DNA from: an uncultured bacterium | GTDB lineage: Bacteria; RBG-13-61-14; CAYWKU01 | Assembly (NCBI GenBank): GCA_964459325.1 | Contig: CAYWKU010000007.1 | Coordinates: 83,422-147,421, forward strand | Direction: 5' to 3' | Length of the DNA stretch: 64,000 nt | Shown here: positions 1 to 64,000 of the stretch, in pieces | How positions within the stretch are numbered: position 1 is the first letter of the stretch | Layout of the letters: every line of letters begins with the position of its first letter | Position numbers and translations under genes: made by a program | The notes under the pieces: generated by a model | The model's database searches: none | Told to the model about the DNA's origin: nothing | Seen by the model: only the letters and a program-made list of their open reading frames with translations

Positions 1-308
1 CGGATAACGCCGGCGAATGGCCCCTATGCGTTTCTCGCCGGGCTCGTTGGAAGGAGCCGGGCGCCAGCTTCTTTCAACTTTGAATTCATCCGCTGTCGGC
101 TCGGCCCCCGCCTTTGCGGTGAGTCGGAAGAAGCCGGACACGCTCCGGATGGCACGGCGGCGGATAACACGCGGAATGCCCCGATTAATCAGGATTCGCT
201 CGAAAGCCGCCTTCTGAGCCCGCTTCTGCACCCCTTGAAACTGGTTGACTATACGGTCCAAAATCACCTTAAACCCTTTTGCAGGGAAGGTTACTTGCGC
301 CCGGTAAA

Positions 309-420
309 AATGTCCAGAGGGGTTGTAAGGCGAAAACCCTCAATTGAGGGTGTGAAATAAGTTGACTTAAAATCTTGTCCTGAAATCCCGCAATGTCCAG
401 TGGGGTTGTAAGAGGAAACT
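309..420. repeat. Two imperfect 28-bp direct repeats upstream of the GMC oxidoreductase operon
   Basis: AATGTCCAGAGGGGTTGTAAGGCGAAAAC (309-336) and AATGTCCAGTGGGGTTGTAAGAGGAAAC (393-420), about 84 bp apart, just upstream of the start at 480. Confidence 0.55.
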
Positions 421-479
421 TCTGCGTTTATAGTCGTCCTGCACACTTTGAACCGTCCTTTTTGCGAAACGGAGGGAAA

Positions 480-995
480 ATGTTCTGGACAGGATTGATT
501 GTCGGAATAGTCGGCTCCTGGCTGGTCAGGGAGCTCTTTCTCGGGTATATCGCGCCTCCCACCGGCTTCAAGCGCCTGGGCAGGAAAGGCTATGCGGTAG
601 TCCGTGCGATAGGCGAAGCGTTGCTACCGGAAGGGGGGGACATTCCTTATTCTGCGGAGCAGGCCGATGTACCTCAGTTCGTGGACAACTACCTCGACGG
701 CGTGCCCACCCTCACCCGCCGGCTGATACACATGCTCTTCTTTCTTATGGAACACGCCACCTACATATTCGCCTTCACCACCCGCCGCCTTTCCGAGATG
801 GACGTGGACGCCCGGATACGCTACCTCGAGGGATGGGAAAACAGCCGCCTTTACGCGCGCAGGTTGGCCTTTACCAGCCTCCGGGCCATATACGGCATGG
901 CCTACCTGGCCCACCCGGATGTCGAGAAGGCCATGGGGATAGATATAAACCGCAGGTGCCGAGAAGCGCTTGTCGTTGAAAGGAAGCGCGCATGA
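480..995 (+). CDS. Small membrane-anchored protein, gluconate 2-dehydrogenase subunit 3-like; probable partner subunit of the downstream GMC oxidoreductase
   Basis: ORF 393..995; preferred ATG at 480 preceded by GGAGGG; N-terminal hydrophobic helix (FWTGLIVGIVGSWLV); stop overlaps the downstream start (ATGA at 992-995). Family assignment is from overall resemblance only. Confidence 0.5.
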   Translation: MFWTGLIVGIVGSWLVRELFLGYIAPPTGFKRLGRKGYAVVRAIGEALLPEGGDIPYSAEQADVPQFVDNYLDGVPTLTRRLIHMLFFLMEHATYIFAFTTRRLSEMDVDARIRYLEGWENSRLYARRLAFTSLRAIYGMAYLAHPDVEKAMGIDINRRCREALVVERKRA

Positions 996-2536
996 ATACC
1001 GAATCGCCCAATCCCCACGAGCACGTAAAAAGGTTCCGTGATTATGACCGGGATATGAAAGACAGTTGCGATTTCCTTATCGTCGGCTCCGGTCCCGCCG
1101 GCTCGGTGGCGGTTAAAGAGCTTTCGGAAGCGGGATACGACGTGGTGTTGCTGGAGGAAGGTCATCCCGTGGGGCCGGAGGATTTCGTCAGGGAAGGCTC
1201 CCGCTCCATGATGAGGCTGATGAAGGAAGCCGGCGTGCGCTCCACCCTGGGAAACATCGCCATGCCCACTATGCAGGCGATTTGCCTGGGAGGCGGTTCC
1301 CTCATCAACAGCGCCATTTGCATACGGGCGCCCGAGTTCGTGTTCGAAAGATGGCGCAAAGAATGCGGCATCGAATGGGCGAGCCGGGCCGAGCTGGACC
1401 CTCACTACGATAAAATCGCGGAATACTGGGGAGTTCAGCCCACCCCGGAAGACGTGCAGGGCCGCCGCAATCTCCTGTTCAAAGAAGCATGCGACAACCT
1501 GGGCATCGAAAGCCACCCCAACGACCGGAACGTGCAGGGGTGCAAGGCTTGCGCCGAATGCTTCACCGGTTGCCCCACCCGCGCCAAAAAGAGCACCGAC
1601 GTGGTGTTCATACCCGACGCCATACGCAACGGCGCCCGCGTCTATGCCAACATGCGGGCGGAAAAGCTGATAATAGAAGGTAACCGCGTGGCCGGAATAC
1701 ATGCCCGCGCGGCGGATAACTGGACAAAGCGCACCGGCCACTCGCTCGAAGTGCGTGCCAAATGCACCATCCTCGCCGCCGGGGTCGTTGGAACTCCCAC
1801 GTTGTTGCAGAAAAACGGCAATGCCGCCAACTCCTCCGGTTGGGTGGGCAAAAACCTCGTATTCCATCCCGGCGGGGCTATTATGGGAATTTTCGACGAG
1901 GAGGTCAACCCGTGGGACGGGGCGACTCAGGGGTACTCCTCCATCGAGTACCTCGAGCAGGGCTTCAAGCTGGAATCGTTGTGGGCGCCGCCGGCGGTGC
2001 TGGCCGTCAGGTTTCCCGACTTCGGCTATGACTTCAAATCCCACATAGCCAAGTACAAGCACATGGCGCCCTGGGTGGCGGTGATAAGCGGGCAGTCGCA
2101 GGGCCAGGTGCGCGCCCGAAAGAGAGGCTGGGACCCGCTGCTCAAATATAACCAGAGCCAGGAGGATGCTAATAGAATCAGGGAAGGCCTGTCCAAGGTG
2201 GCGCAGCTTTTCGAAGCCGCCGGGGCTCATTCGATGCTGCCCGGAGTGCACGGGCTGCCCACCGTCATGAAAACCGAAGGCGCTCCGAAAAAGATACTGG
2301 AAACAAAGTTGAAGCCGGCGGACATGGTCAGCGCCGCCAGCCACGTCTTCGGCACTACCAAAATGGGCGCCGACCCATCGAACAGCGTGGTGGACCCTTC
2401 GGGTAAAACTCACGACCTCGACGACCTGTACATAGTGGACACCGGCATCATGCCCATCTGCACCAGCGTTAACCCCATGTTCACCATCATGGCCATAAGC
2501 GATAAGATATGCCGGGGACTCAGGGAAAGATATTAA
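992..2536 (+). CDS. GMC-family FAD-dependent oxidoreductase (choline dehydrogenase-like)
   Basis: N-terminal Rossmann FAD motif DFLIVGSGPAGSVAVKELSEAGYDVVLLEEG; C-terminal GMC signature region (HVFGTTKMGADPSNSVVDPSGKTHDLDDLYIVDTGIMP); 514 aa. Confidence 0.85.
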   Translation: MNTESPNPHEHVKRFRDYDRDMKDSCDFLIVGSGPAGSVAVKELSEAGYDVVLLEEGHPVGPEDFVREGSRSMMRLMKEAGVRSTLGNIAMPTMQAICLGGGSLINSAICIRAPEFVFERWRKECGIEWASRAELDPHYDKIAEYWGVQPTPEDVQGRRNLLFKEACDNLGIESHPNDRNVQGCKACAECFTGCPTRAKKSTDVVFIPDAIRNGARVYANMRAEKLIIEGNRVAGIHARAADNWTKRTGHSLEVRAKCTILAAGVVGTPTLLQKNGNAANSSGWVGKNLVFHPGGAIMGIFDEEVNPWDGATQGYSSIEYLEQGFKLESLWAPPAVLAVRFPDFGYDFKSHIAKYKHMAPWVAVISGQSQGQVRARKRGWDPLLKYNQSQEDANRIREGLSKVAQLFEAAGAHSMLPGVHGLPTVMKTEGAPKKILETKLKPADMVSAASHVFGTTKMGADPSNSVVDPSGKTHDLDDLYIVDTGIMPICTSVNPMFTIMAISDKICRGLRERY

Positions 2537-2545
2537 ACTGTTAGT

Positions 2546-2619
2546 GGGAGCGACCTCCCGGCCTCGCCCGTAAGGCTACAGCCGGGGTCGCGACCTTCTT
2601 AATCGAGACCACAGGTCTC
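2546..2619. repeat. Dispersed hairpin repeat family, locus 1 (intergenic, after the GMC oxidoreductase gene)
   Basis: GGGAG-cgac-CTCCC hairpin, CCCGTAAGGCTACAGCCGGGGTCGCGACC (reverse complement of 21681-21707), GAGACC-aca-GGTCTC palindrome. Confidence 0.6.
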
Positions 2620-2854
2620 TCCAACTTTATAAGAGGGGCAACCACTGAACCGGGTTCATCAACGAGTTCGCCTCTACCCTTGCCCAAAAAGTTAAATTGT
2701 TTTAGTATTTTATACTTCGCGATAAATCAGGGTTATACTGTTGAGAATCGAAAAGAGGTGGATTTCCGGAAGACAAGGGGCTTAAGCCCCTTGTCCGGCG
2801 CACTCAAAAACTGTGTTGAATCAAAAACTATAATTAAAACAAGGAGTGGCAATA

Positions 2855-4894
2855 ATGGAATTGGCGCAAAGAATTCTGGTTTTCCTCATGTTGGTGGGCA
2901 GTGTGGTTTACTTTTTCTATCGTCTCTGGAAGCTGGAACTCAGGCTTGTTCTGCAGGGAGACAAGGAAAAGCGAACCGACAATATCGGAACGAGGATAAT
3001 ATCCCTGATTCGTGACGTTATTCTCCAGCGCAAGCTTTTCTTCAGACCCTACTCGCTGTCCGGCACCCTTCACGCTTTCGTCTTCTGGGGATTTCTGATT
3101 ATCGGCATACAAACACTTAACTTTCTTATCGAAAGCGTCGCCGGTTTCAACGTGGTGGCTCACACGCTCCCGCAGCTCAACGTCCTCTTCGACATAATGA
3201 CCGCGCTGGTTATCGTCTCGGTAATTTACTTCATCTACAACCGGCTGGTTAACAAGCCGCTGCGGCTGGAGCTGAGCAGCGACGCCCTGATAATCCTCGT
3301 CTTCATCGGCCTTTTGATGGTTACCGACGTCCTCATGGACGGCGCCGCTTACGCCTTGGGAACCACGGAACACGCCTGGACGACCGACCTGGCTTTCTTC
3401 GGAGGCGCAATCCGCGGCCTGCTTTCCGGGGTCGGCGATACCGGCAATTACGTGATATGGGCGGTAAACAAATGGGTGCACCTGGGCATTTTCTTGAGCT
3501 TCCTTATCTATCTTCCTTTCTCCAAGCACGGCCACCTCATGTTCGCGCCGTTCAACGGCTTCTTCCAGGAGCTTACCCCCAAGGGCCGGCTCCGCCCCAT
3601 CGAAAACATGGAAGAGATAATGGAATCGGACAACCCCACCTTCGGCAAGCACAAAATCGAAGAGTTCTCCTGGAAGCAGCTCCTGGACCTGTTTAGTTGC
3701 TCCGAATGCGGCCGCTGCAGCGACAATTGCCCCGCCCAGATAACCGGCAAGAAGCTGAGCCCCAAGTACCTGATGATAGACATGAAGCACCACCTCCAGG
3801 AGGTGGGTTACGTGGCCGACGGAAGCGGCGGCTCGGACGAAGAGGGCCTGACCAACTCCGACGGCAGCCGGCGCAAGGACCTGATTACCGAAGTCGTGGA
3901 CACCGACGTCATCTGGGCCTGCACAACATGCCGCGCGTGCCAGGAGTTCTGCCCGGTGCTCAACGAGCACATCATGGACATCGTAGACATGCGCCGCTAC
4001 AAGGTGCTCATGGAAGGCGACTTCCCCGCCGAAGCCCAGACGGCCCTGCGAAACATGGAAAACAACTCCAACCCGTGGGGCGTCGGATACAGCGAGCGGG
4101 CCAACTGGGGCCAGGACCTCGACATCCCCATCATGGGCGAGCTGGAAAACCCGCAGGAGGTGGAGTACCTGTTCTTCGCAGGCTGCGCCGCATCGTTCGA
4201 CGACGCCAACAAGAAAATCGCCCGGGCGGTGGTGAAACTGCTCAAGCGCGCGGGCGTCAGTTTCGCATACCTGGGCGTCGAGGAGCAGTGCTGCTTCGAA
4301 ACCGCGCGGCGTATCGGGAACGAGTACCTGTTCCAGGAAATGGCCAAGGCCAACATCGAGCTGTTCCAGAGCTACGGTGTGAAGAAGATAATCACCGCCT
4401 GCCCGCACGGTTATAACACCCTCAAGAACGAATATCCCCAGTTCGGCGGAAACTTCGAAGTATACCACCACACCGAAATACTGGACGACCTTATCAGGAA
4501 GGGGAAACTCAAACCCACCGAGCCGGTCAACGAGACCGTCACCATCCACGACTCCTGCTACCTGGGCCGTCACAACGACGTCTACGAGCAGCCGCGCAAT
4601 ATCCTGAAATCCATCCCCGGCTTGAAGCTGGTGGAAATGGACCGCAATCACCGGCGAAGCCTCTGCTGCGGCGCGGGCGGCGGGCGCATGTGGATGGAGG
4701 AGCACGAGGGGGTCAGGATTAACAATGTGCGTACCGAAGCCGCCCTGAACACCGGCGCATCGTGCGTGGCCACCGCGTGCCCCTACTGCGTGGCAATGTT
4801 CGACGAGGGGATAAAGAACTTCGAGAAGGAAGAAACATTCAAGCTCAACGACGTAGCGGAACTGCTGGAAAAAAGCCTCAAGCCCGAAGAATAA
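2855..4894 (+). CDS. Membrane-bound Fe-S oxidoreductase: polytopic N-terminal membrane domain fused to an HdrD/GlpC/DsrK-like domain with two ferredoxin-type 4Fe-4S motifs and two CCG-type cysteine-rich motifs
   Basis: ATG at 2855 with AAGGAG 8 nt upstream (ORF track begins at GTG 2846). Several hydrophobic helices in the first ~230 aa; CSECGRCSDNCP and CTTCRACQEFCP motifs; cysteine-rich motifs EEQCCFETARR and LCCGAGGG...ACPYC. Confidence 0.8.
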   Translation: MELAQRILVFLMLVGSVVYFFYRLWKLELRLVLQGDKEKRTDNIGTRIISLIRDVILQRKLFFRPYSLSGTLHAFVFWGFLIIGIQTLNFLIESVAGFNVVAHTLPQLNVLFDIMTALVIVSVIYFIYNRLVNKPLRLELSSDALIILVFIGLLMVTDVLMDGAAYALGTTEHAWTTDLAFFGGAIRGLLSGVGDTGNYVIWAVNKWVHLGIFLSFLIYLPFSKHGHLMFAPFNGFFQELTPKGRLRPIENMEEIMESDNPTFGKHKIEEFSWKQLLDLFSCSECGRCSDNCPAQITGKKLSPKYLMIDMKHHLQEVGYVADGSGGSDEEGLTNSDGSRRKDLITEVVDTDVIWACTTCRACQEFCPVLNEHIMDIVDMRRYKVLMEGDFPAEAQTALRNMENNSNPWGVGYSERANWGQDLDIPIMGELENPQEVEYLFFAGCAASFDDANKKIARAVVKLLKRAGVSFAYLGVEEQCCFETARRIGNEYLFQEMAKANIELFQSYGVKKIITACPHGYNTLKNEYPQFGGNFEVYHHTEILDDLIRKGKLKPTEPVNETVTIHDSCYLGRHNDVYEQPRNILKSIPGLKLVEMDRNHRRSLCCGAGGGRMWMEEHEGVRINNVRTEAALNTGASCVATACPYCVAMFDEGIKNFEKEETFKLNDVAELLEKSLKPEE

Positions 4895-4921
4895 TCCTTA
4901 AATTACAGCCGATTGAATCAA

Positions 4922-4951
4922 GGCCCGGTTCCCAATGAGCCGGGCTTTTTT
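4922..4951 (+). terminator. Rho-independent terminator candidate after the Fe-S oxidoreductase gene
   Basis: GGCCCGG-ttcccaatga-CCGGGC hairpin followed directly by TTTTTT, about 30 nt past the stop at 4894. Confidence 0.6.
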
Positions 4952-4960
4952 ACATGTGCG

Positions 4961-5088
4961 CCCGGCAGGGGCATGCCCCCGGACTTACTTCCGGGGTTTC
5001 CATAATGGTAGGCCCGACACTCCTGTCGGGCACACTCAAAGGCCACCGTGGAATGGGCGGCAAGAGTGCCGCCCCTACCGTGCCCGGG
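4961..5088. repeat. Dispersed hairpin repeat family, locus 2 (between the Fe-S oxidoreductase and acyl-CoA dehydrogenase genes)
   Basis: GGTAGGCCCGACACTCCTGTCGGG (5003-5031) and GGCAAGAGTGCCGCCCCTACC (5057-5082) are opposite-orientation copies of the unit seen at 21765-21826; GGGGCATGCCCC palindrome at ~4968. Confidence 0.6.
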
Positions 5089-5247
5089 AGTACGGAGTGC
5101 GGACAACCCCATCGTTATATGTCGGCCTGTCTGTAAGGACAACAAGAAACCTTGCCTTTCCCTTTCCCCCGCATCCCCTTGCGCCGCCCGTGCGATAAGC
5201 CTATACTGGACTTTCCTGAAAAATTAAATTTTCGATGGAGAGGGAAA

Positions 5248-6387
5248 ATGGAGTTTAGCGACGAGCTTAAGATGGTTCGCGACGAAACCCGCAAGTTCGT
5301 TGACCGGGAGATTATACCGAGGGAGATGGAAATCGAGGAGGCGGACGCGGTGCCGCCGGACATCGTAAGCAAGCTGAGGGAGCTTGGCTACTTCGGCATC
5401 AAAACCCCGCCCGAATACGGCGGCCTGGGGCTGGGACTGACCGGATACTGCGTGGTGCAGGAACAGCTCGGGCGAACTCACCCCGCCGTAAACCTCATCA
5501 TCAGCGGCAACAACTCAATAGGCGCAATGGGTATACTAAACGACGGCTCCGACGAGCAGAAGCGCCGCTACCTGCCGAAACTGGCCTCCGGCGAATGGAT
5601 AGCCGCCCTGGCGCTTACCGAACCCGGCGCCGGGAGCGACGCCGCCTCCATCAAAACAAGAGCCGAAAAGAAGGGCGACAAGTGGGTAATCAACGGCGCC
5701 AAGCACTTCATCACCCGCGCGGACATCGCCGACGTGTTCACGGTAATGGCGGTTACCGACAAGGAGAAAGGCCCGAAGGGCGGCATCACCGCGTTTGTGG
5801 TGGAAAAGGGAACGCCGGGCTTCGGCATCTCCAAGCCGCAACACAGCATGGGGTCGGATACGGTGCGCCAGTGCGAAGTTTATTTCGACGATTGCGAAGT
5901 TCCCGAAGAAAATGTTATCGGCGAAGTGGGGTTCGGGTTTCGCGTGGTGATGAAAGTGCTGGAGGATGGCCGCATCGGCCAGGCCGCGCGGGCGCTGGGC
6001 GCCATGAGAAGGCTGCTCGATTTGAGCACCGACTGGGCGAAGCAGAGGGTGCAGTTCGGCAAACCAATCTCCGAACGGCAGGCCATCCAGTGGATGCTGG
6101 CCGACATTGCCCGTGACATCTACGCTTCCGAGTGCATGGTCTACGACGCCGCCGGGCGAAAGGACGAAGGCGAGAGACTCCCGAAGCAGGCGGCGATAGC
6201 GAAGCTGTTCGCCAGCGAAGCCGCATTTCGCGCGGCCGACAACGCTTTGCAGATTCACGGCGGCACCGGCTACATGAAGGATTCGCCGGTGGAGTTTTTC
6301 TTCCGGGAGCTGAGGCTGCTCAGGATTATCGAGGGCACCAGCGAAATACAGCGGATGGTCATATCCCGGGAAGTTCTGAAAGAGTAA
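5248..6387 (+). CDS. Acyl-CoA dehydrogenase
   Basis: ATG at 5248 after a GGAGAGGG purine-rich stretch; typical ACAD sequence throughout (ALALTEPGAGSDAASIKTRAEKKGDKWVINGAKHFITRA, QIHGGTGYMKDSPVEFFFRELRLLRIIEGTSEIQRMVISREVL). Confidence 0.9.
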   Translation: MEFSDELKMVRDETRKFVDREIIPREMEIEEADAVPPDIVSKLRELGYFGIKTPPEYGGLGLGLTGYCVVQEQLGRTHPAVNLIISGNNSIGAMGILNDGSDEQKRRYLPKLASGEWIAALALTEPGAGSDAASIKTRAEKKGDKWVINGAKHFITRADIADVFTVMAVTDKEKGPKGGITAFVVEKGTPGFGISKPQHSMGSDTVRQCEVYFDDCEVPEENVIGEVGFGFRVVMKVLEDGRIGQAARALGAMRRLLDLSTDWAKQRVQFGKPISERQAIQWMLADIARDIYASECMVYDAAGRKDEGERLPKQAAIAKLFASEAAFRAADNALQIHGGTGYMKDSPVEFFFRELRLLRIIEGTSEIQRMVISREVLKE

Positions 6388-6444
6388 ATCGTTTGAGTCA
6401 CGGTATTCCCGCATGGGCGTAGCCATGCCCGGGGAAATGGGGGC

Positions 6445-8949
6445 TTACCGCAGGGAGTAGGGCGGAGCTTCGGGGCCGCCGTAGGCGCCCATGTCGTTGC
6501 GCGAGCCGTCGGGGTCGTCGTACTCGGCCGCCGGGTCGCCCGCATTTATGCAGGGTGAGTCGGGCGCGAGGCGGTAATCTTCGGTCAAATCGACGGCTCC
6601 CGCCCCCCAGTTTTCCACCGTCATGCGGGATGTGGTGGCGGCGGGCAACGCCGGGCTGAACTCCACCGTGTCCCCTCCGGTGATAGCAGTAACGGTTCGG
6701 GCCGTGCCGTCTCCCTCCAGCTCGATAACGTCACCCACCTTATAAAGCGAGGCGTCGTTGACTTTTATAGTGTTATCGGCGCCATCGGCCACAGTTCTAT
6801 CCCAGAAAATGGGAGCGTTGACAAACAACGGTGGCGCATCGATATTGCCTGACCCCCCATATCCCCCGGTGATGTCGCTATAAGCTACCTTGATGTCGCC
6901 GGTTCCCTCGATTTCCGCGGCGGCCGATGAACAGCCTTCCCAAAGGATGGAATTGCGCACCGACACTTCGGAATTCTCGGCGTATACGGCGTTTCCCCTG
7001 TTTTCGGCGAGGTTGCCGTTGAAGGTGCAGTTGGTGACCTCGACTTCACCTTTTATATCCGCCAGAGCCGCGCCTTCCCGCGATACGCCGTTTCCGGCGA
7101 AAACGCTGTTTTCGATTATCGTTCCGCTTCTGTAGCCGTAAATTGCCGAGCCGGATTGATAGGCGGAATTGCCAAGAAAATAACAATTGGATATTTTCAT
7201 TATACCCTTTTCATTGTAAACGGCCCCGCCCAAGCTGGTCCAGGATTGAGCGGATGCGCGGTTATTGAAGAAAGCGCAGTTGGCGACTTCCAGGCGCCTG
7301 CCTCTTACGTTCAACAATCCCGCGCCCTTATTTGCATAACTATAAGATATCCTTGCGTCGCCGTTTTTCACAATGAATCCGTCCAGCCGGGCATTTGAGG
7401 CTCCGTCGACGACGTGAAAGCTCCTGCCTTCCCCGTCGAGGACAGAAGGATACTCGAATGGATTTCCCCTTTCCGAAAGCTTCGTTTCGTTGCCTTCGAA
7501 TCCGCCGTAAACGTACACACCCTTATTCATCGAGACTACCGGCTTATTTTTCACGGGAGTGTAAACTCCCTCGGCAACCCAGATCTCATCGCCGGTAATT
7601 GCGGCGTCCGTCGCAAGCTGTATGCGGGTGAAGGCGTTATTCCAGGATTCGCCCGAGCCGTCTCCGGCCGCGTCATCGTCCACGTACCACACCTTCGAGC
7701 AATCGGTGGAGGATACGAATTCATCCCACCGGGTGTCTTCGGCGAATCGATGCCGGTTATAGTCTTCCATGTAAAAATCCGCCGGTGGAAAGTATATTGA
7801 AAGCCCGTTGGCGTCGGGGATGAAGCTTCTGTTATATAAAACCGCCTCGTCGATAGCCCGCATGGTGCTTTCGGCGCCGGTAAGCATTTGCGGGGGAATA
7901 TCCGAAGAAAGTAGCAGCGAGGCGAAGTGATACAAATCCATCACCGCGACGCTGCCGAAGCGCTGCACGCTGCGCCAGGCATTGCATATTTCGCCCGGAT
8001 AGTCGGTCTTTGCGAGCGATAATTGCCCGGCCATCGAATCCGCGCCCTCGGCCACCCGGTCGACTGCGGCCATATCCAGGGTGGATATCGTTAATATGTC
8101 GGGGGATTTATGATACTCGACGTAAGTATCGGAGATAATTCTCCCCAGCTCGGCCGTGCTCATCAGCGGGTCCAGCGCCAGCGGCCTGAGCCAGTTTTCG
8201 TAAGCCAGTCCCGGCACTTTGGGCAGGGATATGTAACCCTTGGCCTGCTTGGCCACCATGTATTCGGTGTAATCCTTCATGAAGTATACGTTCGCGGCCT
8301 GTTGTTGGGCGCATGCGCTGAATGCCACCAAATCCAGTGAATCCAGGCCGGTGCGGGTCAGGGCGCCATTAATCGCCGCTTCGGTCTCCTGAAAGTTGAG
8401 TATGTCGTAATCGCTGGTTTCGTCCTGCGAAGTGCCCCCCCAACCGAAACCGTGGTCCCAGATTACAAGGAGGTATCTGTTGGCGGGATAACTTATTACC
8501 GACCGGGCGATGAAGTCCTCCAGGGTTTGAGCCTCGGCCATATTAAGCTCACCCGCCTCCCGGAGCAGGGTGGAGTTGATGGTGTCCGGGAAGCCGTCCG
8601 GCTCGACGTAATAAAGCCTGGTTCCGGCCCAGTCGCCATTGGAGGCGTCGTAATCGTCTATCCGGTCGAAAAGGACAATTATGTTGATGTTGGAATCGCT
8701 ACCGACCCTTTCCATGAGGTTGAAGGCGTCTATTGCAAATGGCTCCAGGTCGTTGTCGCCGTCCATGTAGACCATCACGGTCCATTCCTTTTTGTCCGGG
8801 CTTTCGGCCTGATACGGGGTGACACGTTCGCCGTCGGAGGTATTACTCCATAAATTACCCACGGAATCGGAGCCGCACCCGAGGAAAATGAGGGTTTGAA
8901 AAATAAAAAAGAGGCCAAAGGCCCCTTTGATTCTGCCGCAAACGGCCAT
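6445..8949 (-). CDS. Secreted lipoprotein: clostripain-family (peptidase C11-like) N-terminal domain fused to a right-handed beta-helix repeat region
   Basis: Signal peptide with lipobox-like LIFLGC; WTVMVYMDGDNDLE and VIWDHGFGWGG motifs typical of C11/clostripain-like proteins; C-terminal repeated N-x-[ST]/G-N units (NCAFFNNRASA, NCYFLGNSAYQ, NCTFNGNLAENRGNAVYAENS) typical of parallel beta-helix. Confidence 0.6.
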   Translation of the reverse strand: MAVCGRIKGAFGLFFIFQTLIFLGCGSDSVGNLWSNTSDGERVTPYQAESPDKKEWTVMVYMDGDNDLEPFAIDAFNLMERVGSDSNINIIVLFDRIDDYDASNGDWAGTRLYYVEPDGFPDTINSTLLREAGELNMAEAQTLEDFIARSVISYPANRYLLVIWDHGFGWGGTSQDETSDYDILNFQETEAAINGALTRTGLDSLDLVAFSACAQQQAANVYFMKDYTEYMVAKQAKGYISLPKVPGLAYENWLRPLALDPLMSTAELGRIISDTYVEYHKSPDILTISTLDMAAVDRVAEGADSMAGQLSLAKTDYPGEICNAWRSVQRFGSVAVMDLYHFASLLLSSDIPPQMLTGAESTMRAIDEAVLYNRSFIPDANGLSIYFPPADFYMEDYNRHRFAEDTRWDEFVSSTDCSKVWYVDDDAAGDGSGESWNNAFTRIQLATDAAITGDEIWVAEGVYTPVKNKPVVSMNKGVYVYGGFEGNETKLSERGNPFEYPSVLDGEGRSFHVVDGASNARLDGFIVKNGDARISYSYANKGAGLLNVRGRRLEVANCAFFNNRASAQSWTSLGGAVYNEKGIMKISNCYFLGNSAYQSGSAIYGYRSGTIIENSVFAGNGVSREGAALADIKGEVEVTNCTFNGNLAENRGNAVYAENSEVSVRNSILWEGCSSAAAEIEGTGDIKVAYSDITGGYGGSGNIDAPPLFVNAPIFWDRTVADGADNTIKVNDASLYKVGDVIELEGDGTARTVTAITGGDTVEFSPALPAATTSRMTVENWGAGAVDLTEDYRLAPDSPCINAGDPAAEYDDPDGSRNDMGAYGGPEAPPYSLR

Positions 8950-9123
8950 ATTCCTTGCCTACAACCTCCCCACTCTTTAGGCTAATCATTTTATCCTGTA
9001 TTTTCAATGAAATTCCACAAAGTTGAGGAATATTCTACAGTCTTACTACAGCTTGTGTTGACATCCATCGGCCATCGATTACCCTAACCGCGACTTAACA
9101 AATCCGGCAGGGAGAGATTCATA

Positions 9124-10410
9124 ATGGAGTTGGAAAAAGCCATAGAGTTTCCTAAGGATTTCCTCTGGGGCGCCGCCGCCTGCGCTCACCAGGTGGAAGG
9201 CGACAACTTTTACAACGACTGGTGGGAATGGGAGCAGCAACCCGACAGCATCAAAAACGGCGACCGCTCCGGCAAGGCCTGCAACCACTACGAGCTGTTT
9301 GAAACCGACTTCCGCCTGCTCAAAGAAATGGGCGCCAACGCCCACCGGCTGGGCATCGAATGGAGCCGCATCTACCCTGAAGTGGACCGTCTCGACCCCA
9401 AAGCCGTCGACCATTACAAGAAGGTGCTCGAGACAGCGCGGGAAGCGGGCCTGGAGGTATTCGCCACCGCTCACCACTTCACAAGCCCCGCCTGGTTCGC
9501 GAAAAAGAACGGTTTCCTCGTCGAAAAAAACCTCGATTACTTCAAAAGGTACATCGAGCTTATCGCGAAGGAGCTGTCGCCTTACGTCACATACTGGAAC
9601 ACCATCAACGAGCCGGCGGTCTACGCCGTAATGGGCTGGATGGCGGGCGAATTCCCGCCCGGCCACCAGGACGTGGGCGACGCGGTGGACGTGCTCCGAA
9701 ACATCATACTCGCTCACGCAGCCGCATACCAGGGCCTCAAGGAATACTCCCCCAACGACGTAAAGGTGGGCATCGTCAAAAACATACCCCATTTCATACC
9801 CATGGACCCCGACGACCGGATGGACGTGGAAATGGCCGCCAGCCAGGACAAGTTCTTCAACGAATACCACCTGCACGGCATCGAGACCGGCGTGCTGCAA
9901 CTGGGCAAGGAAGAGGAGTTCCCCGAGCTGAAAGGCTCCACCGACTTCTTCGGACTGAACTACTACATGAAAATGATATGCGACAACGACCGCCCCATGG
10001 GCCCGATGACCGCACTGCCCGACGATAAAAAGACCCAGATGGGATGGGCGGTGCACCCGGACGGACTTTACGAGAGCATCATGAGGCTCAAAAAATACGG
10101 CCTGCCCATCTACATCACCGAAAACGGCATCGCCACCGACGACGACGCTTGGAGGGTCGAGTACATTACGCAGCATTTGCAGAAAACAAGGCAGGCCATG
10201 GACGACGGCGCGGACGTGAGGGGCTACTTCTACTGGTCGAACCTGGACAATTTCGAGTGGGCACAAGGATGGGAGCCGCGCTTCGGGCTTATCTCCTTCG
10301 ACCCCGAAACCTTCGAGCGCAAAATCAAGCCTTCCGGCCAATTCTACGGCGAATGCGCTCAAGCGGGCGCGGTAACGCCGGAACTGGTGGAAAAGTACTC
10401 CGAGGGTTAA
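9124..10410 (+). CDS. Glycoside hydrolase family 1 beta-glucosidase
   Basis: GH1 N-terminal signature FLWGAAACAHQVEGD, acid/base NEP motif (TYWNTINEP), nucleophile ITENG motif; 428 aa. Confidence 0.9.
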   Translation: MELEKAIEFPKDFLWGAAACAHQVEGDNFYNDWWEWEQQPDSIKNGDRSGKACNHYELFETDFRLLKEMGANAHRLGIEWSRIYPEVDRLDPKAVDHYKKVLETAREAGLEVFATAHHFTSPAWFAKKNGFLVEKNLDYFKRYIELIAKELSPYVTYWNTINEPAVYAVMGWMAGEFPPGHQDVGDAVDVLRNIILAHAAAYQGLKEYSPNDVKVGIVKNIPHFIPMDPDDRMDVEMAASQDKFFNEYHLHGIETGVLQLGKEEEFPELKGSTDFFGLNYYMKMICDNDRPMGPMTALPDDKKTQMGWAVHPDGLYESIMRLKKYGLPIYITENGIATDDDAWRVEYITQHLQKTRQAMDDGADVRGYFYWSNLDNFEWAQGWEPRFGLISFDPETFERKIKPSGQFYGECAQAGAVTPELVEKYSEG

Positions 10411-10536
10411 GAAAAAAGCCCGGACAAGCCGGTCATCGGTCATTTCTCCCTCCGGATAGTATCTGCGAGTCAGGACATTATCCATTTAACCGTAACAGAT
10501 TACAACAGTATACCTCGCCCTGCTCGAAAGATACCG

Positions 10537-10862
10537 GGTACCCCACCTTGCACGCAGTGCGAGGTGGGTAGCGAAGCTACAGGGAAATGTGGTATGAAGG
10601 ATTGCGGATTATCAATCGAGCAGTCTGCTATTTAATGAAGAGGGGAAAGGCGCCGGGGTATCGGTTTCGAAGCCGTCAATATTCCCTGCCCGTCCGGGCC
10701 CACCTGGAACCTTCGGGTCAAGGTGGGGTACCCGGTATCCCCGGGTTAAAACCCGGGGCTTAAAGATAAATGTGAAACTCCCCGGCTTAAAAGCCGGGGT
10801 TTCCGAGGGGTGAGCAAAATTGATAGCCCACACAACTTGCTTGTGTGGGTGAGCGAAGCTCA
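10537..10862. repeat. Cluster of stable stem-loops in a convergent intergenic spacer, including two copies of a hairpin-plus-GCGAAGC mini-hairpin unit and three GC-stem/TTAAAA-loop hairpins
   Basis: Unit 1 at 10537-10580 (ccaccttgcacgcagtgcgaggtgg + gtagcGAAgctac); unit 2 at 10827-10862 (cccacacaaCTTGCttgtgtggg + tgagcGAAgctca); between them ccccgggTTAAAAcccgggg and ccccggcTTAAAAgccgggg. Confidence 0.6.
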
Positions 10863-11040
10863 CGGGAGACAATTCCCTCCTGCGCCTTCGGCGCCGGGCT
10901 TACGCTTACGCTTTAAGCCCGGCTACCCGCTATCGAGCACACCATAATGTGTTCAAGCCATGACAAATTTTATACTTTGCGCCTTTGCGTGATGCTTCAA
11001 ATGACTTGGGTTGGGGTTGCATTTTGCTACGGTTTGGGGG

Positions 11041-11139
11041 TGTAGAATTCGAGGGTCGATTTTCTACAACATTTTCTACAGAATTGTAGAATATTCTACA
11101 ACGTTGTAGGATATTCTACAGGTGACAATTTTCGTCACC
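11041..11139. promoter_or_regulatory. Array of TTCTACA-containing palindromes (operator- or iteron-like), including an 18-bp perfect palindrome
   Basis: At least seven TTCTACA/TGTAGAA half-sites within ~80 bp; perfect palindrome TTGTAGAATATTCTACAA (11084-11101), near-palindrome TTGTAGGATATTCTACAG (11104-11121), inverted repeat GGTGACaattttcGTCACC (11121-11139). A related GGAATATTCTACAG copy lies at 9026-9039 upstream of the GH1 gene. Confidence 0.5.
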
Positions 11140-11193
11140 CGAAGCGTCGAACACCGGCGTGTATTCCACGAGCAGGGGATGAAAAAGAGGGGC

Positions 11194-12210
11194 TCAGACG
11201 GTCACCCTGCCCGCCTTTTCGGCCCGGTACCATTCTATAAGTGAAGGCAGGCCCTCCTTGATAGTCGGGTACCTCAACGGACCCGGCATGCGCGATTTCA
11301 TCCGCACGTTGGAGTAGACCAGGTCGGAGTGGGCGATGTCCAGCATCCCCCCTATGCCGAAGGGGAATCCCAGAAGGTCGCTGACCGCGTCCACCGGCAC
11401 AGCCAGCGTTTTCAAGAGAAACCGGGGCATGGAGCGGATTTTGAGCACTATCCCCAACTGCTGCGCGATGCGCTCCAGAAAATTCTTCACCGTTATCCGG
11501 TTGTCGTCCACCGCGTGGATTACCTTGGCGTGAGCCTTGGGGTCGTAACCGGCGCAAACCAGCAGGCGCGCCAGGTCTTCTGCGTGAACCAGCGGTATGA
11601 TTTTATCTCCCTTGCCCACGAACGGAAGGCCCAGCTTGCCGTACTTGTCCATGAAATCTATCAAGCCCTTGAGGTGGACGCTGTGAGGGCCGTATACCAG
11701 CGCGGGGCGGATGATGGCGTAGTCCAGGCCGTCTTCCAGGTGAGCCGCCCGCATTATCTGCTCGGACTTGTACTTGTAGGTGGTGTAGAGGTCGTGGAGC
11801 TTTTTAGACGGTGGAGTTTCTTCGGTGGCGGGGAATTCCGAAGGTATACCCGCCACGGATATGCTGGAGAGCAGCACCAGGCGCTTTCTGTGTTGATGCA
11901 ATGCCCTTCCGACCAGTCGCCGCACCAGCTCCATGTTGTGTTTAATGGCCCACTTGGTAGTGTTGGGCAACTCTCCCGCGTGGTAGATGACATCCACGCC
12001 GGCACAGGCTTCCTCCACCCTGACCAGGTCCCGAAGGTCGCCGTGAAATATTTCGACGCCCCGCTTTTTCCACGCGGCGGCCTTTTCGGGAGTGCGCACG
12101 AAAGCCCTTACCGGCACTTCGGCCCTGATAAGCTGCTCCACCAGGTGGGAGCCGATGAAACCGGTGGCGCCGGTTACGAGTACGGGATTTTTCTGCTGCT
12201 CGGATTCCAT
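11194..12210 (-). CDS. NAD(P)-dependent epimerase/dehydratase family protein (SDR superfamily)
   Basis: N-terminal Rossmann motif VLVTGATGFIGSHLVEQL; 338 aa typical of extended SDRs. Confidence 0.8.
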   Translation of the reverse strand: MESEQQKNPVLVTGATGFIGSHLVEQLIRAEVPVRAFVRTPEKAAAWKKRGVEIFHGDLRDLVRVEEACAGVDVIYHAGELPNTTKWAIKHNMELVRRLVGRALHQHRKRLVLLSSISVAGIPSEFPATEETPPSKKLHDLYTTYKYKSEQIMRAAHLEDGLDYAIIRPALVYGPHSVHLKGLIDFMDKYGKLGLPFVGKGDKIIPLVHAEDLARLLVCAGYDPKAHAKVIHAVDDNRITVKNFLERIAQQLGIVLKIRSMPRFLLKTLAVPVDAVSDLLGFPFGIGGMLDIAHSDLVYSNVRMKSRMPGPLRYPTIKEGLPSLIEWYRAEKAGRVTV

Positions 12211-12354
12211 TAGGGTCTATATTTAACCCGAAAGAAGCTCAAAAGGCAAGCGGGCGTGCCGCAAGTCGAGAAAAACACAAGAAAATCGGCAATTTATCGG
12301 GCAGGCGAAATGACCTTTGTTCGCTTTATACGGCCTTGCGCAATCAAGGCGGCG

Positions 12355-12669
12355 CTAATCGGAGGATTTTTCTCCGGCGGATTTTTTCTCCGCAGGCTTC
12401 GACGTATCCTTGGCCGCCTTGTCGGAGCTTGACTCGGCGGAAGTCGAGGCTTCGCTTTCGGAATTTTTGTCTGCGGCGCCGTTTCCGCCGTTTTTTCGCG
12501 CGTAGTCGGTGGCGTACCACCCGCTGCCCTTGAGGTGGAAATTATTTAGCGAAATCAATCGCTTAACCTTGCAGCGGCAGTTGGGGCACCGCTTCAGCGG
12601 GTCGTCGCTTATCTTTTGCATGACCTCCACCACGCCGCACCTGGGGCAGTCATATTCGTAAATCGGCAT
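12355..12669 (-). CDS. FmdB-family zinc-ribbon protein with a low-complexity Ser/Ala/Lys-rich tail
   Basis: [12 protein letters not shown]...CPNCRC arrangement (two CxxC pairs) at the N-terminus; C-terminal low-complexity tail. Confidence 0.75.
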
Positions 12670-12821
12670 CTTTACATCGCCTCCACAATTTTTGATGAAA
12701 AAACACGTACCTGAGGCTCAGTCATTAAGTAATATAATCTCCCGAACCGCCCCCGTCAAGAGAGGTGTTAGCACTCAAGGGAAATGAGTGCTAAGAACAG
12801 AAAGGGTTGATAAGCGCCGAT

Positions 12822-13937
12822 TCAGTTAGACCGGAAATACACCGGAATTGCCGCCAGTCCGAAGATTACCGGCGCCGCCCATGCGGCTATCCACGGCGTG
12901 TCGATGGCTCCCCCCCGCCCCAGGCTCAGCGTCCAGGCATGCAGTTCATAATAGGTGAGGCAAATTACAAGGGCCAGGACGATACCGCCGGCCACGCCGA
13001 CGCCCCTGCCGCTTCGCAAGCCCAGCGGTATAACCAGAACGAGCAGTATGAAGCCGCTGAGGGGGTAGCTGGTTTTGGCCCACAAATCCACCCGGAAGGG
13101 CGCCATGTCGCTGCCGGTGGCTTCCAGTTTCCCGATGTAGGCCAGCAGGTCGAACACCCCCATCTTATCGGGTTCCTTGTCCATGATTTCAAAGTTTTCG
13201 GGAGTTTCGGGGATGGCGATGACTTCGTTTTCCCCGTGCCGGGTGGTCATTTCGCTCCCTTCCGGGAATGAGCGGACGAGTAATCGCGAGGCCACCCATT
13301 TGTCGCCTTTCCATCTCACATCCTCGGCTTCCATGCGGCGGTTTACGCGGAAACCTTCTCCCGTTTCGTATAAGATAAGCCCTTCCATCCGTTGCTCGTT
13401 GATGACGTATTTCTTGACCCGGTAAATTCCGTTCGCTCCGCGATACCATCCGGCGGTGACGTTCAAAAAGGACTCGGTCGGCTCCTCGCCTTTAATGGCG
13501 GCTTTCTGCAATAGTTTGTACCGCTTAATCTTATCCCGTACAACTTCCTGTTGAGTGTTGCTGGCGGGGAGGAGTTGTTCCCCCATGATGAAAAGCAGGG
13601 CAGCTATCAGCAGGGAAAACAGAAAGACGGGCCGGAAAATCGCCCTGACCGGAAAACCCGCAGCCCGGACGGCAATCAGCTCCCTGCGGCGGTTCATTAT
13701 CCCCAGAGTTATCAGAGCCGCCAGCGGCAGGGTAAGCGGCATGATGTCGTACAAAATCCGGGGCAGCTTGTAAACCAGGTAAAGCAGCATCAGCTCGATG
13801 GGCGCGCCGCCTTCTCCCACGTAGCGCTGCACCCTGTCCAGGAAATCCACCATGAGAAATATGGCGGTAACGCCGACTATGCAGGCGGCGAATATACCCA
13901 GAAATTCGCGCAGCACCAGTCTTCGGAGGATTCTCAT
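12822..13937 (-). CDS. lptG: LPS export ABC transporter permease, LptG-like (YjgP/YjgQ family)
   Basis: YjgP/YjgQ-type topology and sequence (LREFLGIFAACIVGVTAIFLMVDFLDR); overlaps the upstream paralogue by 4 nt; second gene of an lptFG-like pair. Confidence 0.7.
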   Translation of the reverse strand: MRILRRLVLREFLGIFAACIVGVTAIFLMVDFLDRVQRYVGEGGAPIELMLLYLVYKLPRILYDIMPLTLPLAALITLGIMNRRRELIAVRAAGFPVRAIFRPVFLFSLLIAALLFIMGEQLLPASNTQQEVVRDKIKRYKLLQKAAIKGEEPTESFLNVTAGWYRGANGIYRVKKYVINEQRMEGLILYETGEGFRVNRRMEAEDVRWKGDKWVASRLLVRSFPEGSEMTTRHGENEVIAIPETPENFEIMDKEPDKMGVFDLLAYIGKLEATGSDMAPFRVDLWAKTSYPLSGFILLVLVIPLGLRSGRGVGVAGGIVLALVICLTYYELHAWTLSLGRGGAIDTPWIAAWAAPVIFGLAAIPVYFRSN

Positions 13938-15196
13938 GAGGGCTTATCTCCGCCGAATCTGCCCGCCACCCGGCCGGCGAACTCCGACATTCGCTCCAGC
14001 GCGGATGAAAGGGGTATGGGCCTGTCTCGTGAGACGCGGTACATGAACCACGAGCCGGTAATAACCACTATTGCGTCGGGGGCCCACATGGCAACGGCGG
14101 GCGATACGTACCCTCGTGCCGCTGCCATTCTGCCCCCGTTTATGAGGGCGTAATAAACGAGCGTAAGCCCGATGCTGGTGACTACGCCCTGGTTGCGGGA
14201 ACTGCGGGGGGGGCCGATTCCCAGCGGTATTCCCCACAGCGCCAGTATCAGGCACGCGAAGGGCAGGCTCAGGTTCTGATGCCGGGCGATACCTATCTGC
14301 CGCAGCGCCACCCGGTAACGCTGCATGGCCATTTGCGCCGATTCGTGGCCCGGGGCTGACGACTCATCCAGTTCCTTCAGTTTCTCCCTGATTTGCGTCT
14401 CCCGCTTTTTCAACTCCTTCATTCCCATCAGGTTGAACTGCGAGCCTCGCTCGAGGTCGTCTTCTTCGGATTCGTAAAGTTCCAGTTTCAGGTCGAAATC
14501 ATCGAAGGTGATGTAACGGAAGATGTCGGTATCCCTTTCGGCCAGATGTATCCTTCCGTTTCTGAGGTGAAGGTAGTTAACCATGTCTTGAGTATGGGAG
14601 GTGATTTCGCCTTCTTCCGCGAAAATCAATATATTCTCCGGGCCGCTTTCATCGCCCCCCCCGGAGCGGGATACCATTATACCCTTCAGTGTGCCGTCGC
14701 TTATCTCGTCCACGTAGATGGTAGTCCCCGAGCCTGCGTAAATAAAGCTTTTGGCGCTCACCAGCGACCGGGCGCTGCTCTGCAAAAGCTCGGCCTTTAT
14801 CCTTTCGGTCAATTGAGTGGAATGGGGTATGAGGTACAGGTTGAGGAAAGCGGTGGCCGCCGTGCAAAGGGCTCCCAGAAATATAACGGGTGGCAAAAGG
14901 CGGGAGATGCCGATGCCCGAAGCTTTCAGCGCCGTAATTTCGCCGTCGGCGCTCATGCGGTTGACCGCCAGCAGCGTTGCCAGTAACAATGCCGCCGGGG
15001 TAACAAGGGTGAAAAAGAAGGGGAGCAACAGCGCCATGAGCTTCATCACGTACTCCAGCGGCGCCCCTCGATTGACAATCCAGTCGGTAATTTTTATCAT
15101 GCGTTGAATCAGCATGATGATAATCATCGCCAGCATCGTCAGACCAAAGGGAACTGCGACTTCTTTCAGGACATATCTTTCAACAAGCAGCTTCAT
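13934..15196 (-). CDS. lptF: LPS export ABC transporter permease, LptF-like (YjgP/YjgQ family)
   Basis: N-terminus MKLLVERYVLKEVAVPFGLTMLAMIIIMLIQRM typical of LptF/LptG permeases; first gene of the pair. Confidence 0.7.
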   Translation of the reverse strand: MKLLVERYVLKEVAVPFGLTMLAMIIIMLIQRMIKITDWIVNRGAPLEYVMKLMALLLPFFFTLVTPAALLLATLLAVNRMSADGEITALKASGIGISRLLPPVIFLGALCTAATAFLNLYLIPHSTQLTERIKAELLQSSARSLVSAKSFIYAGSGTTIYVDEISDGTLKGIMVSRSGGGDESGPENILIFAEEGEITSHTQDMVNYLHLRNGRIHLAERDTDIFRYITFDDFDLKLELYESEEDDLERGSQFNLMGMKELKKRETQIREKLKELDESSAPGHESAQMAMQRYRVALRQIGIARHQNLSLPFACLILALWGIPLGIGPPRSSRNQGVVTSIGLTLVYYALINGGRMAAARGYVSPAVAMWAPDAIVVITGSWFMYRVSRDRPIPLSSALERMSEFAGRVAGRFGGDKPS

Positions 15197-15274
15197 TGCA
15201 CCCGCTCTGTCGGCCCGGCCGGCATTTTTTATATCATAAAAAGAATCCCTTTAACTACTTCGGGAAAAGGAATT

Positions 15275-16261
15275 ATGAAAATATTTCGTGGAGATGATGT
15301 TACACCCGGCGGCCCGGCACAACAAGCCTTAAAGGGCGGCTCGGTGGTGAGCATAGGGAACTTCGACGGAGTTCACCTCGGCCACCGGGAAATACTGGAC
15401 CGTGTTCACGAAAAAGCGGGACAAATGGGGCTGCCTTCCGTGGTCATGACTTTCGACCCTCACCCCCGGAAAGTTCTCTCCAGCCCGGAAAGCCTCAGGC
15501 TTATCACCGATGTCCGGGTAAAGTGCGCCATTTTCGAGCTGCTCGAGGTCGACGTGATGGCGATTATCAACTTTACCCGCGAGTTCGCTTCCGAAAGCGC
15601 CGAACAGTTTATCGACAAGTGGCTGATGATGCTCAGCCCGCGCCAGGTTATAGTGGGCTATGATTTCAACTTCGGACGGGGCGGCGCCGGAAGCATTGAT
15701 ATGCTGGAGACCGAGGGAGCCAGGCGCGGGTTCGATGTGGAGGTGGCGCCGGCCTTGCGGGCCGACGGGATGGTGGTAAGCTCCAGCCGCATCCGCAACC
15801 TGGTGGAAGGCGGAGAAGTGGCGCTGGCGGAAAAACTGCTGGGCAGACCCTACTCGGTATTCGGCCCCGTGATTAAGGGACACGGAAGGGGTAAAAGGCT
15901 GGGAATACCCACCGCGAACATCGGCGCCGAAGCCGAGTTGTTGCCGTGCGACGGAGTGTACGCGGGCGAGGTGGTTATCGAGGATGACCCGCTGCCGGCA
16001 ATGGTCAACGTGGGCGCCAACCCGACATTCGACGACATGCATCAAAGCGTTGAGGCATGCATACTGGATTTCGATAAGGACATTTACGGTAAGGAGCTTG
16101 AGCTGAGGTTCCGGCAGAGGGTGCGGTCGGAGATAAAATTTCCGGGGCCGGACGAGTTGGTCGCACAGATAGAGAAGGACAAGAAGTCCATTAGGAAGTT
16201 TTTTGAATATTACGGCGCCAGCTCGACTCCGAACCTTGCCAAGAGATGCCCGCCGGATTAA
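15275..16261 (+). CDS. ribF: Bifunctional riboflavin kinase / FAD synthetase
   Basis: ATG at 15275 (the ORF-track extension back to 15104 overlaps the divergent lptF promoter region); N-terminal nucleotidyltransferase motif SIGNFDGVHLGHREIL and C-terminal riboflavin kinase domain (GHGRGKRLGIPTANI). Confidence 0.85.
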   Translation: MKIFRGDDVTPGGPAQQALKGGSVVSIGNFDGVHLGHREILDRVHEKAGQMGLPSVVMTFDPHPRKVLSSPESLRLITDVRVKCAIFELLEVDVMAIINFTREFASESAEQFIDKWLMMLSPRQVIVGYDFNFGRGGAGSIDMLETEGARRGFDVEVAPALRADGMVVSSSRIRNLVEGGEVALAEKLLGRPYSVFGPVIKGHGRGKRLGIPTANIGAEAELLPCDGVYAGEVVIEDDPLPAMVNVGANPTFDDMHQSVEACILDFDKDIYGKELELRFRQRVRSEIKFPGPDELVAQIEKDKKSIRKFFEYYGASSTPNLAKRCPPD

Positions 16262-16441
16262 CCGCTTTTCCCGGGTGACCCGTCCGTCCGGACGGGTTGC
16301 GCAAACAACAGGAAATCCCGGGCGGCGCCGATAAATTTTTTATCGGTGCGGGCAGGCCATGCTGAAGGCACTGATAGTCGAGCTATCAGTGCGAGGCCAC
16401 CCGCCTCCCCCGCACTTGCGCGAACGAATGTGCACGTGGAG

Positions 16442-17869
16442 TTACTTCGTGCGTTGCGTGAGCGCAGAGGAAGGTGCAGGAACGAAGTTCCTGCCACCCA
16501 CGGTTATTTCGGGGATGCGAAGGGTAGGTTGAGCGTCGGCCACCGGGGCGCCCTGGCCGTCCTTGCCGCAGGTGCCTATGGCGTATCCGAGGTCTGTTCC
16601 CACCATGTCTATTTCCATGAGTATGCGGGGCCCGTTGCCCATGAGAGTGGCGTTCCTGACGGGCCGGCCGACTTGACCATTTTCGATGAGGTATCCTTCG
16701 GTAACCTCGAACACGAAATCGCCGTTGACTGTGTTGACCTGCCCGCCGCCCATTTTTTTCACAAAAAGCCCCTTATCGACGCTGCGAACTATTTCCTCCG
16801 GCGAGTTTTTTCCGGGCAGTATCATGGTGTTGGTCATCCTTACGATGGGGCGATGTCGGTAATCTTCGCGCCGCCCGTTGCCGGTGCTGTCGGCGCCCAT
16901 CTTTTTCGCTGAAATCCGCGACTGCATGTAGCCCTTCAACACTCCATCCTCGATGAGCACCGTTTTTTGAGCCGGCATCCCTTCGTCATCGTATCCGAAG
17001 GAGCCCCTTGCGCCGGGAATGGTGGCGTCATCCACCACCGTGATAAGCTCCGAGGCGAGTTTCTCCCCGATTCTGTCGCTGTACACGCTCAAGCCATCGC
17101 TCGCCAGGTCGCCTTCGAGTCCGTGCCCGACGGCTTCGTGTATCATTGTGCCGCCTGCCTCGCTGGAGAGCACCACCGGCATCCGCCCGGCGGGAGCGGG
17201 CGGGGAATCCAGCATGAGTATGGCTCTTCGGGCGGCGATTTCGGCGATAGTTTCCGGCGGGTATTCGTCGAAAATCTCCATACCCCGGGCGCCGCCGACC
17301 GGCTCGTAACCGGTCTGCACCACATCGCCGTCCGCGGCCACCACGTGCACCAGAAAGACCGTCTGGGTTCGGGTTTCCTCGACGAGTGAGCCGTCGCTGG
17401 TGGCTATCTGTATTTCCCTATGGCCGTCGCCGAAGTTGACCCTCACCTGCCGCACCCGCTCGTCGAGCTTGCGAGCTGTGTCGTTTGCTTTGACCGCAAG
17501 GGCCACTTTCTCCTCGATGCTTACCCCGGCGGGGTCGGTTTTTATTTCCCCCGGGGGGTTACCCTTGAGGGTTTTCAGCTTTTTCACCCCGGCATTGCCG
17601 CCTGATTCGAGGGCGGAAGAGAGGCTATCGGCAAGCTCCAGCAGCGAGGATTGGGTTATTTCGTTGGTGTATGCGTAAACGGTGCGCTCGCCCGACACCA
17701 GGCGAAGACCGGCTCCGGAGTCAATGCCCATCTGCGCCCGCTCTATCTTGTCGGCTTCGAGCTGAACGGCGGTCAGGGCGCTGGTTTCGATGAACAGGTC
17801 GGCGTAATCGCCGCCTTTTGAGAGGGTTGCCCTGAGTATCTTTTCGTGGTCGAGGCTGTAATCCTTCAC
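16442..17869 (-). CDS. tldD: TldD-family metallopeptidase
   Basis: HEAVGHGLEGD (HExxxH) motif that distinguishes TldD from PmbA; full-length similarity to TldD/PmbA family; 475 aa. Confidence 0.85.
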   Translation of the reverse strand: MKDYSLDHEKILRATLSKGGDYADLFIETSALTAVQLEADKIERAQMGIDSGAGLRLVSGERTVYAYTNEITQSSLLELADSLSSALESGGNAGVKKLKTLKGNPPGEIKTDPAGVSIEEKVALAVKANDTARKLDERVRQVRVNFGDGHREIQIATSDGSLVEETRTQTVFLVHVVAADGDVVQTGYEPVGGARGMEIFDEYPPETIAEIAARRAILMLDSPPAPAGRMPVVLSSEAGGTMIHEAVGHGLEGDLASDGLSVYSDRIGEKLASELITVVDDATIPGARGSFGYDDEGMPAQKTVLIEDGVLKGYMQSRISAKKMGADSTGNGRREDYRHRPIVRMTNTMILPGKNSPEEIVRSVDKGLFVKKMGGGQVNTVNGDFVFEVTEGYLIENGQVGRPVRNATLMGNGPRILMEIDMVGTDLGYAIGTCGKDGQGAPVADAQPTLRIPEITVGGRNFVPAPSSALTQRTK

Positions 17870-17999
17870 ATTCCACTCCTCTCGAACTGCACATTTGGAT
17901 AATTAAATTATTTTGCAGCGATGGTAAAAATAACGCAAATGTCAGCTAATAAAGAGGGGCTAAATGGGACTATATGCTTACTTAAAAAAGCCTCGAGAC

Positions 18000-18224
18000 T
18001 TATTTTTTCCATTCCTTTTGAGGAATTTCGGCGTTAACCAGGATGTTGCGCAATGTTCCGAGAGGAAGGTTGCGTCCCTTATGATACGGCACGATAACCT
18101 GTAACCCTGATTGAGAATGTCGCCACTTCCGATGACTTCCTTTTTGCGATATCATTTTAAAACCGTATTTTGACAGCAGAGATTCTACTTCTTTGGCCGT
18201 CATCCTTCTTATGCCGGAGCTCAT
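18000..18224 (-). CDS. hicA: Type II toxin-antitoxin system toxin, HicA family
   Basis: 74 aa; KGSHRKWRHSQSGLQVIVPYHKGRNLPLGTLRNIL matches the HicA fold signature; overlaps the upstream antitoxin gene by 4 nt. Confidence 0.8.
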   Translation of the reverse strand: MSSGIRRMTAKEVESLLSKYGFKMISQKGSHRKWRHSQSGLQVIVPYHKGRNLPLGTLRNILVNAEIPQKEWKK

Positions 18225-18445
18225 CCAATGACGACCTCACACGTAATCGCGTCATCACTTAACTCCAGGGGAGAAGGTTCCAGATATAATGCAATTGCTT
18301 CTTTTATATTTTCCAGAGCCTCCTCTTTGCTTTCTCCCGCCGAAATACATCCCGGCAATTCCGGGCACCATACCGCCCATTCCCCTGTTTCGCTATCCCG
18401 CTCCAATATAACTCGCCATTTCATTCTCCCATTCCTGCCTTTCAT
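18221..18445 (-). CDS. hicB: Type II toxin-antitoxin system antitoxin, HicB family (UPF0150)
   Basis: 74 aa; WAVWCPELPGCISAGESKEEALENIKEAIALYLE is characteristic of HicB/UPF0150; the real start may be the internal Met (MKWRVIL) at about 18424. Confidence 0.75.
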   Translation of the reverse strand: MKGRNGRMKWRVILERDSETGEWAVWCPELPGCISAGESKEEALENIKEAIALYLEPSPLELSDDAITCEVVIG

Positions 18446-18838
18446 AAGTTCTCTTTTTTATGGTAGCCTTTACCTCATTAATTTCAAATGCATCGGCGGA
18501 GCTGTGTCCGATATTCCCGGATAAGGAAGCGGACCGACTTCACACCTTGACCGCTCCCGGGGGTTTCATGAAATATGCTCATCACCAGGGAGGTGATGGC
18601 CGTTTTCGGGTTTTTTGCCCGCCATAAGCCGCCCTGCGGTCAAGATAGGTTACCCTTAACAAGGAATTTTGGAGAGCTGTGTGGTTTTGATTGTATGGCA
18701 ATATCATTGAGACCGGATATTCTTTCTTTATAGTGGGAGTGATATTCCTCGTTACCAAATACTGTTAAGAGGTTTCCACAGGTTATTGCCTTGTGCTATC
18801 TTTTTAATTAATAATTCCATCGAAAGGAGGGTTGATTG

Positions 18839-19615
18839 ATGTCTCCGCGATTCGTCGACCTGGCGATAGCCATAGAGAGCGACCTGCCGTCCGACCCGCC
18901 GAACATGATTCCGAAGATAAACTACATCGACCACAAGACCGGCGCCGAGCAGATGAAGATGTTCTTCCCGGGCGCAACCGACGACGACCTGCCCGGAGGC
19001 CTGGGATGGGCGGTGGAGGAAGTGACGCTGGCCACGCATTCCGGAAGTCACCTCGACGCCCCGTATCACTACCACCCCACGATGAACAACGGCGAGCGGA
19101 GCTGGACGATAGACGAAGTGCCGCTCGAATGGTGCATGGGCCCGGGGGTAAAGTTGGACTTCCGCGACAAACCCGACGGCCACAAGGTCACCGCCGAAGA
19201 GATGGAAAAGGCTCTGAACGACATAAATCATCCGCTCAACGAAGGCGACATCGTGCTGGTAAACACCGGCGCCGACAAGTACTGGGGAAAGCAGGAATAC
19301 CTGGTGAGAGGTTGCGGCATGGGCCGGGAGGCGACGCTGTGGCTGGCCGAGCGCGGGGTGAGGGTCGTCGGCACCGACGCCTGGAGCTGGGACAGGCCGT
19401 TGCCACTGATATCCAAGGAGTTCCAGGAAACCGGCGATTCCTCGATTATATGGGAAGGCCATTTCGCGGGCATCGAGAAGGCTTATTGTCACATAGAAAA
19501 GCTGACCAACCTCGACCAGTTGCCGCCGGACGGGTTCACTTTCTGCTGTTTCCCGGTAAAAATAAAGGGCGCCAGCGCGGGGTGGATTAGGCCGGTGGCC
19601 ATTATCTGGGAGTAA
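18839..19615 (+). CDS. Cyclase-family protein (kynurenine formamidase-like metal hydrolase)
   Basis: ATG at 18839 with AAGGAGGG upstream; HxGxHxDxPxH motif (THSGSHLDAPYHY) characteristic of the cyclase/arylformamidase family. Confidence 0.75.
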   Translation: MSPRFVDLAIAIESDLPSDPPNMIPKINYIDHKTGAEQMKMFFPGATDDDLPGGLGWAVEEVTLATHSGSHLDAPYHYHPTMNNGERSWTIDEVPLEWCMGPGVKLDFRDKPDGHKVTAEEMEKALNDINHPLNEGDIVLVNTGADKYWGKQEYLVRGCGMGREATLWLAERGVRVVGTDAWSWDRPLPLISKEFQETGDSSIIWEGHFAGIEKAYCHIEKLTNLDQLPPDGFTFCCFPVKIKGASAGWIRPVAIIWE

Positions 19616-19644
19616 ATAACGAACCATGTAAGTGAGGTGGAAGG

Positions 19645-20685
19645 ATGGAATTTATATCAAGGGAGCTTTTTTCCAGGTTTCGCCATCCGCAGAAAAACTT
19701 CGAGGAGATAGAAATCAGCGCCGAGGTGCGATGGGACCCGCTTACCGGTAGGGCGGGGCGAATTACGGCTCACAAGTCGGTCATGTTCCCCGCCGAAAAG
19801 GAGCAGCCCGACATATCGGAAGGCGTTGAGGCAAGCCGAAAGTTTTGCGTCTTCTGCTCCCCCAACGTTGACAACATGACGCCGAAACTTCCCGAGCAGA
19901 TTTTCGCGGAGGAAAAGCTCGAGTACAGGGGCACGATATTGTTCCCGAACATCTTTCCTTACGGCGCAGGCAGCGCCGTTCTTATCTACGGACGTGACCG
20001 CCATTACATCCCGGTGGGCGAGTTCGGTGTCGAGCTTCAGGTGGCGGCGCTTACCAACTGCCGGGAGTACATTTCCCGGTATCAGAAATTTAACCCGGCG
20101 ATGGTGCACTCGAGCATATCCCAGAATTACCTCCCGGCCAGCGGGGGCAGTCTTGTGCACCCTCACCTTCAGGTGCAGGTCGACGAGTTCCCGCCGCAGC
20201 ACCAACTGGACCTGGTGGAAAGCGCCCGCCGCTATTCACTGAAGACCGGCTCCAACTACTGGCAGGACCTGCTGTGGGAGGAAGAACAGAGGCAGGTGCG
20301 ATGGTTGGGGCGCATCGGCGAATGGGGCTGGTTCACCCCGTTTGCTCCGTGGGGCTTCAAGGAAGTGGCGGCGGCGCTGCCCGGCAAGAAGTGCGTCACC
20401 GAATGCTCGGAAAAGGAGTTGACCGAGTTGGCCGAAGGCATTGAAAACGTGCAGAGGTACTACCGCGCCGCCGGGGTGAACTCATTCAATTTCACCATAT
20501 ACTCCACCTCCACCGGCGAGGAGTCGTGGTCGCTCTTCTTCCGCATGATTTGCCGCGCAAGCTGGGAATCCTGGTACCGCAACGACCGGACCTTCCACGA
20601 AGTAATGCTCGGGGAGGCTGCGGTGTTCGAGCCTCCCGAGCGCGTGGCCGAGCAGGCTCGGCCTTACTTCGCGGGAGAGAAGTAA
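19645..20685 (+). CDS. GalT-like HIT-superfamily nucleotidyltransferase (galactose-1-phosphate uridylyltransferase family)
   Basis: N-terminal Cys pair (FCVFCSP) and HPH-x-Q active-site-like motif (SGGSLVHPHLQVQV); assignment by motif only. Confidence 0.5.
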   Translation: MEFISRELFSRFRHPQKNFEEIEISAEVRWDPLTGRAGRITAHKSVMFPAEKEQPDISEGVEASRKFCVFCSPNVDNMTPKLPEQIFAEEKLEYRGTILFPNIFPYGAGSAVLIYGRDRHYIPVGEFGVELQVAALTNCREYISRYQKFNPAMVHSSISQNYLPASGGSLVHPHLQVQVDEFPPQHQLDLVESARRYSLKTGSNYWQDLLWEEEQRQVRWLGRIGEWGWFTPFAPWGFKEVAAALPGKKCVTECSEKELTELAEGIENVQRYYRAAGVNSFNFTIYSTSTGEESWSLFFRMICRASWESWYRNDRTFHEVMLGEAAVFEPPERVAEQARPYFAGEK

Positions 20686-20712
20686 GCCCACTTCCCCCGT
20701 TTTAAAGCCGTT

Positions 20713-21555
20713 TTATTTGTTTCTGCCCAGCGTCTGCACCAGCGGTATGCCGTTGGTGCCGGCGGGTATGTATACCGTGGTGTGGTTCGGCGATTTGGCC
20801 ATGTCGAGTTGCGCCTGTATGGCCTCGTGCTGGAGATACAGCTCGCTCAGAGTCTCGTTGATAATACGCTGTGACTTGGCTATACCTTCGGCCTCAACGA
20901 CCCTTTTCTCGGCCTGTTTTCTCTCGATTTTAATCTCGATGTCCGTCTTTTCCAGTTCCTGGGTGGCGGCCATTTTTTCGCTGACGGCCTGGGTTACGTT
21001 CTTGGGATACTGGATGTTTCCTACCACCACCGACTCGAAAACGAAAGGCGTCCCCTCGTACTTCTCCCGGAGTCTGGCCAGGATATCGTCGCCGATTTTG
21101 GCGATGTTGTTTTTAATTTCCAGCGACTCGTACTTCTGGATTTCGTCCCGAACGGTTGTCCTGAAGACCTCTTTAACGGATTGCGAATACCACTGCTCGC
21201 CCATCCATTTTTCTACAACTCTTTTGGAGCCGTCTTCCTCGATGTGGCAGATAAGGTGGGCCTGAAACTCGATGCGCAGGTTGTCCTTGGCCAGCACCGA
21301 AGATTCGTTCATGAAGGGCTCGGTGTAAGTCCGCGTCCTCATGTCGATAATTTGTGCGAACTTCCGCCAGCTTATCCCAAGCTTTGCGGGGCCTTTGAGG
21401 GTGGTGACGTAGCCGCCCTGCCCGAAGTAATAGGGCCGGGAGTAGATGTAGCCCTCGTGCCCCGCGGGCACCTCGGGGTTGGTGATGCCCGTGCATCCCT
21501 GCAGCAGGGCAAAGCCCATTACCGCGACGATTGCGATGGTTAAAATGCGTCTCAT
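20713..21555 (-). CDS. SPFH/band-7 (prohibitin-like) domain lipoprotein
   Basis: Signal peptide with lipobox LLQGC; central region resembles SPFH domains with a C-terminal coiled-coil-like segment. Confidence 0.65.
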   Translation of the reverse strand: MRRILTIAIVAVMGFALLQGCTGITNPEVPAGHEGYIYSRPYYFGQGGYVTTLKGPAKLGISWRKFAQIIDMRTRTYTEPFMNESSVLAKDNLRIEFQAHLICHIEEDGSKRVVEKWMGEQWYSQSVKEVFRTTVRDEIQKYESLEIKNNIAKIGDDILARLREKYEGTPFVFESVVVGNIQYPKNVTQAVSEKMAATQELEKTDIEIKIERKQAEKRVVEAEGIAKSQRIINETLSELYLQHEAIQAQLDMAKSPNHTTVYIPAGTNGIPLVQTLGRNK

Positions 21556-21671
21556 GATTTCCTCCTTTCAGGAAACGGTTTAATCGGTTGTTGTTTGATT
21601 CTTTAAGATTTTACAAGCTTAGAGCATTAAAGGGTACCATGGTGTCGAAAAGCGCCCGATGCAAAGTACCT

Positions 21672-21826
21672 GATGGTAGGCGCGACCCCCGGCTGTAGCC
21701 TTACGGAGCCTGCCCGTCCGGGCGAAGCACTACTGTCGCGCACCCGCAGGCAGCTTCCGTGCTGCCCGGCAGGAGTGCCGGGCCTACCATCTTTATGCGC
21801 GGCAGGAGCGCCGGGCCTACCATTTT
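21672..21826. repeat. Dispersed hairpin repeat family, locus 3 (tandem copies of the CCCGGCAGGAGYGCCGGGCCTACCAT unit)
   Basis: 21765-21791 and 21798-21826 are tandem near-identical units with a CCCGGCA-GGAG-TGCCGGG hairpin; 21681-21707 is the reverse complement of 2567-2595; the same unit occurs at 5003-5031 and 5057-5082. Confidence 0.7.
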
Positions 21827-21858
21827 TCGACATCCTCGGAAAGCCCCCTGCTTACCTT

Positions 21859-24324
21859 TCATTTGTCCGAAAGCCTGAACACTCCGTCCCAGTCAGAGGG
21901 TGGTGGCTTTTCGAGGTAAAGCCGGCATCTTTCGAGGTAAGTGCGACTGGGACCGTCTTCCGGAATAAAGTTCAAAGCCGCTTCGAAACTGGAGATTGCG
22001 TCGCCCCAGTTCATCTTCCGGTAACTTACCACCCCGTCGTTGTAGGCTTTCAGCATCCGCACCCGCTTGCGGCTCAATGAACCTTTCCGGCCCATAAGCT
22101 CATATACCCTTACCGGCCGCTCCTTCCCCGCCACGGCCACCATGTCCAGGAATCTCACCTCGAAATGGTTTTTCACCTGCTTGTAGGTTTCGCGGGCAAT
22201 CATGATGTAGGTTCCGTACTGCTTGTTGGCGCCTTCGAGCCTGCTGGCCAGGTTCACCTCATCGCCCATGATGGTGTAGTTGAGCCTGCCCTCGCTGCCC
22301 ATGTTTCCCACCACCATGGGGCCGGTATTCAGCCCCATCCGGACGCGCATGTTCTTCACCAGGTCGGGCCGGTTACCTTCGCGTCGCCATTTTTCCCGAA
22401 GCGTACTCAGCGCCGCCTGCATCTCCAGGGCCGCGTTACATGCCCGGACGGCGTGGTCCTCAAAACTCAACGGCGCGCCCCAGAATGCCATGATAGCGTC
22501 CCCTTCGTACTTGTCGATGGTGCCGCCGTATTTTTCTATAACCCTGGCCATTGCCGAAAGGTACTCGTTCAATAACCCGACCAGCTGCCCTGCGTCGCCC
22601 AGCTTTTCGCTAATGGTGCTGAACTTTTCGATATCGCTGAAAAAGGCGGTAAGCTCCTTCTCCACTCCCCCGAGTTCCACCAGGGACGGGTCCTTGATAA
22701 TCTCATCCACCACGGTAGGCGCGAGATACTTGCCGAAAGTGTCCTTTATCCACGTCCTCTCGCGCTCGTGCAGTCTGGCCCTGTTGAACAGGCCGCCCGC
22801 ATAAAGGGCAACCACCGCCGACGCCGGAGCGGCTACGGGAATCCACAGACCGCCCCGAACGAAGCCTGCATACGAGCCGATTGCGACAGTCACCAGCAAC
22901 GCCGCCAGTATGGTTGCTCCCGCCGCCAGGGGCGGTCTCCAGAGCATGAATAAAATCATCGAAACCAGCCCCGCCAGAAAAACAATCCCTCCCTCGATAA
23001 TCTCCAGCCGCCATTTCCTTTGGCCGGGCATCTCAGCCATCTCGAGTAGGTCTTTGATTTTATTATCAAGAAACAGGGATAACGGAACGATAAAGTCCTT
23101 CGTGAGTATGGTGTCCAGGGTGTTGGCGTGAATTTCCAGTCCCGGAGTGTATCCCGTTTTTACGCCTTCCGCGGCGGTATCTTGGGAACTTATTTTCTGG
23201 CCGCCGAACGGGGTGGGGTATTCATCGTGGGCCAGTTGGTGAGTGTTTCCCACGAGCGCGATTTTGCCTTCTACTTTTTCGGGGTCGAAATCCCCCTTCA
23301 ATACGTCTCCAAAGGATATTCTCGGGTAAGTATCCCTCCCGCCGCGGTAGTTGATTAATATGTTTCCGTTTACGAGGGGAATTTTCAGCGCGTCCTCGTC
23401 TCCGCCCATTACAAGCTTCCAGTCGGTGCTTTGAATCAACTCTGGATGGGCCGGGTACCTGACCCTGATTGCGGTCTCCAGCGCCAGCGCTGCCCGCTTG
23501 TTCGGGTCTTCGGCCGAGCGCCCCACTATGGCGGGCATGCGCCTGACCCGAGCGTCCGGGTCTTCGATGATATTGACGGCGCCTTCGCCGAGGAGGGAGC
23601 CGAATCTCAACCCTTTAACGGCAACGTACAACTTCGTGCCCGCCGGTACGCCCTGCACGGTGAGCTCGAGGCTATCTTCATCCGCCGCCACGTCCACGTG
23701 ACCGCCCGAACCTTCTCTTACGGCGCCGGTGTCCTTGATGGGATTGAGTGAGTAAAATACCCGAAATCCGTTAATTACCCGACCGGGGCGCGGCTTCCAT
23801 CGGATGTCAGCCACGCCGTTTTCGTCCACCGTCACAATTTTTGAAGCGTCCACGACAGCCTCTTCGGTGACGCAGGGCACTTCGGTGTCCAGAAACATAT
23901 CCCTCGGCCGAACCCATCCGCCCATAGCGATGAAGCTGGAAAGTATCACATTCCCCGCGCAGGCTATTTCCCGGGCCAGTTTTTCATCTCCGGGCTTGGA
24001 AGTAGCGAAGTCCATGTCGAAAACCACCGCCATTGCGCCCGCTTCGTTGAGGGCTTCGAGAACCCGGGCGTGTTCGGCGCGGGTGATGGAGCCGATGGCC
24101 TTATCGAGGGTTTTGCGGGTGGATTCGTCTATGGTTACAAGCAGGACGTCCGAATGCGGAGCTTTTTGGCCCCGGATTAAAAAGCGCAGGTCGTAAGAAA
24201 GGCGCTCGAGGCCGTCGAAAGCGCCGGCGGCTTCCAGCGCGGTTATCGCCACAACGAGGGCAAGCCCCAGCCACAGGCCGGTCAGCCTGCCGGGAGGCTT
24301 CGAGGATTTTCCGGTATCAGCCAC
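21859..24324 (-). CDS. CHASE2 sensor domain-containing adenylate/guanylate cyclase (class III)
   Basis: N-terminal periplasmic CHASE2-like region, transmembrane helices, then cyclase catalytic domain (FFSDIEKFSTISEKL...YEGDAIMAFWGAP...RMGLNTGPMVVGNMGS...YTIMGDEVNLASRLE), C-terminal TPR-like tail. Confidence 0.8.
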   Translation of the reverse strand: MADTGKSSKPPGRLTGLWLGLALVVAITALEAAGAFDGLERLSYDLRFLIRGQKAPHSDVLLVTIDESTRKTLDKAIGSITRAEHARVLEALNEAGAMAVVFDMDFATSKPGDEKLAREIACAGNVILSSFIAMGGWVRPRDMFLDTEVPCVTEEAVVDASKIVTVDENGVADIRWKPRPGRVINGFRVFYSLNPIKDTGAVREGSGGHVDVAADEDSLELTVQGVPAGTKLYVAVKGLRFGSLLGEGAVNIIEDPDARVRRMPAIVGRSAEDPNKRAALALETAIRVRYPAHPELIQSTDWKLVMGGDEDALKIPLVNGNILINYRGGRDTYPRISFGDVLKGDFDPEKVEGKIALVGNTHQLAHDEYPTPFGGQKISSQDTAAEGVKTGYTPGLEIHANTLDTILTKDFIVPLSLFLDNKIKDLLEMAEMPGQRKWRLEIIEGGIVFLAGLVSMILFMLWRPPLAAGATILAALLVTVAIGSYAGFVRGGLWIPVAAPASAVVALYAGGLFNRARLHERERTWIKDTFGKYLAPTVVDEIIKDPSLVELGGVEKELTAFFSDIEKFSTISEKLGDAGQLVGLLNEYLSAMARVIEKYGGTIDKYEGDAIMAFWGAPLSFEDHAVRACNAALEMQAALSTLREKWRREGNRPDLVKNMRVRMGLNTGPMVVGNMGSEGRLNYTIMGDEVNLASRLEGANKQYGTYIMIARETYKQVKNHFEVRFLDMVAVAGKERPVRVYELMGRKGSLSRKRVRMLKAYNDGVVSYRKMNWGDAISSFEAALNFIPEDGPSRTYLERCRLYLEKPPPSDWDGVFRLSDK

Positions 24325-24341
24325 GGCGCCTTTAGAACCGA

Positions 24342-25832
24342 TTAGAAATCACGGTTATTCTTCCACGCCAACCGCCCGCCATCGGGTGGTGAAAGCTTCC
24401 CTTCGGTGGCTCCCACCATGGAGTCCATCAATATAATCACCCTTGCCTCGGCGAGGTAGTTGCTTTGGCGGTTTGTCATCCGGATTAGCCTGGCGACAGG
24501 GTCGGATACGATGATTCGGGCTTTTTTCTCGCCTGCGGAATCGTCGGCTTTGGTCTCCAAAGGCGCCTTACCCTGGCGGAGGGTAACCGTCGCCTCTGCT
24601 CGAAGCAGGAAAATGGGATTGGAAGGCGCGAAAAGGCTCGACCACGCGCCCATGCCCAGCGACGCCACGCGGACTTTCCTTTTTTGCCGCGCGGGGAGGG
24701 CCTTAATCCGCAACGGATTCGGCCCCAGCCGTGCGCCTTCGGGGTTTTTGCTCTTTTCAAGTGCATAAACCGCCGCGCCCCGACGTGAAAGGGCGCCGCC
24801 GGTGACCATTCCGGCGCCGTAAACCACGTTATCGTCCTTGTCGGCGATTACCGGAAACAGGGCGGGGTTAACCCCGGTGCCACGGGCGTCCACCACCAGG
24901 CCTGTGTAGTTTTCGGTTTTCTTTTCTTCCGGTTCTTCCTTCTCCTCCTCTCCCGGTTGAGGTCGAGGTTGCCGTTCTTGAGGTTCAGGAGCGGGCATCT
25001 GCCCGAAAATATCCCTGAACGCAATGGTCACGCCCTTGAGTCCCCACAGTGGCACGCGCACCGTTACATTAAATTCATCCCCTTTTCTCCGAGTATCCAC
25101 CACCTCGGCGCCCTGAACCAGCCCCCGGATGCGGTATTTCCTTTGCTTCTGTTTCTCCAGTATATTATCCATTCCCGAGTCGGGGTCGTAGTTGATGCCC
25201 TTTACGATTTCCATGGCCACGGCATAAGCGTCCACCCTGGCGGCGCGTTTGGCCATTTCTTCCGCATTCGGTTGTTCATTCGGTATTTTTCCCGTCCCCG
25301 TGGCTTCCAGGAACCCCTCCTCCCAGTTCACCTTACCTTTCGGGAAAGGTTGAATCGCCGCGGGGTAGCCTGTAGTTTCATCGGGTGGAGCGGGAGGCAG
25401 CTCCTTTTCGAGACCGGCGGGAATAACCACGTCCGCTTCAATTCTTACCACGTACAAGTCCCCCTGCCGCTCGTCGGTGACAACCTTTACGTTTTTCACC
25501 CTCCCCTGCAAAGTCGCGGTTACAGTGCGGCGTTTTTCGTCGGGAGCGGCCACCAGGTCGACAAACGCGCCCAGGGCCCTTTCCACCGCGTCGCGCTTTG
25601 CGAGGGCAAAAGCGGCCTTGCGGGACAGGCTCTCGCGTTTTCGCTCTATGGGCATTACCGCCGAGCCGGTGGTTCTTACGACGCGGGCGTCCTTTGAAAC
25701 GGCCTGCGCCTCGGCGGTGGAGGCGGTTGTTTCTTCCGACGCGGAAGAGTTGCCTTTATCGGGTGAAGAAACGATATACGCCGGAAAAATCACGACCACA
25801 GCAATTATCAGGCATATTATTTTCGATTTCAT
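24342..25832 (-). CDS. Secreted hypothetical protein with two internally repeated domains (possibly LPP20/FlgT-like)
   Basis: Start chosen at internal Met (MKSKIICLIIAVVVIFPAYIV signal peptide); two related segments (AAFALAKRDAVERALGAF... and AKRAARVDAYAVAMEIVKGI...). Domain identity is uncertain. Confidence 0.45.
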   Translation of the reverse strand: MKSKIICLIIAVVVIFPAYIVSSPDKGNSSASEETTASTAEAQAVSKDARVVRTTGSAVMPIERKRESLSRKAAFALAKRDAVERALGAFVDLVAAPDEKRRTVTATLQGRVKNVKVVTDERQGDLYVVRIEADVVIPAGLEKELPPAPPDETTGYPAAIQPFPKGKVNWEEGFLEATGTGKIPNEQPNAEEMAKRAARVDAYAVAMEIVKGINYDPDSGMDNILEKQKQRKYRIRGLVQGAEVVDTRRKGDEFNVTVRVPLWGLKGVTIAFRDIFGQMPAPEPQERQPRPQPGEEEKEEPEEKKTENYTGLVVDARGTGVNPALFPVIADKDDNVVYGAGMVTGGALSRRGAAVYALEKSKNPEGARLGPNPLRIKALPARQKRKVRVASLGMGAWSSLFAPSNPIFLLRAEATVTLRQGKAPLETKADDSAGEKKARIIVSDPVARLIRMTNRQSNYLAEARVIILMDSMVGATEGKLSPPDGGRLAWKNNRDF

Positions 25833-26002
25833 AATGTCCCCTCGATTTTTAAATGCGGCTGATACGGGTATACCGCTACCCGGGGTACAATTCCCCCTCA
25901 ATTCACCATAAGGACGGGTAAAAGATACCGGCTTTGGAGCATAATTTCAATATTCAGGTGTTAATGTTCTCCGGTGGGTAAATTCAATAGCCAAATGGAA
26001 AA

Positions 26003-27406
26003 TTACGGGCTCGGCTCTGCTTCCTCGTCTTTTTCCGAGAGCTTGCTCTGTTTTCTGTAGAGCGTGCGGCGGTTGATGCCCAGAATTTTGGCCGCCAGCT
26101 CCTTTTTGCCGCCCGTTTTTTTAAGAACTTCCCTGATGTATGTGTCTTCCAGCTCCTCCAGGGTCATGTCTTCGTTGACCGCTTTTTCCACCAGTTTCGG
26201 GGAATCCTCGGACGGCTCGAAAGCCAGCTCATCCGGGCCTATCACATCGGACTGGCAGAGCACCAGCGACCTTTCGATGAGGTTTTCCAGCTCTCTTACG
26301 TTGCCCTGCCAGTCGTGAGTCATCAACTTGGCCATGGCTTCCCGTGAGAGCCTTTTCAAGGAAGTATTCATTTGTTCGGAGTACTTGGTCAAAAAGTGTT
26401 CCGCCAGTAGAGGAATATCCTCCCTTCTTTCCCGAAGCGGAGGCAGGTGAATGGGAATGACGTTGAGCCTGTAATACAGGTCTTCGCGAAAGTTGCCTTT
26501 GGATATTTCTTCCCTCAGATTTTTCTGCGTGGCGGCGATTATCCTGACGTCGATAGTACGCGGCTCGCTGCCGCCCACCGGCCTGACTTCCTTGTCTTCG
26601 ATAACCCTCAGTATCTTCGCCTGCAGCGCCTGCCCCATTTCAGCGATTTCGTCCAGGAACACGGTGCCGTTCTGGGCATCCAGAAGCATTCCCCGGTGGC
26701 TTGCCACGGCGCCGGTGAACGCTCCCTTGACGTGCCCGAAAAGCTCGCTTTCCAGCAGTCCGTCAGGTATGGCGGCGCAGTTTATGGGTATGAACGGTTT
26801 ATCGTTTCGGGGGCCGTTGTAATGCACGGCCTTTGCCACCAGCTCCTTGCCGGTTCCCGATTCGCCGAGCACCAGCACGTTGCTGGATGTGGGCGAGACG
26901 CGGGATATGATTTCGAACACCCTCTTCATCGAAGGGCTTTTGCCTATTATGTTGCCGTAGCGGTACCGCTGGTGAACTTCATTGCGAAGTTGGATATTCT
27001 CGCGCTTGAGCCGGTACAACTGGGCCGCGTTGCGAACCCTGTTCCGTATTTCGTCGTTGTTGGTAAAAGGTTTGCTGAAGAAGTCGTAAGCGCCCTTCCG
27101 CATGGTCTCGACCGCCAGGTCTATCGACCCGAAGGCGGTAATCATGATAACGGCGCTTTCCGGGGATTTTTCGCGGGCGTAGGAAAGAACTTCCATGCCA
27201 TCCACATCGGGCATTTTTATGTCCGCGATAACTACGGGATAACTCTTTTCGGAAATTTTTTCTATTGCCGCACGGCCGCCGGTGACAACTTCCACCTCGT
27301 GCCCGTCCTTTTCGAGGATGTCCTTGAGCAGCGACCCCATTTCAACTTCGTCATCGACGACGAGAACGCTGGCGCTATGCTCCCGGTTATGTGCCTCTTC
27401 TTCCAT
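26003..27406 (-). CDS. Sigma-54-dependent response regulator (NtrC/Fis family: REC + AAA+ sigma-54 activator + HTH)
   Basis: Receiver domain (VLVVDDE...ADIKMPDVDG), Walker A GESGTGKE, GAFTGA sigma-54 interaction motif, C-terminal Fis-type HTH. Confidence 0.9.
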   Translation of the reverse strand: MEEEAHNREHSASVLVVDDEVEMGSLLKDILEKDGHEVEVVTGGRAAIEKISEKSYPVVIADIKMPDVDGMEVLSYAREKSPESAVIMITAFGSIDLAVETMRKGAYDFFSKPFTNNDEIRNRVRNAAQLYRLKRENIQLRNEVHQRYRYGNIIGKSPSMKRVFEIISRVSPTSSNVLVLGESGTGKELVAKAVHYNGPRNDKPFIPINCAAIPDGLLESELFGHVKGAFTGAVASHRGMLLDAQNGTVFLDEIAEMGQALQAKILRVIEDKEVRPVGGSEPRTIDVRIIAATQKNLREEISKGNFREDLYYRLNVIPIHLPPLRERREDIPLLAEHFLTKYSEQMNTSLKRLSREAMAKLMTHDWQGNVRELENLIERSLVLCQSDVIGPDELAFEPSEDSPKLVEKAVNEDMTLEELEDTYIREVLKKTGGKKELAAKILGINRRTLYRKQSKLSEKDEEAEPSP

Positions 27407-27409
27407 TTG

Positions 27410-29695
27410 TCAGGCCGATTTTTCCTCCAGTTTTGTCTGGATAACGGGCATGGTTATATTAAAGCTCGTACCCTTTCCGGAGTCGCTGTGCGCTTCGATA
27501 TTGCCCCCGTGGTCCCGGACTATCTTGGATACTATCGCCAACCCGAGGCCGGTGCCCTGGCCGGAGTCTTTGGTCGAGAAGAAAGGCTCGAATATCCGGG
27601 ACAGGTGTTCCTGCGAAATACCGGCGCCGGTATCCGAAATCGTTACCCGCACGGCATTATGGTCGATGGGCTTCATGTCCAGTCCCAATCTGCCTCCTTC
27701 GGGCATCGCCTGAATGGAGTTGAGGATAAGGTTCAAAAATACCTGCTGGAGCTGGTTATAGTCGGCTTCCACCGGCGGCAGGTCGGGCGACACGCTGAAA
27801 TCCACGTTTACACCGGTCTTTTCGAGCTGAGTTTCCAGGAGGTTCAATACTCCCTCCATCACCTCGGCCATCTCCAGTTTCGCGTAGTGCACCTTCTGGG
27901 GCCTCGAGAACTTGAGCAGGTTGTCGATGAGCTTGGTCATTCTTTCGGTCTGGTGAATGATTATCTGCAGCGATTCCTTCCGGGGGTCGCCTTCCGGCAG
28001 GTCGGAGAGCAGATACTCGGCCCTTCCGGAAACTATGTTGAGCGGAGTTCCCATCTCGTGAGCCAGCCCGGCGGTAAGCTGTCCGATTGCCGCCAGCTTT
28101 TCCGCGTGGATAACCTGTTGCTCCAGCTCCTTTTGTTCGGTAACATCCCGCAGGATGACGCTGTATCCGCGGGCTTTGCCCAGCTTGTCCCTCAGCAGCG
28201 TTATGGTCAGGTTGACCAGCACATTTTCGCCGTCCCGGGTAACCATTTCCGTCTCGTAGTTGGTCATGCTTTCCTTCTTTTCCACTACCCGGGAGATGTG
28301 CCCCACTTCCTCTTCGGCGGTGGAGTTGTCCGGCCACAGCGCATGGAAGGGGCGGTCGAGCACTTCCTTGGGGCGATAGCCGAAGACGTTTTCCGCGCCC
28401 ATGTTCCAGCTTACTATGTGGTAATCCACGTCCAGGCCGATGATGGCGTCGGCGCTTCCGTAAAGGACGGTTTCCAGAAACTCCTTGGTCTGCTCTTCTT
28501 CCGTAACGTCCCGTATGCTGCATATACTCTGCATGGTGCCCGGCACAAGTCCTACTGTGATGCTCGCCCTTCGCTCCTCGCCCTTCTTGTTGACGAAGGT
28601 GAACTCGTAGCTGGAGGGCGCTCCCACCGGGTTTATTCTTCGCCGCTCATGGTAACGCCCCATTCTTTCGCGCTCGGGCTCCGCCACCATCTCGAGAAAA
28701 CTCATCCTGCCTTCTATTTCCTCGCGGGTGAAACCGCTTATCTGGCAAAAGCGGCGGTTGACCCGGGATATGGTCTTGTCCGGCTCCAATACGCATACCG
28801 CGGTTCCGGAGTGCTCAAATAGAATCCTGTAATACTCCTCACTCTGGCGCCTTTCTTCGGCTTCCTGGAACTTGTGGGTAACATCCTGGATAATCTCGAT
28901 TACCTGCTCGACCTGCCCGCTTTCGTTCAATATGGGAAAGGCGGTAACCTCGTAAAACTCCCTGTATCTCCCGCGGGTGGTGGACACCATCCCCCGCTCC
29001 ATCACCCGGTTTCTTATGGCCCACGAGGCGGGGCAGTTTTCGCACACTCCTTCCGGCACTCCTCGAACCTGGCCGCATGTCCAACCCTTCACTTCACCCA
29101 CTTCCCTCACGAAATCCTCCCGCGCGGCGCGGTTGGCCCACAGCACCCTTCTCTTGTTGTCCAGGATTATCAGGTGTATTCCGAGGTTTCCGAGAGCTTT
29201 TCCGGCGCGCTCGACGTCGCTCATGCGGCGCCTCAGATGCCGCAGCTCTTCATTCTGCCGAACGGTTTTGACGGATTCTTCCTTCAGGCGGGCCTGTTCC
29301 AGGCGCGAATGGCTCTTGGCCAGGGCAATTTCAAAGGCCGAGTATATTTCGTCCAGGTCCCTCACCGCCTTGGCCATCGCGGCCCCGTTATCGGAAGCAA
29401 GCTCAAAAATCTGCTCCTGGACGGTTCTTTTACCCAACCGGAACGACTTGATAAGGTCGGGCAGGCGCAAATTCAATCCCACCGCGCGATGGGCCACTTC
29501 TTCCCCATACTCGGAAGCCTCTTCCGACTTGCCTTCCTTAAGCACGCGGACTGCCAGGCCCAATTGGTCCTGGGTTATCTCGTGGAGTTTCTTGCGCGAC
29601 TCGGCGCCGCCTTCTATGCCCTCGCGCGTAAGACCCTTACTCCACCGTTGAGTAATTTTATCCAGCCGCCCTTCAAGTTCTTTATGTAATTCCAT
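27410..29695 (-). CDS. Multi-PAS sensor histidine kinase (HisKA + HATPase_c), apparently cytoplasmic
   Basis: ATG at 29695 (ORF track begins at GTG 29704); H-box LAHEMGTPLN; ATPase G-boxes (DTGAGI, GQGTGLGLAIV); several PAS-like segments; cysteine cluster CGQVRGVPEGVCENC; no clear transmembrane helix. Confidence 0.85.
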   Translation of the reverse strand: MELHKELEGRLDKITQRWSKGLTREGIEGGAESRKKLHEITQDQLGLAVRVLKEGKSEEASEYGEEVAHRAVGLNLRLPDLIKSFRLGKRTVQEQIFELASDNGAAMAKAVRDLDEIYSAFEIALAKSHSRLEQARLKEESVKTVRQNEELRHLRRRMSDVERAGKALGNLGIHLIILDNKRRVLWANRAAREDFVREVGEVKGWTCGQVRGVPEGVCENCPASWAIRNRVMERGMVSTTRGRYREFYEVTAFPILNESGQVEQVIEIIQDVTHKFQEAEERRQSEEYYRILFEHSGTAVCVLEPDKTISRVNRRFCQISGFTREEIEGRMSFLEMVAEPERERMGRYHERRRINPVGAPSSYEFTFVNKKGEERRASITVGLVPGTMQSICSIRDVTEEEQTKEFLETVLYGSADAIIGLDVDYHIVSWNMGAENVFGYRPKEVLDRPFHALWPDNSTAEEEVGHISRVVEKKESMTNYETEMVTRDGENVLVNLTITLLRDKLGKARGYSVILRDVTEQKELEQQVIHAEKLAAIGQLTAGLAHEMGTPLNIVSGRAEYLLSDLPEGDPRKESLQIIIHQTERMTKLIDNLLKFSRPQKVHYAKLEMAEVMEGVLNLLETQLEKTGVNVDFSVSPDLPPVEADYNQLQQVFLNLILNSIQAMPEGGRLGLDMKPIDHNAVRVTISDTGAGISQEHLSRIFEPFFSTKDSGQGTGLGLAIVSKIVRDHGGNIEAHSDSGKGTSFNITMPVIQTKLEEKSA

Positions 29696-29875
29696 ATTCA
29701 CCACTAATTACCTTTTATGTTACATTTTGTCTCAAAATTGGAAAGAGTTCACAATTTTCATGTATAGTTTATCATCCACTGCTAATTATTTCAACGAGAA
29801 TTGGATGATTTTTCGTTGAGGTTCTTAACAATTGTCTCGTAACTACCCGAATGAACAATAGAAATTTGTTTTGAA

Positions 29876-30955
29876 CTATTTTCCCCCACCCAACACAACT
29901 TCTTGGAGGATTGAAGGGTAATGCCATACATCGAACAACACGCTGGCTCCTACGAAGCAGGAGTGAGTACAGGTGCAGCCTTTCCGGGATATACTTTTTC
30001 GGATGCTTTGAGCCTTTTCTCCGCGCCATATCGCGCGAAGATTGTATGATTCCTTCCTTAAGTCCCCCATCGGCTCCTCCAGCTCTTCGCAGGGGTAAAC
30101 CACCCCTTCCGGGTCTATGTAACCCACCACCCGGCCCGCCCTGCATGAGAAACGTTTCCCCTTCATCACCTCCAGCTCCAGCTTTCTGGCCCTGATTTTC
30201 GCACCCCGCAGCCATCTCCGGAAAGGCCCGCGATAAAACGGAAAATTCGACCAGTAAGTCTCAAGTTTCCCGAGCAGGTCCTCATATTCGTCAACCGAAG
30301 GCGGAGCGAGCGCCTTATCGGGAGCTTCTCCCCTGAAGAGCTCGAAGCCGTGAAAATCGGCATCCGGCATTCGAGACAACACAAATTCCATAAGCTTGCT
30401 CATGTTGTCCATGTTTCGATTCATGAGCACAGTGTTGAGGTTCAACGAAAGCCTCGGCTGCTCCCGCTTTTCTTTCGCCAAAACATCATAAGTGTCGAGC
30501 AGCCTATCGAAAGCGCCCTCAACGGCCCTGATTCGGTCGTGAACCTCACCCACCCCGTCAACGGCAAGGCTCACCGCTATCCGGGCTTTCGGGCATAATT
30601 TCAGAGTTTTCCGCACACAGTCCAGCGTTCTCTCCGGGAGCAGCCCGTTTGTGGGTATTGTAATCCGCCGCAATCCGCAATTTTGATAGTAACTCCGAGC
30701 CACCTCGGGCAAATCGTCGCGCATGACCGGTTCCCCGCCGGTAAACAAAAGCCATAACAGCGGCCCGGCGTTTCCGGCAACCAGTCGATGCTCATCGAGC
30801 GACAGCTCTTGGGTCGCCGTGTTGAGTTTCCGGTAGTTGAAGCAGGTTATGCACCGGGCGTTGCACCGCCACGTGGCGCCCAATATCAGGTAAACCGGGG
30901 GCAGGCTTTTCATGCCCAAAAGGTGTCCCGCCCCGACCGCCGCCGGTCTTATCAT
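29876..30955 (-). CDS. Radical SAM protein with C-terminal SPASM-like cysteine-rich domain
   Basis: CX3CX2C motif (CNARCITC) near the N-terminus; C-terminal auxiliary cysteines (FSCRAGR...YPCEELE...GCTCTHSCF); overlaps the upstream GT2 gene by 4 nt. Confidence 0.8.
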   Translation of the reverse strand: MIRPAAVGAGHLLGMKSLPPVYLILGATWRCNARCITCFNYRKLNTATQELSLDEHRLVAGNAGPLLWLLFTGGEPVMRDDLPEVARSYYQNCGLRRITIPTNGLLPERTLDCVRKTLKLCPKARIAVSLAVDGVGEVHDRIRAVEGAFDRLLDTYDVLAKEKREQPRLSLNLNTVLMNRNMDNMSKLMEFVLSRMPDADFHGFELFRGEAPDKALAPPSVDEYEDLLGKLETYWSNFPFYRGPFRRWLRGAKIRARKLELEVMKGKRFSCRAGRVVGYIDPEGVVYPCEELEEPMGDLRKESYNLRAIWRGEKAQSIRKSISRKGCTCTHSCFVGASVLFDVWHYPSILQEVVLGGGK

Positions 30956-31923
30956 CGCGGCCTCCTCAAAAGCTTGCCGTACTCACTCTTGGAAGGAAGG
31001 CGCAATATTCCCGTCAGCAGCCCTGCAAAGCTTACACCGTGAAGACAGGCGACGGCCCCGGCCCATTTGAGCCTGCCCGCCGATTTTGCTCCAAGGCTCG
31101 CTCTTGCCAGCAATATCGAATACGCCGCTATCGCCAACAATACAAGCGGCGGCCACTCAATCATCAGCCACAGAAGCACCGGAACCGCCGCAAGAGCCGC
31201 CCCCGACTTCCGGGTGACGTACATGCCGGGCCTCAGCCACAACAACCCCCCGTTCTGTTTTCGGAGCCGATAGCGTTGGGAAAAAAAGTCCCGCCCGAAC
31301 GGACGACGCTCATGTATGACGAAAAGGTCGGGGTCATAAATAAAATACCCCTTCGCCATTCGGCGGCAGAGGTAGATAAACTCACTGTCCTCCCCTCCGT
31401 ACCCCAGAGCTTCGTTAAAACCGCCGACGGCCTCGAAAACATCCCTGCGGACGAAGAAATTAACCAGGTGAATTTCGCCGATACGCGCCTCGTGTGACTC
31501 ACCTTTGTCACTATACGAATTTGAGCCGCTGCCGATTTTCGAGGAGAGGACGGCGTCGGTCAGCTCTTCGGCCCGAGTCTGCTCGACGGGCGCCAGATTC
31601 GGCCCTCCGCATCCCGCCGCCCGGGGGTGTTCTTCGAGCAACATCAATCCCTTTTTCAGCCATTTCCGGGGAGCGAGGGCGTCATCGTCTATAAAGGCAA
31701 GCATCTTTCCCCCGGAAACGGCCACTCCCGAATTCCTTTTGGCCGCCGGGTTCGGGCTTTCACATTCGACATAAATCACCCCCTCAGCCCGTCTCGACGG
31801 CGGGTTAGAGGCGTCATGCACAACGATTATCTCGTAATCGAAGTCCGCGTCCTGGTGGGTGAGAAACTCCAGCCGGTCATGTATGTCCTTCCGGCCGGAT
31901 GCGACTATGACGCTTGCATCCAT
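30952..31923 (-). CDS. Glycosyltransferase family 2 (GT-A fold)
   Basis: GT2-like D-x-D region (MLAFIDDDA), conserved acidic motif GYGGEDSEF, C-terminal membrane helices. Confidence 0.7.
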   Translation of the reverse strand: MDASVIVASGRKDIHDRLEFLTHQDADFDYEIIVVHDASNPPSRRAEGVIYVECESPNPAAKRNSGVAVSGGKMLAFIDDDALAPRKWLKKGLMLLEEHPRAAGCGGPNLAPVEQTRAEELTDAVLSSKIGSGSNSYSDKGESHEARIGEIHLVNFFVRRDVFEAVGGFNEALGYGGEDSEFIYLCRRMAKGYFIYDPDLFVIHERRPFGRDFFSQRYRLRKQNGGLLWLRPGMYVTRKSGAALAAVPVLLWLMIEWPPLVLLAIAAYSILLARASLGAKSAGRLKWAGAVACLHGVSFAGLLTGILRLPSKSEYGKLLRRPR

Positions 31924-31926
31924 CTA

Positions 31927-33333
31927 TCACAGCCTCAGTATCTTCAGCCCCGCGCGCGCCTGCCTGATAACTTCCCCCGGACTACGGATGGTTTTCAGCC
32001 TGCGCAGGATATATGCGGGGTTGCGATAAAAGCTTCGATACGCTCCCAGGGTAAGCTCTATCAACTCCTCCCGGGACAGGTTCTCCTCCCAAACCGGCGC
32101 CTGAAAATCCTCTCGCGGATTGAGGGCGAACTCCAGCCACGGGTCGCCGTTCCACAAACCCTTCTCCTTGCCCATCCGGTAAAGGTCGGTACCCGGAAAC
32201 GGCATAAGCAGCGAAAAATGCACGTAATCCGGCTTGAGCTCCCGAGCCAGCCGTACCGAGCGGCGCACGGTGTCGGAGGTTTCTCCCGGTGAGCCCACCA
32301 GGAAGTACGCCAGAGTGCGTATCCCGGCCTTCCGGGCGTTCTCAAAGCCGGCGCGGGCGTCGTCCACTGTTATTCCTTTCCGGAGGGTTTTCAATATTTC
32401 CGGGTCGCCGGACTCGACGCCCAGGTGTACCCGGTCGCAACCTGCCCTTTTTAGTGCTTCTGCCAACTTGATGTCGAGGTCGGTGACCCGAAGCCTTACG
32501 TCGAAAGTCACTTTCAACCCGCGCGACAATATAAGCTCGGCGATTTGCATGGCCCGCTCGCGGTCGGTGGCGAAATTGTCGTCGTAGAAAAGTATCTCCC
32601 GGATGCCAAGCCGCAGGCATCGCTCCATCTCATCCACCACGCTCTCCGGCGAGCGTGCCCTGAATTTCCTCCCCAAATGAGGCCGGTCGCAGAAAAGGCA
32701 GTTGTAGGGGCAGCCACGGCTGGACATCATGGTGGTAACCGGGTTGGCGCGGGCCAGCACCGAGGTGTAAACCCGAACATCGGTAAGTTCTCTTGCCGGG
32801 AACCGTAGCTCGTTGAGGTCTTCAATAAAGGACGGCGGAGGCCCTCTGTGTATCTCGCCATCCGCACTCCATACCGCCCCGGAAGCCTCATCGGGCCCGA
32901 CATTATTCCGAAGACAATCCACGAGTGCCGGAAGGGCCCTTTCGCCCTCTCCCGTAATCACGTAATCAACTTCCGGCAAAAATGCGGTTTCTTCCGGGTA
33001 GATGTGGGGGTGTGGCCCGCCCAGCACTGTCACCGCTCCGGCTTCTTTAGCCATCTCGCAGACCACCAACACGTCCGGCATGGTGAAGCTGAGCGCGGTA
33101 ACTCCCACGACATCGGGCGCGAAGGATGAGATTTTTTTCCGAATGGTCGCGTCGTCCAGGCCGGGCGCCTGGGCATCCAATATTGCAACCTCGTCCCGCC
33201 CGAGCCGCTCGAGTTCACCGGCCAGGTAAAGCAGGCCTAGCGGCGGATTCGCTCCCCGACCCGATTCGACCTTCTCGGGAAGAATGGACGGTATCATGCG
33301 CCCGGAGGGCGGATGTAGGAGAAGAACTTTCAC
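31927..33333 (-). CDS. B12-binding domain-containing radical SAM enzyme
   Basis: GTG start at 33333 overlapping the upstream stop (GTGA); N-terminal B12-binding-like region (VKVLLLHPP...PLGLLYLAG), radical SAM motif SRGCPYNCLFC. Confidence 0.8.
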   Translation of the reverse strand: MKVLLLHPPSGRMIPSILPEKVESGRGANPPLGLLYLAGELERLGRDEVAILDAQAPGLDDATIRKKISSFAPDVVGVTALSFTMPDVLVVCEMAKEAGAVTVLGGPHPHIYPEETAFLPEVDYVITGEGERALPALVDCLRNNVGPDEASGAVWSADGEIHRGPPPSFIEDLNELRFPARELTDVRVYTSVLARANPVTTMMSSRGCPYNCLFCDRPHLGRKFRARSPESVVDEMERCLRLGIREILFYDDNFATDRERAMQIAELILSRGLKVTFDVRLRVTDLDIKLAEALKRAGCDRVHLGVESGDPEILKTLRKGITVDDARAGFENARKAGIRTLAYFLVGSPGETSDTVRRSVRLARELKPDYVHFSLLMPFPGTDLYRMGKEKGLWNGDPWLEFALNPREDFQAPVWEENLSREELIELTLGAYRSFYRNPAYILRRLKTIRSPGEVIRQARAGLKILRL

Positions 33334-34187
33334 GGCTTGTAACGCTTGCCGATAAGGTCGGCCACCACGCCGATGGCCAGCACCTGCAGGGCCGCCACCA
33401 CCAGCCCTATGAATCCGACGCCCCAGCCTATGGCTCCAAGGTAGTGCCATGCTAAACCTACCGGTACGGCGGCGATAATGAGGATTACCGCCGCCGGCAG
33501 AAACACCCGCAGCGGGTTGAAGTAAACCAGCGTCCTTATTATCAAAACCAGCATGTTAAGAGTATCGTGGAAGGGGCGGAACTTGCTCCAGCCCTTGCGC
33601 TTGCGGTAGTTGATGGGAAGATACTCCACGTGAAACCCCTCGGATAGAAAAACCAGGGTGATGGTGGAGGTGAAAGAAAATCCCGACGGAAACAGGTTGA
33701 TATATTTGAGCGCCAAATCGCGGCGGAAAATCCTCAACCCCGAGTTAAGGTCGGGAATGTGAGTCTCACCCAGGTAATTCGCCATCCCGCCGATGGTTTT
33801 CTTAACCGCCCTTCGCAGCCACGATTCCTCCACGTGACGTCCCGTTCGCGCTCCAACCACCATGTCCGCCTCCCGGCTCATTTCGACCAGCTTCGGTATG
33901 GAGCCTTCGGGGTAGGAAGCGTCGGCGTCTATTATCAGCACCCGGTCGTAAGCGGCGCTCCTTACGCCAGTTTTCAACGCCGCCCCGTAGCCCTGGTTGT
34001 GGCCGTGGGAAATTACCCGCACTCCATCGGCGGTCGCGGCCACCGAGGCGGTGTCGTCGGTGGAGCCGTCGTCCACAACAAGAATCTCGTGCTCAATGCC
34101 GCCGAGGGCGGAATTTATCTCCTCCAGCACACCGACGATGCCGGAGGTTTCGTTGTATGCGGGCACTATGACGCTTACGCCTTCCAT
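33330..34187 (-). CDS. GT2 polyprenyl-phosphate sugar synthase-like glycosyltransferase (ArnC/GtrB/DPM1-like)
   Basis: ATG at 34187 with GGAGG upstream (ORF-track extension to 34241 overlaps the upstream gene); VSVIVPAYNE, VVDDGSTDDT, C-terminal two-helix membrane anchor. Confidence 0.8.
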   Translation of the reverse strand: MEGVSVIVPAYNETSGIVGVLEEINSALGGIEHEILVVDDGSTDDTASVAATADGVRVISHGHNQGYGAALKTGVRSAAYDRVLIIDADASYPEGSIPKLVEMSREADMVVGARTGRHVEESWLRRAVKKTIGGMANYLGETHIPDLNSGLRIFRRDLALKYINLFPSGFSFTSTITLVFLSEGFHVEYLPINYRKRKGWSKFRPFHDTLNMLVLIIRTLVYFNPLRVFLPAAVILIIAAVPVGLAWHYLGAIGWGVGFIGLVVAALQVLAIGVVADLIGKRYKP

Positions 34188-34188
34188 T

Positions 34189-36045
34189 CTATTTGCCTCC
34201 GGGGAGCTCGAAACGCGGGTTCTGCCAGAAAAACCGGTCATGGCCCGGGTATTTACGCGGCCCGACCTTAAAGGTTACCGTAGCCTTATTGAAAGATGCC
34301 GGAAGTTTTATCGTTATGGGCGTCGGATGGCAAACCCCTTCACCCGGCACGGCTTCCCCCCGGAAGGTCTCCGACCATTTCCCGGAAGAAAGGTTTACTG
34401 AAAAATCAACGCCGTCCGAAAGTGAAGGGTCGCATGACGAAGGCGCGAGCCGGGCGGCGGTTTTAAATGCCCTTTTGCCGTCCACGTGCATATCGGGGAA
34501 GCGGATGACCGACTCGGCTTTCTTCCTCGAATGATGAAGAATGCCGAACTCCGCCTCGCCGCCGAAATTTATAATCTCTGCGGTCGGGTTTTCCCACCGG
34601 CGGGTGGATTCCGGCGGCAGCTCGGCTTCATTCAGCATGTTCGCCAGAGGCATTGTTTTCGGAGGCCCGCCCCGTAACCACACCTCCGTGCCGTGCAACC
34701 GGTAGGCCGGAAACAGATTTTCGCCGCCGCTTCGCTTATTTATGGCGTCCTTAACGTAACCTACCTCCGGGTGGGATGTATCGAGTATGAATGCGCAAAC
34801 ATTCTCCGAATCTATAAATTCCCCCGGCGGCGGCTCGTTGGCCCCGACCGGGTGGAAGGTCTCGATGCCGTCGTAGTAGCGCAGGTATCCCACCGCTGCC
34901 GAGTTATAGGCTTTGCAATCGTCCTCTATCCTTTCGGAGACCATACGGGTAAGATTATAAAAGAAGGGGCTGCGCTTTTGCATGAAGCGGGCGTCGCTCC
35001 AGGCATAATAAGCGACAATAACAAGAATCAGCGCCCGGATGGCGTTTTTGCGGTACTCGTCCAGTACCGGCAGTCCCATCAGTATCGCGACGGGCGGGGC
35101 GAAGTAAAGCGCCGCCAGCGGATGAGTTTTTACCAGTTGCGGCGCAAGTATCAGGAAAAACAGCGGAATCAGCGCGTAAGCAATGAGCGCCGACGCGCTT
35201 TTCGGCGCCGCCCGCCAGGCCGCCGGGAGCCTGTGGACTCCCACGAAGACCAGCACCCATCCCGGACCGACTCCCACGAAGATGTTCGACAGAAAATCCA
35301 GCCACCCGCCCGGTTTCATGAAAGCCGCCGGGTCGCTGCGGGTTGCCGCGTGGCCCAGCACCGGTATGACCCCCACCACCGACTTCTGCCATATGAACAC
35401 GGCGGCAAGGGTTGCGGCGGCGGCAATGCCCGGCAGGAGGATGAACTTGAGGCTCCGCAGCTTCCTTTCTTCAAAAATCCCCGCCACCAGAACGGCGGGC
35501 AGGGCAAGGTATACCGTCCATTCGTACAACCCGCCGAGGGCTGCGGCGACTGTCATAATCGCCACTCCCTTCCGTGTAACCCGGCGGGTATAGCCGTAAA
35601 TCAACAGCGAGATGAAAAAGAGCGCCCCCGGCTCGTAATTGGTGGTACGCCCCGCCGTTACCGCCATGGTCATCATGGCGAAGAATATCCCCGCCGGAAA
35701 CGCCGCCCGCCGCGTGCCCGCTCTCACAAGTGCGCCCCATAGCAGCAGAGCCGTCCCAGCCCCGAAAAGGGCGCTTACCAGTCGCGAAACCCATTCGTGA
35801 ACGCCGAAAACCGAGTATAGGAAGGCATATACCAACTGAAGCAGTGGCGGATGAGCGGCGTGGTAGAGAAATTCACCCCTGAAAAACCCGAAGCCGGATA
35901 TGCCGCGGGTTACACCGAGGCCGTAAAAAAAATGAGACAGCGCCAGGGACTCCTGGAAAGCGCTGTCCAGCGGCAACACGAACGGGCCGGTCACATTCCA
36001 CAGTCTCAACAGCAGGCAGACCCCGGTAATCAGGAAGGCGCTCAA
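34189..36045 (-). CDS. GT-C fold membrane glycosyltransferase (family 39/83-like, ArnT/PMT-type) with C-terminal soluble domain
   Basis: About 10 predicted transmembrane helices in the first ~400 aa followed by a hydrophilic domain; placed next to an ArnC-like GT2. Confidence 0.6.
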   Translation of the reverse strand: MSAFLITGVCLLLRLWNVTGPFVLPLDSAFQESLALSHFFYGLGVTRGISGFGFFRGEFLYHAAHPPLLQLVYAFLYSVFGVHEWVSRLVSALFGAGTALLLWGALVRAGTRRAAFPAGIFFAMMTMAVTAGRTTNYEPGALFFISLLIYGYTRRVTRKGVAIMTVAAALGGLYEWTVYLALPAVLVAGIFEERKLRSLKFILLPGIAAAATLAAVFIWQKSVVGVIPVLGHAATRSDPAAFMKPGGWLDFLSNIFVGVGPGWVLVFVGVHRLPAAWRAAPKSASALIAYALIPLFFLILAPQLVKTHPLAALYFAPPVAILMGLPVLDEYRKNAIRALILVIVAYYAWSDARFMQKRSPFFYNLTRMVSERIEDDCKAYNSAAVGYLRYYDGIETFHPVGANEPPPGEFIDSENVCAFILDTSHPEVGYVKDAINKRSGGENLFPAYRLHGTEVWLRGGPPKTMPLANMLNEAELPPESTRRWENPTAEIINFGGEAEFGILHHSRKKAESVIRFPDMHVDGKRAFKTAARLAPSSCDPSLSDGVDFSVNLSSGKWSETFRGEAVPGEGVCHPTPITIKLPASFNKATVTFKVGPRKYPGHDRFFWQNPRFELPGGK

Positions 36046-36069
36046 TATAAGGTCGCGGGCGCTCGTTTC

Positions 36070-36987
36070 TCAATCCTCCTCGAAATATTCCTTCAGGCCT
36101 TCTTTCAAGGGTATCGTGGGCTCCCAGTCCAACTCGTTTTTCGCGCGGGTACAATCCAGTACGTTTTCTTTAACGTCCACAGGTCGGGAAGGTTGATAAT
36201 CAACCCGAGCCCGTATCCCCGAAACCTCCTCCAACAGTCCCACCAGCCTTATCAATGAGGTTCCTTCACCGGCGCCGATGTTGTAAATCGTCGAGGGCGG
36301 GGTGTCGATTATGACTTGCGCGTAAGCCCTTGCCACGTCGATAACGTGAATGTAGTCCCGTGTAATTTCCCCGTCCCCCCATATTGTGATGGTGTCCCCG
36401 CTATTTATGGCCTGTGCGAAGGCGCTTGCGGCTCCCAGCCCCTTACTTGGGTCTTGCCTTATGCCGTAAGGGTTTGAAGCGCGGAGGGCCACCCATTTAA
36501 GACCGTAAAGCTGCCCGCAAAGGGCTAGGTATTTTTCGACAGCCAGTTTATGCATCCCATACGAGCAGACCGGCTCGGTGGGATGATTTTCGACAATAGG
36601 CAATTTTCGCGCCGGGCCGTAGACCGTGCCTCCGCTGGAAGCATAGATTACTTTCTCAACACCCGCCTCGACGGCGGTCTTAAGCATGTTCACCGTTCCG
36701 GCCAGGTTGGTTTGAATGTCGGATACCGGGTCGATGTTGGATGTGGCGGGTATAGTCGAGCATGCCAGATGAACGGCGACGTCCATGCTTTTGAGGGCGC
36801 GAACCATATCGGCGGGGGAAGTGAAATCCCCTTCCATTATCTCGACTTTGCCTTTCAGATGCTCAATGCGCCACGGGTCGGCGTCCGGAAGGTCGAGTAT
36901 CCGCACCTTCACTCCTTCTTCCACCAGAATATCGGCCAGGTGAGAGCCGATAAAACCATATCCCCCCAAAATAAGAACGGAAGTCAT
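36070..36987 (-). CDS. NAD-dependent epimerase/dehydratase (UDP-sugar 4-epimerase-like)
   Basis: ILGGYGFIGSHLADIL Rossmann motif; catalytic YxxxK (CSYGMHKLAVEK). Confidence 0.85.
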   Translation of the reverse strand: MTSVLILGGYGFIGSHLADILVEEGVKVRILDLPDADPWRIEHLKGKVEIMEGDFTSPADMVRALKSMDVAVHLACSTIPATSNIDPVSDIQTNLAGTVNMLKTAVEAGVEKVIYASSGGTVYGPARKLPIVENHPTEPVCSYGMHKLAVEKYLALCGQLYGLKWVALRASNPYGIRQDPSKGLGAASAFAQAINSGDTITIWGDGEITRDYIHVIDVARAYAQVIIDTPPSTIYNIGAGEGTSLIRLVGLLEEVSGIRARVDYQPSRPVDVKENVLDCTRAKNELDWEPTIPLKEGLKEYFEED

Positions 36988-38255
36988 TAAATCCTCCGAT
37001 AAATACTTTCCATCTCGCTCGCGTGCTCTTCCATGCCGGGGACATGCATGGCACCAGGCTCCGGGGTTCCGCCGGTCAGCAGCTTTCGGAGCAGGTTGCT
37101 CAACGCTTCGGGGTCTCTTCTAGGGTAATAAAGACCCGCTTCTCCCGCGACTTCCTTTATTCCGGGCACGTCGGAAGCCACAAGCGCGGTTCGGGTCTCG
37201 AGCGCGTACAGAAGCACCAGCGGGGAGTTTTCTGCCCACAGGCTGGGCGCCGCCAGTATGTCGGTGTTTTCGTATATTCGGGCTATTTGTGTGGGGTCGA
37301 AGGTTTCCCGGTAATTCAGGGCATCGCCCAGAATTGACTTTACCTTGTCCAGGTACGCTTTTTCTTCTTCCGAACCTGTTGCGGCATACACGTTTAGCTC
37401 CCAGTTGCTCAAATCTTTCAATGCGCTCAATGCCTCGGCCAGAACGTGCAGTCCCTTGTGCCGCCTGAACTGGCCGATGAAGGTTATGCGAACCTTGTCG
37501 GAGGAACGTCGCTCAAAGCCCGAAAAAAGCGTTTTATCTATGCCGAAGGGCAGCTTTACGCCTTTCGGCCCCCATTTCGTGTACGGCCCGGCAAGGGCTC
37601 GGGTGGGAAATATAAGCCGGTCGGCCCGTTGAAGCACGCTCCGAAGATATTCAAGACGGTTTCGCATCCGCTTCAGCCCCGGGGATTTCAACTTCTCCAC
37701 CCTCTTTTCGGGTGGAAGCATCCTCAAGAAGGGTCGCTTCCAGCGCGAAATCCCTGCATAAGGGTCTTCGCCCGCAAAGCACGAAGCGCAGCGTATCCCG
37801 GCCATCGGCCCCGGGCATTCTTCGCCTTCCGGCGTGAATAATTGGCCCCATGCGCACATGTAGTGAAAGTCGGTGACGGTTACCACGGTTTTCGCCCCGG
37901 CGGATTCGGCAACCGGAAGCATTCCGGCACTCAAACCTCCCAGCAGGTAAGTGAAATGCGCCACCTCCGGCTCGAATCTGTTCACAACCTCCGCAAATCC
38001 CTCGTCAATCGTCGGGTTGCGGTAATGATGTTCGTAGTCGTTGTGGACGGAATAGGTGTTTCTGATTGTATGCACGGTCACATCGCCGTCGTAACGGGTG
38101 GATATTTCAAACTCCTTTCCCGGAGAATCCGTCCGGGTAAAGATTTCCACTTCATGACCCCTTTTCGCCAACGCTCCCGCCAGCCAGCGCGTATAAGTTT
38201 CTGTTCCCCCGAACTTTTCGGGCGGGTAACCGTGTACGGCGAGCATTACCTTCAA
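36987..38255 (-). CDS. Glycosyltransferase family 4 (GT-B fold)
   Basis: N-terminal MKVMLAVHGYPPEKFGGTETY typical of GT4; C-terminal domain with the conserved E-x7-E region; overlaps neighbours. Confidence 0.75.
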   Translation of the reverse strand: MKVMLAVHGYPPEKFGGTETYTRWLAGALAKRGHEVEIFTRTDSPGKEFEISTRYDGDVTVHTIRNTYSVHNDYEHHYRNPTIDEGFAEVVNRFEPEVAHFTYLLGGLSAGMLPVAESAGAKTVVTVTDFHYMCAWGQLFTPEGEECPGPMAGIRCASCFAGEDPYAGISRWKRPFLRMLPPEKRVEKLKSPGLKRMRNRLEYLRSVLQRADRLIFPTRALAGPYTKWGPKGVKLPFGIDKTLFSGFERRSSDKVRITFIGQFRRHKGLHVLAEALSALKDLSNWELNVYAATGSEEEKAYLDKVKSILGDALNYRETFDPTQIARIYENTDILAAPSLWAENSPLVLLYALETRTALVASDVPGIKEVAGEAGLYYPRRDPEALSNLLRKLLTGGTPEPGAMHVPGMEEHASEMESIYRRI

Positions 38256-39850
38256 CGCCGACCTCCCCGCGATGCTTCGAGCGCCTTACGGGCCTGCATG
38301 ATGGCTCTTCGTATTTGCGCATCGGGCGGGCTCAACCTGGAAGCCTCCTTGAAATTATCCAGCGCCTTTACGAATCTCCCCATCTTCAAATGTGCCAACC
38401 CCGCGTTTTCAAGCGGCTCCGCCCATCCCTGCCTGAGCTCGGAGGCTTTGAGGAAATAAAAAGCAGCGCCCCGGTAATCCTTGAAGCGGAAATGCAGCTT
38501 GCCGAGCGCATTGAAAGCGTTGGCCTGCTCGTAATCGGTAGGAGCGCCTATCTCTACCGCCCGGTTAAGGTGAGGCCAGGCGGAAACGTATCGCAGCTCG
38601 TCCTTGTACGCCAGGCCCAGGTCGTATCGGGCGCGGAACTTATCCGGCGATACCCGGACGCTTCGGCGGTGAACGGTTATCTTTGACGACCAGGTGGAAG
38701 CCACTTCGACGGCAGCCATGAGAAAAAGAGAGCATACCACGACAACTAAGGCAGGCGCCGCCTTTCGCTTGAAGGATGACGCCTCATTCCCGAAAAGCTC
38801 CCCCCCACCGAAAGCGATTATGCCCACTAACCCGACGGCGGGCATGTAAACCCTGTGCAAAAACGCAAGGTCCATGAGGGGAATTACGCCGGATTCCGGC
38901 CCGAGAGCCACCGGCATCCATATCATCAGAAACAGGGCCGGGCGGTTTTTGCGCAGCTTGTACGTCAAAATCCCCCAAACCGCTATTAACCCAACGCCCG
39001 AGATAATTACTTTCGCATCGAGCAGGCTTGTCCTCAGCACGGGATTCTGCTCAAGGGCCAAGCCCGTCGGCCACAGGAATTTTGCGATGTATCCCGGTAT
39101 GACTGTCAATTGGGTAAGGAAATACTCGTAAGCGCCGGGCAACTCCGATGAAGGGCCGAGGTACACCAGATGCCCCGAGCGCAAGACGGCGTAAATTACG
39201 AAAATTCCTCCCGCCGGAAGAACGGCTTTTATTCTTTCCCGTCCCTTCCCGTACAGAAAAGCGAGCACACATACCATTATCGGCGCCACCGCGCCGCTTT
39301 CCTTGCTCAATAGAGCGCCTACGCAAGCCAGCATCGAAATCCATAAGTACAGGTTCCTCCCCTTCCGGAGGTGCTCCAGGTATGCCAGCGCAGCTCCCAC
39401 CGTGAACATGGTGGCCAGCACCGCCGACCGGGCGGATATGTAAAACACTGAAAAGTTGATAAGCGGATTGAGGCAGAAAATCGCACTCGCCGCCAGCGCG
39501 ATTGCATCCGGGTTTTCGCGTTCGGCGAAAAGCGCCCTTACCAAGAGGAAAACCAGCAGCGAGGTTATCACGTGAAGCACGCCGTTTACCGCCTCGAAAG
39601 CCGGCGCATCGAAACCCGCGGCCTGAACGTTGGACCAGTTAAGAAGAACGGTTATCGCCCGGAAAGGACTTTGCAAAATAACGGAAACCGGAGAGCCCAC
39701 CAGCGCGGCGTTTTCGAGTATGGAAGGGTGGTCGTCCAGCACGAAAACGCCGCCCGATGCCAGGTGCACTATAAGGCCCGCAACCAGGGCGGCCAAAAGC
39801 GCGAGGTATGCAAATTTATCCCGAGGCGTCCTCACCGGCGCTTCCCGCAC
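38252..39850 (-). CDS. Polytopic membrane protein with C-terminal TPR repeats (TMTC/DUF1736-like, GT-C-type)
   Basis: About 10 N-terminal transmembrane helices followed by TPR-like repeats (YDLGLAYKDELRY, AFNALGKLHFRFKDYRGAAFYFLKASEL, ENAGLAHLKMGRFVKALDNFKEA). Confidence 0.6.
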   Translation of the reverse strand: MREAPVRTPRDKFAYLALLAALVAGLIVHLASGGVFVLDDHPSILENAALVGSPVSVILQSPFRAITVLLNWSNVQAAGFDAPAFEAVNGVLHVITSLLVFLLVRALFAERENPDAIALAASAIFCLNPLINFSVFYISARSAVLATMFTVGAALAYLEHLRKGRNLYLWISMLACVGALLSKESGAVAPIMVCVLAFLYGKGRERIKAVLPAGGIFVIYAVLRSGHLVYLGPSSELPGAYEYFLTQLTVIPGYIAKFLWPTGLALEQNPVLRTSLLDAKVIISGVGLIAVWGILTYKLRKNRPALFLMIWMPVALGPESGVIPLMDLAFLHRVYMPAVGLVGIIAFGGGELFGNEASSFKRKAAPALVVVVCSLFLMAAVEVASTWSSKITVHRRSVRVSPDKFRARYDLGLAYKDELRYVSAWPHLNRAVEIGAPTDYEQANAFNALGKLHFRFKDYRGAAFYFLKASELRQGWAEPLENAGLAHLKMGRFVKALDNFKEASRLSPPDAQIRRAIMQARKALEASRGGRR

Positions 39851-40181
39851 TTTTTTCGGCTTCCAATATGGCGATTGTCTGTGACAGGGATTTTACCTGG
39901 TCGGTCATCCGGGACATCCGCACCGAGAAGTGAATGTTAATTAACGCGAGGAACAACAGGGCAAACAGAAAAACGGTGGTGGAACTGGAGACCGCGCCTA
40001 TCAGGTGAGTCAGCCAGACCTGAAGGTCGTACCATGCGGCCAGCACAATTACGCCCGCTCCCACCGCCAGCCACAGTATGCTGAACTCCTCCTTCAGCTT
40101 CCTCCGGCGCACCAGCTCGACAATAGCCACCAGCAGCATCACTGCTACCGCCAGCGCAAATATCCTTTGTCTGGGCGTCAT
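39816..40181 (-). CDS. Small membrane protein, DUF2304-like (commonly paired with polyprenyl-phosphate GT2 genes)
   Basis: Start taken at internal Met (MTPRQRIFALAVAVMLLVAIV); 2-3 transmembrane helices; immediately downstream of an ArnC-like GT2. Confidence 0.5.
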   Translation of the reverse strand: MTPRQRIFALAVAVMLLVAIVELVRRRKLKEEFSILWLAVGAGVIVLAAWYDLQVWLTHLIGAVSSSTTVFLFALLFLALINIHFSVRMSRMTDQVKSLSQTIAILEAEKSAGSAGEDASG

Positions 40182-40194
40182 ATTCCACCTCCTT

Positions 40195-40887
40195 CTATTC
40201 CGGACGCCTGATGATAACAACCAGCACCGACAGGCTCATTTTAATTACGTAGTATAAAGGTACCAGCCCCGAGTGCATCCGCTTTCCCGGCGGCGGAGGT
40301 TTCATGTTCACCCCCACTTCCCCTATTCGGAACTTTTCCCTCAACATCATCACCAGTACGTCGGCGTCGGGAAAATCCTCCGGGTAAGCCCCCGATGCCA
40401 GCCGTTTCAGGGCCTTTCTGTTGATGGCCTGGAAGCCGGTGGTGGGGTCTGTGATTTTCTTGCGGGTGAGAATTCTGATAAGGGTTGAAAAAAAACGCAT
40501 CCCCGCTCTCCTGAGCAGGCCCGGCTTCCACTGCGAGTTCCCGAGAAACCGGCTGCCCATGCAAATGTCGCATTCCCCACCGGTCACCGGGCGAAGCAGC
40601 GACGGAATGTCGTCCGGGTCGTGCTGGCCGTCGGCATCGAGCTGCACCACCGCGTCGAAACCCTTTTCGAGGGCGTATATGTAACCGGTATGAATTGCGC
40701 CCCCGTATCCTATGTTGGCGGGCAGCCTTAGCACTTTAGCCCCGGCCATTTCTGCTACCCGTGTCGTGGCGTCTTCCGAGCCGTCGTCAACCACAACCAC
40801 CTCGTCGGCGTGTTTCGCGGCTCCGCGCACCACTTCGCCCACCCTGTCGGCTTCGTTTCGGGCCGGGATAAGCGCCATGACCTTCAT
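40195..40887 (-). CDS. GT2 polyprenyl-phosphate sugar synthase-like glycosyltransferase
   Basis: Start taken at internal Met (MKVMALIPARNEADR) adjacent to the upstream stop; the 90-aa Arg-rich ORF-track extension reads through the upstream gene; VVVDDGSED, DADGQHDP motifs. Confidence 0.8.
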   Translation of the reverse strand: MKVMALIPARNEADRVGEVVRGAAKHADEVVVVDDGSEDATTRVAEMAGAKVLRLPANIGYGGAIHTGYIYALEKGFDAVVQLDADGQHDPDDIPSLLRPVTGGECDICMGSRFLGNSQWKPGLLRRAGMRFFSTLIRILTRKKITDPTTGFQAINRKALKRLASGAYPEDFPDADVLVMMLREKFRIGEVGVNMKPPPPGKRMHSGLVPLYYVIKMSLSVLVVIIRRPE

Positions 40888-42101
40888 CCCGCCGACACCC
40901 CCACTTCGCTCCCCTGCAGGACTTTGAGGTATAGCTTTTCCGTGCGGGAAGCGATTTCGGGCCACGCCAGATTGCGGCGGATAAATTCCCGGCCCCTTTC
41001 TACTTTCTCGCGTGATTCTTCCGGGTTGTCCAGCACCGAAGCGATGGCGGCGGCCAGCTTTTCCGGTTCGCCGTAAGGCGTCACTTCGCCTATATCCGCT
41101 CCCCCTATAATTTCGCCGCAGCCGCAATCGTCGCTTACCACCACCGGGGCGCCGCACAGTATGGATTCAAACGGCACCAGCCCGAAGATTTCGTGCTCGG
41201 AGGGGTAAACCGTAACGTCGGCGTCGACGTAAAGCGCCCTCTTTTCAACGCCCCTGACCAGGCCGGTGTATGTTGTTATTTTATCCATTTTATTCGCGGA
41301 TACTTCCTCTTTCACCCTGGGAAGAAACCCCATGTCGTTACCCGCGATAACCAGCCTTACGGGGCGGCTCTTATTCAGGATGTTCACCGCCCTTACCAAC
41401 GGAATCAGGCCCTTGCGGGGGGTTATCTTACCCAGGTAGAGCACAATCGGGGTATCGTCGAGATGCCATTCGGAGCGGAACTTCCCCTTTTCGGGAATGG
41501 AAGCAAAAGCTTCGATATCCAGCCCGTTGGGGATAACGTTTATCTTTTCACGTGAAACACCCCTTTGCAGGTATTGCTCGACCTCGGAATTACTTACCGC
41601 TATCACTGCGGAAGCTCTTTTCAATGCCTTATTGAAAACGACCCCGTCCAGCGCCATCTTGATGCCCCTCTTGCGCTCGATGCGCGGGGCGGTGCCGTTG
41701 GCCGTTATTACGTAAGGGATGTTCCTCTTCCGGGCGAAAGCCGCGGCGGCAGTTTCCAGCCGATGGCGGTGCCCGTGAATGTGGATGACTTCGGCATCTC
41801 CGGCCAACTCCTCCAAAGCCTTTTTCATGCCCATCGGCAGGAAGAGTTGATGACGATAAGCGCCGCGGTTGGAAAAATTGCGCAGATAGCGAACCTTCAT
41901 CGTACCGCCTTCCATGCCGACGGTAAGTCCCCCCTCCGGGTGCCGTGAACGGGCCTGGAGGGCGTCGGTGGTTATCACGTTCACCCGGTGCCCGTCTCGT
42001 GCCAGTTGACGGCATAATTCGTAGGCCAGCCGGGGGATTCCACCGTATGCCCAGGCGGGCACGAAGTAGGGAACCACGTGTGTAACGTTAAGCTTTCGCA
42101 T
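40884..42101 (-). CDS. Glycosyltransferase family 4
   Basis: N-terminal VTHVVPYFVPAWAYGGIPR and C-terminal EIFGLVPFESILCGAPVVVSD motifs typical of GT4. Confidence 0.8.
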   Translation of the reverse strand: MRKLNVTHVVPYFVPAWAYGGIPRLAYELCRQLARDGHRVNVITTDALQARSRHPEGGLTVGMEGGTMKVRYLRNFSNRGAYRHQLFLPMGMKKALEELAGDAEVIHIHGHRHRLETAAAAFARKRNIPYVITANGTAPRIERKRGIKMALDGVVFNKALKRASAVIAVSNSEVEQYLQRGVSREKINVIPNGLDIEAFASIPEKGKFRSEWHLDDTPIVLYLGKITPRKGLIPLVRAVNILNKSRPVRLVIAGNDMGFLPRVKEEVSANKMDKITTYTGLVRGVEKRALYVDADVTVYPSEHEIFGLVPFESILCGAPVVVSDDCGCGEIIGGADIGEVTPYGEPEKLAAAIASVLDNPEESREKVERGREFIRRNLAWPEIASRTEKLYLKVLQGSEVGVSAG

Positions 42102-43059
42102 TCTTTTTACCGTGTTTGCCCGCCAGTATGGAGCTGGCTATCGGCCCTCCTACGAGCGCCACAGCCAACAGGAACACGCTGTCCACCACCGCCGCCCCGA
42201 GACCGCCCTGTACGGTATGCCCAAGTATTCCCGAGATGTAAGCCAGAAGCGGCTCCCGGAGCCCTACTCCCAGTGGAGTGAAATTTGCCATCTGTGTCAA
42301 ATATGCCGGAGGAGCCAGCAGAAATGCGCCGACAAGCTCGATGGGCTGGCCGAATGTCCTGAACACCACCCAGTAACGGGCAGCGAAAGTCGCCAGTATG
42401 CAAATTTCAAGCAAAATCAACCTGGTTATATTTGACCGGTCAGCCTTCAATACGTTCCATCCCTCGAACACGGCGGTTACGAACCGACCTATACGACCCA
42501 TGCGAAGCCGCAATCGGGGTAGGAGTATGATACCCAATGCCACAGCGGTTATGAGGCCGAACAAAAGGGGTATCTCCGGACGAACGGTCTCGGCTCCAGA
42601 CGCCAGATAGCCGGTTCCCGCCAGTCCGGCCACTCCCAGGGTCAGGGCCGTTATAACGAATCCGCCGCCGGTTATTACCGTGAACCGGTCTATGCCGAAG
42701 TTCTTTTGCTTGAAGAGATAATAAGCCAGCCCCACCGTTCCGCCCTTTATGGTGAGGGCGTTTCCGTAACCCTGCATGAGCGACAGACCGGCGCCTTCCG
42801 CGACGCCCATGTCTACCTTAAAGGACGACACCAGAAACTTAAGCCGCAAACCCAACAAGAGCCGGGTAAGGAGGTGGAGCAGGAGCAATAGCGCCAGGTG
42901 GGCCGGGTGGAAATCGAGCATTCGCGAAAAATTCTGCCGGTGGTGATAAAAGTACCAGCCCGCCGCAAGCGCCAGCACGACATAAATGGCAAGCGATATT
43001 ACCAGTCTGCGGGGTCGAGTCTCCTCCGCTCCGTCAGCTTTCGATTCGGGTTTTTCCAT
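42088..43059 (-). CDS. Flippase-like membrane protein (lysylphosphatidylglycerol synthase TM-region / UPF0104 family)
   Basis: About 8 transmembrane helices; resemblance to the LPG-synthase TM domain family often co-encoded with GT2 enzymes. Confidence 0.55.
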   Translation of the reverse strand: MEKPESKADGAEETRPRRLVISLAIYVVLALAAGWYFYHHRQNFSRMLDFHPAHLALLLLLHLLTRLLLGLRLKFLVSSFKVDMGVAEGAGLSLMQGYGNALTIKGGTVGLAYYLFKQKNFGIDRFTVITGGGFVITALTLGVAGLAGTGYLASGAETVRPEIPLLFGLITAVALGIILLPRLRLRMGRIGRFVTAVFEGWNVLKADRSNITRLILLEICILATFAARYWVVFRTFGQPIELVGAFLLAPPAYLTQMANFTPLGVGLREPLLAYISGILGHTVQGGLGAAVVDSVFLLAVALVGGPIASSILAGKHGKKNAKA

Positions 43060-43065
43060 GCGAGT

Positions 43066-43719
43066 TTATACCCAGTGGCGATATTCATGGGAGAGTATGC
43101 CCGTAACTTCCATCTGCGCCCGCTCGGGAAAGTTGGTGTCTATTATCCAGAAATCCCACCAATCCGTCATTTTCAGATAAGCGTCCCACCGCTCTTGGCT
43201 CTCTAGTTTATCGGTCGTTACTTCCTTTTTTATCAGGGGATTTTCCTTTGCCCTCAAAAGAAAGGCCACGTCCGGGGAGGGAAGGGAGCGAGCCTTGCGT
43301 TCCATGAATTTCTTGCCGCAGGCTCCGTTTTCGTAAAGCTCAGCCAGCGAATCATACAGGTAACGGTCGCAGATTACCGCCATCCCACGGTTTGAAAGTA
43401 TCTGTATGTAAGGTGTAAGCAGTAATATGCATATCCTGAAAAGAACTCTCTTCCAGATTGCGGTCAATGGATTGGAATAATCGGGAGGCGAGGTTCTTGA
43501 TTTACCCCTACCCGGCCGGAAAAGGGAAACCGTGACATTGCGCAGGCTGAGCGGATACACTTTTATCAACCGTACCGGATACCCCTTACCGACAAGGTCT
43601 TCGGCGGCCACCCTGGCCAGTCGGGTTGTACCCGAGCCTTCCACCCCGGAGAAGGTGATAACCGGCCCCCTCTTTTTCTGCACCGGCTGTCCTACCGCTA
43701 CATCGCTCAACTGTGCCAA
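43066..43719 (-). CDS. P-loop NTPase, thymidylate/nucleoside kinase-like
   Basis: TTG start; P-loop-like ITFSGVEGSGTT near the N-terminus; otherwise uncharacterised. Confidence 0.4.
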   Translation of the reverse strand: MAQLSDVAVGQPVQKKRGPVITFSGVEGSGTTRLARVAAEDLVGKGYPVRLIKVYPLSLRNVTVSLFRPGRGKSRTSPPDYSNPLTAIWKRVLFRICILLLTPYIQILSNRGMAVICDRYLYDSLAELYENGACGKKFMERKARSLPSPDVAFLLRAKENPLIKKEVTTDKLESQERWDAYLKMTDWWDFWIIDTNFPERAQMEVTGILSHEYRHWV

Positions 43720-43743
43720 TCACCCCGCGTTTTAAACATACTA

Positions 43744-45990
43744 TTACGGAACGCATCCCGGCGTGGCCTCAAAAAGCAGCCACGGCCCGGACGAACTCAA
43801 AGGTTGGAAATACTTTCCGGAATTCAAGATAGCTTTTACCGTTCGGGGATGCCACAAGTAGTATCCCCTTAGTTTGTAGCCCGGGGCCGCGTTTACCAGG
43901 AGCCGGCGACTGTCGTATTTCCGCATTATATTGCAGATAATTTCGTTGTTCCCCGCGGCCGTTACCAGCGCCGATGCGTCCCGCTCCCGCTCCGCCGAGT
44001 CCATAGCTCCTGTGGAAGGCTTAAGCCGGTCTATGACGTACACGTCCCGGTAAGCGGTCAGGCGATAACTGGTGAAAACGTCGGAAGTGACAGTGTGTCG
44101 CAGAGGCACGTCGTCCAGGAGCCCGGCGAACCTTTCGGTGTCCCATGTTACGTTTTCTTTCTTGTGAGCGTTCTCGTCGTGATGCCAGAAAAGCCCCTCC
44201 GTCGGCGCTTTGGTCATTATGAACCACGACTTGCCGGCGGCGCCCCTGAAGTAATCGGGCCGCACCGGGTACCAGGCCGCCGCCACGGCGAATACCAGCG
44301 CCGCCGCTATCAACGCGAGGCCCGCCCATCTTCGCGCCATGCCGGATAGCGCCCATATTCCCGCTCCCGCGCCGAGAGCGGCGAACATGGCCGAAAACCG
44401 CAAAGCCCGCCTCAAATACGCTACGTGAAGGGTCTTGCCGAAAATCCACGCCAGGTAGGGATGAAAAGCCACAAAACCCATGAAAAGCGTGCCCACTATC
44501 ACCACCAAGAGGGCCCGGTCACCTTTGGCGTACCTCAAAATCAGCCACGGCAAAGCCAACAGGCCAAGCACCGACCAGGGATACAGGGTCATGTCCGGGG
44601 CGGTATAAGAAAACGCCAGCGGGTGCAGCACGAAAAGCTTCGGGGTAATGAACCGGTTATACTCCCGCACCAGGCTGAACTCCTCCGGCCGCGCTCCCGT
44701 CGCTTCCATAACGCGCAATAGTGCAAATGGAGCGGATACCACTATGGCCGCGCCCACCAGGGCCGCAACTCGCTTTGCTTGCCGAGGATTGTTGGCCGCG
44801 CTTCGGTATAAAAAGGGCAACCACAAGGCGACCGGAATCATCACAAAAGCGGCGAACTCCCAGAACGACGGAGTGCCACCCACCCCCTGCACCGGGACGC
44901 CGACAAGCAGTTTATAAACGGCCCACACAACCGGGAGCACAAGCAGAAACCACCCGACCCTCCAGTTCCACCCGTATACCGGGCCGATATGCCCCCTGTT
45001 TGCCAGAAGGGTCACCACCGCCGTCATTGCAGCGGCGACTCCCGCCAGCACCCCCCACAACGGATGCACCAGGAAGGTTATCAGCACGGCGCCGGCGGAG
45101 CTTGCCAGCCTCCTCGATCCACCCTTCTGCATGTAATCATGCACAAATTTTATGCATATCGGGAAAAATATCAGCCACGCGGGGTCGGAGTTGTAGTAGC
45201 TGCACCGGCCCAACAAAATGAAACCCATCGCCGCGAAGTGGTATACTGAGTATATCACTGTAGAGGCCATCGCCGCCCGGCGCTCGAAGAAGGAGCCTGA
45301 CAAAGCGTAAAACGCCAGAATGGCCGCCGGTATGGTCAAAAAACCCGATTTTACGTACAGGGTAACCGGGTCCATCCTCAAGCCGGTGGAAATCGCGGCC
45401 CACATGAGCGCCCAGATGTTGTAGCTGTGTACCGGGTCGGAGCCTTCGTTGGCGAAAGCGATCGGAAAGTTGGCGGCAAACCCGCGAGTTACCAGCCTTC
45501 TGACCATCGTTATGTAGGTGTAGTAATCCCACTCCACCGCCCATCCGCGAAAGCTGCCCAGTTTCCAGGCGATTATTAAAGAAATGAAAACCACGGCCGC
45601 GAAGATTAACCCGACCCCGCACGGCTCCAGGTACCATCCCTTTTCCCACGTATGCTCCCGCTTTGAAAATACGAAAAACCACAAAAACAGCGCGAGCGCG
45701 ATTATCGGCATGACAATCAGCCCCGCATAAACCGGGGCCATTAATAGGAACATGGCCATCCCGACCAGCCCGAAAAGCAGGACTCCCATCACCAGGCTCA
45801 AGGGATAAGTCTCCCACGGGTCCAACGGCTCATAAGAAAGAAGTCGCAACAGAAGGTAGCCCGGAGAAACCACCATCCCGATGAAAACTATGGCTATGCC
45901 CGCCGTGCCGGACGGAAACCCGAAGAGGCATACCAGCCCCGCCAACGCGGACAGGCCGAGGGCGGCAAATATGTCGGTTTTTTTTCTCAT
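43744..45990 (-). CDS. Large polytopic membrane protein (~15 or more transmembrane helices), possible GT-C-type transferase or polymerase
   Basis: 748 aa, hydrophobic throughout with a C-terminal soluble domain; function unassigned. Confidence 0.45.
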   Translation of the reverse strand: MRKKTDIFAALGLSALAGLVCLFGFPSGTAGIAIVFIGMVVSPGYLLLRLLSYEPLDPWETYPLSLVMGVLLFGLVGMAMFLLMAPVYAGLIVMPIIALALFLWFFVFSKREHTWEKGWYLEPCGVGLIFAAVVFISLIIAWKLGSFRGWAVEWDYYTYITMVRRLVTRGFAANFPIAFANEGSDPVHSYNIWALMWAAISTGLRMDPVTLYVKSGFLTIPAAILAFYALSGSFFERRAAMASTVIYSVYHFAAMGFILLGRCSYYNSDPAWLIFFPICIKFVHDYMQKGGSRRLASSAGAVLITFLVHPLWGVLAGVAAAMTAVVTLLANRGHIGPVYGWNWRVGWFLLVLPVVWAVYKLLVGVPVQGVGGTPSFWEFAAFVMIPVALWLPFLYRSAANNPRQAKRVAALVGAAIVVSAPFALLRVMEATGARPEEFSLVREYNRFITPKLFVLHPLAFSYTAPDMTLYPWSVLGLLALPWLILRYAKGDRALLVVIVGTLFMGFVAFHPYLAWIFGKTLHVAYLRRALRFSAMFAALGAGAGIWALSGMARRWAGLALIAAALVFAVAAAWYPVRPDYFRGAAGKSWFIMTKAPTEGLFWHHDENAHKKENVTWDTERFAGLLDDVPLRHTVTSDVFTSYRLTAYRDVYVIDRLKPSTGAMDSAERERDASALVTAAGNNEIICNIMRKYDSRRLLVNAAPGYKLRGYYLWHPRTVKAILNSGKYFQPLSSSGPWLLFEATPGCVP

Positions 45991-47126
45991 CGGGTTCTGA
46001 TTATCTTTTGATAAAGCTCCAGCGTCCCCTCCACCATCCGGTCGGTCGTGTAAAGGGAAGCGGTCTCGAGGCCCTTCCGGATGAATCGCTCCCTCAACCC
46101 CTCATCATCCGCCAGTCGGAGGATTTTGGAGGCAAGCTCCTCGCTGTCGCCGGGGCGCACCGTAAAGCCGTTTTCGCCGTCGGTGATAAGCTCGACGGTG
46201 CCGCCGGTACGGCCACCGATGACCGGCGCCCCGGCCAGCATGAACTCCATGAAAACTATGCCGAAGCCTTCGATAAGCGACGGCATGGCGAAAATATCCG
46301 GCCTCATTCTCCTGACTTCTTCGTTCGGCTTACCGCCCATGAAGTTGACGTTTTCGACCACTCCCAACCGCCGGGCGTATTCTTCCATCGAGCCGCGCCT
46401 CGGGTCGTCTCCCACCACGTACAGGGCCACCCCCGGCTTCGATTGCTTAACCCGCGCCACCGCTTCCAACAGTGCCCCCAGGCCTTTTCTCTGAAAGTTG
46501 GCTCCCACGAAAAGTATGGAAGGGTCGCCGTCGAGCCGGGTCTCTTCGTTGGTGTCGACCCCGTCGATTCCGTAATTGACCACTTCCACCCGGGCGGGAT
46601 TAAGCCGGTAGGCTTTCGATATTATATCCTTCACGTAGCGCGAGTTTGCCGCCAGCCCGGCCAGTTTGCGGTAAGCCAAGGGTTCCACGAGCCTGACCGC
46701 GCGCCAGTATATCCACCGCGAGGGCCATTCGGAGTAATACGGTTTAAGCGCCGCGGGATTGAGGGGGCATGAGGCGGGGTAGTAGTCGTTTACGGTGCCC
46801 ACCAGCGGTATTATCCGCTTCGGCGAAAACAGCGCCTCCCGGGCGTCGGTGAAGTGAGCCAGGTCGAACCGCTCCCGGGCGCAAATCGACCTCAGCGCAA
46901 TCCCGAACCGCCACGCCAGCGGCGGCCAGTAGTTCACCTTCTTTTCCCACCCCTTCATCGCCACCTGCAACACTTCAATATCCGGGGTCTCGGCGCTCAT
47001 CCCTTCCGGGCAGACCACGGTTACCTCGACGCCCCGCTTTATGAGGCCGGCTACCAGGTTGGTGGCGTAAGTGCCCACGCCGCTCCACCTTTTCCCGAAC
47101 TGCTGGGTGAATATAAGTACCCTCAC
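45987..47126 (-). CDS. Glycosyltransferase family 4
   Basis: GTG start at 47126 overlapping the upstream stop (GTGA); VRVLIFTQQFGKRWSGVGTYATNL N-terminus and EGFGIVFMEFMLAGAPVIG C-terminal motif; the ORF-track extension to 47567 runs through the upstream methyltransferase gene. Confidence 0.8.
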   Translation of the reverse strand: MRVLIFTQQFGKRWSGVGTYATNLVAGLIKRGVEVTVVCPEGMSAETPDIEVLQVAMKGWEKKVNYWPPLAWRFGIALRSICARERFDLAHFTDAREALFSPKRIIPLVGTVNDYYPASCPLNPAALKPYYSEWPSRWIYWRAVRLVEPLAYRKLAGLAANSRYVKDIISKAYRLNPARVEVVNYGIDGVDTNEETRLDGDPSILFVGANFQRKGLGALLEAVARVKQSKPGVALYVVGDDPRRGSMEEYARRLGVVENVNFMGGKPNEEVRRMRPDIFAMPSLIEGFGIVFMEFMLAGAPVIGGRTGGTVELITDGENGFTVRPGDSEELASKILRLADDEGLRERFIRKGLETASLYTTDRMVEGTLELYQKIIRTR

Positions 47127-48046
47127 GGCGCACGCTCCGCGTATATCTCCATCACGTCCCCCAGCTTCACCAGGCTCAACACGTCGTTGGCGAAGCTTCG
47201 CAGGGCGGAGAGAAACGGGTATTTGAGAAAAATCCCCTTTACGGCGGATATGTTCTTCTGCCTCGACTCGAAACCGTATTCCTTTCGCCGGAATATGCCG
47301 GATACGATGTCCAGCGGGTTGATGTCCACGGTACGAAGCGCCACCGTCCGGCCCCCGGTTTGGGCTATCAGCCTTCTCGCGGTGCGGGGGCTGAAGACAA
47401 ACAGGTGCCGGGGCGGTATAAGCCCCTCCCACCTGCTGCCGAGAACGTACCGGGAGAAGGAGTTGTAATTGGGCGTGTTCATGGCCAGCAACCCTCCCGG
47501 CCTTAGTATCCGCCACGCTTCCTTCACCGCCGCAACCGGGTCGTAAAGGTGCTCGATGACGTCCCACATGGTTACCACGTCGAAGCTCTCATCTTCGAAC
47601 CCAGATTCCTCGAAGGAGCCGGCTCTTATATCGCATCCCAGCCTGCCGGATGCGACCTCGGCGGAGTGTGAAGCAAGCTCGCAACCCGCGATATCCCATC
47701 CCCGCCGGGCGGCGTATTCGAGGAAGTCCCCGGTTGAGCAACCCACGTCCAGCAGGCGGTTGAAGTAGCGATACCCCTCGGTGCGCCACATCCTGGGGCC
47801 GTAGATAAGCTCCTGCAGCCCGGGGTTGCCCTCCCATTTCAGCCGGTGCGCGCCCGCGTGATGTTTGCGGGCCCATTCTTCGGCCACATCTCGAAGCTCT
47901 CCGGGAGAAGGCGCGGGGTCGGTATACACCAGTGTGCACCGGCGGCACTTGACGTAAGAAGCGCCCTCCTTTTCAAATAGCTCCTCCCGACCGGGTTCGC
48001 CGCACAGCGGGCAGTTTTCGCGGTGTATCCAGCTTGCGCCTTCCAT
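47123..48046 (-). CDS. Class I SAM-dependent methyltransferase with N-terminal zinc-ribbon
   Basis: CPLCG...CRRC zinc-ribbon; SAM motif I LDVGCSTGDFL; acidic motif II (FDVVTMWDVIEH). Confidence 0.8.
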   Translation of the reverse strand: MEGASWIHRENCPLCGEPGREELFEKEGASYVKCRRCTLVYTDPAPSPGELRDVAEEWARKHHAGAHRLKWEGNPGLQELIYGPRMWRTEGYRYFNRLLDVGCSTGDFLEYAARRGWDIAGCELASHSAEVASGRLGCDIRAGSFEESGFEDESFDVVTMWDVIEHLYDPVAAVKEAWRILRPGGLLAMNTPNYNSFSRYVLGSRWEGLIPPRHLFVFSPRTARRLIAQTGGRTVALRTVDINPLDIVSGIFRRKEYGFESRQKNISAVKGIFLKYPFLSALRSFANDVLSLVKLGDVMEIYAERAP

Positions 48047-48051
48047 CTTTT

Positions 48052-48942
48052 TCAGTTTTCACTCCGTTTGAAAAATGCCCATACGCCCAGCGCCACGGCC
48101 ACCGAAACGATGGTAAGAATCCGGTAGGCGAAGGCGGCGGTGGCGGTGACGGCAATAGGAGCGCCGCCGATACTGGCGACGTAAGCCCACGTCACGTCCC
48201 TTACCCCCAGCCCTCCCGGCACCAGCGATATCAACCCCGCCACGAAACCCACGCTCAACGCCGGCAGAGTGATGAAAAACGGCTCCACCGTCTGGCCCGT
48301 GGCCCTTATCATGCAGTAAAAGCTTGCCGCTCCCATCGTCCATACGCCGGCGGTGCACAAAAAGTTCAATGGCATTCGGGACGGGGCGAACGCCGCCCGC
48401 AGCCCTTCCAGGAACCTCGCCCCGAAGCTTGTCACGCGGGCGGAGACGATAATCCCCAGCCCTACTATTACCGCCGCCACCGTAGCTATGATGAACACCA
48501 GCGGGTTGATTTCTCCCATTCCCGATTTTCCCCATCCCACGTACCAGGCGAAAACCGCCGTTACCAGGCCGGTGAAAATCAGGTCAAGTATCACTTCCCC
48601 GCCGGAAGCCGCCAGCGACCTGGTGGCGGGCACCCGGCGGCCCTTCATCAGGCCGATTTTGGCCCCGATGCCCACCCCCTGAACCATGGAGGCATAGTTC
48701 AGAAGGAACCCGGCCATCACCACCTCCAGCACGTGCCGGTATCTCATCTCAGGCGCAGCCAGCGACCGGAACCTGAGGGTGGCCATGGAAAGGTTGAAGA
48801 CCCAGAAGACCAGCGCCAAGCCCACCCACGCCGGAGAAAGACCCTTGACGGTATCCAGTATTTTCCGAGGGCCCACGTGATAAACCAGGTAAACCAGGGC
48901 CGCGATAACCACTACCATAAGGAACGGTCGAAGCCACTTCAT
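48052..48942 (-). CDS. Flippase-like membrane protein (LPG-synthase TM-region family), second copy
   Basis: Start taken at internal Met (MKWLRPFLMVVVIAALV); about 8 transmembrane helices. Confidence 0.5.
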   Translation of the reverse strand: MKWLRPFLMVVVIAALVYLVYHVGPRKILDTVKGLSPAWVGLALVFWVFNLSMATLRFRSLAAPEMRYRHVLEVVMAGFLLNYASMVQGVGIGAKIGLMKGRRVPATRSLAASGGEVILDLIFTGLVTAVFAWYVGWGKSGMGEINPLVFIIATVAAVIVGLGIIVSARVTSFGARFLEGLRAAFAPSRMPLNFLCTAGVWTMGAASFYCMIRATGQTVEPFFITLPALSVGFVAGLISLVPGGLGVRDVTWAYVASIGGAPIAVTATAAFAYRILTIVSVAVALGVWAFFKRSEN

Positions 48943-48988
48943 GGCCTGTTCCAGGAGGTTCGGTTTGCCGGTAGCTTCCTCGCTCAAT

Positions 48989-50140
48989 TCAAACCGCCCT
49001 TTTCCTTCGGAATCTCGATACAAGCTCCCGGGCCAACTCATCGCCGATGGCCCGCCTGTTGAAGCGGGTCTCGAAAGCCTCCCGCCCTCCGGCGGCCACC
49101 TTTTCCCTCAGCTCGCTTTCATTGTGGAGTTTCCTCACGGCATCCGCCAGCGCTTCAGGGTCGCCCGGTTTGACCAGCCACGCGCTTATTCCGTGCTCAA
49201 GGGCTTCCCGGGCGGCGGGTGTGTCGGCGGTTATCAGCGGCTTGCCCATCGCCAGCACGTTGAACACCTTGCAGGGAATAACACGGGACGCTTTCGGGCC
49301 GTCGGAAAAAATGCCCAGGCAGATTTCGGAGCGGGCTATGCGGTCGGCAAGCTCCGGGTAGTTTATCCACTGCCTTTCCAATGTCACCCGGGCGTTGCTT
49401 TCATCGGCCATCCTTTTGCAGTATTCCCATGTGGGGCCGTCGCCGATAAGGGTGAAGCTTATATCCTTTTCGTCTTCCAGAAGTTTTGCCGCCTCGATTA
49501 TAACCTCCGCCCCGTGCAGGGGGAGGAAGCTGCCGAAAAACAGCGCTTCCCCCGCGTTGATTTCAGGCGGCTCCTCGGGGAGGCTGAAATAATCTTCCTC
49601 CGCTCCTACAAACACCCTTATAAACTTGTCCGCCGGGACATTGAAATTACGGCTGTAATATTCGACGTGCGCCCCCGTGTCCAGTAGCACCGTGTCGGCG
49701 ACCCGGGAGGAGGCGCCGTCCAGGAATTTCAGAGCCTTTGCCTTTATGGAAGAGGAAGCGGCCAGCTCCCTGTCCTCCACCACCGCCTCGTACACCGAAA
49801 GAAACGCATCCAGCACCACGGGTTTTCCTTTCAAGGCGGCTAAAACCTTTGCGAGGAAAACGTCCAGGTGTCCGGGGTACCCCACTATTACCAGGTCGTG
49901 CGGCGGCATTTTCACCAGGTACTTCCACGAAAGCACTATCCATGCGATAACGAGCTTTACTCCGGCTTTTATCGCGCCCCACAGGCCGGTAACCGCTCCC
50001 GCCCTGGAGGCGGAATCTCCCCACGCCGGGCGGTGGCACTCGATAACCCGGCGCCCCGCATCTCTAAGGGCTGCGGAAACCACGTTGTTGCGGGGGTAGC
50101 CTTCGCCGGTGGAGTAAGTGCCGAAGTATACAATATTCAT
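48989..50140 (-). CDS. Glycosyltransferase, GT-B fold (GT4-like)
   Basis: MNIVYFGTYSTGEGYPRN N-terminus and overall two-domain GT-B-like architecture; weaker motif support than the other GT4 genes. Confidence 0.55.
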   Translation of the reverse strand: MNIVYFGTYSTGEGYPRNNVVSAALRDAGRRVIECHRPAWGDSASRAGAVTGLWGAIKAGVKLVIAWIVLSWKYLVKMPPHDLVIVGYPGHLDVFLAKVLAALKGKPVVLDAFLSVYEAVVEDRELAASSSIKAKALKFLDGASSRVADTVLLDTGAHVEYYSRNFNVPADKFIRVFVGAEEDYFSLPEEPPEINAGEALFFGSFLPLHGAEVIIEAAKLLEDEKDISFTLIGDGPTWEYCKRMADESNARVTLERQWINYPELADRIARSEICLGIFSDGPKASRVIPCKVFNVLAMGKPLITADTPAAREALEHGISAWLVKPGDPEALADAVRKLHNESELREKVAAGGREAFETRFNRRAIGDELARELVSRFRRKRAV

Positions 50141-50146
50141 GGCTTA

Positions 50147-50827
50147 TTAATCGAAAAAGCGATACCTGACTATGCACCATAATGCCGTTATGCCGTCTGT
50201 CCAGTGAATTTTCTTACCTTCTTCGTAATCCCTGCCGTAATAGGAAATGGGCACTTCGTAAATGCGAACCTTCCGGCGGGCGAATTTGGCGGTAAGCTCC
50301 GGCTCGATGCCGAACCTTTCCGAGCGCAACTTCATGTGCTTTATAACTCCCGTGCGGAAGCACTTGTAGCACGTTTCCATGTCGGTGAGGTTGAGGTTGT
50401 TGAGCACGTTGCTGAAAAGTGTAAGGAACCTGTTGCCCAGGTAGTGCCAGAAAAACATCACCCGGTGCGGCCCGCCCAGAAACCGCGAGCCGTAAACCAC
50501 GTCGGCGTAACCGTCCCTTATGGGGCCGAGGAGCTTTTCGTAGTCGCGGGGGTCGTATTCCAGGTCGGCGTCCTGGATGACGATAACGTCTCCCCTGGCC
50601 TGCTCGAAGCCGGTGCGGATGGCGGCGCCCTTGCCACGGTTCTTGTCGTGCCGGAAAGCCCTGATTCCCTCGATTTTTTCAACCACTTCCCACGAGCCGT
50701 CGCTGCTGGCGTCGTCAACCACCACGATGTCCATTTCATCCTCGATAGGACTTGACCTGACCCTGCGGATTATTTCCTCCACCGTGTTTCGCTCATTGTA
50801 GATGGGGATGATGACCGACACCAGCAT
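50147..50827 (-). CDS. Glycosyltransferase family 2 (soluble DPM1-like)
   Basis: Start taken at internal Met (MLVSVIIPIYNE), where stop and start overlap as TAATG; VVVDDASSDGS, QDADLEYDP motifs; no membrane anchor. Confidence 0.8.
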   Translation of the reverse strand: MLVSVIIPIYNERNTVEEIIRRVRSSPIEDEMDIVVVDDASSDGSWEVVEKIEGIRAFRHDKNRGKGAAIRTGFEQARGDVIVIQDADLEYDPRDYEKLLGPIRDGYADVVYGSRFLGGPHRVMFFWHYLGNRFLTLFSNVLNNLNLTDMETCYKCFRTGVIKHMKLRSERFGIEPELTAKFARRKVRIYEVPISYYGRDYEEGKKIHWTDGITALWCIVRYRFFD

Positions 50828-52377
50828 TACATCTTCTCCTTCTTGTAAATATATATGATTCTTCCCTCTTTTTTTACCATGGACGCCGGCTTCCAGCCCG
50901 GAGGCGCGTTGTGGGGATTCAAAAGCGGCGCCATTTGAGGATGAAACGCCCGGATAAGGGTGCTGTCCGCGATTAGGTAATCGACATCCCATCTTCGCGC
51001 GTATTCCAGCACCTTCCGCAGAGGCTCATCCGGCACCGGTACCCTTTCGGCGTTTGCGAAGAACGCCACGTAAGGCTCGCGGGTCATTACCTTCACGCTG
51101 CGACCTTCGGATTGGCGGGCTATGAATTCCGCCGCTGCCCGTTGAGGTTTCACCCATTCGGCGTCCGGGTCGGGGCCGTATTTTACTGAGGCGACGAGGG
51201 GTATCACCACGATTAATAACGCTGCAACCCCCGTTTTCTTCCCGGCCATATCGAAAGCATGGGCGATTCCCCTTCCGGCCACGATAGCTCCGAGCGGCAC
51301 CAGCGGAACGTAGTAGCGGGGGCTGGTGCCCGTCATCGCCTGCAGGCCTACGGCGGGTATCCACATGCTTAAAAGGTAGCCTATGGGTTTCCCTTCCCCG
51401 GCGCCTTTCCTGAGTATGCCGAACAGCCCCAATCCCATGGCGGCGGCAAAAACGGGCGGGAAAATGACGCTCAGGTCTCCGTAAGCGTCATCCAAGCGAG
51501 TGAAGGCGCGCCTTACAACCGCTCCGGCGTTATTACCGAGAAACTCGATTGTACCCATTTCTTCGGCGGCCACCTGAGCTTTCAGCCTGCCGGTTTCCGG
51601 GTCGATTTTACCTTTTTGCCGTTCATGTTTGTCGGGGTTGGATATGATGCGATACATCATCCCCTGCTGGCCGGTAAGCCGCCAGCTTCCCTGCTCAAAT
51701 TTCAGGTAGACAACGTAAGGCGCCGAAAATATCAACACGCCCGCAATGAAGGCCGCCGTTATGATAATCTTTCTTTTGCGTCCTTTAGACGACGCAAACG
51801 CCCATATCGCCGGGATGACGGCTTCGAATATTCCCGCCACCCGGGTCAGGTATGCCAGCCCCAGGGCTGCGCCGGAAAAGCTCCAGCGTCTTGCGGAATT
51901 TTTCTCCAGCGCCGACCACCCGATGAAAACCCCGCCCATCAATAGCGCCGTGTAAAGGCTTTCTGTAAGCGCCAAACCGCCGTAATGGACCATCTGTGGA
52001 TGGAAAGCCACGATAAGGGCCGCGCCCACGGCGGCTGTATCGCCGAAGGTGCGCCTTGCGAGCAATCCCGTCAGGACTATCGCCGCTCCCGCCGCCAGCA
52101 CCGACACCAGGCACCCCGCTATTTCCAGATTGCCGGTAAATATGCCAAAGAAAGAGCTTGCGGCGGCGAAAAGGGGTTGATAGTATCCCGTCTCGCTGCC
52201 CATCGGCACGCTCAGCCCGCCTTCGGCGATACGCCCGGCCAGAAGCAGGTAAAGGCCGCTGTCCGGGTGGTATATTTTCCAGGGGGAAGTAAGGGCGCGT
52301 AAAAAAACGCCCGCCGCCGTTATGGCGGCAAGCTTTCCCGGAAAGGAAAGCAGGAGGCTGTAAGCGCCTCTCCTCAT
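50827..52377 (-). CDS. GT-C fold membrane glycosyltransferase (family 39/83-like, ArnT/PMT-type)
   Basis: About 11 transmembrane helices with a C-terminal soluble domain; adjacent to two GT2 genes. Confidence 0.65.
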   Translation of the reverse strand: MRRGAYSLLLSFPGKLAAITAAGVFLRALTSPWKIYHPDSGLYLLLAGRIAEGGLSVPMGSETGYYQPLFAAASSFFGIFTGNLEIAGCLVSVLAAGAAIVLTGLLARRTFGDTAAVGAALIVAFHPQMVHYGGLALTESLYTALLMGGVFIGWSALEKNSARRWSFSGAALGLAYLTRVAGIFEAVIPAIWAFASSKGRKRKIIITAAFIAGVLIFSAPYVVYLKFEQGSWRLTGQQGMMYRIISNPDKHERQKGKIDPETGRLKAQVAAEEMGTIEFLGNNAGAVVRRAFTRLDDAYGDLSVIFPPVFAAAMGLGLFGILRKGAGEGKPIGYLLSMWIPAVGLQAMTGTSPRYYVPLVPLGAIVAGRGIAHAFDMAGKKTGVAALLIVVIPLVASVKYGPDPDAEWVKPQRAAAEFIARQSEGRSVKVMTREPYVAFFANAERVPVPDEPLRKVLEYARRWDVDYLIADSTLIRAFHPQMAPLLNPHNAPPGWKPASMVKKEGRIIYIYKKEKM

Positions 52378-53303
52378 CCGGTCTCGTCCTCGACCCGCTC
52401 GAACCGCAGCAGGCTTATCTGCTCGGCCACCAGCCCCAGCAGAAACACTATCACGCCGGTCACCAACAGCAGCAGGGCGAGGTTTGTGAACCGGTGCCAG
52501 AGAATGAAGGTGTAAAGGTAATAGAGCACTCCGGCCAGAACGAAAAATATGCTTATGGGAAGAAACACCCTCATCGGCGCAAACAAAGTCGCCACTCTCA
52601 AGAGAATGATGAGAAACCTCAATCCGTCCCGGAAAGGGCGAATCTTGCTCTGACCGATTCGGATGTCGAAAGTTAAAGGTGCGAAGTCCACGCTGTACCC
52701 GGCCCTTATCATGGACAGGGTGATGGTGGTGGGATAGCTGAAGGAGTTGGGCAAAAGATGCAGAAAGCCCCGGGCCACTTTGCGGCGCATGACCCGGAAA
52801 CCGCTGGTCAGGTCATATATACGCCTTCCGGCAATGTAGCCTGCGAAGGAGTTCATCGCCTTGTTGTAGAGTTTCCTGCCGCGCGTCTGCACCGTGGCGT
52901 CGTCGCGGGCGCCGACAATCATGTCGTATCTTTCAATCCGCTCCACCAGTTTGGGTATGGCCTCGGGCGGGTGCTGGCCGTCGCCGTCCATGAGTAACAC
53001 GAACTCCCGGTTAGCATGGCGAATGCCGGTTTTGACCGCCGCTCCGTTGCCTTTATTGTAGGGGTGTTTTATCAAGCGGATGTCGGCGTCTTCGAAAAGG
53101 GATACCGTGCTATCGGAGGAGCCGTCGTCCACCACGATTATCTCGGCCTCCGGCCCGACGACTTCCCTCACCCGCCGGATAACGCTGCCGATGTTTCCCT
53201 CCTCGTTGAAAACGGGCATCACGACGCTGAGCTTCTTATAGTCGAAACGACTTTTTTCGGGGGAGGTTTTTGCTTCGTTCACTTTTTCGTTTTTCTCATC
53301 CAT
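52374..53303 (-). CDS. GT2 polyprenyl-phosphate sugar synthase-like glycosyltransferase
   Basis: Start taken at internal Met (MDEKNEKV...), alternative at ~53219; LSVVMPVFNEE, IIVVDDGSSD, MDGDGQHPP motifs; C-terminal two-helix anchor. Confidence 0.8.
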   Translation of the reverse strand: MDEKNEKVNEAKTSPEKSRFDYKKLSVVMPVFNEEGNIGSVIRRVREVVGPEAEIIVVDDGSSDSTVSLFEDADIRLIKHPYNKGNGAAVKTGIRHANREFVLLMDGDGQHPPEAIPKLVERIERYDMIVGARDDATVQTRGRKLYNKAMNSFAGYIAGRRIYDLTSGFRVMRRKVARGFLHLLPNSFSYPTTITLSMIRAGYSVDFAPLTFDIRIGQSKIRPFRDGLRFLIILLRVATLFAPMRVFLPISIFFVLAGVLYYLYTFILWHRFTNLALLLLVTGVIVFLLGLVAEQISLLRFERVEDETG

Positions 53304-54667
53304 CCGGCCAGCTCCATTCCACGAGAGAGTAGATTGACGGCCCCCCCGGCTCCACCGGCCCGGGCAAGCCTTGAAACGACGTAAGAAGGCCTGGCGTAAA
53401 AACTGAAATGTGCGGCTCTCAGCGCCTTCCTCAACTTTTGCGGCGTCCAATATTCGTCCATCACTGCCGGTCGGGCCAGGTCGGCGTCGAAGGGGTTCAT
53501 GGCGTCGGTCATTCCGAGCCAACCTTTTTTTAGAGCCTCGTCGTAAAGCGGGGTTCCCTCCACCGGCGACAAAACGCTGAACTGGGCCCAAGTAACCCCC
53601 CACCTTGCCGCGAACCGGGCTGTTTCTTTAACGTGCTCCAGTCTTTCACCCGGTATTCCCACCAGAAAGTAAGCCAAAACGTCCATTCCCGCTTGCCGGG
53701 TCATGGTTATAGCCTTCCCGATATCGGACGAGGAAGTGCCCTTTCGCAGGAACCGCAGGCTTTTCTCGTGGATGCTTTCGATGCCGTAGGAAACTATTCG
53801 ACACCCCGCCCGGCTCATCCAATCAAGCATCTCCGGGTACACGTCATCTACACGGGCCTCGCACTTCCATCGGATGTTAAGTCCTTCTTCGATGATGCGT
53901 CGGCAGATTTCAATGACCCGCTCGGCGTCCAGCGTGAAAAGGTCGTCATAAATTATAACGGAACGTACGCCCGAATCGCAAGCAATTTGCCGCAGCTCCT
54001 CCAGCACCCTGTCGGCCGAATGAAGCCTCGGTGCGGAGCCAAAAACGCTTTTGTCGCAGAAGATGCAGGCATGAGGACAACCGCGACTCGTGAAAAGCGT
54101 GGTCGCCGCACCCGGCCCGAGAGGGGGATAAGAATACCGGGAGTGCTCCAGGAGTCCGCGGGCGGGATACGGGAGGCCGTCGAGGTCACCGGAAGGAGAC
54201 GCAGGCGGAGTGTGTCCTTCAGGTGTCACCACTCCGTGTAATGCGAAAAGGTCGCCGTTGTTTTGTAACGTTTCCAGCAGGTTTGCAATAACGCCCTCCC
54301 CTTCGCCCAGGACGACAGCGTCGGCGGGAAAATCGCCTTCGGTTGTGAAGAATTCCGCCCCCCGCATGGTAACATGAGGGCCCCCGATGACGACGGTTTT
54401 CCCCGCGTTTTTCGATATTTGTGCGGCACGGCAGGTTAAGTCCCATGTCGGGGTCATGCCGGTAAGCGCCGCGACCTTCGCGTTTGAAGACCGAACGCGG
54501 TTTTCAAATTCCTTCCAGCTCAGGCCGAGTGCCGGAGCATCGACCAGCTCGGCATCATGGCCCGCCTCCATGCAAACCCCTGCCAGATAAAGCAGTCCAA
54601 GAGGAGGCACAACGAAAGGCGGCTTGCGGCCTTCGCGGGCCGGAGGCACTGCAAAAAGAACTTCCAT
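53279..54667 (-). CDS. B12-binding domain-containing radical SAM enzyme
   Basis: N-terminal B12-binding-like domain (PLGLLYLAG, VVIGGPHVT), radical SAM motif SRGCPHACIFC. Confidence 0.8.
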   Translation of the reverse strand: MEVLFAVPPAREGRKPPFVVPPLGLLYLAGVCMEAGHDAELVDAPALGLSWKEFENRVRSSNAKVAALTGMTPTWDLTCRAAQISKNAGKTVVIGGPHVTMRGAEFFTTEGDFPADAVVLGEGEGVIANLLETLQNNGDLFALHGVVTPEGHTPPASPSGDLDGLPYPARGLLEHSRYSYPPLGPGAATTLFTSRGCPHACIFCDKSVFGSAPRLHSADRVLEELRQIACDSGVRSVIIYDDLFTLDAERVIEICRRIIEEGLNIRWKCEARVDDVYPEMLDWMSRAGCRIVSYGIESIHEKSLRFLRKGTSSSDIGKAITMTRQAGMDVLAYFLVGIPGERLEHVKETARFAARWGVTWAQFSVLSPVEGTPLYDEALKKGWLGMTDAMNPFDADLARPAVMDEYWTPQKLRKALRAAHFSFYARPSYVVSRLARAGGAGGAVNLLSRGMELAGWMRKTKK

Positions 54668-54802
54668 CTCAAGTCAAACATGGTAGAACAGGCGGCGTCC
54701 GTCGGCAATTGAAGAAGGAGGCTCACCCTCTTAATTTATCCCGGCATCTTGTTATTTCTTTCGCAGACATCCCCCAAAATTCATTTGAAAAAAAATACAT
54801 GC

Positions 54803-56317
54803 TCACTCGCAGATTTTTTTAACAAACTCATCATTCAGATATTTGGAGACAATCTTCTTTTGAGCTTCATCCGGAGAGTTCATGGGGTTAATGCAGGTAA
54901 AAAAATCGAGGAGCCGATTTTTATTCAACTTCAAGGCTGAGGAAAACAAGGATTTCACCAAGCCTCTGGAGAAATGTCTGGCGACGTAATTACGACTGAA
55001 AAATGAACCGATTAGCGATGCCATTTCGATGAACCGCCCGGGTCCCAATGTTTCCTTCGCATTTGCCTGCCTTCTGTTTTTATAGGTGTATGCCGACAAA
55101 AATCGCTCGTGATAAAACATATCCTTAAACTGTACGCCCATTTTCTCGAACTTGCTCAGCCCTTTTACTCCGCGCATCGGGATAAATATACTGACCGCAC
55201 AAGAGTCACAAATCTCCGATTTCGGAAGTTTATTTTTGTTTGGCGAGCTATATGCGAGCGGGTATCCGCCGAGGAACTGGGCAGATACGTAGACACCGGC
55301 GTCATAAAGGATTTCGTATACTCTTTTATAATCCAAAGGAAGGGTATTATTCTGCAAGCCTTTTTCCATGGTCTTCAAGGCCTCGGCTTCATCAGTTTCA
55401 TAGCCAATCGCTGCCAGCCTTAACCCCGCGCGCCCCGCCAATTTAAACAACTCCGGGTGTTTTAAAACATTATCCGCCCTGATGAAAGCAAAAAAGTTGA
55501 CGTCTATATTTTCCTGTAATAGCTTTTCGAATATTCTTGATTCAATCTCGGGATTTTCGCCGAAGTTGTCATCACTGATAAGTATTTGAGTTATTCCGAG
55601 TTTTCTCAATCTTGCGATTTCCTCGAACACTCTCTCCGGCGATTTGTATCTTTGTCTCATATACCACATGGTATTTGAAACGCAAAAATTACACGGATGA
55701 GGACATCCGCGGGATGATTCCACAACCCCGGCGTAACCATTCGAGTTCAGATAAGCATTATATAACCTGTAATTAATGAGTTCCCATTTTGCCAAGGGCA
55801 GGCTGTCCAGATTTGCTATCAATTCCCTGTCGGGGTTCACGCGGATTTCGCCGTCTTCTGTAGAATACGTAATCCCTGAAACGTCCGATAAGTCCGTTCC
55901 CCCGTCGAGAGCTTCTATCGTTTCCTTAAAAGTAATATCACCCTCTCTTCTTATAACTATATCCGCTCCTTTGTTTACCCATTCCCTGTCGTAAAATGTG
56001 GAGTGATGGCCTCCGAGAATAATTTTTGTTTCCGGGTTGATTTTCTTTATAATCTTGATTGTAAGCTCGCTGTTTAAGGCGTGAAACGGGGAAACAACGC
56101 TCAAGCACACGACATCCCGCCCTCGGAGCTTTTCCAGGTATTTCTTTTTGGAAATCGGGGACACCCTGGCATCTAATATTTCCATCTCATGGCCGGAAAC
56201 GGAGGCGGCGATTTGAGGGAATGTGGCGGAGCCTACGTGAAAAACCTCGTTAAGAAAGTCGCCCGGATAAGGCCATGTCGAATATAATACCTTTGGATAC
56301 AGAAAGAGTATTTTCAT
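54803..56317 (-). CDS. B12-binding domain-containing radical SAM enzyme (AT-richer codon usage than neighbours)
   Basis: MKILFLYP N-terminus, IILGGHHST, radical SAM motif SRGCPHPCNFC. Confidence 0.8.
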   Translation of the reverse strand: MKILFLYPKVLYSTWPYPGDFLNEVFHVGSATFPQIAASVSGHEMEILDARVSPISKKKYLEKLRGRDVVCLSVVSPFHALNSELTIKIIKKINPETKIILGGHHSTFYDREWVNKGADIVIRREGDITFKETIEALDGGTDLSDVSGITYSTEDGEIRVNPDRELIANLDSLPLAKWELINYRLYNAYLNSNGYAGVVESSRGCPHPCNFCVSNTMWYMRQRYKSPERVFEEIARLRKLGITQILISDDNFGENPEIESRIFEKLLQENIDVNFFAFIRADNVLKHPELFKLAGRAGLRLAAIGYETDEAEALKTMEKGLQNNTLPLDYKRVYEILYDAGVYVSAQFLGGYPLAYSSPNKNKLPKSEICDSCAVSIFIPMRGVKGLSKFEKMGVQFKDMFYHERFLSAYTYKNRRQANAKETLGPGRFIEMASLIGSFFSRNYVARHFSRGLVKSLFSSALKLNKNRLLDFFTCINPMNSPDEAQKKIVSKYLNDEFVKKICE

Positions 56318-56825
56318 ACACGGAACTCCTCAATCGTGTTCGATGAAGCCTCCAAGCACTCATTTTGAACGCGAAAAGTTGCCCATCCGATTGGATTATG
56401 CCGGGCGAGCCGAAAGCGGGTATTCTTTAAAGAACACCTGTTATCCAAAATGGCCGGCAATTGCAATTTTCTCGCGATTCCGAATAAAAACTTTTTTGTA
56501 AACAGAATTGTCAACTTCTTAAATCAAATAGTTCTTCTTGTTTTTTAATGATAACCGGGACATGCCGTGAATTCAACTTTCCGTAAATCGTTTGATTTCT
56601 CTATTCGAGTTCCGCCACAATTGCAGTGATTTTTTCAGTCCCCCGGCAATCAGCCGAAAAAGAAAAAAACAAAATTCCAGCCTATGTCGGTATTTGCCGG
56701 TGAAGTATATGATTGCTATACTGACAACAGTTAAAAGGTTACCACGTGTCTTTCAGACGGAAGAGGTGGAACAAAACTAATGTTTACCAATCCAATAATC
56801 AGATAAGCGAAACAATCCTTTTCTC

Positions 56826-58589
56826 ATGATGCCTCGAAACTTTTCCCGTCTAAGCTCATCCTCTCAGTCAGACAACTATATCACGCTGACATTGCTGACG
56901 TTGATAGGAGCATTCGCGTACTATATTTCCTACGTTCAATACGGTATGATTCAAGTGGACGAGGGTATTTTTCTGGATTTTTCCATCAGGATGATGCGCG
57001 GCAGGGAATGGTTCGTTGACTTTTTTCCACCGTACGGCCCTCTGAACTTCCTCCCACTGAGTGGAATTTTTTCCATTACAGAGCCAAGCTTTTTCTTTTT
57101 CCGATTGTTTTACATATTGTTCAGGCTTTGCGGTTTATGGGCGATGATTTCCGTTTCCAGACGCCTGATGCCCTCCAAATGGGCGGTGTTGGCGATTTTA
57201 CCCGTGATTATAGCTCCCGGCCATCTGTTTAAAAGCGTTTTCCTCCTGATGCCCATGTTGATTTTGTGGCTGGTTTTTCGGGCATGGGAATCGCGCCGGA
57301 TGTTCTGGCTGTTCGTGACCGGATTAGCCGCGGGCATTTCTTTGTACTTCCGCTACGAGATGATTTTTCCACTATCCGTTATCGCGCTCTTGGGACTCGA
57401 GCTAGACCATTTTCGCCGGCATTTTAAACATCATGAGCGCTGGATTCGGCGTTTGATTAGTATCACGGGCGTATTCGCCGGGTTGATGTTACCGGCGTTT
57501 TTTTTCCCCGGGGCAGTCAATGCTCCTAATATTTTGGGGCGTGCTTTCTTTGGAGGAAAAATTCCGGCTCTGGGAGTGCCGTGGCCCGGGTTTCCAACGA
57601 CCCATAGCCCGGACCAAACAGCCACGTTTCTGGTATTGTGGGGGGTGCTTGCAATTTACGCCGGGGTTGGAGCGGATATTTTGCGCACTCTGTTTCGGGC
57701 AAGGAGCTATCCCGCATGGGAACACAGGCTGCTGGTACTCGTGGCAGGGACACTGTTTCTTTACAATGTGCTCTTTCAAAGTAATCTTGGCCACATGCTT
57801 CAAGTCTCGGCCCCCGCCTTTCTGCTGCTGGCGGACATCGGGCGACGGGCCGTTGTATACGGCAAGAACACAATAATGAAAATAGCATCGGGAGCGGTTC
57901 TTGCCGGAATCCTAGCCGCCTTCCTGATTTACGCCGTCTTTTTAACCAACTTGCCCGGAGTCGCCGGCATCGCCCTTCGCCGGATGATGGACACTCCAAT
58001 AACTTCGCCCCTGGGCACGGTATATTTTCACGGGCCGAGAGCCGGCCAAATACAATCAACAATAAATTATATAATGTCTCACACCGAGCCCGATGACCCC
58101 GTGCTGGTAGTGCCCAGGGCCACTCTTATCTCGATAATGTCGGAACGACCGAACCTTAACCCATACGATACCGTAGAAACTTTTCCCACATTTGTATCTG
58201 GTTGGAAAACCGTTAACGATTTTTTTAAAGCCATTACCAAATCGGAGCTTATCGTTTATTTCGAGCGGCCGACGAGATTGGAACGGCCCCGTGCCCCGCA
58301 TCAAAGAATGCGCAGCAACGACTTTATATTCGAGACGATCCTTCGAAACTACACCTTCGAAAAGCGTTTTGGAGAGTATATAATCCTGAGAAAAGGAAAA
58401 GACGAAACCGGCGCCACAAGAGCCTTCATTGACGGCTGGGAGGCGTATAAATACGGTCATTGGGAAAAAGCGGAAGGTTCGTTGAAAAAAGCCGTCGAGG
58501 CCGGGCTTTCCGAGTCCGAAATACGACCTATTCTAAAAAATATCAAACATTTCAAATCATTAGGATTATCTCGTCCCCCGCAATTATGA
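56826..58589 (+). CDS. Polytopic membrane protein, GT-C-like, with C-terminal soluble TPR-like region
   Basis: About 12 transmembrane helices in the first ~400 aa; only plus-strand gene inside the cluster; function unassigned. Confidence 0.45.
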   Translation: MMPRNFSRLSSSSQSDNYITLTLLTLIGAFAYYISYVQYGMIQVDEGIFLDFSIRMMRGREWFVDFFPPYGPLNFLPLSGIFSITEPSFFFFRLFYILFRLCGLWAMISVSRRLMPSKWAVLAILPVIIAPGHLFKSVFLLMPMLILWLVFRAWESRRMFWLFVTGLAAGISLYFRYEMIFPLSVIALLGLELDHFRRHFKHHERWIRRLISITGVFAGLMLPAFFFPGAVNAPNILGRAFFGGKIPALGVPWPGFPTTHSPDQTATFLVLWGVLAIYAGVGADILRTLFRARSYPAWEHRLLVLVAGTLFLYNVLFQSNLGHMLQVSAPAFLLLADIGRRAVVYGKNTIMKIASGAVLAGILAAFLIYAVFLTNLPGVAGIALRRMMDTPITSPLGTVYFHGPRAGQIQSTINYIMSHTEPDDPVLVVPRATLISIMSERPNLNPYDTVETFPTFVSGWKTVNDFFKAITKSELIVYFERPTRLERPRAPHQRMRSNDFIFETILRNYTFEKRFGEYIILRKGKDETGATRAFIDGWEAYKYGHWEKAEGSLKKAVEAGLSESEIRPILKNIKHFKSLGLSRPPQL

Positions 58590-58668
58590 ACAAGAGGCCG
58601 TTGCAGAATTATGATTTTTCGTTTGGGATGTGTTGACCTTCATCGTGCCGAAAAAGAACCCCGAATGG

Positions 58669-58717
58669 ACAAGGGGCTTCAGCCCCTTGAATTTCAAGGG
58701 GTTAAAACCCCTTGTCT
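58669..58717. terminator. Tandem GC-stem hairpins between convergent genes (candidate bidirectional terminator; member of the GGGG-TTAAAA-CCCC hairpin family)
   Basis: GACAAGGGGC-ttca-GCCCCTTG followed by CAAGGGG-ttaaaa-CCCCTTGTC; further hairpins and T-runs up to ~58870. Confidence 0.5.
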
Positions 58718-58901
58718 GGAAAAGACATTCCCGGGGAGCTACAGAAAAAAAGCCTTCTCTCCCCCTGAAGCCTGTTTTGCAACGGTCTCAACAAATAAAA
58801 AACTCCCGGCCGTCTCTTTCGGCCCGCCCTTTTTTCGTGATTTATTTTAGAAAAACAGGCTGCGGCTTTTTGTTCGGGAGGGCGAAATGCCGGGGTTTAT
58901 T

Positions 58902-60269
58902 TCAAGGAAAAGTTCCCCGGCCAACAAAACCCAGTCTATGGGCGTTATAACTCGAAAAATCTATAAGCTTCTTGGTATAATTCAAAACACGATAATCCCT
59001 TTTCGTAGACCAATCGAGTGCTACACTGAGGGGATAATGAAACCGTGTATATCTTTCCGCTTCGATACTGTAACGCTTGAATTCAGAATCCAAATTGTCA
59101 GAACTGATGTTGGGGAGAGGAACGTCGGCGTAAAACGGTATATTAATTATCGAAAACGGATATTTTTTATGAAGTTTAATAATTTCTTTTACCACACCTC
59201 TACTTGGTCTGAGTCCCGAAAAGGCGATAAAAACTGAGATACTAATTTCGTCAACTCGCCGAGCCCACTCGAGAATACGAGCAAACTGACTTAAGTCGAA
59301 ACTCCGCATCCAATCTACCACCGGTTGAAAAATCAAATGAACACTTGTAAAACAAGAATTTATTATTTCCAACTCTTCGACTTTTGGAAGACGGTAAAAC
59401 ATGTATTCAAGGGAAAAATTTCGCTTTTTCGTAAATATCTTATCGACATATCCCATAGAGGGATATTCCAGCGGATCATGGGACACTATGTATACGTATT
59501 GTATTTTAGAATCGGCATGAAATCTATCAAAGTCAGAGGCCACGGCTTCCGGAGACCTGAATACCATCCCCCTTCCCATGAGAGCTTTTTGGTACTTGAA
59601 ATTTCCCATGCATTCGCATTTAAACTGACACCCCCTGAATACATTAAGATATGGATATACGAAATGAGAAAAAATGCTCCGTTGGGACTTGTAAATCCAG
59701 TTTTGCAGTGAAGGGAACCAATCAATGGTGATGAAATCCATGGAATCGAATTCTTCGCCGGATATAGTATATGTGACCTCTCCGGTCATATCGGCGCTGG
59801 TAACATTTGGGGGAAGACCTCCGTCGTCGCCGTCCAAAATACGCCCAACAAGCTCGGGAAACGGGCGGTCGGCATCTCCGATAACCACGTAATCCACTCC
59901 CCACTTGTCCACCAGTTGGCGGTGAAAAATGCCGGCGGTGTACCCGCCGATAATTATGCGGGCCCGGGGATTGATTCGCCTGATGCGCCTTACAAGACGT
60001 CCGGCCGAGGCAAGCGAGTAGAACCAGTGAACATCCATGGCTATTATCTTCGCCCGGGCTATATCGGAATCGGTTACATCAAAATCGAACCTGCCGAGTT
60101 TGGAGCCGGAAACGGCGTTTATGAGGGCAATCGCCCCCATGGGCACCACGCGACGAAACGAATGACCGCCATACGGATGAATGTAAAGTACGTCCAGGTC
60201 CCTTTCGCTCATAAAGACCTTCCCCTCTAAGCTGTTATTCCATTCTTGGAACTCAAGCGGAGGCGACAC
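58902..60269 (-). CDS. Radical SAM-like protein with B12-binding-like N-terminal region and a non-canonical CX3CXC cysteine motif
   Basis: FRGCQFKCECMG sits where B12-radical SAM enzymes carry SRGCxxxCxFC; N-terminal DVLYIHPYGG...IIIGGYTAG resembles a B12-binding domain. Confidence 0.5.
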   Translation of the reverse strand: MSPPLEFQEWNNSLEGKVFMSERDLDVLYIHPYGGHSFRRVVPMGAIALINAVSGSKLGRFDFDVTDSDIARAKIIAMDVHWFYSLASAGRLVRRIRRINPRARIIIGGYTAGIFHRQLVDKWGVDYVVIGDADRPFPELVGRILDGDDGGLPPNVTSADMTGEVTYTISGEEFDSMDFITIDWFPSLQNWIYKSQRSIFSHFVYPYLNVFRGCQFKCECMGNFKYQKALMGRGMVFRSPEAVASDFDRFHADSKIQYVYIVSHDPLEYPSMGYVDKIFTKKRNFSLEYMFYRLPKVEELEIINSCFTSVHLIFQPVVDWMRSFDLSQFARILEWARRVDEISISVFIAFSGLRPSRGVVKEIIKLHKKYPFSIINIPFYADVPLPNISSDNLDSEFKRYSIEAERYTRFHYPLSVALDWSTKRDYRVLNYTKKLIDFSSYNAHRLGFVGRGTFP

Positions 60270-60377
60270 GGCAAAACCTTACCACATATAAAATAGCTCA
60301 CAAAATCAGCCGGTAAATTGCAAGCATGCAGCCGGCCGGTTAACGGGCCACTCGCCGGCCAAAACGCCGTATTCGGT

Positions 60378-61913
60378 TTATGCATTATACCAGGAAGGTT
60401 TCCTGCTGCTCATGTACTGTTCGCCGCTACCGGATAAGAGACCTTTAAGTTGTGCCCATTGAAATTTCAGCGCCACTTTCCAGAACCACCAGTACAAGTT
60501 CCTTTTGAAGGGATAGGGACTTACAAGCCCCTTAAAAAAACCGCCTCCTCGAAAGATGAATTTCTTCATCATGTCGTTGTATAATTCCAGCATTTCATTC
60601 CGCGTCATGTTCTTGCACTCAATGATAGGATTAAACCAGTCATACTTGGAAAAATCCCTTTCCATTATTATTTTCGCTTCCTGAGCGTCTTCCCAGAATT
60701 TGGTGCCGGGCAGGGGGGTGATGAAATGAAACGCGGGGAAATTCACCTTGCTCTCCAACGCATAGTCCAGAATGGCCATCATGGACTCACGAGTCTCGTT
60801 GGGAAAACCTACCAGGTATGTGCATTGACACCACACCTGGGGATATTTTCTTGCCATAAGCTTGCATGCTTCCTTGGCTGTTTCGGATGTGTAGTTCTGC
60901 TTATGCAGCATTTGAAGGTCTCCGGTGGTAGCCCGTTCCGCGCCGATGAGGATCATTTTCATCCCGGACTTCACCTGTTTTTCGAGAATGCCCAACTTTT
61001 CATCCCTCAAAAGCATGTCCGCCCTCATGAAAGCGAACCACCCTATGTCCCAATTGCGGCGCAATATTTCCGTCGCCCACTTATCATTCCACTCAGGATT
61101 CATATTCCAAGTGCCGTCCACCCAATTGAACTGCCGACTGCCGTAATCGGTATACAGCCGTTCCATTTCCTCGATGGTTTTTTCCACGCTCTTGGTGCGG
61201 TACATTGGGCTAGCAACGGGTTTGTCGCCTTCCATGTGCCAGGGACTCTCCTGAGGCCAGAAAGAACAATATGTACAACCGGAAGTGCACCCGCGAGAAT
61301 GCTGAACCGGAATGCTCTTTTTGAAAGCCCACAATCTGCCGCGCTGCCCGTATATCTCGTGATTCATAAGGTCATAGGCGGGCAACGGCAGGTCATCGAG
61401 ATTTTTTACAGGCTCGCGGAACGGAGTCCGAACCAGCTTTTCTCCGTCATGGTAGATCAACCCCTTAACCGTATCCGGGTTCGGCTCGGACCTCATCAAT
61501 TCCTTGAGCAACTCCGGTAAAGTGTCCTCTCCCTCACCGAATACCAGATAATCAAAAGGAGCATCATTTCCCAGGTACATATCCGGCAGGAAAGGATAAT
61601 GTCTCCCCCCACCTATTACCACACAGTCGGGATTGGCGCGCTTGGCTATCCTTGCCACCCTTTCCCCTTCGTTGGCGTACATTGTCTCTTCGCCAATACC
61701 TACGAAATCGGCCCTCTCATCATTTATCATCTTCTCCAGAGTTCTCCAACCCGTTCGGAGAGCGCAACAATCAATAATCTTGATATCCAGGTCGGGAATA
61801 CGTTCCCGGACAGTCGCCGCAAGATAGGGATAATTAAGCGGCATCCAGAAATTGTCGTCCATGTTTACGAATTGCCAATAGCGACGCGGGGACCTGACGA
61901 ATAATAACTTCAT
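60378..61913 (-). CDS. B12-binding domain-containing radical SAM enzyme
   Basis: Start taken at internal Met (MKLLFVRSP); VVIGGGRHYP B12-domain-like segment; radical SAM motif SRGCTSGCTYC. Confidence 0.8.
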   Translation of the reverse strand: MKLLFVRSPRRYWQFVNMDDNFWMPLNYPYLAATVRERIPDLDIKIIDCCALRTGWRTLEKMINDERADFVGIGEETMYANEGERVARIAKRANPDCVVIGGGRHYPFLPDMYLGNDAPFDYLVFGEGEDTLPELLKELMRSEPNPDTVKGLIYHDGEKLVRTPFREPVKNLDDLPLPAYDLMNHEIYGQRGRLWAFKKSIPVQHSRGCTSGCTYCSFWPQESPWHMEGDKPVASPMYRTKSVEKTIEEMERLYTDYGSRQFNWVDGTWNMNPEWNDKWATEILRRNWDIGWFAFMRADMLLRDEKLGILEKQVKSGMKMILIGAERATTGDLQMLHKQNYTSETAKEACKLMARKYPQVWCQCTYLVGFPNETRESMMAILDYALESKVNFPAFHFITPLPGTKFWEDAQEAKIIMERDFSKYDWFNPIIECKNMTRNEMLELYNDMMKKFIFRGGGFFKGLVSPYPFKRNLYWWFWKVALKFQWAQLKGLLSGSGEQYMSSRKPSWYNA

Positions 61914-62340
61914 GGTATCCTCCCGTTCCCGAAACATCTATCTCGTAAATACGAAGCTTAACAATTGAAAATAACAATCCGGCCCGCGAAATAAAAGCGG
62001 ATTTTCCACATTTCCGTCAGCTCTACGTAACTCCGAGCCGCCCCTCCTTGGAGTCCATGCTCCCAAGAAGGTTCCAAAGCCCCATCCGCCCCACTCTTGA
62101 CGCGAGTCGTGACAGTCCACCTGCTTGAAATTATACAATATCCTGCCCCTCAATTCAACTGAAACCCACCGGGGGGCTAACGTTTCGTATTGTGTGTAAA
62201 AGTAAGGACTTTTTATGTACCCTCCGCTTTTTGTTGTCAAATAAAAAGGCATTATTTCATCCCAGAATTTGATATTCTCAGCCCGATTTTGTTATGGCGG
62301 TTTGCATAAATCCGGCTTGGCAAATAGTTTAAATTGTATC

Positions 62341-63381
62341 ATGAAATCCATAGATATCAGAAGCGACACGGTAACGGTGCCCACCCCCGGCATGCGGGAG
62401 GCTATCTGCAACGCCGAGGTGGGAGACGACGTTCACGGCGAAGACCCCAGCATCCGCCGGCTGGAGCAGATGAGCGCCGAAATTTTCGGCAAGGAAGCGG
62501 GCCTGTTCATGGCATCGGGCACCATGGCCAACCAGGTGGCCCTGCTGGCTCATACCCGCCCCGGCGACAACGTCGTCATCGGCGAGGGGGCTCATAACTA
62601 TTTCTACGAGTCGGGAGGAGGCGGTGCTCTGGCGGGAGTCCTGTTTACCGTGGTGGGCCGGGGCGGCACTTTCAACGCATCCGAAATGGAAAGCGGTTTC
62701 ACCCTTCCCGACCATCATTTCGCCCCCACCACGCTCGTTTGCGTTGAAAATACCCACAACCGCGCGGGCGGCAAAATATTCCCGCTCGAAAATATCGAGG
62801 GAATATCGAGAATGTGCACGTTGTGGGGGATAAAAACACACTGCGACGGCGCAAGAATATTCAACGCACAGGTGGCCACCGGCGTGCCGGTAAGCGAATA
62901 CGCCCGGCATTTTGACTCAATCAGCTTCTGTCTGAGCAAGGCGCTGGGAGCACCCGCCGGGTCGGTGCTCTTGGGAGACAGGGAATTTCGGGACAGGGCC
63001 CACAGGTACAGGAAAATGCTGGGAGGCGGTATGAGGCAGGCGGGATTCCTGGCCGCCGCCGGAATCTATGCCCTGGAACATCACGTCGAAAGACTGGCCG
63101 AAGACCATGAAAATGCTAAGGAGTTGGCGAAATCAATAGCCCGAAACCCCGGCTTCGAGATTGACCTCGAAGGCGTCGAGACCAATATCGTTAACGTAAG
63201 GATTGCCAATGATGCCATAAACGCCTTCCAATTCGTATTCAAGGCCTCCGAAAACGGCGTGCTGGTCTCGCCCCGGGATATGGGGTCTTTCAGGATAGTC
63301 ACTCATCTGGATTTTCAAGGGGAATGGATACCCGAAGCGGTGGAGCGTTTGAACAAAACACTGGAACAAATGGAGGCCTAG
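62341..63381 (+). CDS. ltaE: Low-specificity L-threonine aldolase (PLP-dependent)
   Basis: ATG at 62341; N-terminus MKSIDIRSDTVTVPTPGMREA typical of threonine aldolases; PLP-lysine region (FCLSKALGAPAGSVLLG). Confidence 0.85.
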   Translation: MKSIDIRSDTVTVPTPGMREAICNAEVGDDVHGEDPSIRRLEQMSAEIFGKEAGLFMASGTMANQVALLAHTRPGDNVVIGEGAHNYFYESGGGGALAGVLFTVVGRGGTFNASEMESGFTLPDHHFAPTTLVCVENTHNRAGGKIFPLENIEGISRMCTLWGIKTHCDGARIFNAQVATGVPVSEYARHFDSISFCLSKALGAPAGSVLLGDREFRDRAHRYRKMLGGGMRQAGFLAAAGIYALEHHVERLAEDHENAKELAKSIARNPGFEIDLEGVETNIVNVRIANDAINAFQFVFKASENGVLVSPRDMGSFRIVTHLDFQGEWIPEAVERLNKTLEQMEA

Positions 63382-63390
63382 GAGGAAAAA

Positions 63391-64000
63391 TTGTCGGAGT
63401 CCGGCGCCGAAGTAACGCTGAGGTTGTGCGACGATTACCGGGAAGATTTGGTTTGCAACGCGGTAACCTCCGCCCTCGCGGACCTGGGCGGCATGGAGCG
63501 GTTTGTTAAAAAAGGTCAGAAGGTGTTGATAAAGCCGAACATGCTGCTGGCCAGGGAGGCGTCCCGCATGGTCACCACCCATCCGATGGTAATGCGGGAA
63601 GTCATGTCCATGGTGGCGGATTCGGGGGCGTCCATGATAGTTGGCGACAGCCCGGCAATGGGCGGCGCAAAAGGCGTGGCACGTAAGTCCGGGTTGATGG
63701 AAGTAGCCGAACACTTCGGAGCGGATGTTATCAACTTCCGGGAAGTATGCCGCCCCCAAACCCCGGAAACATGTACCTACAAGATGCTGGAGCTGGCGGG
63801 AGAAGCCCTCGGAGCGGACGCCATTATCAACCTGCCGAAAGTAAAAACACACGGCGCCATGACCCTGACCGCCGGGGTCAAAAACATGTTCGGATGTATA
63901 GTGGGAAGAGCCAAGACCCAGTGGCACCTCAAAGCCGGCAGGGACGCCCTGGCTTTCGCCAGAATGCTTGTGGACGTCTATTCGACCGCCGGGCCGGTGC
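63391..64000 (+). CDS. DUF362-family protein, 3'-truncated by the window edge
   Basis: Open frame from TTG 63391 (GGAGG 5 nt upstream) to the window end, not in the ORF track because it has no in-window stop; translation contains the DUF362-like N-terminal pattern (LRLCDDYREDLVCNAVTSALADLGGMERFVKKGQKVLIKPNM). Confidence 0.45.
   Translation, partial: MSESGAEVTLRLCDDYREDLVCNAVTSALADLGGMERFVKKGQKVLIKPNMLLAREASRMVTTHPMVMREVMSMVADSGASMIVGDSPAMGGAKGVARKSGLMEVAEHFGADVINFREVCRPQTPETCTYKMLELAGEALGADAIINLPKVKTHGAMTLTAGVKNMFGCIVGRAKTQWHLKAGRDALAFARMLVDVYSTAGPV

Follow-up and report, generated by a model that had tools for sequence, protein, structure and literature searches.

What does the membrane-bound Fe-S oxidoreductase encoded just ahead of an acyl-CoA dehydrogenase (ACAD) gene in this locus do, and do the two genes belong together? 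Proteins of this family, which carry electrons of fatty-acid oxidation through electron-transfer flavoprotein (ETF) to the membrane quinone, are called EMO in Syntrophus aciditrophicus and EtfD in mycobacteria. The whole 64-kb stretch of DNA that was analysed is referred to as the window, and the features discussed are listed in Table 1. The gene at 2855-4894 (the EMO gene) very probably codes for an ETF:(methyl)menaquinone oxidoreductase of the EMO/EtfD/FadF family that stands alone in this lineage.

Table 1. Positions of the genes, domains and signals discussed in the text (numbered from the first letter of the window).
Feature	Position	Strand	Details and basis
Small membrane-anchored subunit paired with the GMC oxidoreductase	477-995	as EMO gene	
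GMC oxidoreductase	992-2536	as EMO gene	CxxCxxCxxxCP motif
Shine-Dalgarno-like AAGGAG	2841-2846	+	8 nt ahead of ATG 2855; sequence read
EMO/EtfD-family gene, single-polypeptide membrane heme b / Fe-S oxidoreductase	2855-4894	+	679 aa + stop
NarI-like five-helix membrane domain, aa 1-236	2855-3562	+	AlphaFold2 helices, residue mapping
Ferredoxin-type domain, two cubane [4Fe-4S] clusters	3680-3967	+	Pfam Fer4_9/Fer4_10/Fer4_8
First CCG half-domain, distal non-cubane site FeS4/D1	4166-4435	+	ligand mapping
Second CCG half-domain, proximal non-cubane [4Fe-4S] site FeS3/D2	4547-4813	+	Pfam CCG, ligand mapping
Intrinsic-terminator-like hairpin	4920-4951	+	26 nt past EMO stop; RNA fold
Acyl-CoA dehydrogenase, short/medium-chain (butyryl-CoA dehydrogenase-like)	5248-6387	+	379 aa + stop

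Extent and domain architecture of the EMO gene

The open reading frame was listed as 2846-4894 (+), and translation probably starts at ATG 2855, which gives a product of the same length as that of a 92%-identical homologue (P0001, 679 aa). Two CxxCxxCxxxCP and two CCG motifs are legible in the translation, and in Pfam searches residues 280-371 matched 4Fe-4S dicluster families (E = 6e-9 to 4e-7). Profile searches for CCG and NarI-like domains had been proposed in the preliminary description; the first was strongly positive, with CCG (PF02754) matching two stretches at E = 4.3e-35 (the best being residues 565-653), while NarI (PF02665) gave no match to the 679-aa protein at E <= 0.01. Precomputed matches to PF02665 are present in several homologues of 42–45% identity, NCBIfam models gave a weak similarity of the membrane domain to the membrane subunits QmoC and TmcC, and the corresponding domain of the S. 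aciditrophicus EMO (SaEMO) has been placed in the NarI family (bioRxiv 10.64898/2026.08.18.745454). Since the E-values of the domain matches, and of those to the ACAD gene described below, lie far outside the chance range, these family assignments are not chance hits.

In the AlphaFold2 model (mean pLDDT 91.2, pTM 0.89) the protein forms five long hydrophobic helices (residues 2-33, 67-96, 108-133, 142-168 and 195-222), and TM I and TM IV are each followed by short connecting helices, in agreement with the description of EMO. The loops predicted to be cytoplasmic contain 8, 2 and 4 lysine and arginine residues, those facing outward 0 and 1. The combination originally noted from the letters, a polytopic membrane domain joined to two ferredoxin-type and two CCG motifs, is borne out by Pfam, the translation and the model together.

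Family membership, cofactor ligands and proposed electron path

A phmmer comparison with M. smegmatis EtfD (9ojn_A) gave a full-length match (E = 2.8e-135; residues 5-675 against 8-745), and 9ojn was also the best Foldseek match (E = 2e-43, query-normalised TM-score 0.89, 728 columns, 38% identity), the runners-up LutA and HdrB aligning over the CCG domain only. Assignment to HdrDE/HdrBC was tried and rejected, the CCG domains having nine cysteines against the ten looked for and the HdrB match (E = 1e-10) covering only the CCG part. Identity to family members outside its own clade is only 36–49%, none of the studied members falls within that clade, and no curated NCBIfam model scored above its cut-off, the best being TfrB with 170 bits (cut-off 385). 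The 679-aa protein is an ordinary, intact member of the already known EMO/EtfD family, the function of which has been proven genetically and biochemically in M. tuberculosis (PMC8593149) and M. smegmatis (PMC13083937), and also in S. aciditrophicus (PMC8805022; bioRxiv 10.64898/2026.08.18.745454).

Ligand positions were mapped via the alignment with M. smegmatis (Ms) EtfD, for which the cubane, proximal non-cubane, heme-propionate and quinone-site residues have been named (PMC13083937), and via the numbering of the S. aciditrophicus (Sa) enzyme. Three candidate heme ligands, His73 (nt 3071), His209 (nt 3479) and His227 (nt 3533), are invariant across 50 homologues (alignment A1) and across 201. 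His73 and His227 align with the bis-His pair of the proximal heme (Ms H78/H241, Sa H87/H251), and His209 with the conserved distal-heme ligand on TM V (Ms H223, Sa H233). Arg130 and Arg287 are the counterparts of EtfD residues contacting the heme propionates, and Phe80 and Phe216 of those stacking on the modelled menaquinone. For the cubane clusters, Cys282/285/288/366 correspond to EtfD cluster D4 and Cys292/356/359/362 to D3, all eight being invariant in the 201 homologues. The proximal non-cubane site consists of Cys568, 604, 605, 642 and 645, completed by His518, a residue that sits within the first CCG stretch but serves the proximal site; these 14 residues (8 cubane Cys, 5 Cys and His518) are all present and essentially invariant among the 201. 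At the distal non-cubane site are Cys444, Cys479, Cys480, Cys516 and Gly519; read with His518, this is the state CCCCHG, which ends in C516-P-H518-G519 and is common to 70 of the 201 family members. The H518-G519 pair is the same as H534/G535 of SaEMO, where a [4Fe:5S] cluster was observed (bioRxiv 10.64898/2026.08.18.745454). Judged by alignment, every cofactor ligand of the two solved enzymes is kept, and the distal site is of the Syntrophus type.

Heme-ligand histidines in the membrane helices were a check named in the preliminary description, which would have counted their lack against its reading, and H73, H227 and H209 have all been retained. Its suggestion of a likeness to the membrane Fe-S oxidoreductases that lead from ACAD and ETF to quinone in syntrophs likewise holds, given the homology and predicted-fold match to 9ojn and the CPHG site.

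We infer ETF as the electron donor from homology and family-wide gene context; how many hemes the protein binds, which quinone it uses and which way electrons run are also inferred. ETF would be reduced by flavin dehydrogenases such as the neighbouring ACAD and, once reduced, would dock on the cytoplasmic CCG domain. Single electrons would enter the distal non-cubane cluster (C444/C479/C480/C516, with Gly519 replacing a fifth Cys), move to the proximal non-cubane cluster (C568/C604/C605/C642/C645/H518), and then pass through the two cubane [4Fe-4S] clusters to the proximal heme b (H73/H227), probably followed by one or more distal hemes at H209, to reach menaquinone in the membrane. A tri-heme (twin-heme) syntroph EMO with a stacked pair of distal hemes b and a displaced TM helix II has been described (bioRxiv 10.64898/2026.08.18.745454); of its features, the sequence of the window protein shows the His ligand (H209). 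If the host is an anaerobe with a low-potential quinone, the wire could be driven by pmf (a reverse redox loop) or could run in reverse during enoyl-CoA respiration.

Gene neighbourhood and alternative readings

The ACAD gene is the next gene downstream on the same strand, as originally described, but a spacer of 353 nt (4895-5247) intervenes and contains a terminator-like hairpin with a 12-bp stem, a 5-nt loop and a run of six T at 4946-4951. Its fold energy is -21.8 kcal/mol (z = -3.0), and it was not among the terminators listed by a consensus terminator scan. DNA similarity to a 92%-identical relative (L174) spans the hairpin and ends at 4950, and this relative has a convergent Band_7/zinc-ribbon gene where the ACAD gene stands here. 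The gene 3' of EMO differs in each of five further relatives (70–92% identical), and none of the close relatives has an ACAD gene at the downstream position; neither their synteny nor that of the ACAD side ties the EMO gene to beta-oxidation. Because of the terminator, the spacer, the end of synteny at 4950 and the varied downstream genes, the adjacency of ACAD weighs little, and its use as evidence of a unit could not be sustained. The EMO gene is free-standing, with its own ribosome-binding site and terminator, and the juxtaposition with ACAD is lineage-specific and not an operon.

The ACAD gene itself is well formed. All three of PF02771, PF02770 and PF00441 match (E = 5e-30 to 4e-50), Glu362, within an EGT motif, occupies the place of the catalytic base of the family, and the closest solved relatives are 5ol2_C, 5lnx_A and 4l1f_A (E = 1e-96 to 1e-92). 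The sequence GGAGAGGG is found at 5237-5244, ahead of its ATG, and P0121, a database protein 100% identical to the ACAD, has the same length of 379 aa; no substrate-specific NCBIfam model scored above cut-off. An 80%-identical orthologue is flanked by DsbD_TM and PilZ genes, the EMO orthologue of the same sample being on another contig, and a 76%-identical orthologue is part of a beta-oxidation cluster without an EMO gene. The ACAD gene is a recent neighbour of the EMO gene, and the two are not demonstrably one unit. On the other side of the EMO gene is a GMC/Fe-S flavoprotein gene, which does not have the cytochrome c subunit used by the closest solved relatives of its product.

The absence of etfAB from the window, already remarked upon in the preliminary description, was confirmed: tblastn with the EtfB/EtfA pair of family locus L008 returned a single noise match (E = 4.4), and Pfam scans of 54 ORFs of the window detected no ETF family. 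This does not refute the EMO assignment, since many family members have no adjacent etfAB, including the genetically proven M. tuberculosis etfD (PMC8593149), where rv0338c lies apart from etfBA (rv3028c/rv3029c). ETF and/or ACAD genes occur in 29 of the 84 family loci that have 3 kb or more of flanking DNA on each side, and 11 of 171 family loci have etfA upstream at a distance below 1 kb. The gene order is etfB-etfA-EMO in L008 and etfB-etfA-EMO-ACAD in L158, while 13 Brevibacillus loci and one Thermoactinomyces locus have a pair of ACAD genes 2.2–4.0 kb downstream.

A functional unit made up of the EMO gene and the ACAD gene behind it is unlikely; it could be a dedicated pathway from ACAD to the membrane for a particular acyl-CoA, its genes co-regulated even if not co-transcribed, like fadF-acdA in Bacillus. 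Their shared strand and immediate succession fit such a unit, as do the ACAD genes near other members (the Brevibacillus pairs, and L158 with ACAD 369 nt downstream) and the association of B. subtilis FadF with beta-oxidation (cited in PMC13083937), but the hairpin and spacer after the EMO stop, the Band_7/zinc-ribbon gene beyond the breakpoint at 4950, and the 80% and 76% ACAD orthologues in surroundings that contain no EMO orthologue all speak against it. The upstream side offers a different donor, since the EMO-like protein could be the quinone-reducing membrane partner of the GMC dehydrogenase, receiving electrons directly, without ETF, and standing in for the multiheme cytochrome c subunit of related three-subunit dehydrogenases. 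We consider this very unlikely. The small subunit, GMC and EMO genes share one strand and the trio is kept in 92%-identical relatives; the best solved relative of the GMC protein is the catalytic subunit of Burkholderia FAD-glucose dehydrogenase (6a2u_B, 8hdd_A), in an alignment that takes in the Cys-rich segment; no cytochrome c gene is adjacent; and the small subunit begins with a hydrophobic helix, continues with a basic stretch and has no twin-arginine motif, which is compatible with the cytoplasmic face. However, DNA identity to the relatives with the trio is only about 85%, which deprives the common gene order of value as independent evidence, and a GMC gene is found in only 4 of about 170 family loci, all of the 92% lineage, with none near the EMO gene of relatives at 70–77% identity. 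A 66%-identical GMC orthologue has kept its small subunit, but the genes after it code for LPG_synthase_TM and peptidase M19 proteins and not for an EMO, and in the window 318 nt separate the GMC and EMO genes. The broader idea that in this lineage the free-standing EMO acts as a general quinone reductase of the cytoplasmic face, taking electrons directly from the adjacent membrane-anchored GMC/Fe-S flavoprotein besides or instead of ETF, is highly improbable; if true, the EMO/EtfD family would have in that flavoprotein its first donor other than ETF.

There is very little chance that the protein is instead a fused, HdrDE-like thiol/disulfide reductase that would take electrons from menaquinol and, at its non-cubane clusters, pass them to a heterodisulfide or to a protein disulfide or trisulfide, in the manner of DsrMK, HmcEF, TmcBC or HdrDE. 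Its domain set is identical to that of HdrE plus HdrD, HdrB chains are the second-best solved sequence match, partial NCBIfam matches include TfrB, TmcB, DsrK and HmcF besides the weak ones to QmoC and TmcC, and the lineage is probably Thermodesulfobacteriota, from the name on the 76% ACAD homologue. Against this, the NCBIfam scores fall far below the cut-offs (DsrK 54 of 400 bits, TmcB 64 of 735, HmcF 46 of 750, QmoC 21 of 300), the match to EtfD is full-length and its E-value over 120 orders of magnitude below that for HdrB, and the window contains no dsr, hmc, tmc or qmo genes. His518 lies at the position that blocks the Hdr substrate (CoM) site in EMO, and Gly519 takes the place of an Hdr Cys ligand (Cys81 of M. 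thermolithotrophicus HdrB).

Comparison with known systems

Methanogen HdrDE and the DsrMK, HmcEF and TmcBC modules of sulfate reducers share with the window protein CCG domains and a two-cubane domain next to a NarI-like cytochrome b, and their fold overlays with EMO/EtfD (PMC13083937; bioRxiv 10.64898/2026.08.18.745454). They are two-subunit enzymes, catalytic at the non-cubane clusters, whereas the window protein is fused and has His518 and Gly519 there. B. subtilis FadF (YwjF) and P. aeruginosa DgcB belong to the same family and have the same architecture as the window protein, and are linked to ETF-dependent catabolism; FadF-type genes occur near ACAD genes, as in the Brevibacillus loci. 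FadF and DgcB lack the cysteines of the distal non-cubane cluster (PMC13083937 Fig. EV8), of which the window protein keeps four; the distal site reads SNSDHA or ANSDHA in 15 Bacilli sequences.

The mycobacterial EtfD (Rv0338c; M. smegmatis 9ojn) has heme, cubane and proximal non-cubane ligands and a Phe pair identical to those of the window protein, and in both cases etfBA is not adjacent. The EtfD distal site differs in having Thr539 and Cys584 (CCTCHC), with a linear [3Fe-4S] cluster, where the window protein has Cys480 and Gly519. EtfD also continues at its C-terminus into a disordered tail of about 265 residues, to which nothing in the window protein corresponds, and its structure, from an aerobe, contains a single heme.

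The S. aciditrophicus EMO, for which a cryo-EM structure (bioRxiv 10.64898/2026.08.18.745454) and functional work (PMC8805022) are available, is among the closest known systems. Some EMO-family genes directly follow etfBA (e.g., L008), whereas the window gene stands alone. Columns like the proposed proton-donor and Ca-ligand residues of SaEMO (E22, H109 and E187) are not conserved family-wide. SaEMO and the window protein are each a single chain of roughly 700 residues that has five TM helices and its N-terminus on the outside, both have the His pair of the proximal heme, the distal-heme His, and two cubane and two non-cubane cluster sites, and at the distal site both have His-Gly (CPHG) where Hdr has Cys.

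The membrane Fe-S oxidoreductase and its cofactor ligands

The ORF at 2846–4894 (+) has a likely start at the ATG at 2855, 8 nt 3' of an AAGGAG sequence, giving a product of 679 aa (EMO) that is equal in length to its 92%-identical homologue P0001. The N-terminal third of the translation is hydrophobic, and the protein carries two CxxCxxCxxxCP and two CCG motifs. Pfam matched the CCG family (PF02754, E = 4.3e-35) over two stretches and 4Fe-4S dicluster domains at residues 280–371. The family is very large (>4,000 matching proteins; those listed are nearly full length, mostly at 42–48% identity), but most homologues are without a name or labelled '(Fe-S)-binding protein', 'Fe-S oxidoreductase' also being found in databases, and none of the curated NCBIfam models names the protein. 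Metagenome and genome scans returned, among the matches listed, mostly 35–48% relatives, drawn by peptides conserved across the family, and a 75% relative in only one species genome (a MAG); these loci provided the material for the gene-context survey.

Against solved structures, EMO aligned over its whole length, including the membrane domain, with M. smegmatis EtfD (9ojn_A, E = 2.8e-135), and the next matches were HdrB chains (1e-10), covering the CCG part only. The AlphaFold2 model (50 homologues; pLDDT 91.2, pTM 0.89) contains five long transmembrane helices; TM I and TM IV are each followed by short connecting helices, and both solved family members have been described with this topology. 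Foldseek ranked 9ojn first (E = 2e-43, TM-score 0.89, 38% identity), all other matches being confined to the CCG domain. Basic residues are concentrated in loops 34–66, 134–141 and 223–262, a distribution consistent with an N-terminus outside and a cytoplasmic Fe-S domain.

EtfD numbering was rebuilt from the HMMER alignment, 201 family members were aligned, and each ligand named for EtfD (PMC13083937) and for the S. aciditrophicus protein, SaEMO (bioRxiv 10.64898/2026.08.18.745454), was checked in EMO. The heme-ligand histidines of the membrane helices (H73, H227 and H209) are all present and invariant in the 201 sequences, as are F80, the eight cubane cysteines and, for the proximal non-cubane cluster, H518 plus four of its five cysteines; for each of F216, R130, R287 and C645 there are one to three exceptions. 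Lack of such histidines, which the preliminary description had named among its refuting conditions, is therefore not the case here. The preliminary description had proposed a membrane Fe-S oxidoreductase with two ferredoxin-type and two CCG motifs, resembling those that link acyl-CoA dehydrogenase and electron-transfer flavoprotein (ETF) to quinone in syntrophs; the first part is borne out by the translation, Pfam and the predicted helices, and the second by the full-length EtfD match, the fold and the ligands. EMO can be placed with confidence in the ETF:menaquinone oxidoreductase (EtfD/EMO/FadF) family, in which it is well conserved and of the Syntrophus type; its lineage is poorly sampled and, to judge from the name on a 76% homologue of the neighbouring acyl-CoA dehydrogenase, probably Thermodesulfobacteriota.

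Coordinates of features in the window and ligand residues of EMO (Ms, M. smegmatis EtfD; Sa, SaEMO)
Feature	Position or residues	Strand	Description or counterpart
Direct repeat, 27 nt	309–335 / 392–418		copies 83 nt apart at 89% identity; lies 5' of, and overlaps, the longest possible small-subunit ORF start
Small-subunit gene	477–995	+	about 171 aa; overlaps GMC gene
GMC oxidoreductase gene	992–2536	+	ferredoxin-like motif CKACAECFTGCP at aa 184–195
Hairpin	2773–2796		GACAAGGGGCttaaGCCCCTTGTC; perfect 10-bp stem about 60 nt 5' of EMO start, no T-run after
EMO gene	2855–4894	+	679 aa
Cys/Gly switch	4400–4411	+	codons 516–519, CPHC or CPHG
Terminator hairpin	4920–4951		12-bp stem, T6 run; -21.8 kcal/mol, z = -3.0; begins 26 nt after EMO stop
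Terminator to ACAD start	4952–5247		296 nt; GC-rich hairpins, e.g. GCCCGACActccTGTCGGGC and GGGCGGCAagagTGCCGCCC; 4990–5090 folds at -51.3 kcal/mol, z = -3.6
Acyl-CoA dehydrogenase (ACAD) gene	5248–6387	+	three-domain; Glu362 within EGT motif
Clostripain-family (Peptidase_C11) gene	6445–8949	-	834 aa; Chlamydia PMP-type repeat; convergent to ACAD
Palindromic motif, about 29 nt	9012–9040 and 11073–11121		three copies around TGTAGAATATTCTACA
Unannotated ORF	9079–10485	-	468 aa
Inverted repeat, 21 nt	10530–10550 / 10719–10739		GATACCGGGTACCCCACCTTG; perfect, 168 nt between arms; just 5' of ORF 9079–10485
Epimerase-like gene	11194–12210	-	
Glycosyltransferase region	~29900–62000	mostly -	GC content down to 45–49% at 54–62 kb
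Proximal heme b	H73, H227		Ms H78/H241; Sa H87/H251
Distal heme	H209		Ms H223; Sa H233
Phe pair at modelled menaquinone	F80, F216		Ms F85/F230
Heme propionate contacts	R130, R287		Ms R137/R306
Cubane clusters	C282/285/288/366 and C292/356/359/362		Ms D4 and D3
Proximal non-cubane cluster	C568/604/605/642/645, H518		Ms D2
Distal non-cubane site	C444, C479, C480, C516, Gly519		Sa H534-G535

Gene context and alternative readings

The next same-strand gene encodes a canonical ACAD that matches solved short-chain/butyryl-CoA-type enzymes (E = 1e-96), none of the substrate-specific NCBIfam models reaching cut-off. The preliminary description had this gene following EMO directly, which holds for gene order, but a terminator and a synteny breakpoint lie between the two. 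It had also seen no etfAB in the window, in agreement with a tblastn search using a deltaproteobacterial EtfB/EtfA pair, which gave one noise match (E = 4.4), and with Pfam, which found no ETF family in 54 ORFs across the window, the matches there including sigma-54 regulation, LPS export and a large glycosyltransferase/B12-radical-SAM region.

A beta-oxidation context recurs across the wider EMO family: among the 84 loci whose flanks extend 3 kb or more to either side, 29 have ETF and/or ACAD genes. The etfA gene lies <1 kb upstream of the EMO homologue in 11 loci, one locus (L158) has the order etfB-etfA-EMO-ACAD, an ACAD pair is found 2.2–4.0 kb downstream in loci of Brevibacillus (13) and Thermoactinomyces (one), and Limnocylindria loci have an ACAD-etfBA group 3.2–5.5 kb downstream. 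Within the window's own clade (70–92% identity) the EMO gene is solitary and each relative has another downstream neighbour, namely B12-radical SAM genes (P0003), a convergent RNase Y gene (P0002), an exosortase gene (P0004), small convergent genes and then sucCD (P0007), or a convergent Band_7/zinc-ribbon gene (P0242, in the same 90%-identity cluster as EMO). DNA similarity to the P0242 locus (L174) starts at window position 8 and breaks off at 4950, just after the hairpin with its T6 run. From the ACAD side, an 80% orthologue is flanked by DsbD_TM and PilZ genes, the EMO orthologue from that sample being on another contig, and a 76% orthologue is within a beta-oxidation cluster that has no EMO gene. 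Conserved EMO-ACAD synteny was found from neither side. Given the terminator, the breakpoint and these differing neighbours, the adjacency is a lineage-specific juxtaposition, compatible with the proposed function but no evidence for it. Equally, non-adjacency to etfAB is no evidence against that function, since rv0338c, the genetically proven etfD of M. tuberculosis, is not linked to etfBA (rv3028c/rv3029c) either (PMC8593149).

An EMO-ACAD operon was accordingly rejected, and a co-regulated unit of the two genes, for which their order might speak, is not supported in view of the same synteny results and terminator. The GMC, small-subunit and EMO genes form a trio that is kept in the 92% lineage, and EMO could instead work together with the GMC/Fe-S flavoprotein encoded upstream and the small subunit of that enzyme; this is very improbable, as the trio is kept only in that lineage and is missing both in EMO relatives at 70–77% identity and around the 66% GMC orthologue. 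An Hdr/Dsr-type disulfide reductase, the identity that HdrB matches to the CCG part might suggest, was rejected, because NCBIfam scores rule out the sulfate-reducer Hdr-like modules and TfrB, and His518 and Gly519 occupy the catalytic positions. Membership in the ETF:menaquinone oxidoreductase family is the reading retained.

Other features of the window

The small subunit carries a hydrophobic helix at its N-terminus, lacks a twin-arginine motif and weakly matches Gluconate_2-dh3. The best solved relative of the GMC protein is the catalytic subunit of Burkholderia FAD-glucose dehydrogenase (6a2u_B), with the Cys-rich segment aligned; exact CxxCxxCxxxCP spacing occurs in only 9 of 122 GMC homologues, and there is no cytochrome c subunit gene nearby. 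This gene pair and a divergent gene of about 485 aa are kept together at 66% identity (L176). The hairpin at 2773–2796 might be a palindrome bound by a regulator, or else a site of processing. The spacer at 4952–5247 has no similarity to the 92% relative, and a search of window 1–12000 for Rfam leaders and riboswitches gave no match at E <= 0.1. In a sigma-70/terminator consensus scan, sites were no more frequent than in shuffled sequence and the terminator at 4920–4951 was not listed. Copies of the TGTAGAATATTCTACA palindrome, which look like operator sites, flank a region with the 468-aa ORF and the intergenic DNA that precedes the epimerase-like gene. The long run at ~29900–62000 comprises GT2 and GT4 glycosyltransferases, PMT_2-type transferases and LPG_synthase_TM proteins, and it also contains radical SAM genes, five of them B12-binding and one of the radical SAM/SPASM type; B12-radical SAM genes also adjoin the EMO gene in close relatives (L001).

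Proposed electron transfer and the distal non-cubane site

By homology with characterized members, reduced ETF would dock on the CCG domain, and single electrons would pass through the two non-cubane clusters and the two cubanes to the proximal heme b, and then probably via the distal heme site at H209 to menaquinone. The analysis shows the architecture, the fold and the set of ligands; that ETF is the donor, how many hemes there are, which quinone is used and which way electrons flow are inferred. In S. aciditrophicus the chain is a reverse redox loop driven by proton-motive force, or runs backwards during enoyl-CoA respiration (PMC8805022; bioRxiv 10.64898/2026.08.18.745454). The family couples beta-oxidation to the membrane quinone pool, and the assignment implies that acyl-CoA or enoyl-CoA would be oxidised (or respired) in this organism by way of ETF and menaquinone. 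The main use of the finding is in annotation, as it supplies a name for '(Fe-S)-binding protein' and 'Fe-S oxidoreductase' entries.

The distal non-cubane site is variable, with at least seven ligand states across the 201-sequence alignment. The CCCCHG state of EMO is common to 70 of the 201 sequences, including a homologue encoded directly after etfB-etfA (L008). A Cys/Gly switch, which separates [4Fe:4S]-type from [4Fe:5S]-type distal sites, occurs inside the window's own 70–92% clade, EMO and P0001 having Gly and P0002–P0007 having Cys; a rough neighbour-joining tree of the 201 members gives at least about 12 changes, a small data point for the study of non-cubane Fe-S clusters. The EMO state differs from the Thr/Cys state of mycobacterial EtfD, which holds a linear [3Fe-4S] cluster, and its H-G pair matches SaEMO H534-G535, at which an additional sulfide gives a [4Fe:5S] cluster (bioRxiv 10.64898/2026.08.18.745454).

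Follow-up and report, generated by a model that had tools for sequence, protein, structure and literature searches.

A convergent intergenic spacer of an uncultured bacterium is probably a BIME-like mosaic of palindromic repeat families

What fills the 783 bp that separate two convergent genes of an uncultured bacterium, and which kind of element accounts for the hairpins that are crowded into this DNA? In the stretch of 64,000 nucleotides analyzed here (the window, 64 kb), a GH1 gene (PF00232; 9124-10410, plus strand) and the gene of an NAD-dependent epimerase (PF01370; 11194-12210, minus strand) converge on a spacer that extends between their stop codons from 10411 to 11193. Since the window encodes LptF/G, the source organism is a diderm. 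An earlier note, made from the letters alone, had described a convergent spacer that lacks a convincing open reading frame and carries at least five strong hairpins, and it had offered two explanations, a structured ncRNA that had escaped annotation and a stack of terminators and repeat elements. The coordinates and the flanking genes were right, and the longest open reading frames of the spacer (86 and 30 amino acids) had neither a Pfam match nor a visible ribosome-binding site. The count of hairpins was conservative, since in folds as single-stranded DNA at least seven of them were significant on their own (z -3.0 to -8.2). Three features had gone unmentioned: a 21-bp inverted repeat, a CCCAC...GTGGG hairpin at 10699-10727 and a seven-heptad array at 11041-11120.

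When the whole spacer was folded as RNA and compared with dinucleotide shuffles, we obtained z-values of -7.7 (plus strand) and -9.4 (minus strand). Among 162 tiles of 783 nt each across the 64 kb, the spacer remained the most negative one after GC correction (z -4.4 / -3.3). In our view the spacer is probably (about 0.8) a BIME-like mosaic, in which three or more palindromic repeat families, each independent of the others, share a permissive convergent site with a heptad array. The elements on which this reading is based are the following:

9024-9039, no strand assigned: near-copy of the 16-bp heptad dyad (TGAGGAATATTCTACA), outside the spacer
10415-10436, minus strand: weak 4-bp hairpin CCGG-CTTGT-CCGG, then T6 as read on the minus strand (from the sequence; fold dG about -5.5 kcal/mol)
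10530-10739, no strand assigned: family-1 palindrome doublet, GGGTACCCCACCTT-loop-AAGGTGGGGTACCC, with the 21-bp repeat as outer arms
10536-10568, no strand assigned: family-1 copy 1 with intact 5' arm, local hairpin CCCACCTTGCAC-GCA-GTGCGAGGTGGG
10569-10579, no strand assigned: GCGAAGC mini-hairpin TAGCGAAGCTA of composite unit 1
10696-10734, no strand assigned: family-1 copy 2 with intact 3' arm, local hairpin CCCACCTGGAACC-TTC-GGGTCAAGGTGGG (single-stranded DNA fold, z -3.6)
10736-10803, plus strand: solo family-2 half-unit according to covariance model R1
10826-10866, no strand assigned: composite unit 2, CCCACACAA-CTTGC-TTGTGTGGG plus mini-hairpin TGAGCGAAGCTCA (single-stranded DNA fold, z -3.8)
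10877-10932, no strand assigned: family-3 two-hairpin unit, GCGCC-TTC-GGCGC and CCGGGCTTA-CGCTTACGCTT-TAAGCCCGG, tail CTACCCGCTA
11041-11120, no strand assigned: seven TWTYCTACA / TGTAGRAWA heptads in both orientations (sequence repeats and conservation in the metagenome locus L031)
11121-11139, minus strand: hairpin GGTGAC-N7-GTCACC, about 55 nt 3' of the epimerase stop (dG -8.7 / -10.6)

A fold of this strength might also indicate a single long structured ncRNA (about 200-550 nt) transcribed across the spacer. In its more specific version, such an RNA would start leftward at a promoter beside the heptad array and end at the hairpin plus T6 at 10415-10436. The very strong predicted structure on both strands is consistent with this explanation and so is the 21-bp closing helix around a multi-branched domain of 210 nt. 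In L031, the heptad array is located upstream of a co-directional gene and may thus mark a leftward promoter, and the weak minus-strand hairpin with its T6 at the far end of the spacer could perhaps act as a weak terminator for leftward transcripts crossing it. However, when we scanned the whole 64-kb window with the Rfam covariance models, a check that the earlier note had proposed, no family reached its gathering threshold in the spacer or elsewhere, and the eight related loci did not yield a match either. Under permissive conditions, the best match in the spacer was HgcC, which is an ncRNA, but its score was 19.1 bits as compared with a gathering score of 50 (E 0.069). ARAGORN detected no tRNA or tmRNA genes in the window, promoter-like sites in the spacer were weak only, and functional RNAs of bacteria do not typically contain a perfect duplex of 21 bp.

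For locally evolved, stacked bidirectional terminators that serve GH1 and the epimerase, the situation is similar. The position between convergent genes and GC-rich stems that fold on both strands are in line with this idea, but our scan for stems followed by a T tract yielded 0 sites in 10300-11300 as compared with 1.4 expected. The nearest case was the minus-strand hairpin at 10415-10436, which stayed under the criteria of the scan. The hairpin at 11121-11139, with which the epimerase mRNA may end, also lacks a T tract.

The mosaic reading is based on what other genomes carry at corresponding and at unrelated positions. Among GTDB species representatives, the best match to GH1 was 42% identical and a syntenic relative was not found; closer relatives of GH1 and of the epimerase are present in metagenomes. 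Because the GH1 and epimerase contexts differ in every relative, an orthologous spacer alignment, which the earlier note had proposed as a check, was not possible. Relatives do not share the spacer as one conserved block. In L031 (epimerase 90% identical), the heptad array is the sole part of the spacer that has been kept, and a co-directional PilZ gene comes next. In L032 (epimerase 86% identical), a different palindromic element of about 280 bp follows the epimerase, and a second copy of this element is located upstream of GH1 in L035, which comes from the same sample. Other palindromic MITE-like repeats (L032, L035) occupy the same kinds of spacer. Nothing of our spacer is present in L035 (GH1 84% identical), and the sequences downstream of GH1 in L035, L037, L038 and L039 (84-66% identical) were unrelated to it. 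The only GH1 relative examined that shares downstream modules with the window is L036 (78% identical), in which two family-2 half-units follow directly after the GH1 stop, arranged otherwise than in the window. What the comparison did provide were compensatory changes in copies of families 2 and 3. Searches of the spacer against plasmids (blastn) and for further copies of its elements within the 64-kb window gave no matches. At other, unrelated loci, we found copies of three parts of the spacer, each of which belongs to a palindromic family of its own, and with these data the repeat-element option of the earlier note is borne out.

The first of these families includes the most conspicuous structure of the spacer, a perfect inverted repeat of 21 bp (10530-10550/10719-10739) with arms that are 100% complementary and 168 nt apart. 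It is the only such pair in the 64 kb, and a TA is found on each side of its CCGGG...CCCGG core. Both long arms pair locally with truncated partners (10542-10568, 10699-10727), and the 210-bp segment is thus best read as a pair of family-1 palindromes with outer arms that are perfectly complementary by coincidence. Copy 1 gave a z-value of -3.0 when it was folded as single-stranded DNA together with its mini-hairpin, and the hairpin at 10699-10727, the third of the CCCAC...GTGGG type, is located within copy 2. The 14-mer GGGTACCCCACCTT at the core of the arm recurs as simple 33-bp hairpins with a 3-nt loop in L089 and L099 and as a split form with a 30-nt insert in L061; about 0.005 chance matches of a 14-mer would be expected in 727 kb. 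The L099 and L089 copies are located inside long open reading frames (MutS2 and a UvrD-like helicase), where they are in frame but read in two different reading frames and as different peptides. Palindromes that lie in frame inside protein-coding genes resemble the Rickettsia palindromic elements (RPE), and the capacity of a whole element to fold into one long hairpin is shared with Correia/ERIC elements. In contrast to both, the family-1 unit is much shorter (33 bp), has no sequence similarity to them and is without a demonstrated TA duplication or IHF site.

Alternatively, the 210 bp from 10530 to 10739 might be a TIR-type MITE, for instance an IS630/Tc1-like one with TA target duplication that is mobilized by a DDE transposase. 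Perfect terminal inverted repeats of 21 bp, TA flanking the CCGGG...CCCGG core on both sides and a length of about 200 bp, which is typical of MITEs, are compatible with such an element, and two copies of an unrelated palindromic MITE of 280 bp are present in relatives. However, MITEs are multi-copy elements and we found 0 other copies of this one: the 21-mer had no exact match (0) in viral and metagenome collections and the 168-nt interior had none in 727 kb of related loci, which weighs against this assignment. Elsewhere, the arm core forms the simple 33-bp hairpin with its 3-nt loop (L089, L099), and the apparent terminal repeats are thus better read as the arms of a small palindrome or doublet. 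The TA flanks are ambiguous and not diagnostic of a target duplication because they are part of the extended palindrome. A TIR-type MITE is therefore an unlikely explanation for this segment, and we continue to read it as a family-1 doublet within the mosaic.

Family 2 provides the most extensive data. Its half-unit in the window consists of an outer hairpin CCCCGGGTTAAAACCCGGGG, a linker CTTAAAGATAAA, the motif TGTGAAACT, an inner hairpin CCCCGGCTTAAAAGCCGGGG and TTTC, and both hairpins (10739-10758 and 10780-10799) have 8-bp stems. Of three hairpins to which the earlier note had assigned TTAAAA loops these are the two that carry them; the loop of the third (10893-10923), which belongs to family 3, reads CGCTTACGCTT. 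From the comparison of the window with L036, we derived the search pattern TGTGAANCTCCCCGN{8,12}CGGGGTTTC with 22 fixed bases, and this pattern occurred 85 times in 62 metagenome loci, with an estimated chance expectation of less than 1. In most of these copies, an additional outer hairpin precedes the inner one by 12-13 nt, in the same layout as the window at 10736-10803: outer hairpin, CTTAAAG-type linker, TGTGAA, inner hairpin and TTTC. A covariance model (R1) was built from 61 distinct metagenome half-units with the window left out, and it recognized 10736-10803 with 85.1 bits (E 2.5e-19); for the pair of copies in L036, the scores were 77 and 74 bits. Elsewhere in the 64 kb, R1 detected no further copy, nor did it do so in the sequences of the closest relatives apart from L036 (about 75 kb). 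With one copy in 64 kb of the source genome, it is from other genomes that the high copy number of family 2 is known. A conserved GTAG beside either stem is not present in the alignment of the 61 half-units. We also considered the TTGTGAA of family 2 as Rex/CRP half-sites but dismissed this candidate, with paired half-sites being 80-170 nt apart.

Since the outer helix lies outside the search pattern, it constitutes an unbiased test of base pairing. Here, we found double-sided changes at 5 of the 8 pairs, and 99.6% of the positions were paired, with 3 G-U cells versus 2 non-pairs in 488. This covariation, which is restricted to Watson-Crick pairs, indicates that the palindromes are kept as duplexes, as expected of DNA hairpins and not of wobble-tolerant RNA. 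The copies are almost all intergenic (27 between tandem, 8 between convergent and 3 between divergent genes), and where the neighboring genes are co-directional, asymmetric full elements point either way (5 vs 4). Sample Ga0209777, which is the richest one, shows full elements in which two half-units form an inverted doublet and thus provide four hairpins; 18 such doublets were found in the metagenome loci, with inner spans of 76-175 nt. The full element has a variable centre, at times with tandem 16-nt half-hairpin repeats, and additional conserved flanks. Judged by its sequence, the window copy is the solo half of such a four-hairpin REPIN-like element.

These data bear on both alternatives introduced above. 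For an ncRNA, perfect Watson-Crick stems with no excess of G-U pairs, the absence of the region from the closest relatives of GH1 and the epimerase and the occurrence of its parts as independent repeat families at unrelated loci in both orientations add to the negative Rfam scans, and we consider an RNA gene, also in the version with a leftward start and an end at 10415-10436, to be improbable. As to the terminators, in two orthologous contexts family-2 units are located just downstream of GH1 and show compensatory stem changes, which would fit a function in termination. Such retention downstream of two diverged GH1 orthologues hints that the window copy may have been co-opted and could, as far as the sequences tell, stem from a function that is conserved at this site instead of from selfish spread alone. 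However, the same sequences are present at dozens of unrelated loci, including sites beside a transposase gene and inside open reading frames, and a co-opted role as terminator or stabilizer fits the mosaic explanation and is not an alternative origin. Together with the lack of stems followed by T tracts, this makes an origin of the hairpins as stacked terminators unlikely. Of the options offered by the earlier note, repeat elements remain, and what had appeared as a structured-RNA candidate resolves into known biology, which averts a false ncRNA annotation.

The third family is represented in the window by a two-hairpin unit (single-stranded DNA fold, z -4.7). L039 carries two inverted copies of it, around 9359 and 9652, and it can be seen that loop and flanks are the same as in the window and that both stems contain compensatory changes. 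A further element of the spacer, the GCGAAGC composite, is of local distribution. The earlier note had described two composite units with a CTTGC loop, which applies to unit 2 (10829-10851). In unit 1 (10542-10568), the loop is GCA and the CTTGC sits in the stem. Local alignment of both units identified unit 2 (10826-10866) as a paralogue of 10540-10582. The heptamer GCGAAGC by itself is common, with 15 sites when both strands of the 64-kb window are counted. In a search of related loci (about 727 kb), no copy of the composite beyond the two local ones turned up. Unit 1 and family-1 copy 1 overlap, so that the composite may have arisen locally from the family-1 palindrome.

How could such repeats have been mobilized? 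The 64-kb window does not encode a Y1 transposase. Our search for transposases employed probe sequences that served as bait only, and its single match was confirmed independently with Pfam and NCBIfam. This match is a Y1_Tnp gene for 149 amino acids (PF01797, E 1.7e-28) at positions 1073-1522 of contig L050, which comes from another organism than the window. On either side of the gene there are family-2 elements, which R1 matched at 801-1068 and 1550-1727. On the NCBIfam model for IS200/IS605 transposases, the protein scored 104.6 bits (cutoff 55), but on that for REP_Tyr_transpos (RAYT) it scored 32.4 bits and thus remained below the cutoff of 80. From this arrangement, we infer that family-2 elements are probably mobilized by the L050 transposase.

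The organization on L050 corresponds to that of RAYT/REPIN systems, in which the transposase gene is flanked by repeats (Bertels & Rainey, 2011, PMC3116915; PMC3337134). The repeats of the spacer share further properties with REP/REPIN elements and with BIMEs. They are short, GC-rich palindromes that, in the metagenome copies of family 2, are nearly all extragenic and depleted between divergent genes; REP units measure about 20-40 nt, and the 8-bp-stem hairpins and the 33-bp family-1 unit are of this kind. REPINs are frequently inverted doublets that fold into a long hairpin, as does the family-1 doublet with its 21-bp outer helix, and in BIMEs several unit types are clustered into a mosaic. 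Long terminal inverted repeats and an obvious target duplication are lacking in both cases. In contrast to REP/REPIN-RAYT systems, family 2 has no conserved GTAG head, its unit is a two-hairpin module, and its full element comprises four hairpins, a variable centre and extra conserved flanks. Moreover, the L050 transposase scores as IS200/IS605 and not as the curated RAYT family, and the window contains a solo half-unit of a repeat for which a high copy number was seen in other, uncultivated genomes. PATEs, which are derived from IS200/IS605, are similar in that they have subterminal hairpins, presumably read as single-stranded DNA by the Y1 TnpA, that an IS200-family TnpA adjoins the family-2 elements and that terminal inverted repeats and target duplications appear to be absent. 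However, L050 carries complete doublets on each side of the gene and not one left-end and one right-end hairpin.

According to the mosaic reading, several unrelated short, palindromic and non-autonomous DNA repeats (REP/REPIN-like or derived from IS200/IS605) would have accumulated between GH1 and the epimerase. Y1 (HUH) transposases recognize hairpins in single-stranded DNA and could copy or move such repeats without long terminal repeats. Copies would persist where promoters and coding sequences stay undisrupted, which is mostly the case at the 3' ends of genes. If the repeats are transcribed as 3' UTR, their GC-rich stems would probably act as barriers to exonucleases or to read-through for the GH1 and epimerase mRNAs; such a role in mRNA stability or termination is suggested by analogy with enterobacterial REPs. 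The mosaic would also explain why short-read assemblies of the source organism break inside the spacer.

Although this kind of element is well known, the families themselves, the four-hairpin doublet architecture and the partner from the IS200 clade appear to be undescribed in Rfam. Family 2 may represent an undescribed four-hairpin REPIN-like class in uncultivated sediment bacteria. Its partner may belong to the IS200 clade by sequence and be organized as in RAYT systems, with elements that have tandem-repeat centres and an outward-facing promoter-like flank. The window half-unit may have been domesticated downstream of GH1 and kept through 22% protein divergence by compensatory changes; if this is true, it would have a host function, such as the protection of mRNA 3' ends. 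The TTCTACA array and the copy at the GH1 promoter may define the regulon of a putative repressor. That all of this holds jointly (an undescribed family-2 class with an IS200-clade partner, a domesticated half-unit downstream of GH1 and a heptad repressor regulon) is a tentative proposal, conceivable but on the doubtful side. For practical purposes, the R1 covariance model and the L050 candidate transposase can be used to study the repeat family in poorly studied uncultivated diderm bacteria, and such repeats are useful as strain-typing markers and as landmarks of genome plasticity. The link between palindromic repeats and Y1 transposases is thereby extended beyond Pseudomonas and the enterobacteria.

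The remaining part of the spacer is the heptad array at 11041-11120. It contains 7 heptads in 80 bp, whereas related DNA (800 kb) has a background of 0.13 heptads per kb. A perfect palindrome of 18 bp, TTGTAGAATATTCTACAA (11084-11101), is part of the array and so is, at a distance of 20 bp, another dyad. In L031, the array is conserved directly 3' of the epimerase stop, except for an expansion of 32 nt in the window. Searching the window for the heptad dyad at no more than 3 mismatches gave 3 matches (0.03 expected). The near-copy at 9024-9039 precedes a TTGACA hexamer by about 20 nt and the start codon of GH1 by 85 nt.

Is this array a site that serves the chromosome (replication terminus, dif or a cluster of DnaA boxes) rather than an operator that serves genes? 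Genes converge on the spacer, being mostly on the plus strand to its left and almost all on the minus strand for 45 kb to its right, and the flank at 10930-11040 is comparatively AT-rich (about 43% GC). The relaxed DnaA box reads TTWTNCACA, and TTTTCTACA fits it at 8 of 9 positions. However, the L031 array is located between co-directional genes, the cumulative GC skew stays level between 1 and 22 kb, with no extremum at 11 kb, and a convergent gene orientation is the opposite of that at an origin. These findings make an origin, a terminus or a dif site unlikely. In addition, the array does not resemble the conserved dif core ATAATGTATATTATGT, and a near-copy of the dyad is present in the GH1 promoter region. 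We rejected the reading as oriC, terminus or dif on gene orientation, GC skew and the L031 context, and we regard a chromosome-level site as very improbable.

Most likely, the heptad array is a multi-site operator for a putative dimeric DNA-binding protein that would also bind at the GH1 promoter. It resembles the operator arrays of RHH repressors (omega of pSM19035) and phased palindromic operators in that 7-bp units occur as direct and inverted repeats, in the window at spacings of about 10, 12 and 20 bp, and that a related site is present in a nearby promoter. Its heptad sequence is different and it is located 3' of a gene and not in a demonstrated promoter, so that the similarity is one of resemblance only. 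Nevertheless, the array is a concrete starting point for finding the regulon of a transcription factor, with a beta-glucosidase gene among its members. A related dyad is also present in L035, where it is located upstream of a sigma-54 activator gene.

The 33-bp palindrome of family 1 is found not only between genes. We found it at L099:2346-2378 within a long open reading frame that encodes MutS2 (MutS_V plus Smr, 855 aa), and at L089:12062-12094 within that of a UvrD-like helicase (750 aa). The palindrome is read in different frames in the two genes, which gives the peptide GYPTFNEGGVP in one protein and GTPPSVKVEYP in the other. Both cases are in-frame insertions of a palindromic repeat, and the palindromic elements of Rickettsia (RPEs) are likewise inserted in-frame into genes.

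For the TTAAAA-loop hairpins of family 2, a candidate enzyme was found on one metagenome contig. At L050:801-1727, complete family-2 doublets lie on either side of a Y1 transposase gene of the IS200 family (1073-1522, minus strand). This organisation is RAYT-like, yet the sequence of the protein places it in the IS200 clade. The centres of the doublets hold tandem half-hairpin repeats of about 16 nt (GCGGGGTTTCNAAAGT-like), and their variable number (L097:1966-2075, L062:5860-5915, L063:7166-7245) suggests that the inner hairpin is a site of slippage or of repeated abortive copying. One flank of the element is conserved (GCATATTTTGAAAATGTTAGAGACGAATTCTAACATT), as can be seen at L080:1388-1440 and at seven further loci, and it includes a small hairpin and a promoter-like TTGAAA-N17-TAACAT pointing outward.

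Among the loci matching the family-2 pattern, seven (L046, L056, L057, L066, L074, L079, L092) form a distinct group. They have in common TGTGAAGCT-CCCCGCCC-ACAG-GGCGGGG-TTTCCCGG, and this shared core is followed by a conserved tail of about 90 nt, which is terminated by another GC hairpin. The outer hairpin is absent in this group and Rfam yielded no match for it. These loci probably represent a separate, though related, repeat or RNA family.

A MITE-like palindromic element of about 280 bp (TGAAAATCCGGA...TCCGGATTTTCA), different from the repeats of the window, occurs at least twice in a single metagenome (JGI 3300033153). The copy at L032:7190-7484 follows an epimerase homologue and forms the end of its contig; that at L035:5690-5975 lies upstream of a GH1 homologue. 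When we compared the contigs carrying GH1 orthologues (L035, L036, L037, L038, L039; 66-84% identity), the gene neighbourhood was wholly different in each of them. The GH1 gene or the surrounding genomes must be highly rearranged or mobile.

In the window, the divergent promoter region of the GH1 and C11-peptidase genes contains a TTGACA hexamer, and immediately upstream of it, at 9024-9063, lie a near-copy of the heptad dyad (TGAGGAATATTCTACA) and one more TTACTACAG unit. Logan assemblies of SRR7048220 contain the same organism; one contig (L001) stops at 10796 within the second TTAAAA hairpin and another (L030) at 11080 within the heptad array. The palindromes probably caused these breaks in the spacer during assembly.

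Gene orientation across the window (1-64000) converges on the spacer, with mostly plus-strand genes to the left and almost exclusively minus-strand genes at 11.2-56.3 kb. The GC skew is negative only past about 22 kb. At 54-62 kb the GC content falls to 0.45-0.49, and this stretch may be an acquired island. A stretch without long open reading frames contains one toxin-antitoxin pair:

18000-18445, minus strand: HicA toxin and HicB antitoxin genes, with overlapping stop and start codons

L031, a contig with an epimerase relative, begins with HicB/HicA genes that are syntenic with this pair.

Follow-up and report, generated by a model that had tools for sequence, protein, structure and literature searches.

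A candidate array of binding sites for an NtrC-family response regulator between convergent glycosidase and epimerase genes of an uncultured bacterium

Introduction

What function might a dense cluster of short inverted repeats serve in a gap toward which both neighboring genes are transcribed? The question is raised by a stretch of DNA of 64,000 nucleotides from an uncultured bacterium (here called the window), in which copies of TTCTACA and its complement TGTAGAA crowd into the 783-bp gap between convergent GH1 glycosidase and SDR epimerase genes. An earlier note on this DNA had offered three answers: operator sites for a dimeric regulator, an iteron-like array, or remnants of terminal inverted repeats around a mobilized cassette. 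The gap itself holds no coding potential, no gene for a small metal-binding protein and no ORF downstream of the array. The immediate surroundings are as follows.

9124-10410, plus strand: GH1 glycosidase gene (Pfam GH1 match)
10411-11040: hairpin-dense non-coding stretch of 630 nt between the GH1 stop codon and the array
11121-11139, minus strand: hairpin GGTGAC-N7-GTCACC with a 6-bp stem, between the epimerase stop codon (11194) and the array, holding no motif copy
11194-12210, minus strand: SDR epimerase gene

Results

The array and a second motif locus

TTCTACA occurs nine times in the 64-kb window, counting both strands, as compared to 3.0 +/- 1.8 times in shuffled sequences, and six of the nine copies cluster within 11041-11120. 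These six and a seventh half-site with one mismatch, TGTAGGA, bear out the count of at least seven half-sites in about 80 bp with which the earlier note began. The interval that it gave, 11041-11139, holds for the motif as far as 11120; the remaining segment, 11121-11139, is the separate hairpin listed above, which may be where the epimerase mRNA ends. The elements of the array are:

11041-11047 (minus), 11062-11068 (plus), 11074-11080 (plus), 11085-11091 (minus), 11094-11100 (plus), 11114-11120 (plus): exact half-sites
11105-11111: the seventh half-site, with one mismatch
11105-11120: site P1, TGTAGGATATTCTACA, 15/16 of the consensus, the site closest to the epimerase stop codon
11085-11100: site P2, TGTAGAATATTCTACA, 16/16, starting 20 bp from the start of P1, with a 4-bp ACGT spacer
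11084-11101: perfect 18-bp palindrome TTGTAGAATATTCTACAA, spanning P2
11074-11080, plus strand: half-site TTCTACA (ATTTTCTACAG), sharing the 20-bp register of P1 and P2 when read on the minus strand
11041-11068: wide inverted repeat TGTAGAA-N14-TTCTACA, which closes the array

The perfect palindrome is as the earlier note described it, and its near-identical neighbor is the 15/16 copy 20 bp from 11085-11100. Taken as a 16-mer, TGTAGAATATTCTACA is matched in full at 11085-11100, at all but one position at 11105-11120 and at all but two at 9024-9039; shuffled sequences contain 0.03 matches with up to three mismatches, and a scan of all 64 kb finds no further site of at least 14/16. On the minus strand, the array reads TGTAGAATATCCTACA-ACGT-TGTAGAATATTCTACA-ATTC-TGTAGAAAATGT-TGTAGAAAAT-CGACCCTCG-AATTCTACA, and TGTAGAA starts at 0, 20, 40 and 52 bp; the starts at 0, 20 and 40 bp place three sites in helical phase. 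The array is real and non-random, and it is predicted to bind protein.

A second motif locus lies 2 kb away, in the intergenic region between the divergent C11-peptidase and GH1 genes:

9004-9039: TCAATGAAATTCCACA (10/16)-AAGT-TGAGGAATATTCTACA (14/16)

This pair repeats the 20-bp register of P1/P2 with a 4-bp spacer and is also found in an independent Logan contig (L002). The related copy reported earlier, GGAATATTCTACAG, is present at 9027-9040, one position away from the 9026-9039 given there, and ends 85 bp before the GH1 ATG at 9124, as claimed. By their coordinates the two motif loci do bracket the GH1 gene; there is no sign that they delimit an element.

The palindrome in other genomes

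The exact 16-mer TGTAGAATATTCTACA was sought in 185,579 species genomes (596 Gb), where at least 112 loci were found; about 140 matches are expected by chance in 596 Gb, and many of the matches are indeed random. A large subset, from Calditrichota, KSB1, Zixibacteria, Neomarinimicrobiota, Deferribacterota, Ignavibacteriales, Zhuqueibacterota and several Desulfobacterota, has a consistent layout. In the comparator genomes, the palindromes are nearly all intergenic, and a second, imperfect copy typically lies 21-23 bp from the exact one: among secondary sites (at least 12/16, within 200 bp), 24 of 30 are at 17-23 bp, with a mode of 21-22 bp, as compared to 1.1 expected under a uniform distribution. 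Promoters of the GG-N10-GC type that point away from the sites at a distance of 60-220 bp number six versus 1.25 expected (P=0.002). At L049, L078, L118, L109, L023 and L063, the palindrome pair is followed by about 70-100 bp of A+T-rich DNA, then by TGG(C/T)A-N-TTGC, then by a gene.

A gene for a sigma-54 response regulator (REC-AAA+-HTH_8) is detected by tblastn at 16 of the 112 loci, and the palindrome often follows directly after its stop codon (L049, L099, L084, L114, L014). The helix AAR.L.IPRHVL[IL]YR..K.G is common to 13 of the 14 full-length regulators, all of which carry GAFTGA or GSFTGA; a regular-expression search for the helix motif succeeds at 15 of 112 palindrome loci and at none of 93 unrelated control loci. 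The activator subfamily and the palindrome sites therefore co-occur in the comparator genomes. The DNA-binding domain of these regulators resembles the solved Fis-type HTH domains of NtrC-family proteins (2m8g, 4l5e). Among the three answers offered earlier, operator sites for a dimeric regulator are favored by these data, tandem 16-bp palindromes recurring beside dimeric Fis-type HTH sigma-54 activators.

At two Desulfobacterota-type loci (L084, around 1973, and L114, around 6284), the TAG stop codon of the regulator gene lies inside TGTAGAATATTCTACA, so the 3' end of the gene overlaps the presumed binding site.

Among 126 ORFs lying no more than 3 kb from 24 tandem sites, a Pfam census counts OEP (8), Sigma54_activat (7), HisKA/HATPase (6-7), CusB-type HlyD_D23 (4), HMBD (4), ACR_tran (3), FtrD-like (3), HMA (3), P-II (2) and YHS (2). 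SHOCT peptides and a family of small membrane proteins also recur near tandem sites. The latter proteins (about 105-135 aa, no Pfam match, motifs FFPV..YTC.YHR and WW.SL) are encoded directly downstream of tandem sites in L014, L030, L034, L068 and L094, and the family may be an additional, new part of the metal regulon. The 16-mer string is absent from the searchable literature, and a paper on the Desulfovibrio sigma-54 regulome makes no mention of the motif; the motif-regulator pair appears not to have been described previously.

Relation to known systems

The closest likeness is to the upstream activating sequences (UAS) of the NtrC family, e.g., those of NtrC at glnAp2, of NorR with its three sites and of ZraR at zraP. 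The comparator genomes have the same tandem palindromes in helical register, about 70-100 bp upstream of GG-N10-GC, beside a histidine kinase gene and one encoding a REC-AAA+(GAFTGA)-HTH_8 regulator. NorR and NtrC assemble into hexamers from three dimers, an arrangement that three in-phase sites in the window would suit. Two differences stand out: the TGTAGAATATTCTACA motif and the IPRHVLxYR helix are specific to the present subfamily, and the sites in the window come without a sigma-54 promoter or a cognate regulator gene.

Two metal-associated two-component systems with sigma-54-dependent response regulators, ZraSR (zinc/lead, E. coli/Salmonella) and CorSR, the copper system of Myxococcus xanthus (PMC3707914), invite comparison, as the comparator loci likewise hold Cus/Czc-type RND efflux, YHS, HMA and HMBD genes. 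The comparator regulators score highest against the AtoC, NtrC and ZraR models of NCBIfam, with 441-484 bits for AtoC (cut-off 714) and 374-410 bits for ZraR (cut-off 760), below every equivalog cut-off, and so do not count as orthologues of ZraR, AtoC or NtrC. The histidine kinases, which score best against the AtoS and ZraS models, also stay below cut-off and, unlike ZraS with its periplasmic domain, are predicted to have a membrane-embedded N-terminus rich in His and Cys. The comparator system is predicted to work like ZraSR or CorSR while lying outside those orthologous groups, the link to metals coming from the neighboring genes.

Three other operators share the TGTA/TACA ends and the form of a 16-18 bp palindrome: the CopY/BlaI cop box TACAnnTGTA, the Rex box TTGTGAA-N4-TTCACAA and the NtcA site TGTA-N8-TACA; CopY also has a link to metals. 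The likeness is superficial. Elsewhere the spacers between palindromes vary in length and sequence (5-7 nt), and TACAnnTGTA is therefore not conserved; the center of the motif, GAATATTC, is conserved, whereas the N8 of NtcA is free; and no CopY, Rex or CRP-family gene recurs beside the motif in the 126-ORF census. All three were rejected on these grounds.

A regulator of this subfamily as the binder of the window array

We regard it as reasonably probable that the array consists of enhancer or operator sites for dimers of an NtrC-family response regulator from an unnamed, ZraSR/AtoSC-like subfamily. Such a regulator would combine a REC domain, an AAA+/sigma-54 domain and a Fis-type HTH that bears the AAR.L.IPRHVL[IL]YR..K.G helix. 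In other genomes, two palindromes about two helical turns apart would serve as an upstream activating sequence: the phosphorylated regulator would form an ATPase ring on the paired sites and open a sigma-54 promoter 70-100 bp away, which would drive genes for Cus/Czc-type RND efflux and small metal-binding proteins. In the window, P1, P2 and the half-site at 11074-11080 share a 20-bp register and are followed by the wide repeat, an arrangement that could give room for three dimers on one face of the DNA. Given the 16/16 and 15/16 matches to the consensus and the three in-phase sites, we infer that an IPRHVL-type regulator encoded elsewhere in the genome, outside the window, would bind here. 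Candidate targets would be a minus-strand transcript running into the 630-nt region and, via 9004-9039, the divergent C11-peptidase/GH1 promoters.

Several features of the window fit this reading poorly. The IPRHVLxYR helix is absent, by regular-expression search, from the 64-kb window and from the relatives of the locus. The only sigma-54 activator in the window (26003-27406) was considered as the binder and rejected, its recognition helix, ILGINRRTLYRK, being different. The window has no metal-homeostasis genes. The array sits between two convergent genes, and its sites are spaced by 20 bp versus the usual 21-22 bp. A -24/-12 promoter is present at comparator loci and, in a weak form (CGGCGGGCCGATTGCG), in the related locus L003; in the window, no acceptable GG-N10-GC element is found on the minus strand below the array or beside 9004-9039, nor was a sigma-54 promoter detected ahead of the Zn-ribbon/epimerase operon. 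Close to the array there is a single GG-N10-GC element:

11013-11028, plus strand: sigma-54-like GG-N10-GC, GGGGTTGCATTTTGCT, pointing into the array

Its orientation is wrong for a classical enhancer, and it is therefore probably a chance match. The array is in an atypical position in the window and is possibly orphaned.

The Zn-ribbon/epimerase operon has a feature of its own. A perfect CIRCE element (HrcA operator consensus TTAGCACTC-N9-GAGTGCTAA) lies at 12768-12794, upstream of the Zn_ribbon_8 gene (12355-12669) and the epimerase gene, and not before the usual chaperone operon.

Operators on sigma-70 promoters

The same palindromes could act in another way. They hold the -10-like hexamer TAGAAT, and a dimeric HTH protein, either the same regulator acting as a repressor or an unrelated one, could sit on sigma-70 promoters to block or tune the C11-peptidase/GH1 pair and a transcript that starts within the array. 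There is precedent within the family: NtrC represses at glnAp1. Two promoter-like matches overlap the motif:

9061-9032, minus strand: sigma-70-like TCAACA-18-TAGAAT, a consensus match only, aimed at the C11 peptidase (ATG 8949), 76 nt upstream of the ATG
11063-11092, plus strand: sigma-70-like TCTACA-18-TAGAAT, inside the array

The -10 hexamer of the former falls inside the 9024-9039 palindrome, and a sigma-54 promoter is found at neither motif locus. Because TAGAAT and sigma-70-like promoters overlap the motif at both loci, the regulator may repress by occlusion rather than activate via sigma-54; occlusion is a live alternative at the window loci, though the promoter calls are not above chance. 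The scan of the region gives three promoter-like matches as compared to 1.5 in shuffled sequences, a non-significant excess; TAGAAT belongs to the motif itself; and elsewhere the motif stands upstream of sigma-54 promoters rather than on sigma-70 ones. Operators on sigma-70 promoters are, on balance, a minority prospect that nonetheless ranks first among the alternatives.

The C11 peptidase, a candidate target at 9004-9039, has no homologue at E<1e-100 among 5.8 billion proteins save itself.

Synteny and a possible orphan array

Comparison with relatives of the locus bears on whether the array, read as sites for an NtrC-family regulator, still has a target. The closest relative, L003, with an epimerase 90% identical, is collinear with the window from 20687 down to about 11090, and the synteny breaks exactly at the end of the array. 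Directly after its epimerase stop codon, L003 carries a shorter array, cGTAGAATATTCTcCA-ACGT-TGTAGAA-N14-TTCTACA, with the ACGT spacer and the 14-nt wide spacer common to both (the wide repeat of L003 is at 9309-9336); the hairpin at 11121-11139 is absent there. The window array amounts to the L003 array with a further 32 bp of units. Beyond its last half-site, L003 goes on with the sigma-54-like element CGGCGGGCCGATTGCG, a co-oriented PilZ gene and acs; the window contains none of the three. Relatives with epimerases 86% and 74% identical have no array. Conservation in orthologous regions, another point raised by the earlier note, therefore extends in part to L003, which speaks for the regulator reading, and not to these two loci, which speaks against it.

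Such a break would be expected if the array had been parted from its target, whether through a rearrangement or because the assembly was joined across a repeated array, and had no regulatory output now. Independent contigs of the same strain in Logan stop at 11082 (L001) and 10796 (L002), so that 10797-11081, the join of the array to the structured region, has the assembly of the window as its sole source; there, the repeats may have caused a rearrangement or an ambiguous assembly, a second array may have given rise to a chimera, or the number of units may be polymorphic. Decay is, on the other hand, at odds with the window array, which is longer than its L003 counterpart and nearer to the consensus (16/16 and 15/16, versus 14/16 plus partial sites in L003), and there is the second site 2 kb away at 9004-9039. 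We consider an orphaned array without present output unlikely.

The 630-nt hairpin-dense stretch

The non-coding DNA that separates the GH1 stop codon from the array is rich in hairpins. It contains a perfect 21-nt long-range inverted repeat (10530-10550 with 10719-10739), three CCCAC...GTGGG hairpins, two GCGAAGC mini-hairpins and the twin palindromes CCCCGG(G/C)TTAAAA(C/G)CCGGGG, and it folds with z-scores of -7.2 (minus strand) and -5.5 (plus strand). Rfam finds no family at gathering thresholds in the whole window and, at E<10, only noise in the intergenic region (HgcC with 19 bits versus a threshold of 50, and miRNA-like hairpins). With the 630-nt region as query, blastn and nhmmer matched nothing elsewhere in the window or in the fetched loci, plasmids and phages. 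The junction TTCTNCAACGTTGTAGAA has 93 matches in metagenomes, all of them unrelated and mostly from one CDS of low-GC genomes; none comes with an array.

One bold extension of the regulator reading is that the array controls the adjacent stretch as a large structured RNA under a metal-sensing two-component system, and that motif arrays also act as recombination points that shuffle the membership of the regulon. If true, the recombination points would account for the break of synteny at the end of the array and for the extra 32 bp relative to L003. The extension is improbable.

An ORF of 468 aa, opening with a strong GGAGG-ATG start, runs on the minus strand from 10485 to 9079, antisense over all of GH1. 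With the Pfam GH1 match on the plus strand, this antisense frame is most likely a shadow ORF.

Mobile elements, RNA hairpins and replication sites

The remaining explanations fare worse. The motif could mark the ends of a mobile element or recombination sites, as binding sites for a transposase or recombinase (Tn7/Mu-like ends start with TGT, as does the motif) or as relics of terminal inverted repeats that bracket GH1. The break of synteny at the array would agree with this, as would the surroundings: the stretch from 6.4 to 11.0 kb, with the array at its border, is lineage-specific, the C11 peptidase lacks a close homologue, and GH1 orthologues (75-84% identical DNA) lie in three different contexts in three relatives. 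At all three loci, however, homology ends at the boundaries of the GH1 ORF and neither the motif nor the structured region is present; with the flanks differing and the motif missing, GH1 is not a repeat-bounded cassette. No transposase or integrase is encoded in the neighborhood, the half-sites are oriented wrongly for an element between 9039 and 11041, and elsewhere the motif accompanies regulator genes and sigma-54 promoters rather than mobile elements. Nor, so far, has the array pair been seen around differing cargo with target-site duplications in other genomes. Terminal inverted repeats of a transposon or MITE were likewise rejected, as there is no transposase, no further copy in the window and no common flank of GH1. 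Mobile-element ends are very unlikely. The mobilized cassette suggested in the earlier note thus finds no support.

A MITE-like element with terminal inverted repeats TGTGAAAATCCGGA...TCCGGATTTTCACA does occur at other loci (L004, 11205-11484; L119, around 5700-5975), with at least two copies in one metagenome sample, one after an epimerase orthologue and one before a GH1 orthologue. In the window, a low-GC block at about 54000-62000 (0.46-0.48 versus 0.56-0.60 elsewhere) carries four B12-binding radical-SAM genes as well as PMT_2-type glycosyltransferases; it may have been acquired as a cluster for envelope modification.

The palindromes might instead work as RNA, folding into hairpins that end or terminate the epimerase mRNA. 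The array begins 74 nt past the epimerase stop codon on the same strand, and UUCUACA-ACGU-UGUAGAA can fold; in Rfam the array region gives only miRNA-like hairpin noise. The stems are AU-rich, though, with no U-tract and no call in a scan for intrinsic terminators; the palindrome elsewhere lies upstream of genes rather than at the 3' ends of unrelated ones, and the relatives with epimerases 86% and 74% identical do without it. An RNA-level role seems just as far-fetched as the mobile element.

Least credible of all is a cluster of iterons or DnaA boxes that serves as an origin of replication or for DnaA titration: TTTTCTACA agrees with the relaxed DnaA box, TTWTNCACA, at 8 of 9 positions, and the local density of sites is high, but the one deviation lies within the conserved CACA core, the sites are palindromes with 2-bp spacing rather than direct repeats, the flanking genes converge, there is no dnaA, dnaN or rep gene, the GC skew keeps its sign at 11 kb and the comparative data tie the motif to a transcription factor, so that the iteron-like array proposed in the earlier note finds no footing.

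Implications

For the window, an unexplained repeat becomes a testable regulatory site, an enhancer-like array that stands without a visible promoter. More broadly, the comparison pairs a 16-bp motif with a recognizable subfamily of sigma-54 regulators and a metal-efflux regulon, a pairing that spans the poorly studied phyla Calditrichota, KSB1, Zixibacteria, Deferribacterota and Desulfobacterota. The pairing of motif and regulator allows regulons to be predicted and regulators to be annotated in uncultured bacteria.

Follow-up and report, generated by a model that had tools for sequence, protein, structure and literature searches.

The window, a 64-kb stretch of DNA from an uncultured bacterium, carries short tagged hairpins that we read, with a probability of about 0.75, as copies of a GTAG-tagged REP family, that is, as short, non-coding and non-autonomous repeats that settled as lineage-specific insertions. 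The family is an addition to the GTAG REP super-family with REPIN-like behaviour, and by analogy with known systems its copies would be mobilised by a RAYT. A REP-like family of dispersed hairpins had been proposed in the initial annotation, and this proposal holds on several counts: the units combine a GTAG tag with a GC-rich palindrome, they are extragenic, they form inverted and tandem dimers, many copies exist elsewhere and none is found at the orthologous sites of relatives.

Anatomy and arrangement of the units

The canonical unit is 24 nt long and four copies of it lie within the window. Read tag first, it consists of (AT)GGTAG and an 8-bp GC-rich stem closing a 4-nt loop, CTCC or CTCT. 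In its full hexamer form this becomes (AT)GGTAGG, a 7-nt arm, CTCC or CTCT and the complementary arm; the last G of GGTAGG pairs with the base after the stem, and the unpaired tag is thus GGTAG. The form first described, CCCGGCA-GGAG-TGCCGGG-CCTACC, is the reverse complement of the tag-first unit. The copies are given below with their scores under R1, a covariance model built from 105 foreign units from which the window sequences were left out:

5004-5033, plus strand: REP unit A1, AATGGTAGG-CCCGACA-CTCC-TGTCGGG-CAC, perfect 8-bp stem (R1 46.9 bits, E=2.7e-9; exact pattern match)
5053-5082, minus strand: REP unit A2, CACGGTAGG-GGCGGCA-CTCT-TGCCGCC-CAT (R1 42.4 bits, E=3.3e-8; pattern match)
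5005-5082: inverted doublet A1+A2, GTAG tags outermost, spacer of about 22 nt
21762-21791, minus strand: REP unit B2, GATGGTAGG-CCCGGCA-CTCC-TGCCGGG-CAG (R1 43.5 bits, E=1.8e-8)
21795-21824, minus strand: REP unit B3, a degraded head-to-tail duplicate of B2 (R1 27.7 bits, E=1.2e-4)
10686-10707, minus strand: possible decayed relic, CCAGGTGGG-CCCG-GA-CGGG-CAG (R1 16.4 bits, E=0.06)

The R1 coordinates bear out both the tandem unit that had been noted near 21765-21826 and the units in both orientations near 5003-5031 and 5057-5082. The accompanying claim of three or more loci stands in part: the canonical unit is present at 5.0 kb and at 21.7 kb, while the third locus, at 2.57 kb, is linked to these by a second shared segment alone.

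At 5.0 kb, the differences between the stems of A2 and A1 are compensatory changes. As single-stranded DNA the doublet folds at -22.4 kcal/mol (z=-4.57), as good a fold being reached by 0 of 200 shuffles; it is an HH heterodimer in the terms of Di Nocera, and REPIN-like. The tandem pair at 21.7 kb has a period of 33 nt and an identity of 91% (21763-21794 against 21796-21827), the stem of B3 containing one mismatch and one G-T pair. Together with the pairing of B2 with a further unit, B1, described below, the window thus holds an HH doublet (5005-5082), an HT pair (21762-21824) and an outward-tagged doublet (B1+B2); the spacers of the two doublets are similar in length (about 22-24 nt) and clearly different in sequence. 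A repeat finder recovered the copies as one direct family plus inverted pairs of 86-93% complementarity.

These units stand well above the background of the window. The pattern GGTAGGSSCGNCNNNCNNGNCGSS has 5 matches in it against 0.51 expected, a count reached by none of 100 shuffles; four of the five are the units, and the fifth, at 12987-13010 with 2 mismatches, is probably due to chance. The hexamer GGTAGG occurs 28 times and is followed by a hairpin in only 5 cases, all of them intergenic and 4 of them preceded by AT. With R1, the four units are recovered at E values from 2.7e-9 to 1.2e-4 and the next match, at E=0.06, is the sequence at 10686-10707, in which the tag reads GGTGGG and the hairpin centre is deleted; whether this is a deleted relic of a unit is uncertain, although it may be one. 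The window holds 4-5 units in 64 kb; GTAG REPs have stems of 6-13 bp with a small loop and typically number more than 100 in one genome.

A split hairpin and the second shared segment

A fifth tag, ATGGTAGG, overlooked in the initial annotation, is found at 21673-21680 on the plus strand, exactly where the second shared segment begins. Two long-loop structures are associated with this segment:

21673-21741, plus strand: REP-like unit B1, ATGGTAGG-CGCGAC-[42-nt structured segment CCCCGGCTGTAGCCTTACGGAGCCTGCCCGTCCGGGCGAAGC]-ACTACT-GTCGCG
2552-2598, minus strand: second long-loop copy, AGAAGG-TCGCGAC-CCCGG-CTGTAGCCTTACGGGCGAGG-CCGGG-AG-GTCGC, with the degenerate tag AGAAGG

Without the 42 nt, B1 is a canonical unit, GGTAGG-CGCGACA-CTAC-TGTCGCG. 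Its orientation is opposite to that of B2 and B3, and with B2 it makes up an outward-tagged doublet (21673-21790). The arms GATGGTAGGCGCG and CGGGCCTACCATC are 92% complementary, and the stretch 21673-21792 folds at -33.6 kcal/mol (z=-3.24). R1 detects the tag half of B1 alone (21672-21685, E=6.8), and CGCGAC-type stems also occur as doublet partners in the metagenome-assembled genome (MAG) B31T1B5. From this anatomy we infer that B1 is probably a REP.

The 42-nt segment contains the second shared segment and forms an inner stem, CCCGG/CCGGG. That this segment recurs reverse-complemented near 2567-2595 had been claimed before and is confirmed: its core is an exact 20-mer, CCCCGGCTGTAGCCTTACGG, at 21687-21706 on the plus strand and 2568-2587 on the minus strand (2 matches in the window against 0.00 expected), extending to about 27 nt with one indel. 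The copy at 2552-2598 folds at -14.5 kcal/mol (z=-2.19) and has the outer stem (GCGAC/GTCGC), the inner stem and the start of the loop in common with B1, which suggests that in both the same REP occurs as a variant with a long loop, similar to the structured long loops known from some GTAG families (PMC3733652). The two known copies of the second segment both lie inside the window: none was found in 445 kb of loci around foreign REPs, and four matches from a metagenome scan were dismissed as chance, their flanks being unrelated. On a lesser reading, the 42-nt segment in B1 may be a second small element that inserts into REP hairpins.

Gene context

Every copy in the window is intergenic, between Pfam-supported genes that run in one direction, and lies downstream of the upstream gene. 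The genes concerned are:

992-2536, plus strand: GMC oxidoreductase gene (Pfam)
2846-4894, plus strand: Fe-S/CCG-domain oxidoreductase gene (Pfam)
5152-6387, plus strand: acyl-CoA dehydrogenase gene (Pfam)
20713-21555, minus strand: SPFH/Band-7 protein gene (Band_7)
21859-24324, minus strand: CHASE2 adenylate/guanylate cyclase gene (Pfam)

The long-loop copy at 2552-2598 begins 16 nt 3' of the GMC oxidoreductase gene. The doublet 5005-5082 lies 110 nt 3' of the Fe-S/CCG gene, past this gene's own hairpin+T6 terminator (4921-4950). B3 starts 35 nt past the cyclase stop codon, B3 and B2 together spanning 35-97 nt past it in sense orientation relative to the cyclase gene; after the units, the cyclase sense strand reads CATAAAGA and CAGCACGG. 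No unit coincides with a called terminator-like site and no T-run stands behind the hairpins, which argues against the terminator role that had been suggested for them. A search of the entire window against Rfam 15 at gathering score was negative, as was one of the three intergenic regions at E<=1, and the window contains no tRNA. Short ORFs that cross the 21.7-kb cluster (21627-21833 and 21673-22080) were dismissed as non-coding, since relatives lack this region. The cluster is enclosed by a 9-nt perfect inverted repeat, TGTCGAAAA/TTTTCGACA, at 21643-21651 and 21824-21832; with about 0.2 such repeats expected by chance in 305 nt, this one may be fortuitous or may be what is left of a bigger composite element.

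Conservation of the hairpin structure

Across genomes, the hairpin structure is under selection: the stem varies while it stays paired. In a set of 73 units chosen by a pattern that does not require complementarity at three free stem pairs, 70-71 units have Watson-Crick pairs at these positions and both pair types occur, a result equalled by 0 of 2000 shuffles. CG<->GC and AT<->GC exchanges occur in the stem, and the tag and the loop are nearly invariant. Similarly, 98.7% of cells are paired in the alignment of the 105 foreign units, against 25-50% when the partner column is slid, and covariation is also seen at the outermost pair, which played no part in the choice of the sequences (GC 87, AU 6, CG 5). 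A fixed tag and loop on a freely covarying stem fit the recognition pattern of TnpA_REP.

The family in other genomes

A scan of a genome collection (one genome per species) with the pattern GGTAGGSSCGRCRCTCYTGYCGSS returned at least 63 loci, most of them in about ten MAGs of uncultured bacteria among the matches listed, and each of these MAGs has several contigs matched. They include AABM5.125.24 (labelled Calditrichaeota), SMAG_U14251, E44_bin39 (Planctomycetota), B31T1B5 (Armatimonadota), SRP098346_co1_397, binchicken_co334_234, WY2.bin26 and three Nitrospinota MAGs; none of the listed loci comes from the window's own genome. With a 7-bp stem and a CTCY loop, 148 hairpins were collected from the listed loci and the window, 86 of which have the exact GGTAGG tag and about 30 a near one-letter variant (GGTGGG, GGTAGA or AGTAGG).

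Outside the window the usual form is the inverted doublet with its tags outside, and the 37 HH doublets mostly measure 53-61 nt. In AABM5.125.24 the whole doublet, spacer included, is repeated at four loci (L007, L019, L024 and L047), near-identical doublets are likewise found at several loci of E44_bin39, and the loci of SMAG_U14251 hold about 35 units in 78 kb, which is a lower bound. In one of these (L015, 4639-5961, plus strand) a long restriction/methylase-like ORF reads into REP units, so that its C-terminus contains their translation, ...GRPDTPVGP...; here, REPs may have truncated or extended a gene.

The half-site GGTAGG-CCCGACA-CTCY-TGTCGGG is near letter-identical in MAGs labelled Calditrichota/AABM5-125-24, Planctomycetota, Armatimonadota and Nitrospinota, and equally in several bacteria that carry no classification and on a single contig of the viral collection IMG/VR, while the doublet partner is lineage-specific. 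This distribution does not come from one organism mis-binned many times, since in the sampled loci the proteins common to the MAGs are at most about 50% identical, GC content ranges from 52% to 63% and the doublet partner unit differs from MAG to MAG. A viral origin of the family was rejected, the pattern being present on 1 contig of 2.9 million in the viral collection (IMG/VR). This contig (IMGVR_UViG_3300044799_000400), which may be a phage or a host fragment, carries at least 6 units with the loop variant GTAGGCCCGACAATCCTGTCGGGC in 2 kb (318-2249), three of them in a 69-nt x 3 tandem array (1364-1569). The unit sequence GGTAGG-CCCGACA-CTCY-TGTCGGG had no match in the literature searched, nor in the supplementary files of PMC3733652.

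Orthologous sites in relatives

In one relative, found in four JGI samples, SPFH is 89% identical and gene order is kept over 20 kb, yet the 154-nt REP cluster between cyclase and SPFH is missing: the spacer measures 101 nt, against 303 nt in the window. In a more distant relative (SPFH 75%, cyclase 62% identical) the two genes are also adjacent, with a REP-free spacer of 91 nt. With two outgroups lacking the cluster, a gain in the window's lineage is the simplest reading, and the comparison thus identifies the 21.7-kb cluster as an apparent insertion. Its boundaries are not definable, as the relatives' spacers can be aligned only in the ~45 nt that immediately precede the start codon of SPFH.

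The other two loci could be compared with a relative whose Fe-S protein is 92% identical. Its GMC-to-Fe-S spacer has 183 nt, against 309 nt in the window, and contains no long-loop copy; the Fe-S gene has kept its terminator, and no doublet was found within the 225 nt covered downstream of the CCG gene. In the loci of the relatives, which add up to about 80 kb once redundancy is removed, R1 found no REP unit. A 75%-identical Fe-S homologue is encoded on CAZDAF010000047.1, a contig of binchicken_co334_234, and since other contigs of this MAG carry the family, it is present in the wider lineage, but patchy.

Some contigs end at these very sites. A Logan contig of run SRR7048220 is 100% identical to window positions 19275-21704 and ends inside the second segment, and the JGI contigs of the 92%-identical relative (L077/L078) end 225 nt past the Fe-S gene, by the site of the window doublet. 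These ends fit repeat-induced assembly breaks, which they do not prove.

Transposase candidates and target-site duplications

Searches of all window ORFs with phmmer/hmmsearch, and of ten small ORFs with Pfam, found no Y1_Tnp ORF in the window. The queries, an approximate YafM sequence and the Y1 domain of L038 (one of the 63 loci), were run against the ORFs of the window and of the 63 loci. Within 445 kb around foreign REPs there is one Y1_Tnp, at L038 (4411-5361, minus strand; Pfam E=3e-15), which scores 79.7 bits against NCBIfam REP_Tyr_transpos, where the cut-off is 80. Proteins of this type are Y1_Tnp of about 315 aa with an HTH-like C-terminal tail, and they are multi-copy, with paralogues (L083-L090) in SMAG_U14251 and related metagenome contigs. 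L038 and three paralogue contexts each have hairpin inverted repeats of their own at their flanks, such as GGTGCCTGGCACCAACTTAA / TTAAGTTGGTGCCAGGCACC, which are unrelated to the REP units, and no GGTAGG units were found to flank L038 and its paralogues. With several copies and with these flanks, L038 does not look like the partner RAYT; the set is a multi-copy family of TIR-flanked tyrosine transposases in a REP-rich genome, resembling those described by Di Nocera et al. Genes between nearby REP groups were also considered and set aside as ordinary: those at L008, L015 and L054 are radical-SAM, restriction/methylase-like and YkgJ-like, respectively.

Direct repeats that abut the doublets, of which 33 were compared, do not exceed 4 nt, and their length distribution equals that of the shuffled control. 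The MITE-like character also proposed in the initial annotation thus finds no backing in target-site duplications beyond chance; their absence fits single-strand HUH transposition and speaks against a DDE-type MITE.

Other repeats in the window

Two further repeats were noticed in the window. A perfect palindrome unrelated to the REP units, CAAGGGGCTTAAGCCCCTTG, occurs at 2774-2793, 58670-58689 and 58695-58714 (3 matches against 0 expected), the last two copies being adjacent at 58.7 kb, and also in binchicken_co334_234 (L039, 3385-3404). Its copy at 2774 folds with z=-5.2 and lies inside a stretch of about 60 nt that is missing from the spacer of the 92%-identical relative. This is likely a second family of small mobile palindromes. 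An AT-rich repeat, ATTCTACAnnGTTGTAGAATATTCTACA, is present in three copies and both orientations at 9012-9040 and 11073-11121, in two long intergenic regions; these copies look like operator sites for a regulator.

Alternative explanations

Could the units be relics, REPs without a matching transposase in the source genome that are decaying and kept by drift or host use? Several observations point in this direction: B3 is degraded, the hairpin of B1 is split, the tag at 2552-2598 is degenerate, a possible deleted relic lies at 10686-10707, and no RAYT was found in the window or beside the foreign copies; moreover, REPINs are stated by Bertels & Rainey to decay once their RAYT is lost (bioRxiv 10.1101/2021.07.10.451892). 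Nevertheless, three units retain an intact tag and a perfect hairpin, a relative with 89-92% identical proteins lacks the cluster, which argues for a fairly recent gain, and the absence of a RAYT within 64 kb of genome says little. We therefore regard a relic population as unlikely. Host-selected structural elements, hairpins that are kept for ending or stabilising transcripts or for binding a conserved host protein, seem less probable still, despite the fact that selection of this kind would explain an identical tag and loop in very different bacteria (both are nearly invariant across MAGs with protein identities of at most about 50% in the sampled loci) and that each copy in the window is found 3' of a gene, B3 and B2 in sense orientation 35-97 nt past the cyclase stop. 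The hairpins have neither a T-run nor a terminator-like call nor an Rfam match; a separate hairpin+T6 terminator, conserved in the relative, precedes the 5.0-kb doublet, no hairpin is present at the corresponding sites of close or more distant relatives, and the units occur in both orientations and in tandem.

A classical MITE would descend by deletion from a DDE-type insertion sequence and would show both terminal inverted repeats and target-site duplications. The inverted doublets superficially look like short terminal inverted repeats and the 9-nt TGTCGAAAA/TTTTCGACA brackets the cluster, but the repeating unit, a tagged hairpin of 24 nt, is also found alone, chance would yield about 0.2 perfect inverted repeats of 9 nt in 305 nt anyway, and the longest direct repeat at 33 doublets, 4 nt, matches the shuffled control; this origin is very improbable. 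We give almost no credence to a chance likeness of GC-rich intergenic hairpins: the window does have 56-59% GC, and short GC-rich hairpins are common, but the 5 matches to GGTAGGSSCGNCNNNCNNGNCGSS against 0.51, the E values down to 3e-9 from a model built on foreign sequences, and the 20-mer found twice against 0.00 are not what coincidence would produce.

Proposed mechanism and implications

Our preferred reading, a mobile GTAG-tagged REP family, would involve a mechanism modelled on the E. coli, Stenotrophomonas and Marinomonas systems. The tag-bearing strand would fold as single-stranded DNA, and a RAYT/TnpA_REP-type Y1 HUH transposase, whose gene would lie elsewhere in the genome, would recognise the hairpin and the GTAG guide, cut beside the hairpin and copy the element into other extragenic single-stranded DNA without target-site duplication. 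In the three biochemically studied systems, TnpA_REP/RAYT binds the folded GTAG-bearing strand and not its complement, cleavage takes place at a CT or CA dinucleotide by the hairpin, and with short perfect-palindrome REPs the enzyme depends on the GTAG, on the stem and on certain bases of the loop (PMC8266576). A candidate RAYT of the present family would similarly be predicted to bind and cut single-stranded GGTAGGCCCGACACTCCTGTCGGGCA strand-specifically, with a need for the GTAG tag and the CTCC loop. Three intergenic insertions would have arisen in this way: the doublet behind the Fe-S gene terminator, the three-unit cluster between cyclase and SPFH, and the long-loop variant behind the GMC gene. 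Any effect on the host would be secondary, for example a putative stable 3' hairpin on the cyclase transcript or an uncoupling of cyclase and SPFH expression.

For the annotation of the genome, the REP copies explain three oversized intergenic regions; that they also account for the short-read assembly breaks at these sites fits the contig ends and is unproven. The cluster parts the cyclase from SPFH, genes that are about 91-101 nt apart in relatives, which could alter their coupling. More broadly, a REP family is added from uncultured sediment and groundwater lineages, in which REPs have hardly been catalogued.

Comparison with known systems

The units are closest in form to the GTAG super-family (PMC3733652) and to group 3 of S. 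maltophilia (PMC8266576), in which a GTAG abuts a 6-9-bp GC-rich perfect stem with a short conserved loop; the palindromes of group 3 are short and perfect, one example having an 8-bp stem and a 3-nt loop (PMC8266576). GTAG-tagged REPs form HH, TT and HT dimers and are extragenic (PMC3733652), and the super-family also has sub-families with complementary stems, HH heterodimers, HT tandems, larger groups and a location mostly downstream of genes, as seen here. Unlike in that super-family, the hosts are uncultured lineages rather than Proteobacteria and no flanked RAYT gene was found.

The E. coli REP/BIME elements with TnpA_REP (YafM) are similar in their GTAGG-CC... start, their alternating clusters and their intercistronic or 3'-UTR positions. 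In such positions, the E. coli REPs protect upstream mRNA. They are, however, about 35 nt long and imperfect, with a bulge that is needed for recognition (PMC8266576), whereas the units described here are perfect 24-nt hairpins. The subterminal hairpins of IS200/IS605 elements likewise combine a hairpin with a 5' tetranucleotide guide and leave no target-site duplication. These hairpins are recognised as single-stranded DNA by a Y1 HUH enzyme. In contrast to IS200/IS605, no transposase gene lies between the hairpins of the present elements, which are non-coding and 24-78 nt long.

The likeness to the REPINs of Pseudomonas fluorescens SBW25 (Bertels & Rainey 2011, PMC3116915) is that two inverted REPs and a spacer make up one long hairpin and that the whole doublet, including its spacer, recurs as a unit in other genomes of the family. 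The single-copy, REPIN-flanked RAYT that defines a REPIN system was not found near the copies searched, and two features differ from REPINs: the spacers of the window doublets are not the same, and the same half-site is present in very different MAGs. If the labels of these MAGs are right, it is conceivable, though we hold this tentatively, that a REP/REPIN family spreads horizontally with its transposase or is kept constant by an unusually conserved recognition protein. [quoted passage not shown] The half-site common to such divergent genomes thus provides a concrete test of whether REP/RAYT systems cross lineages.
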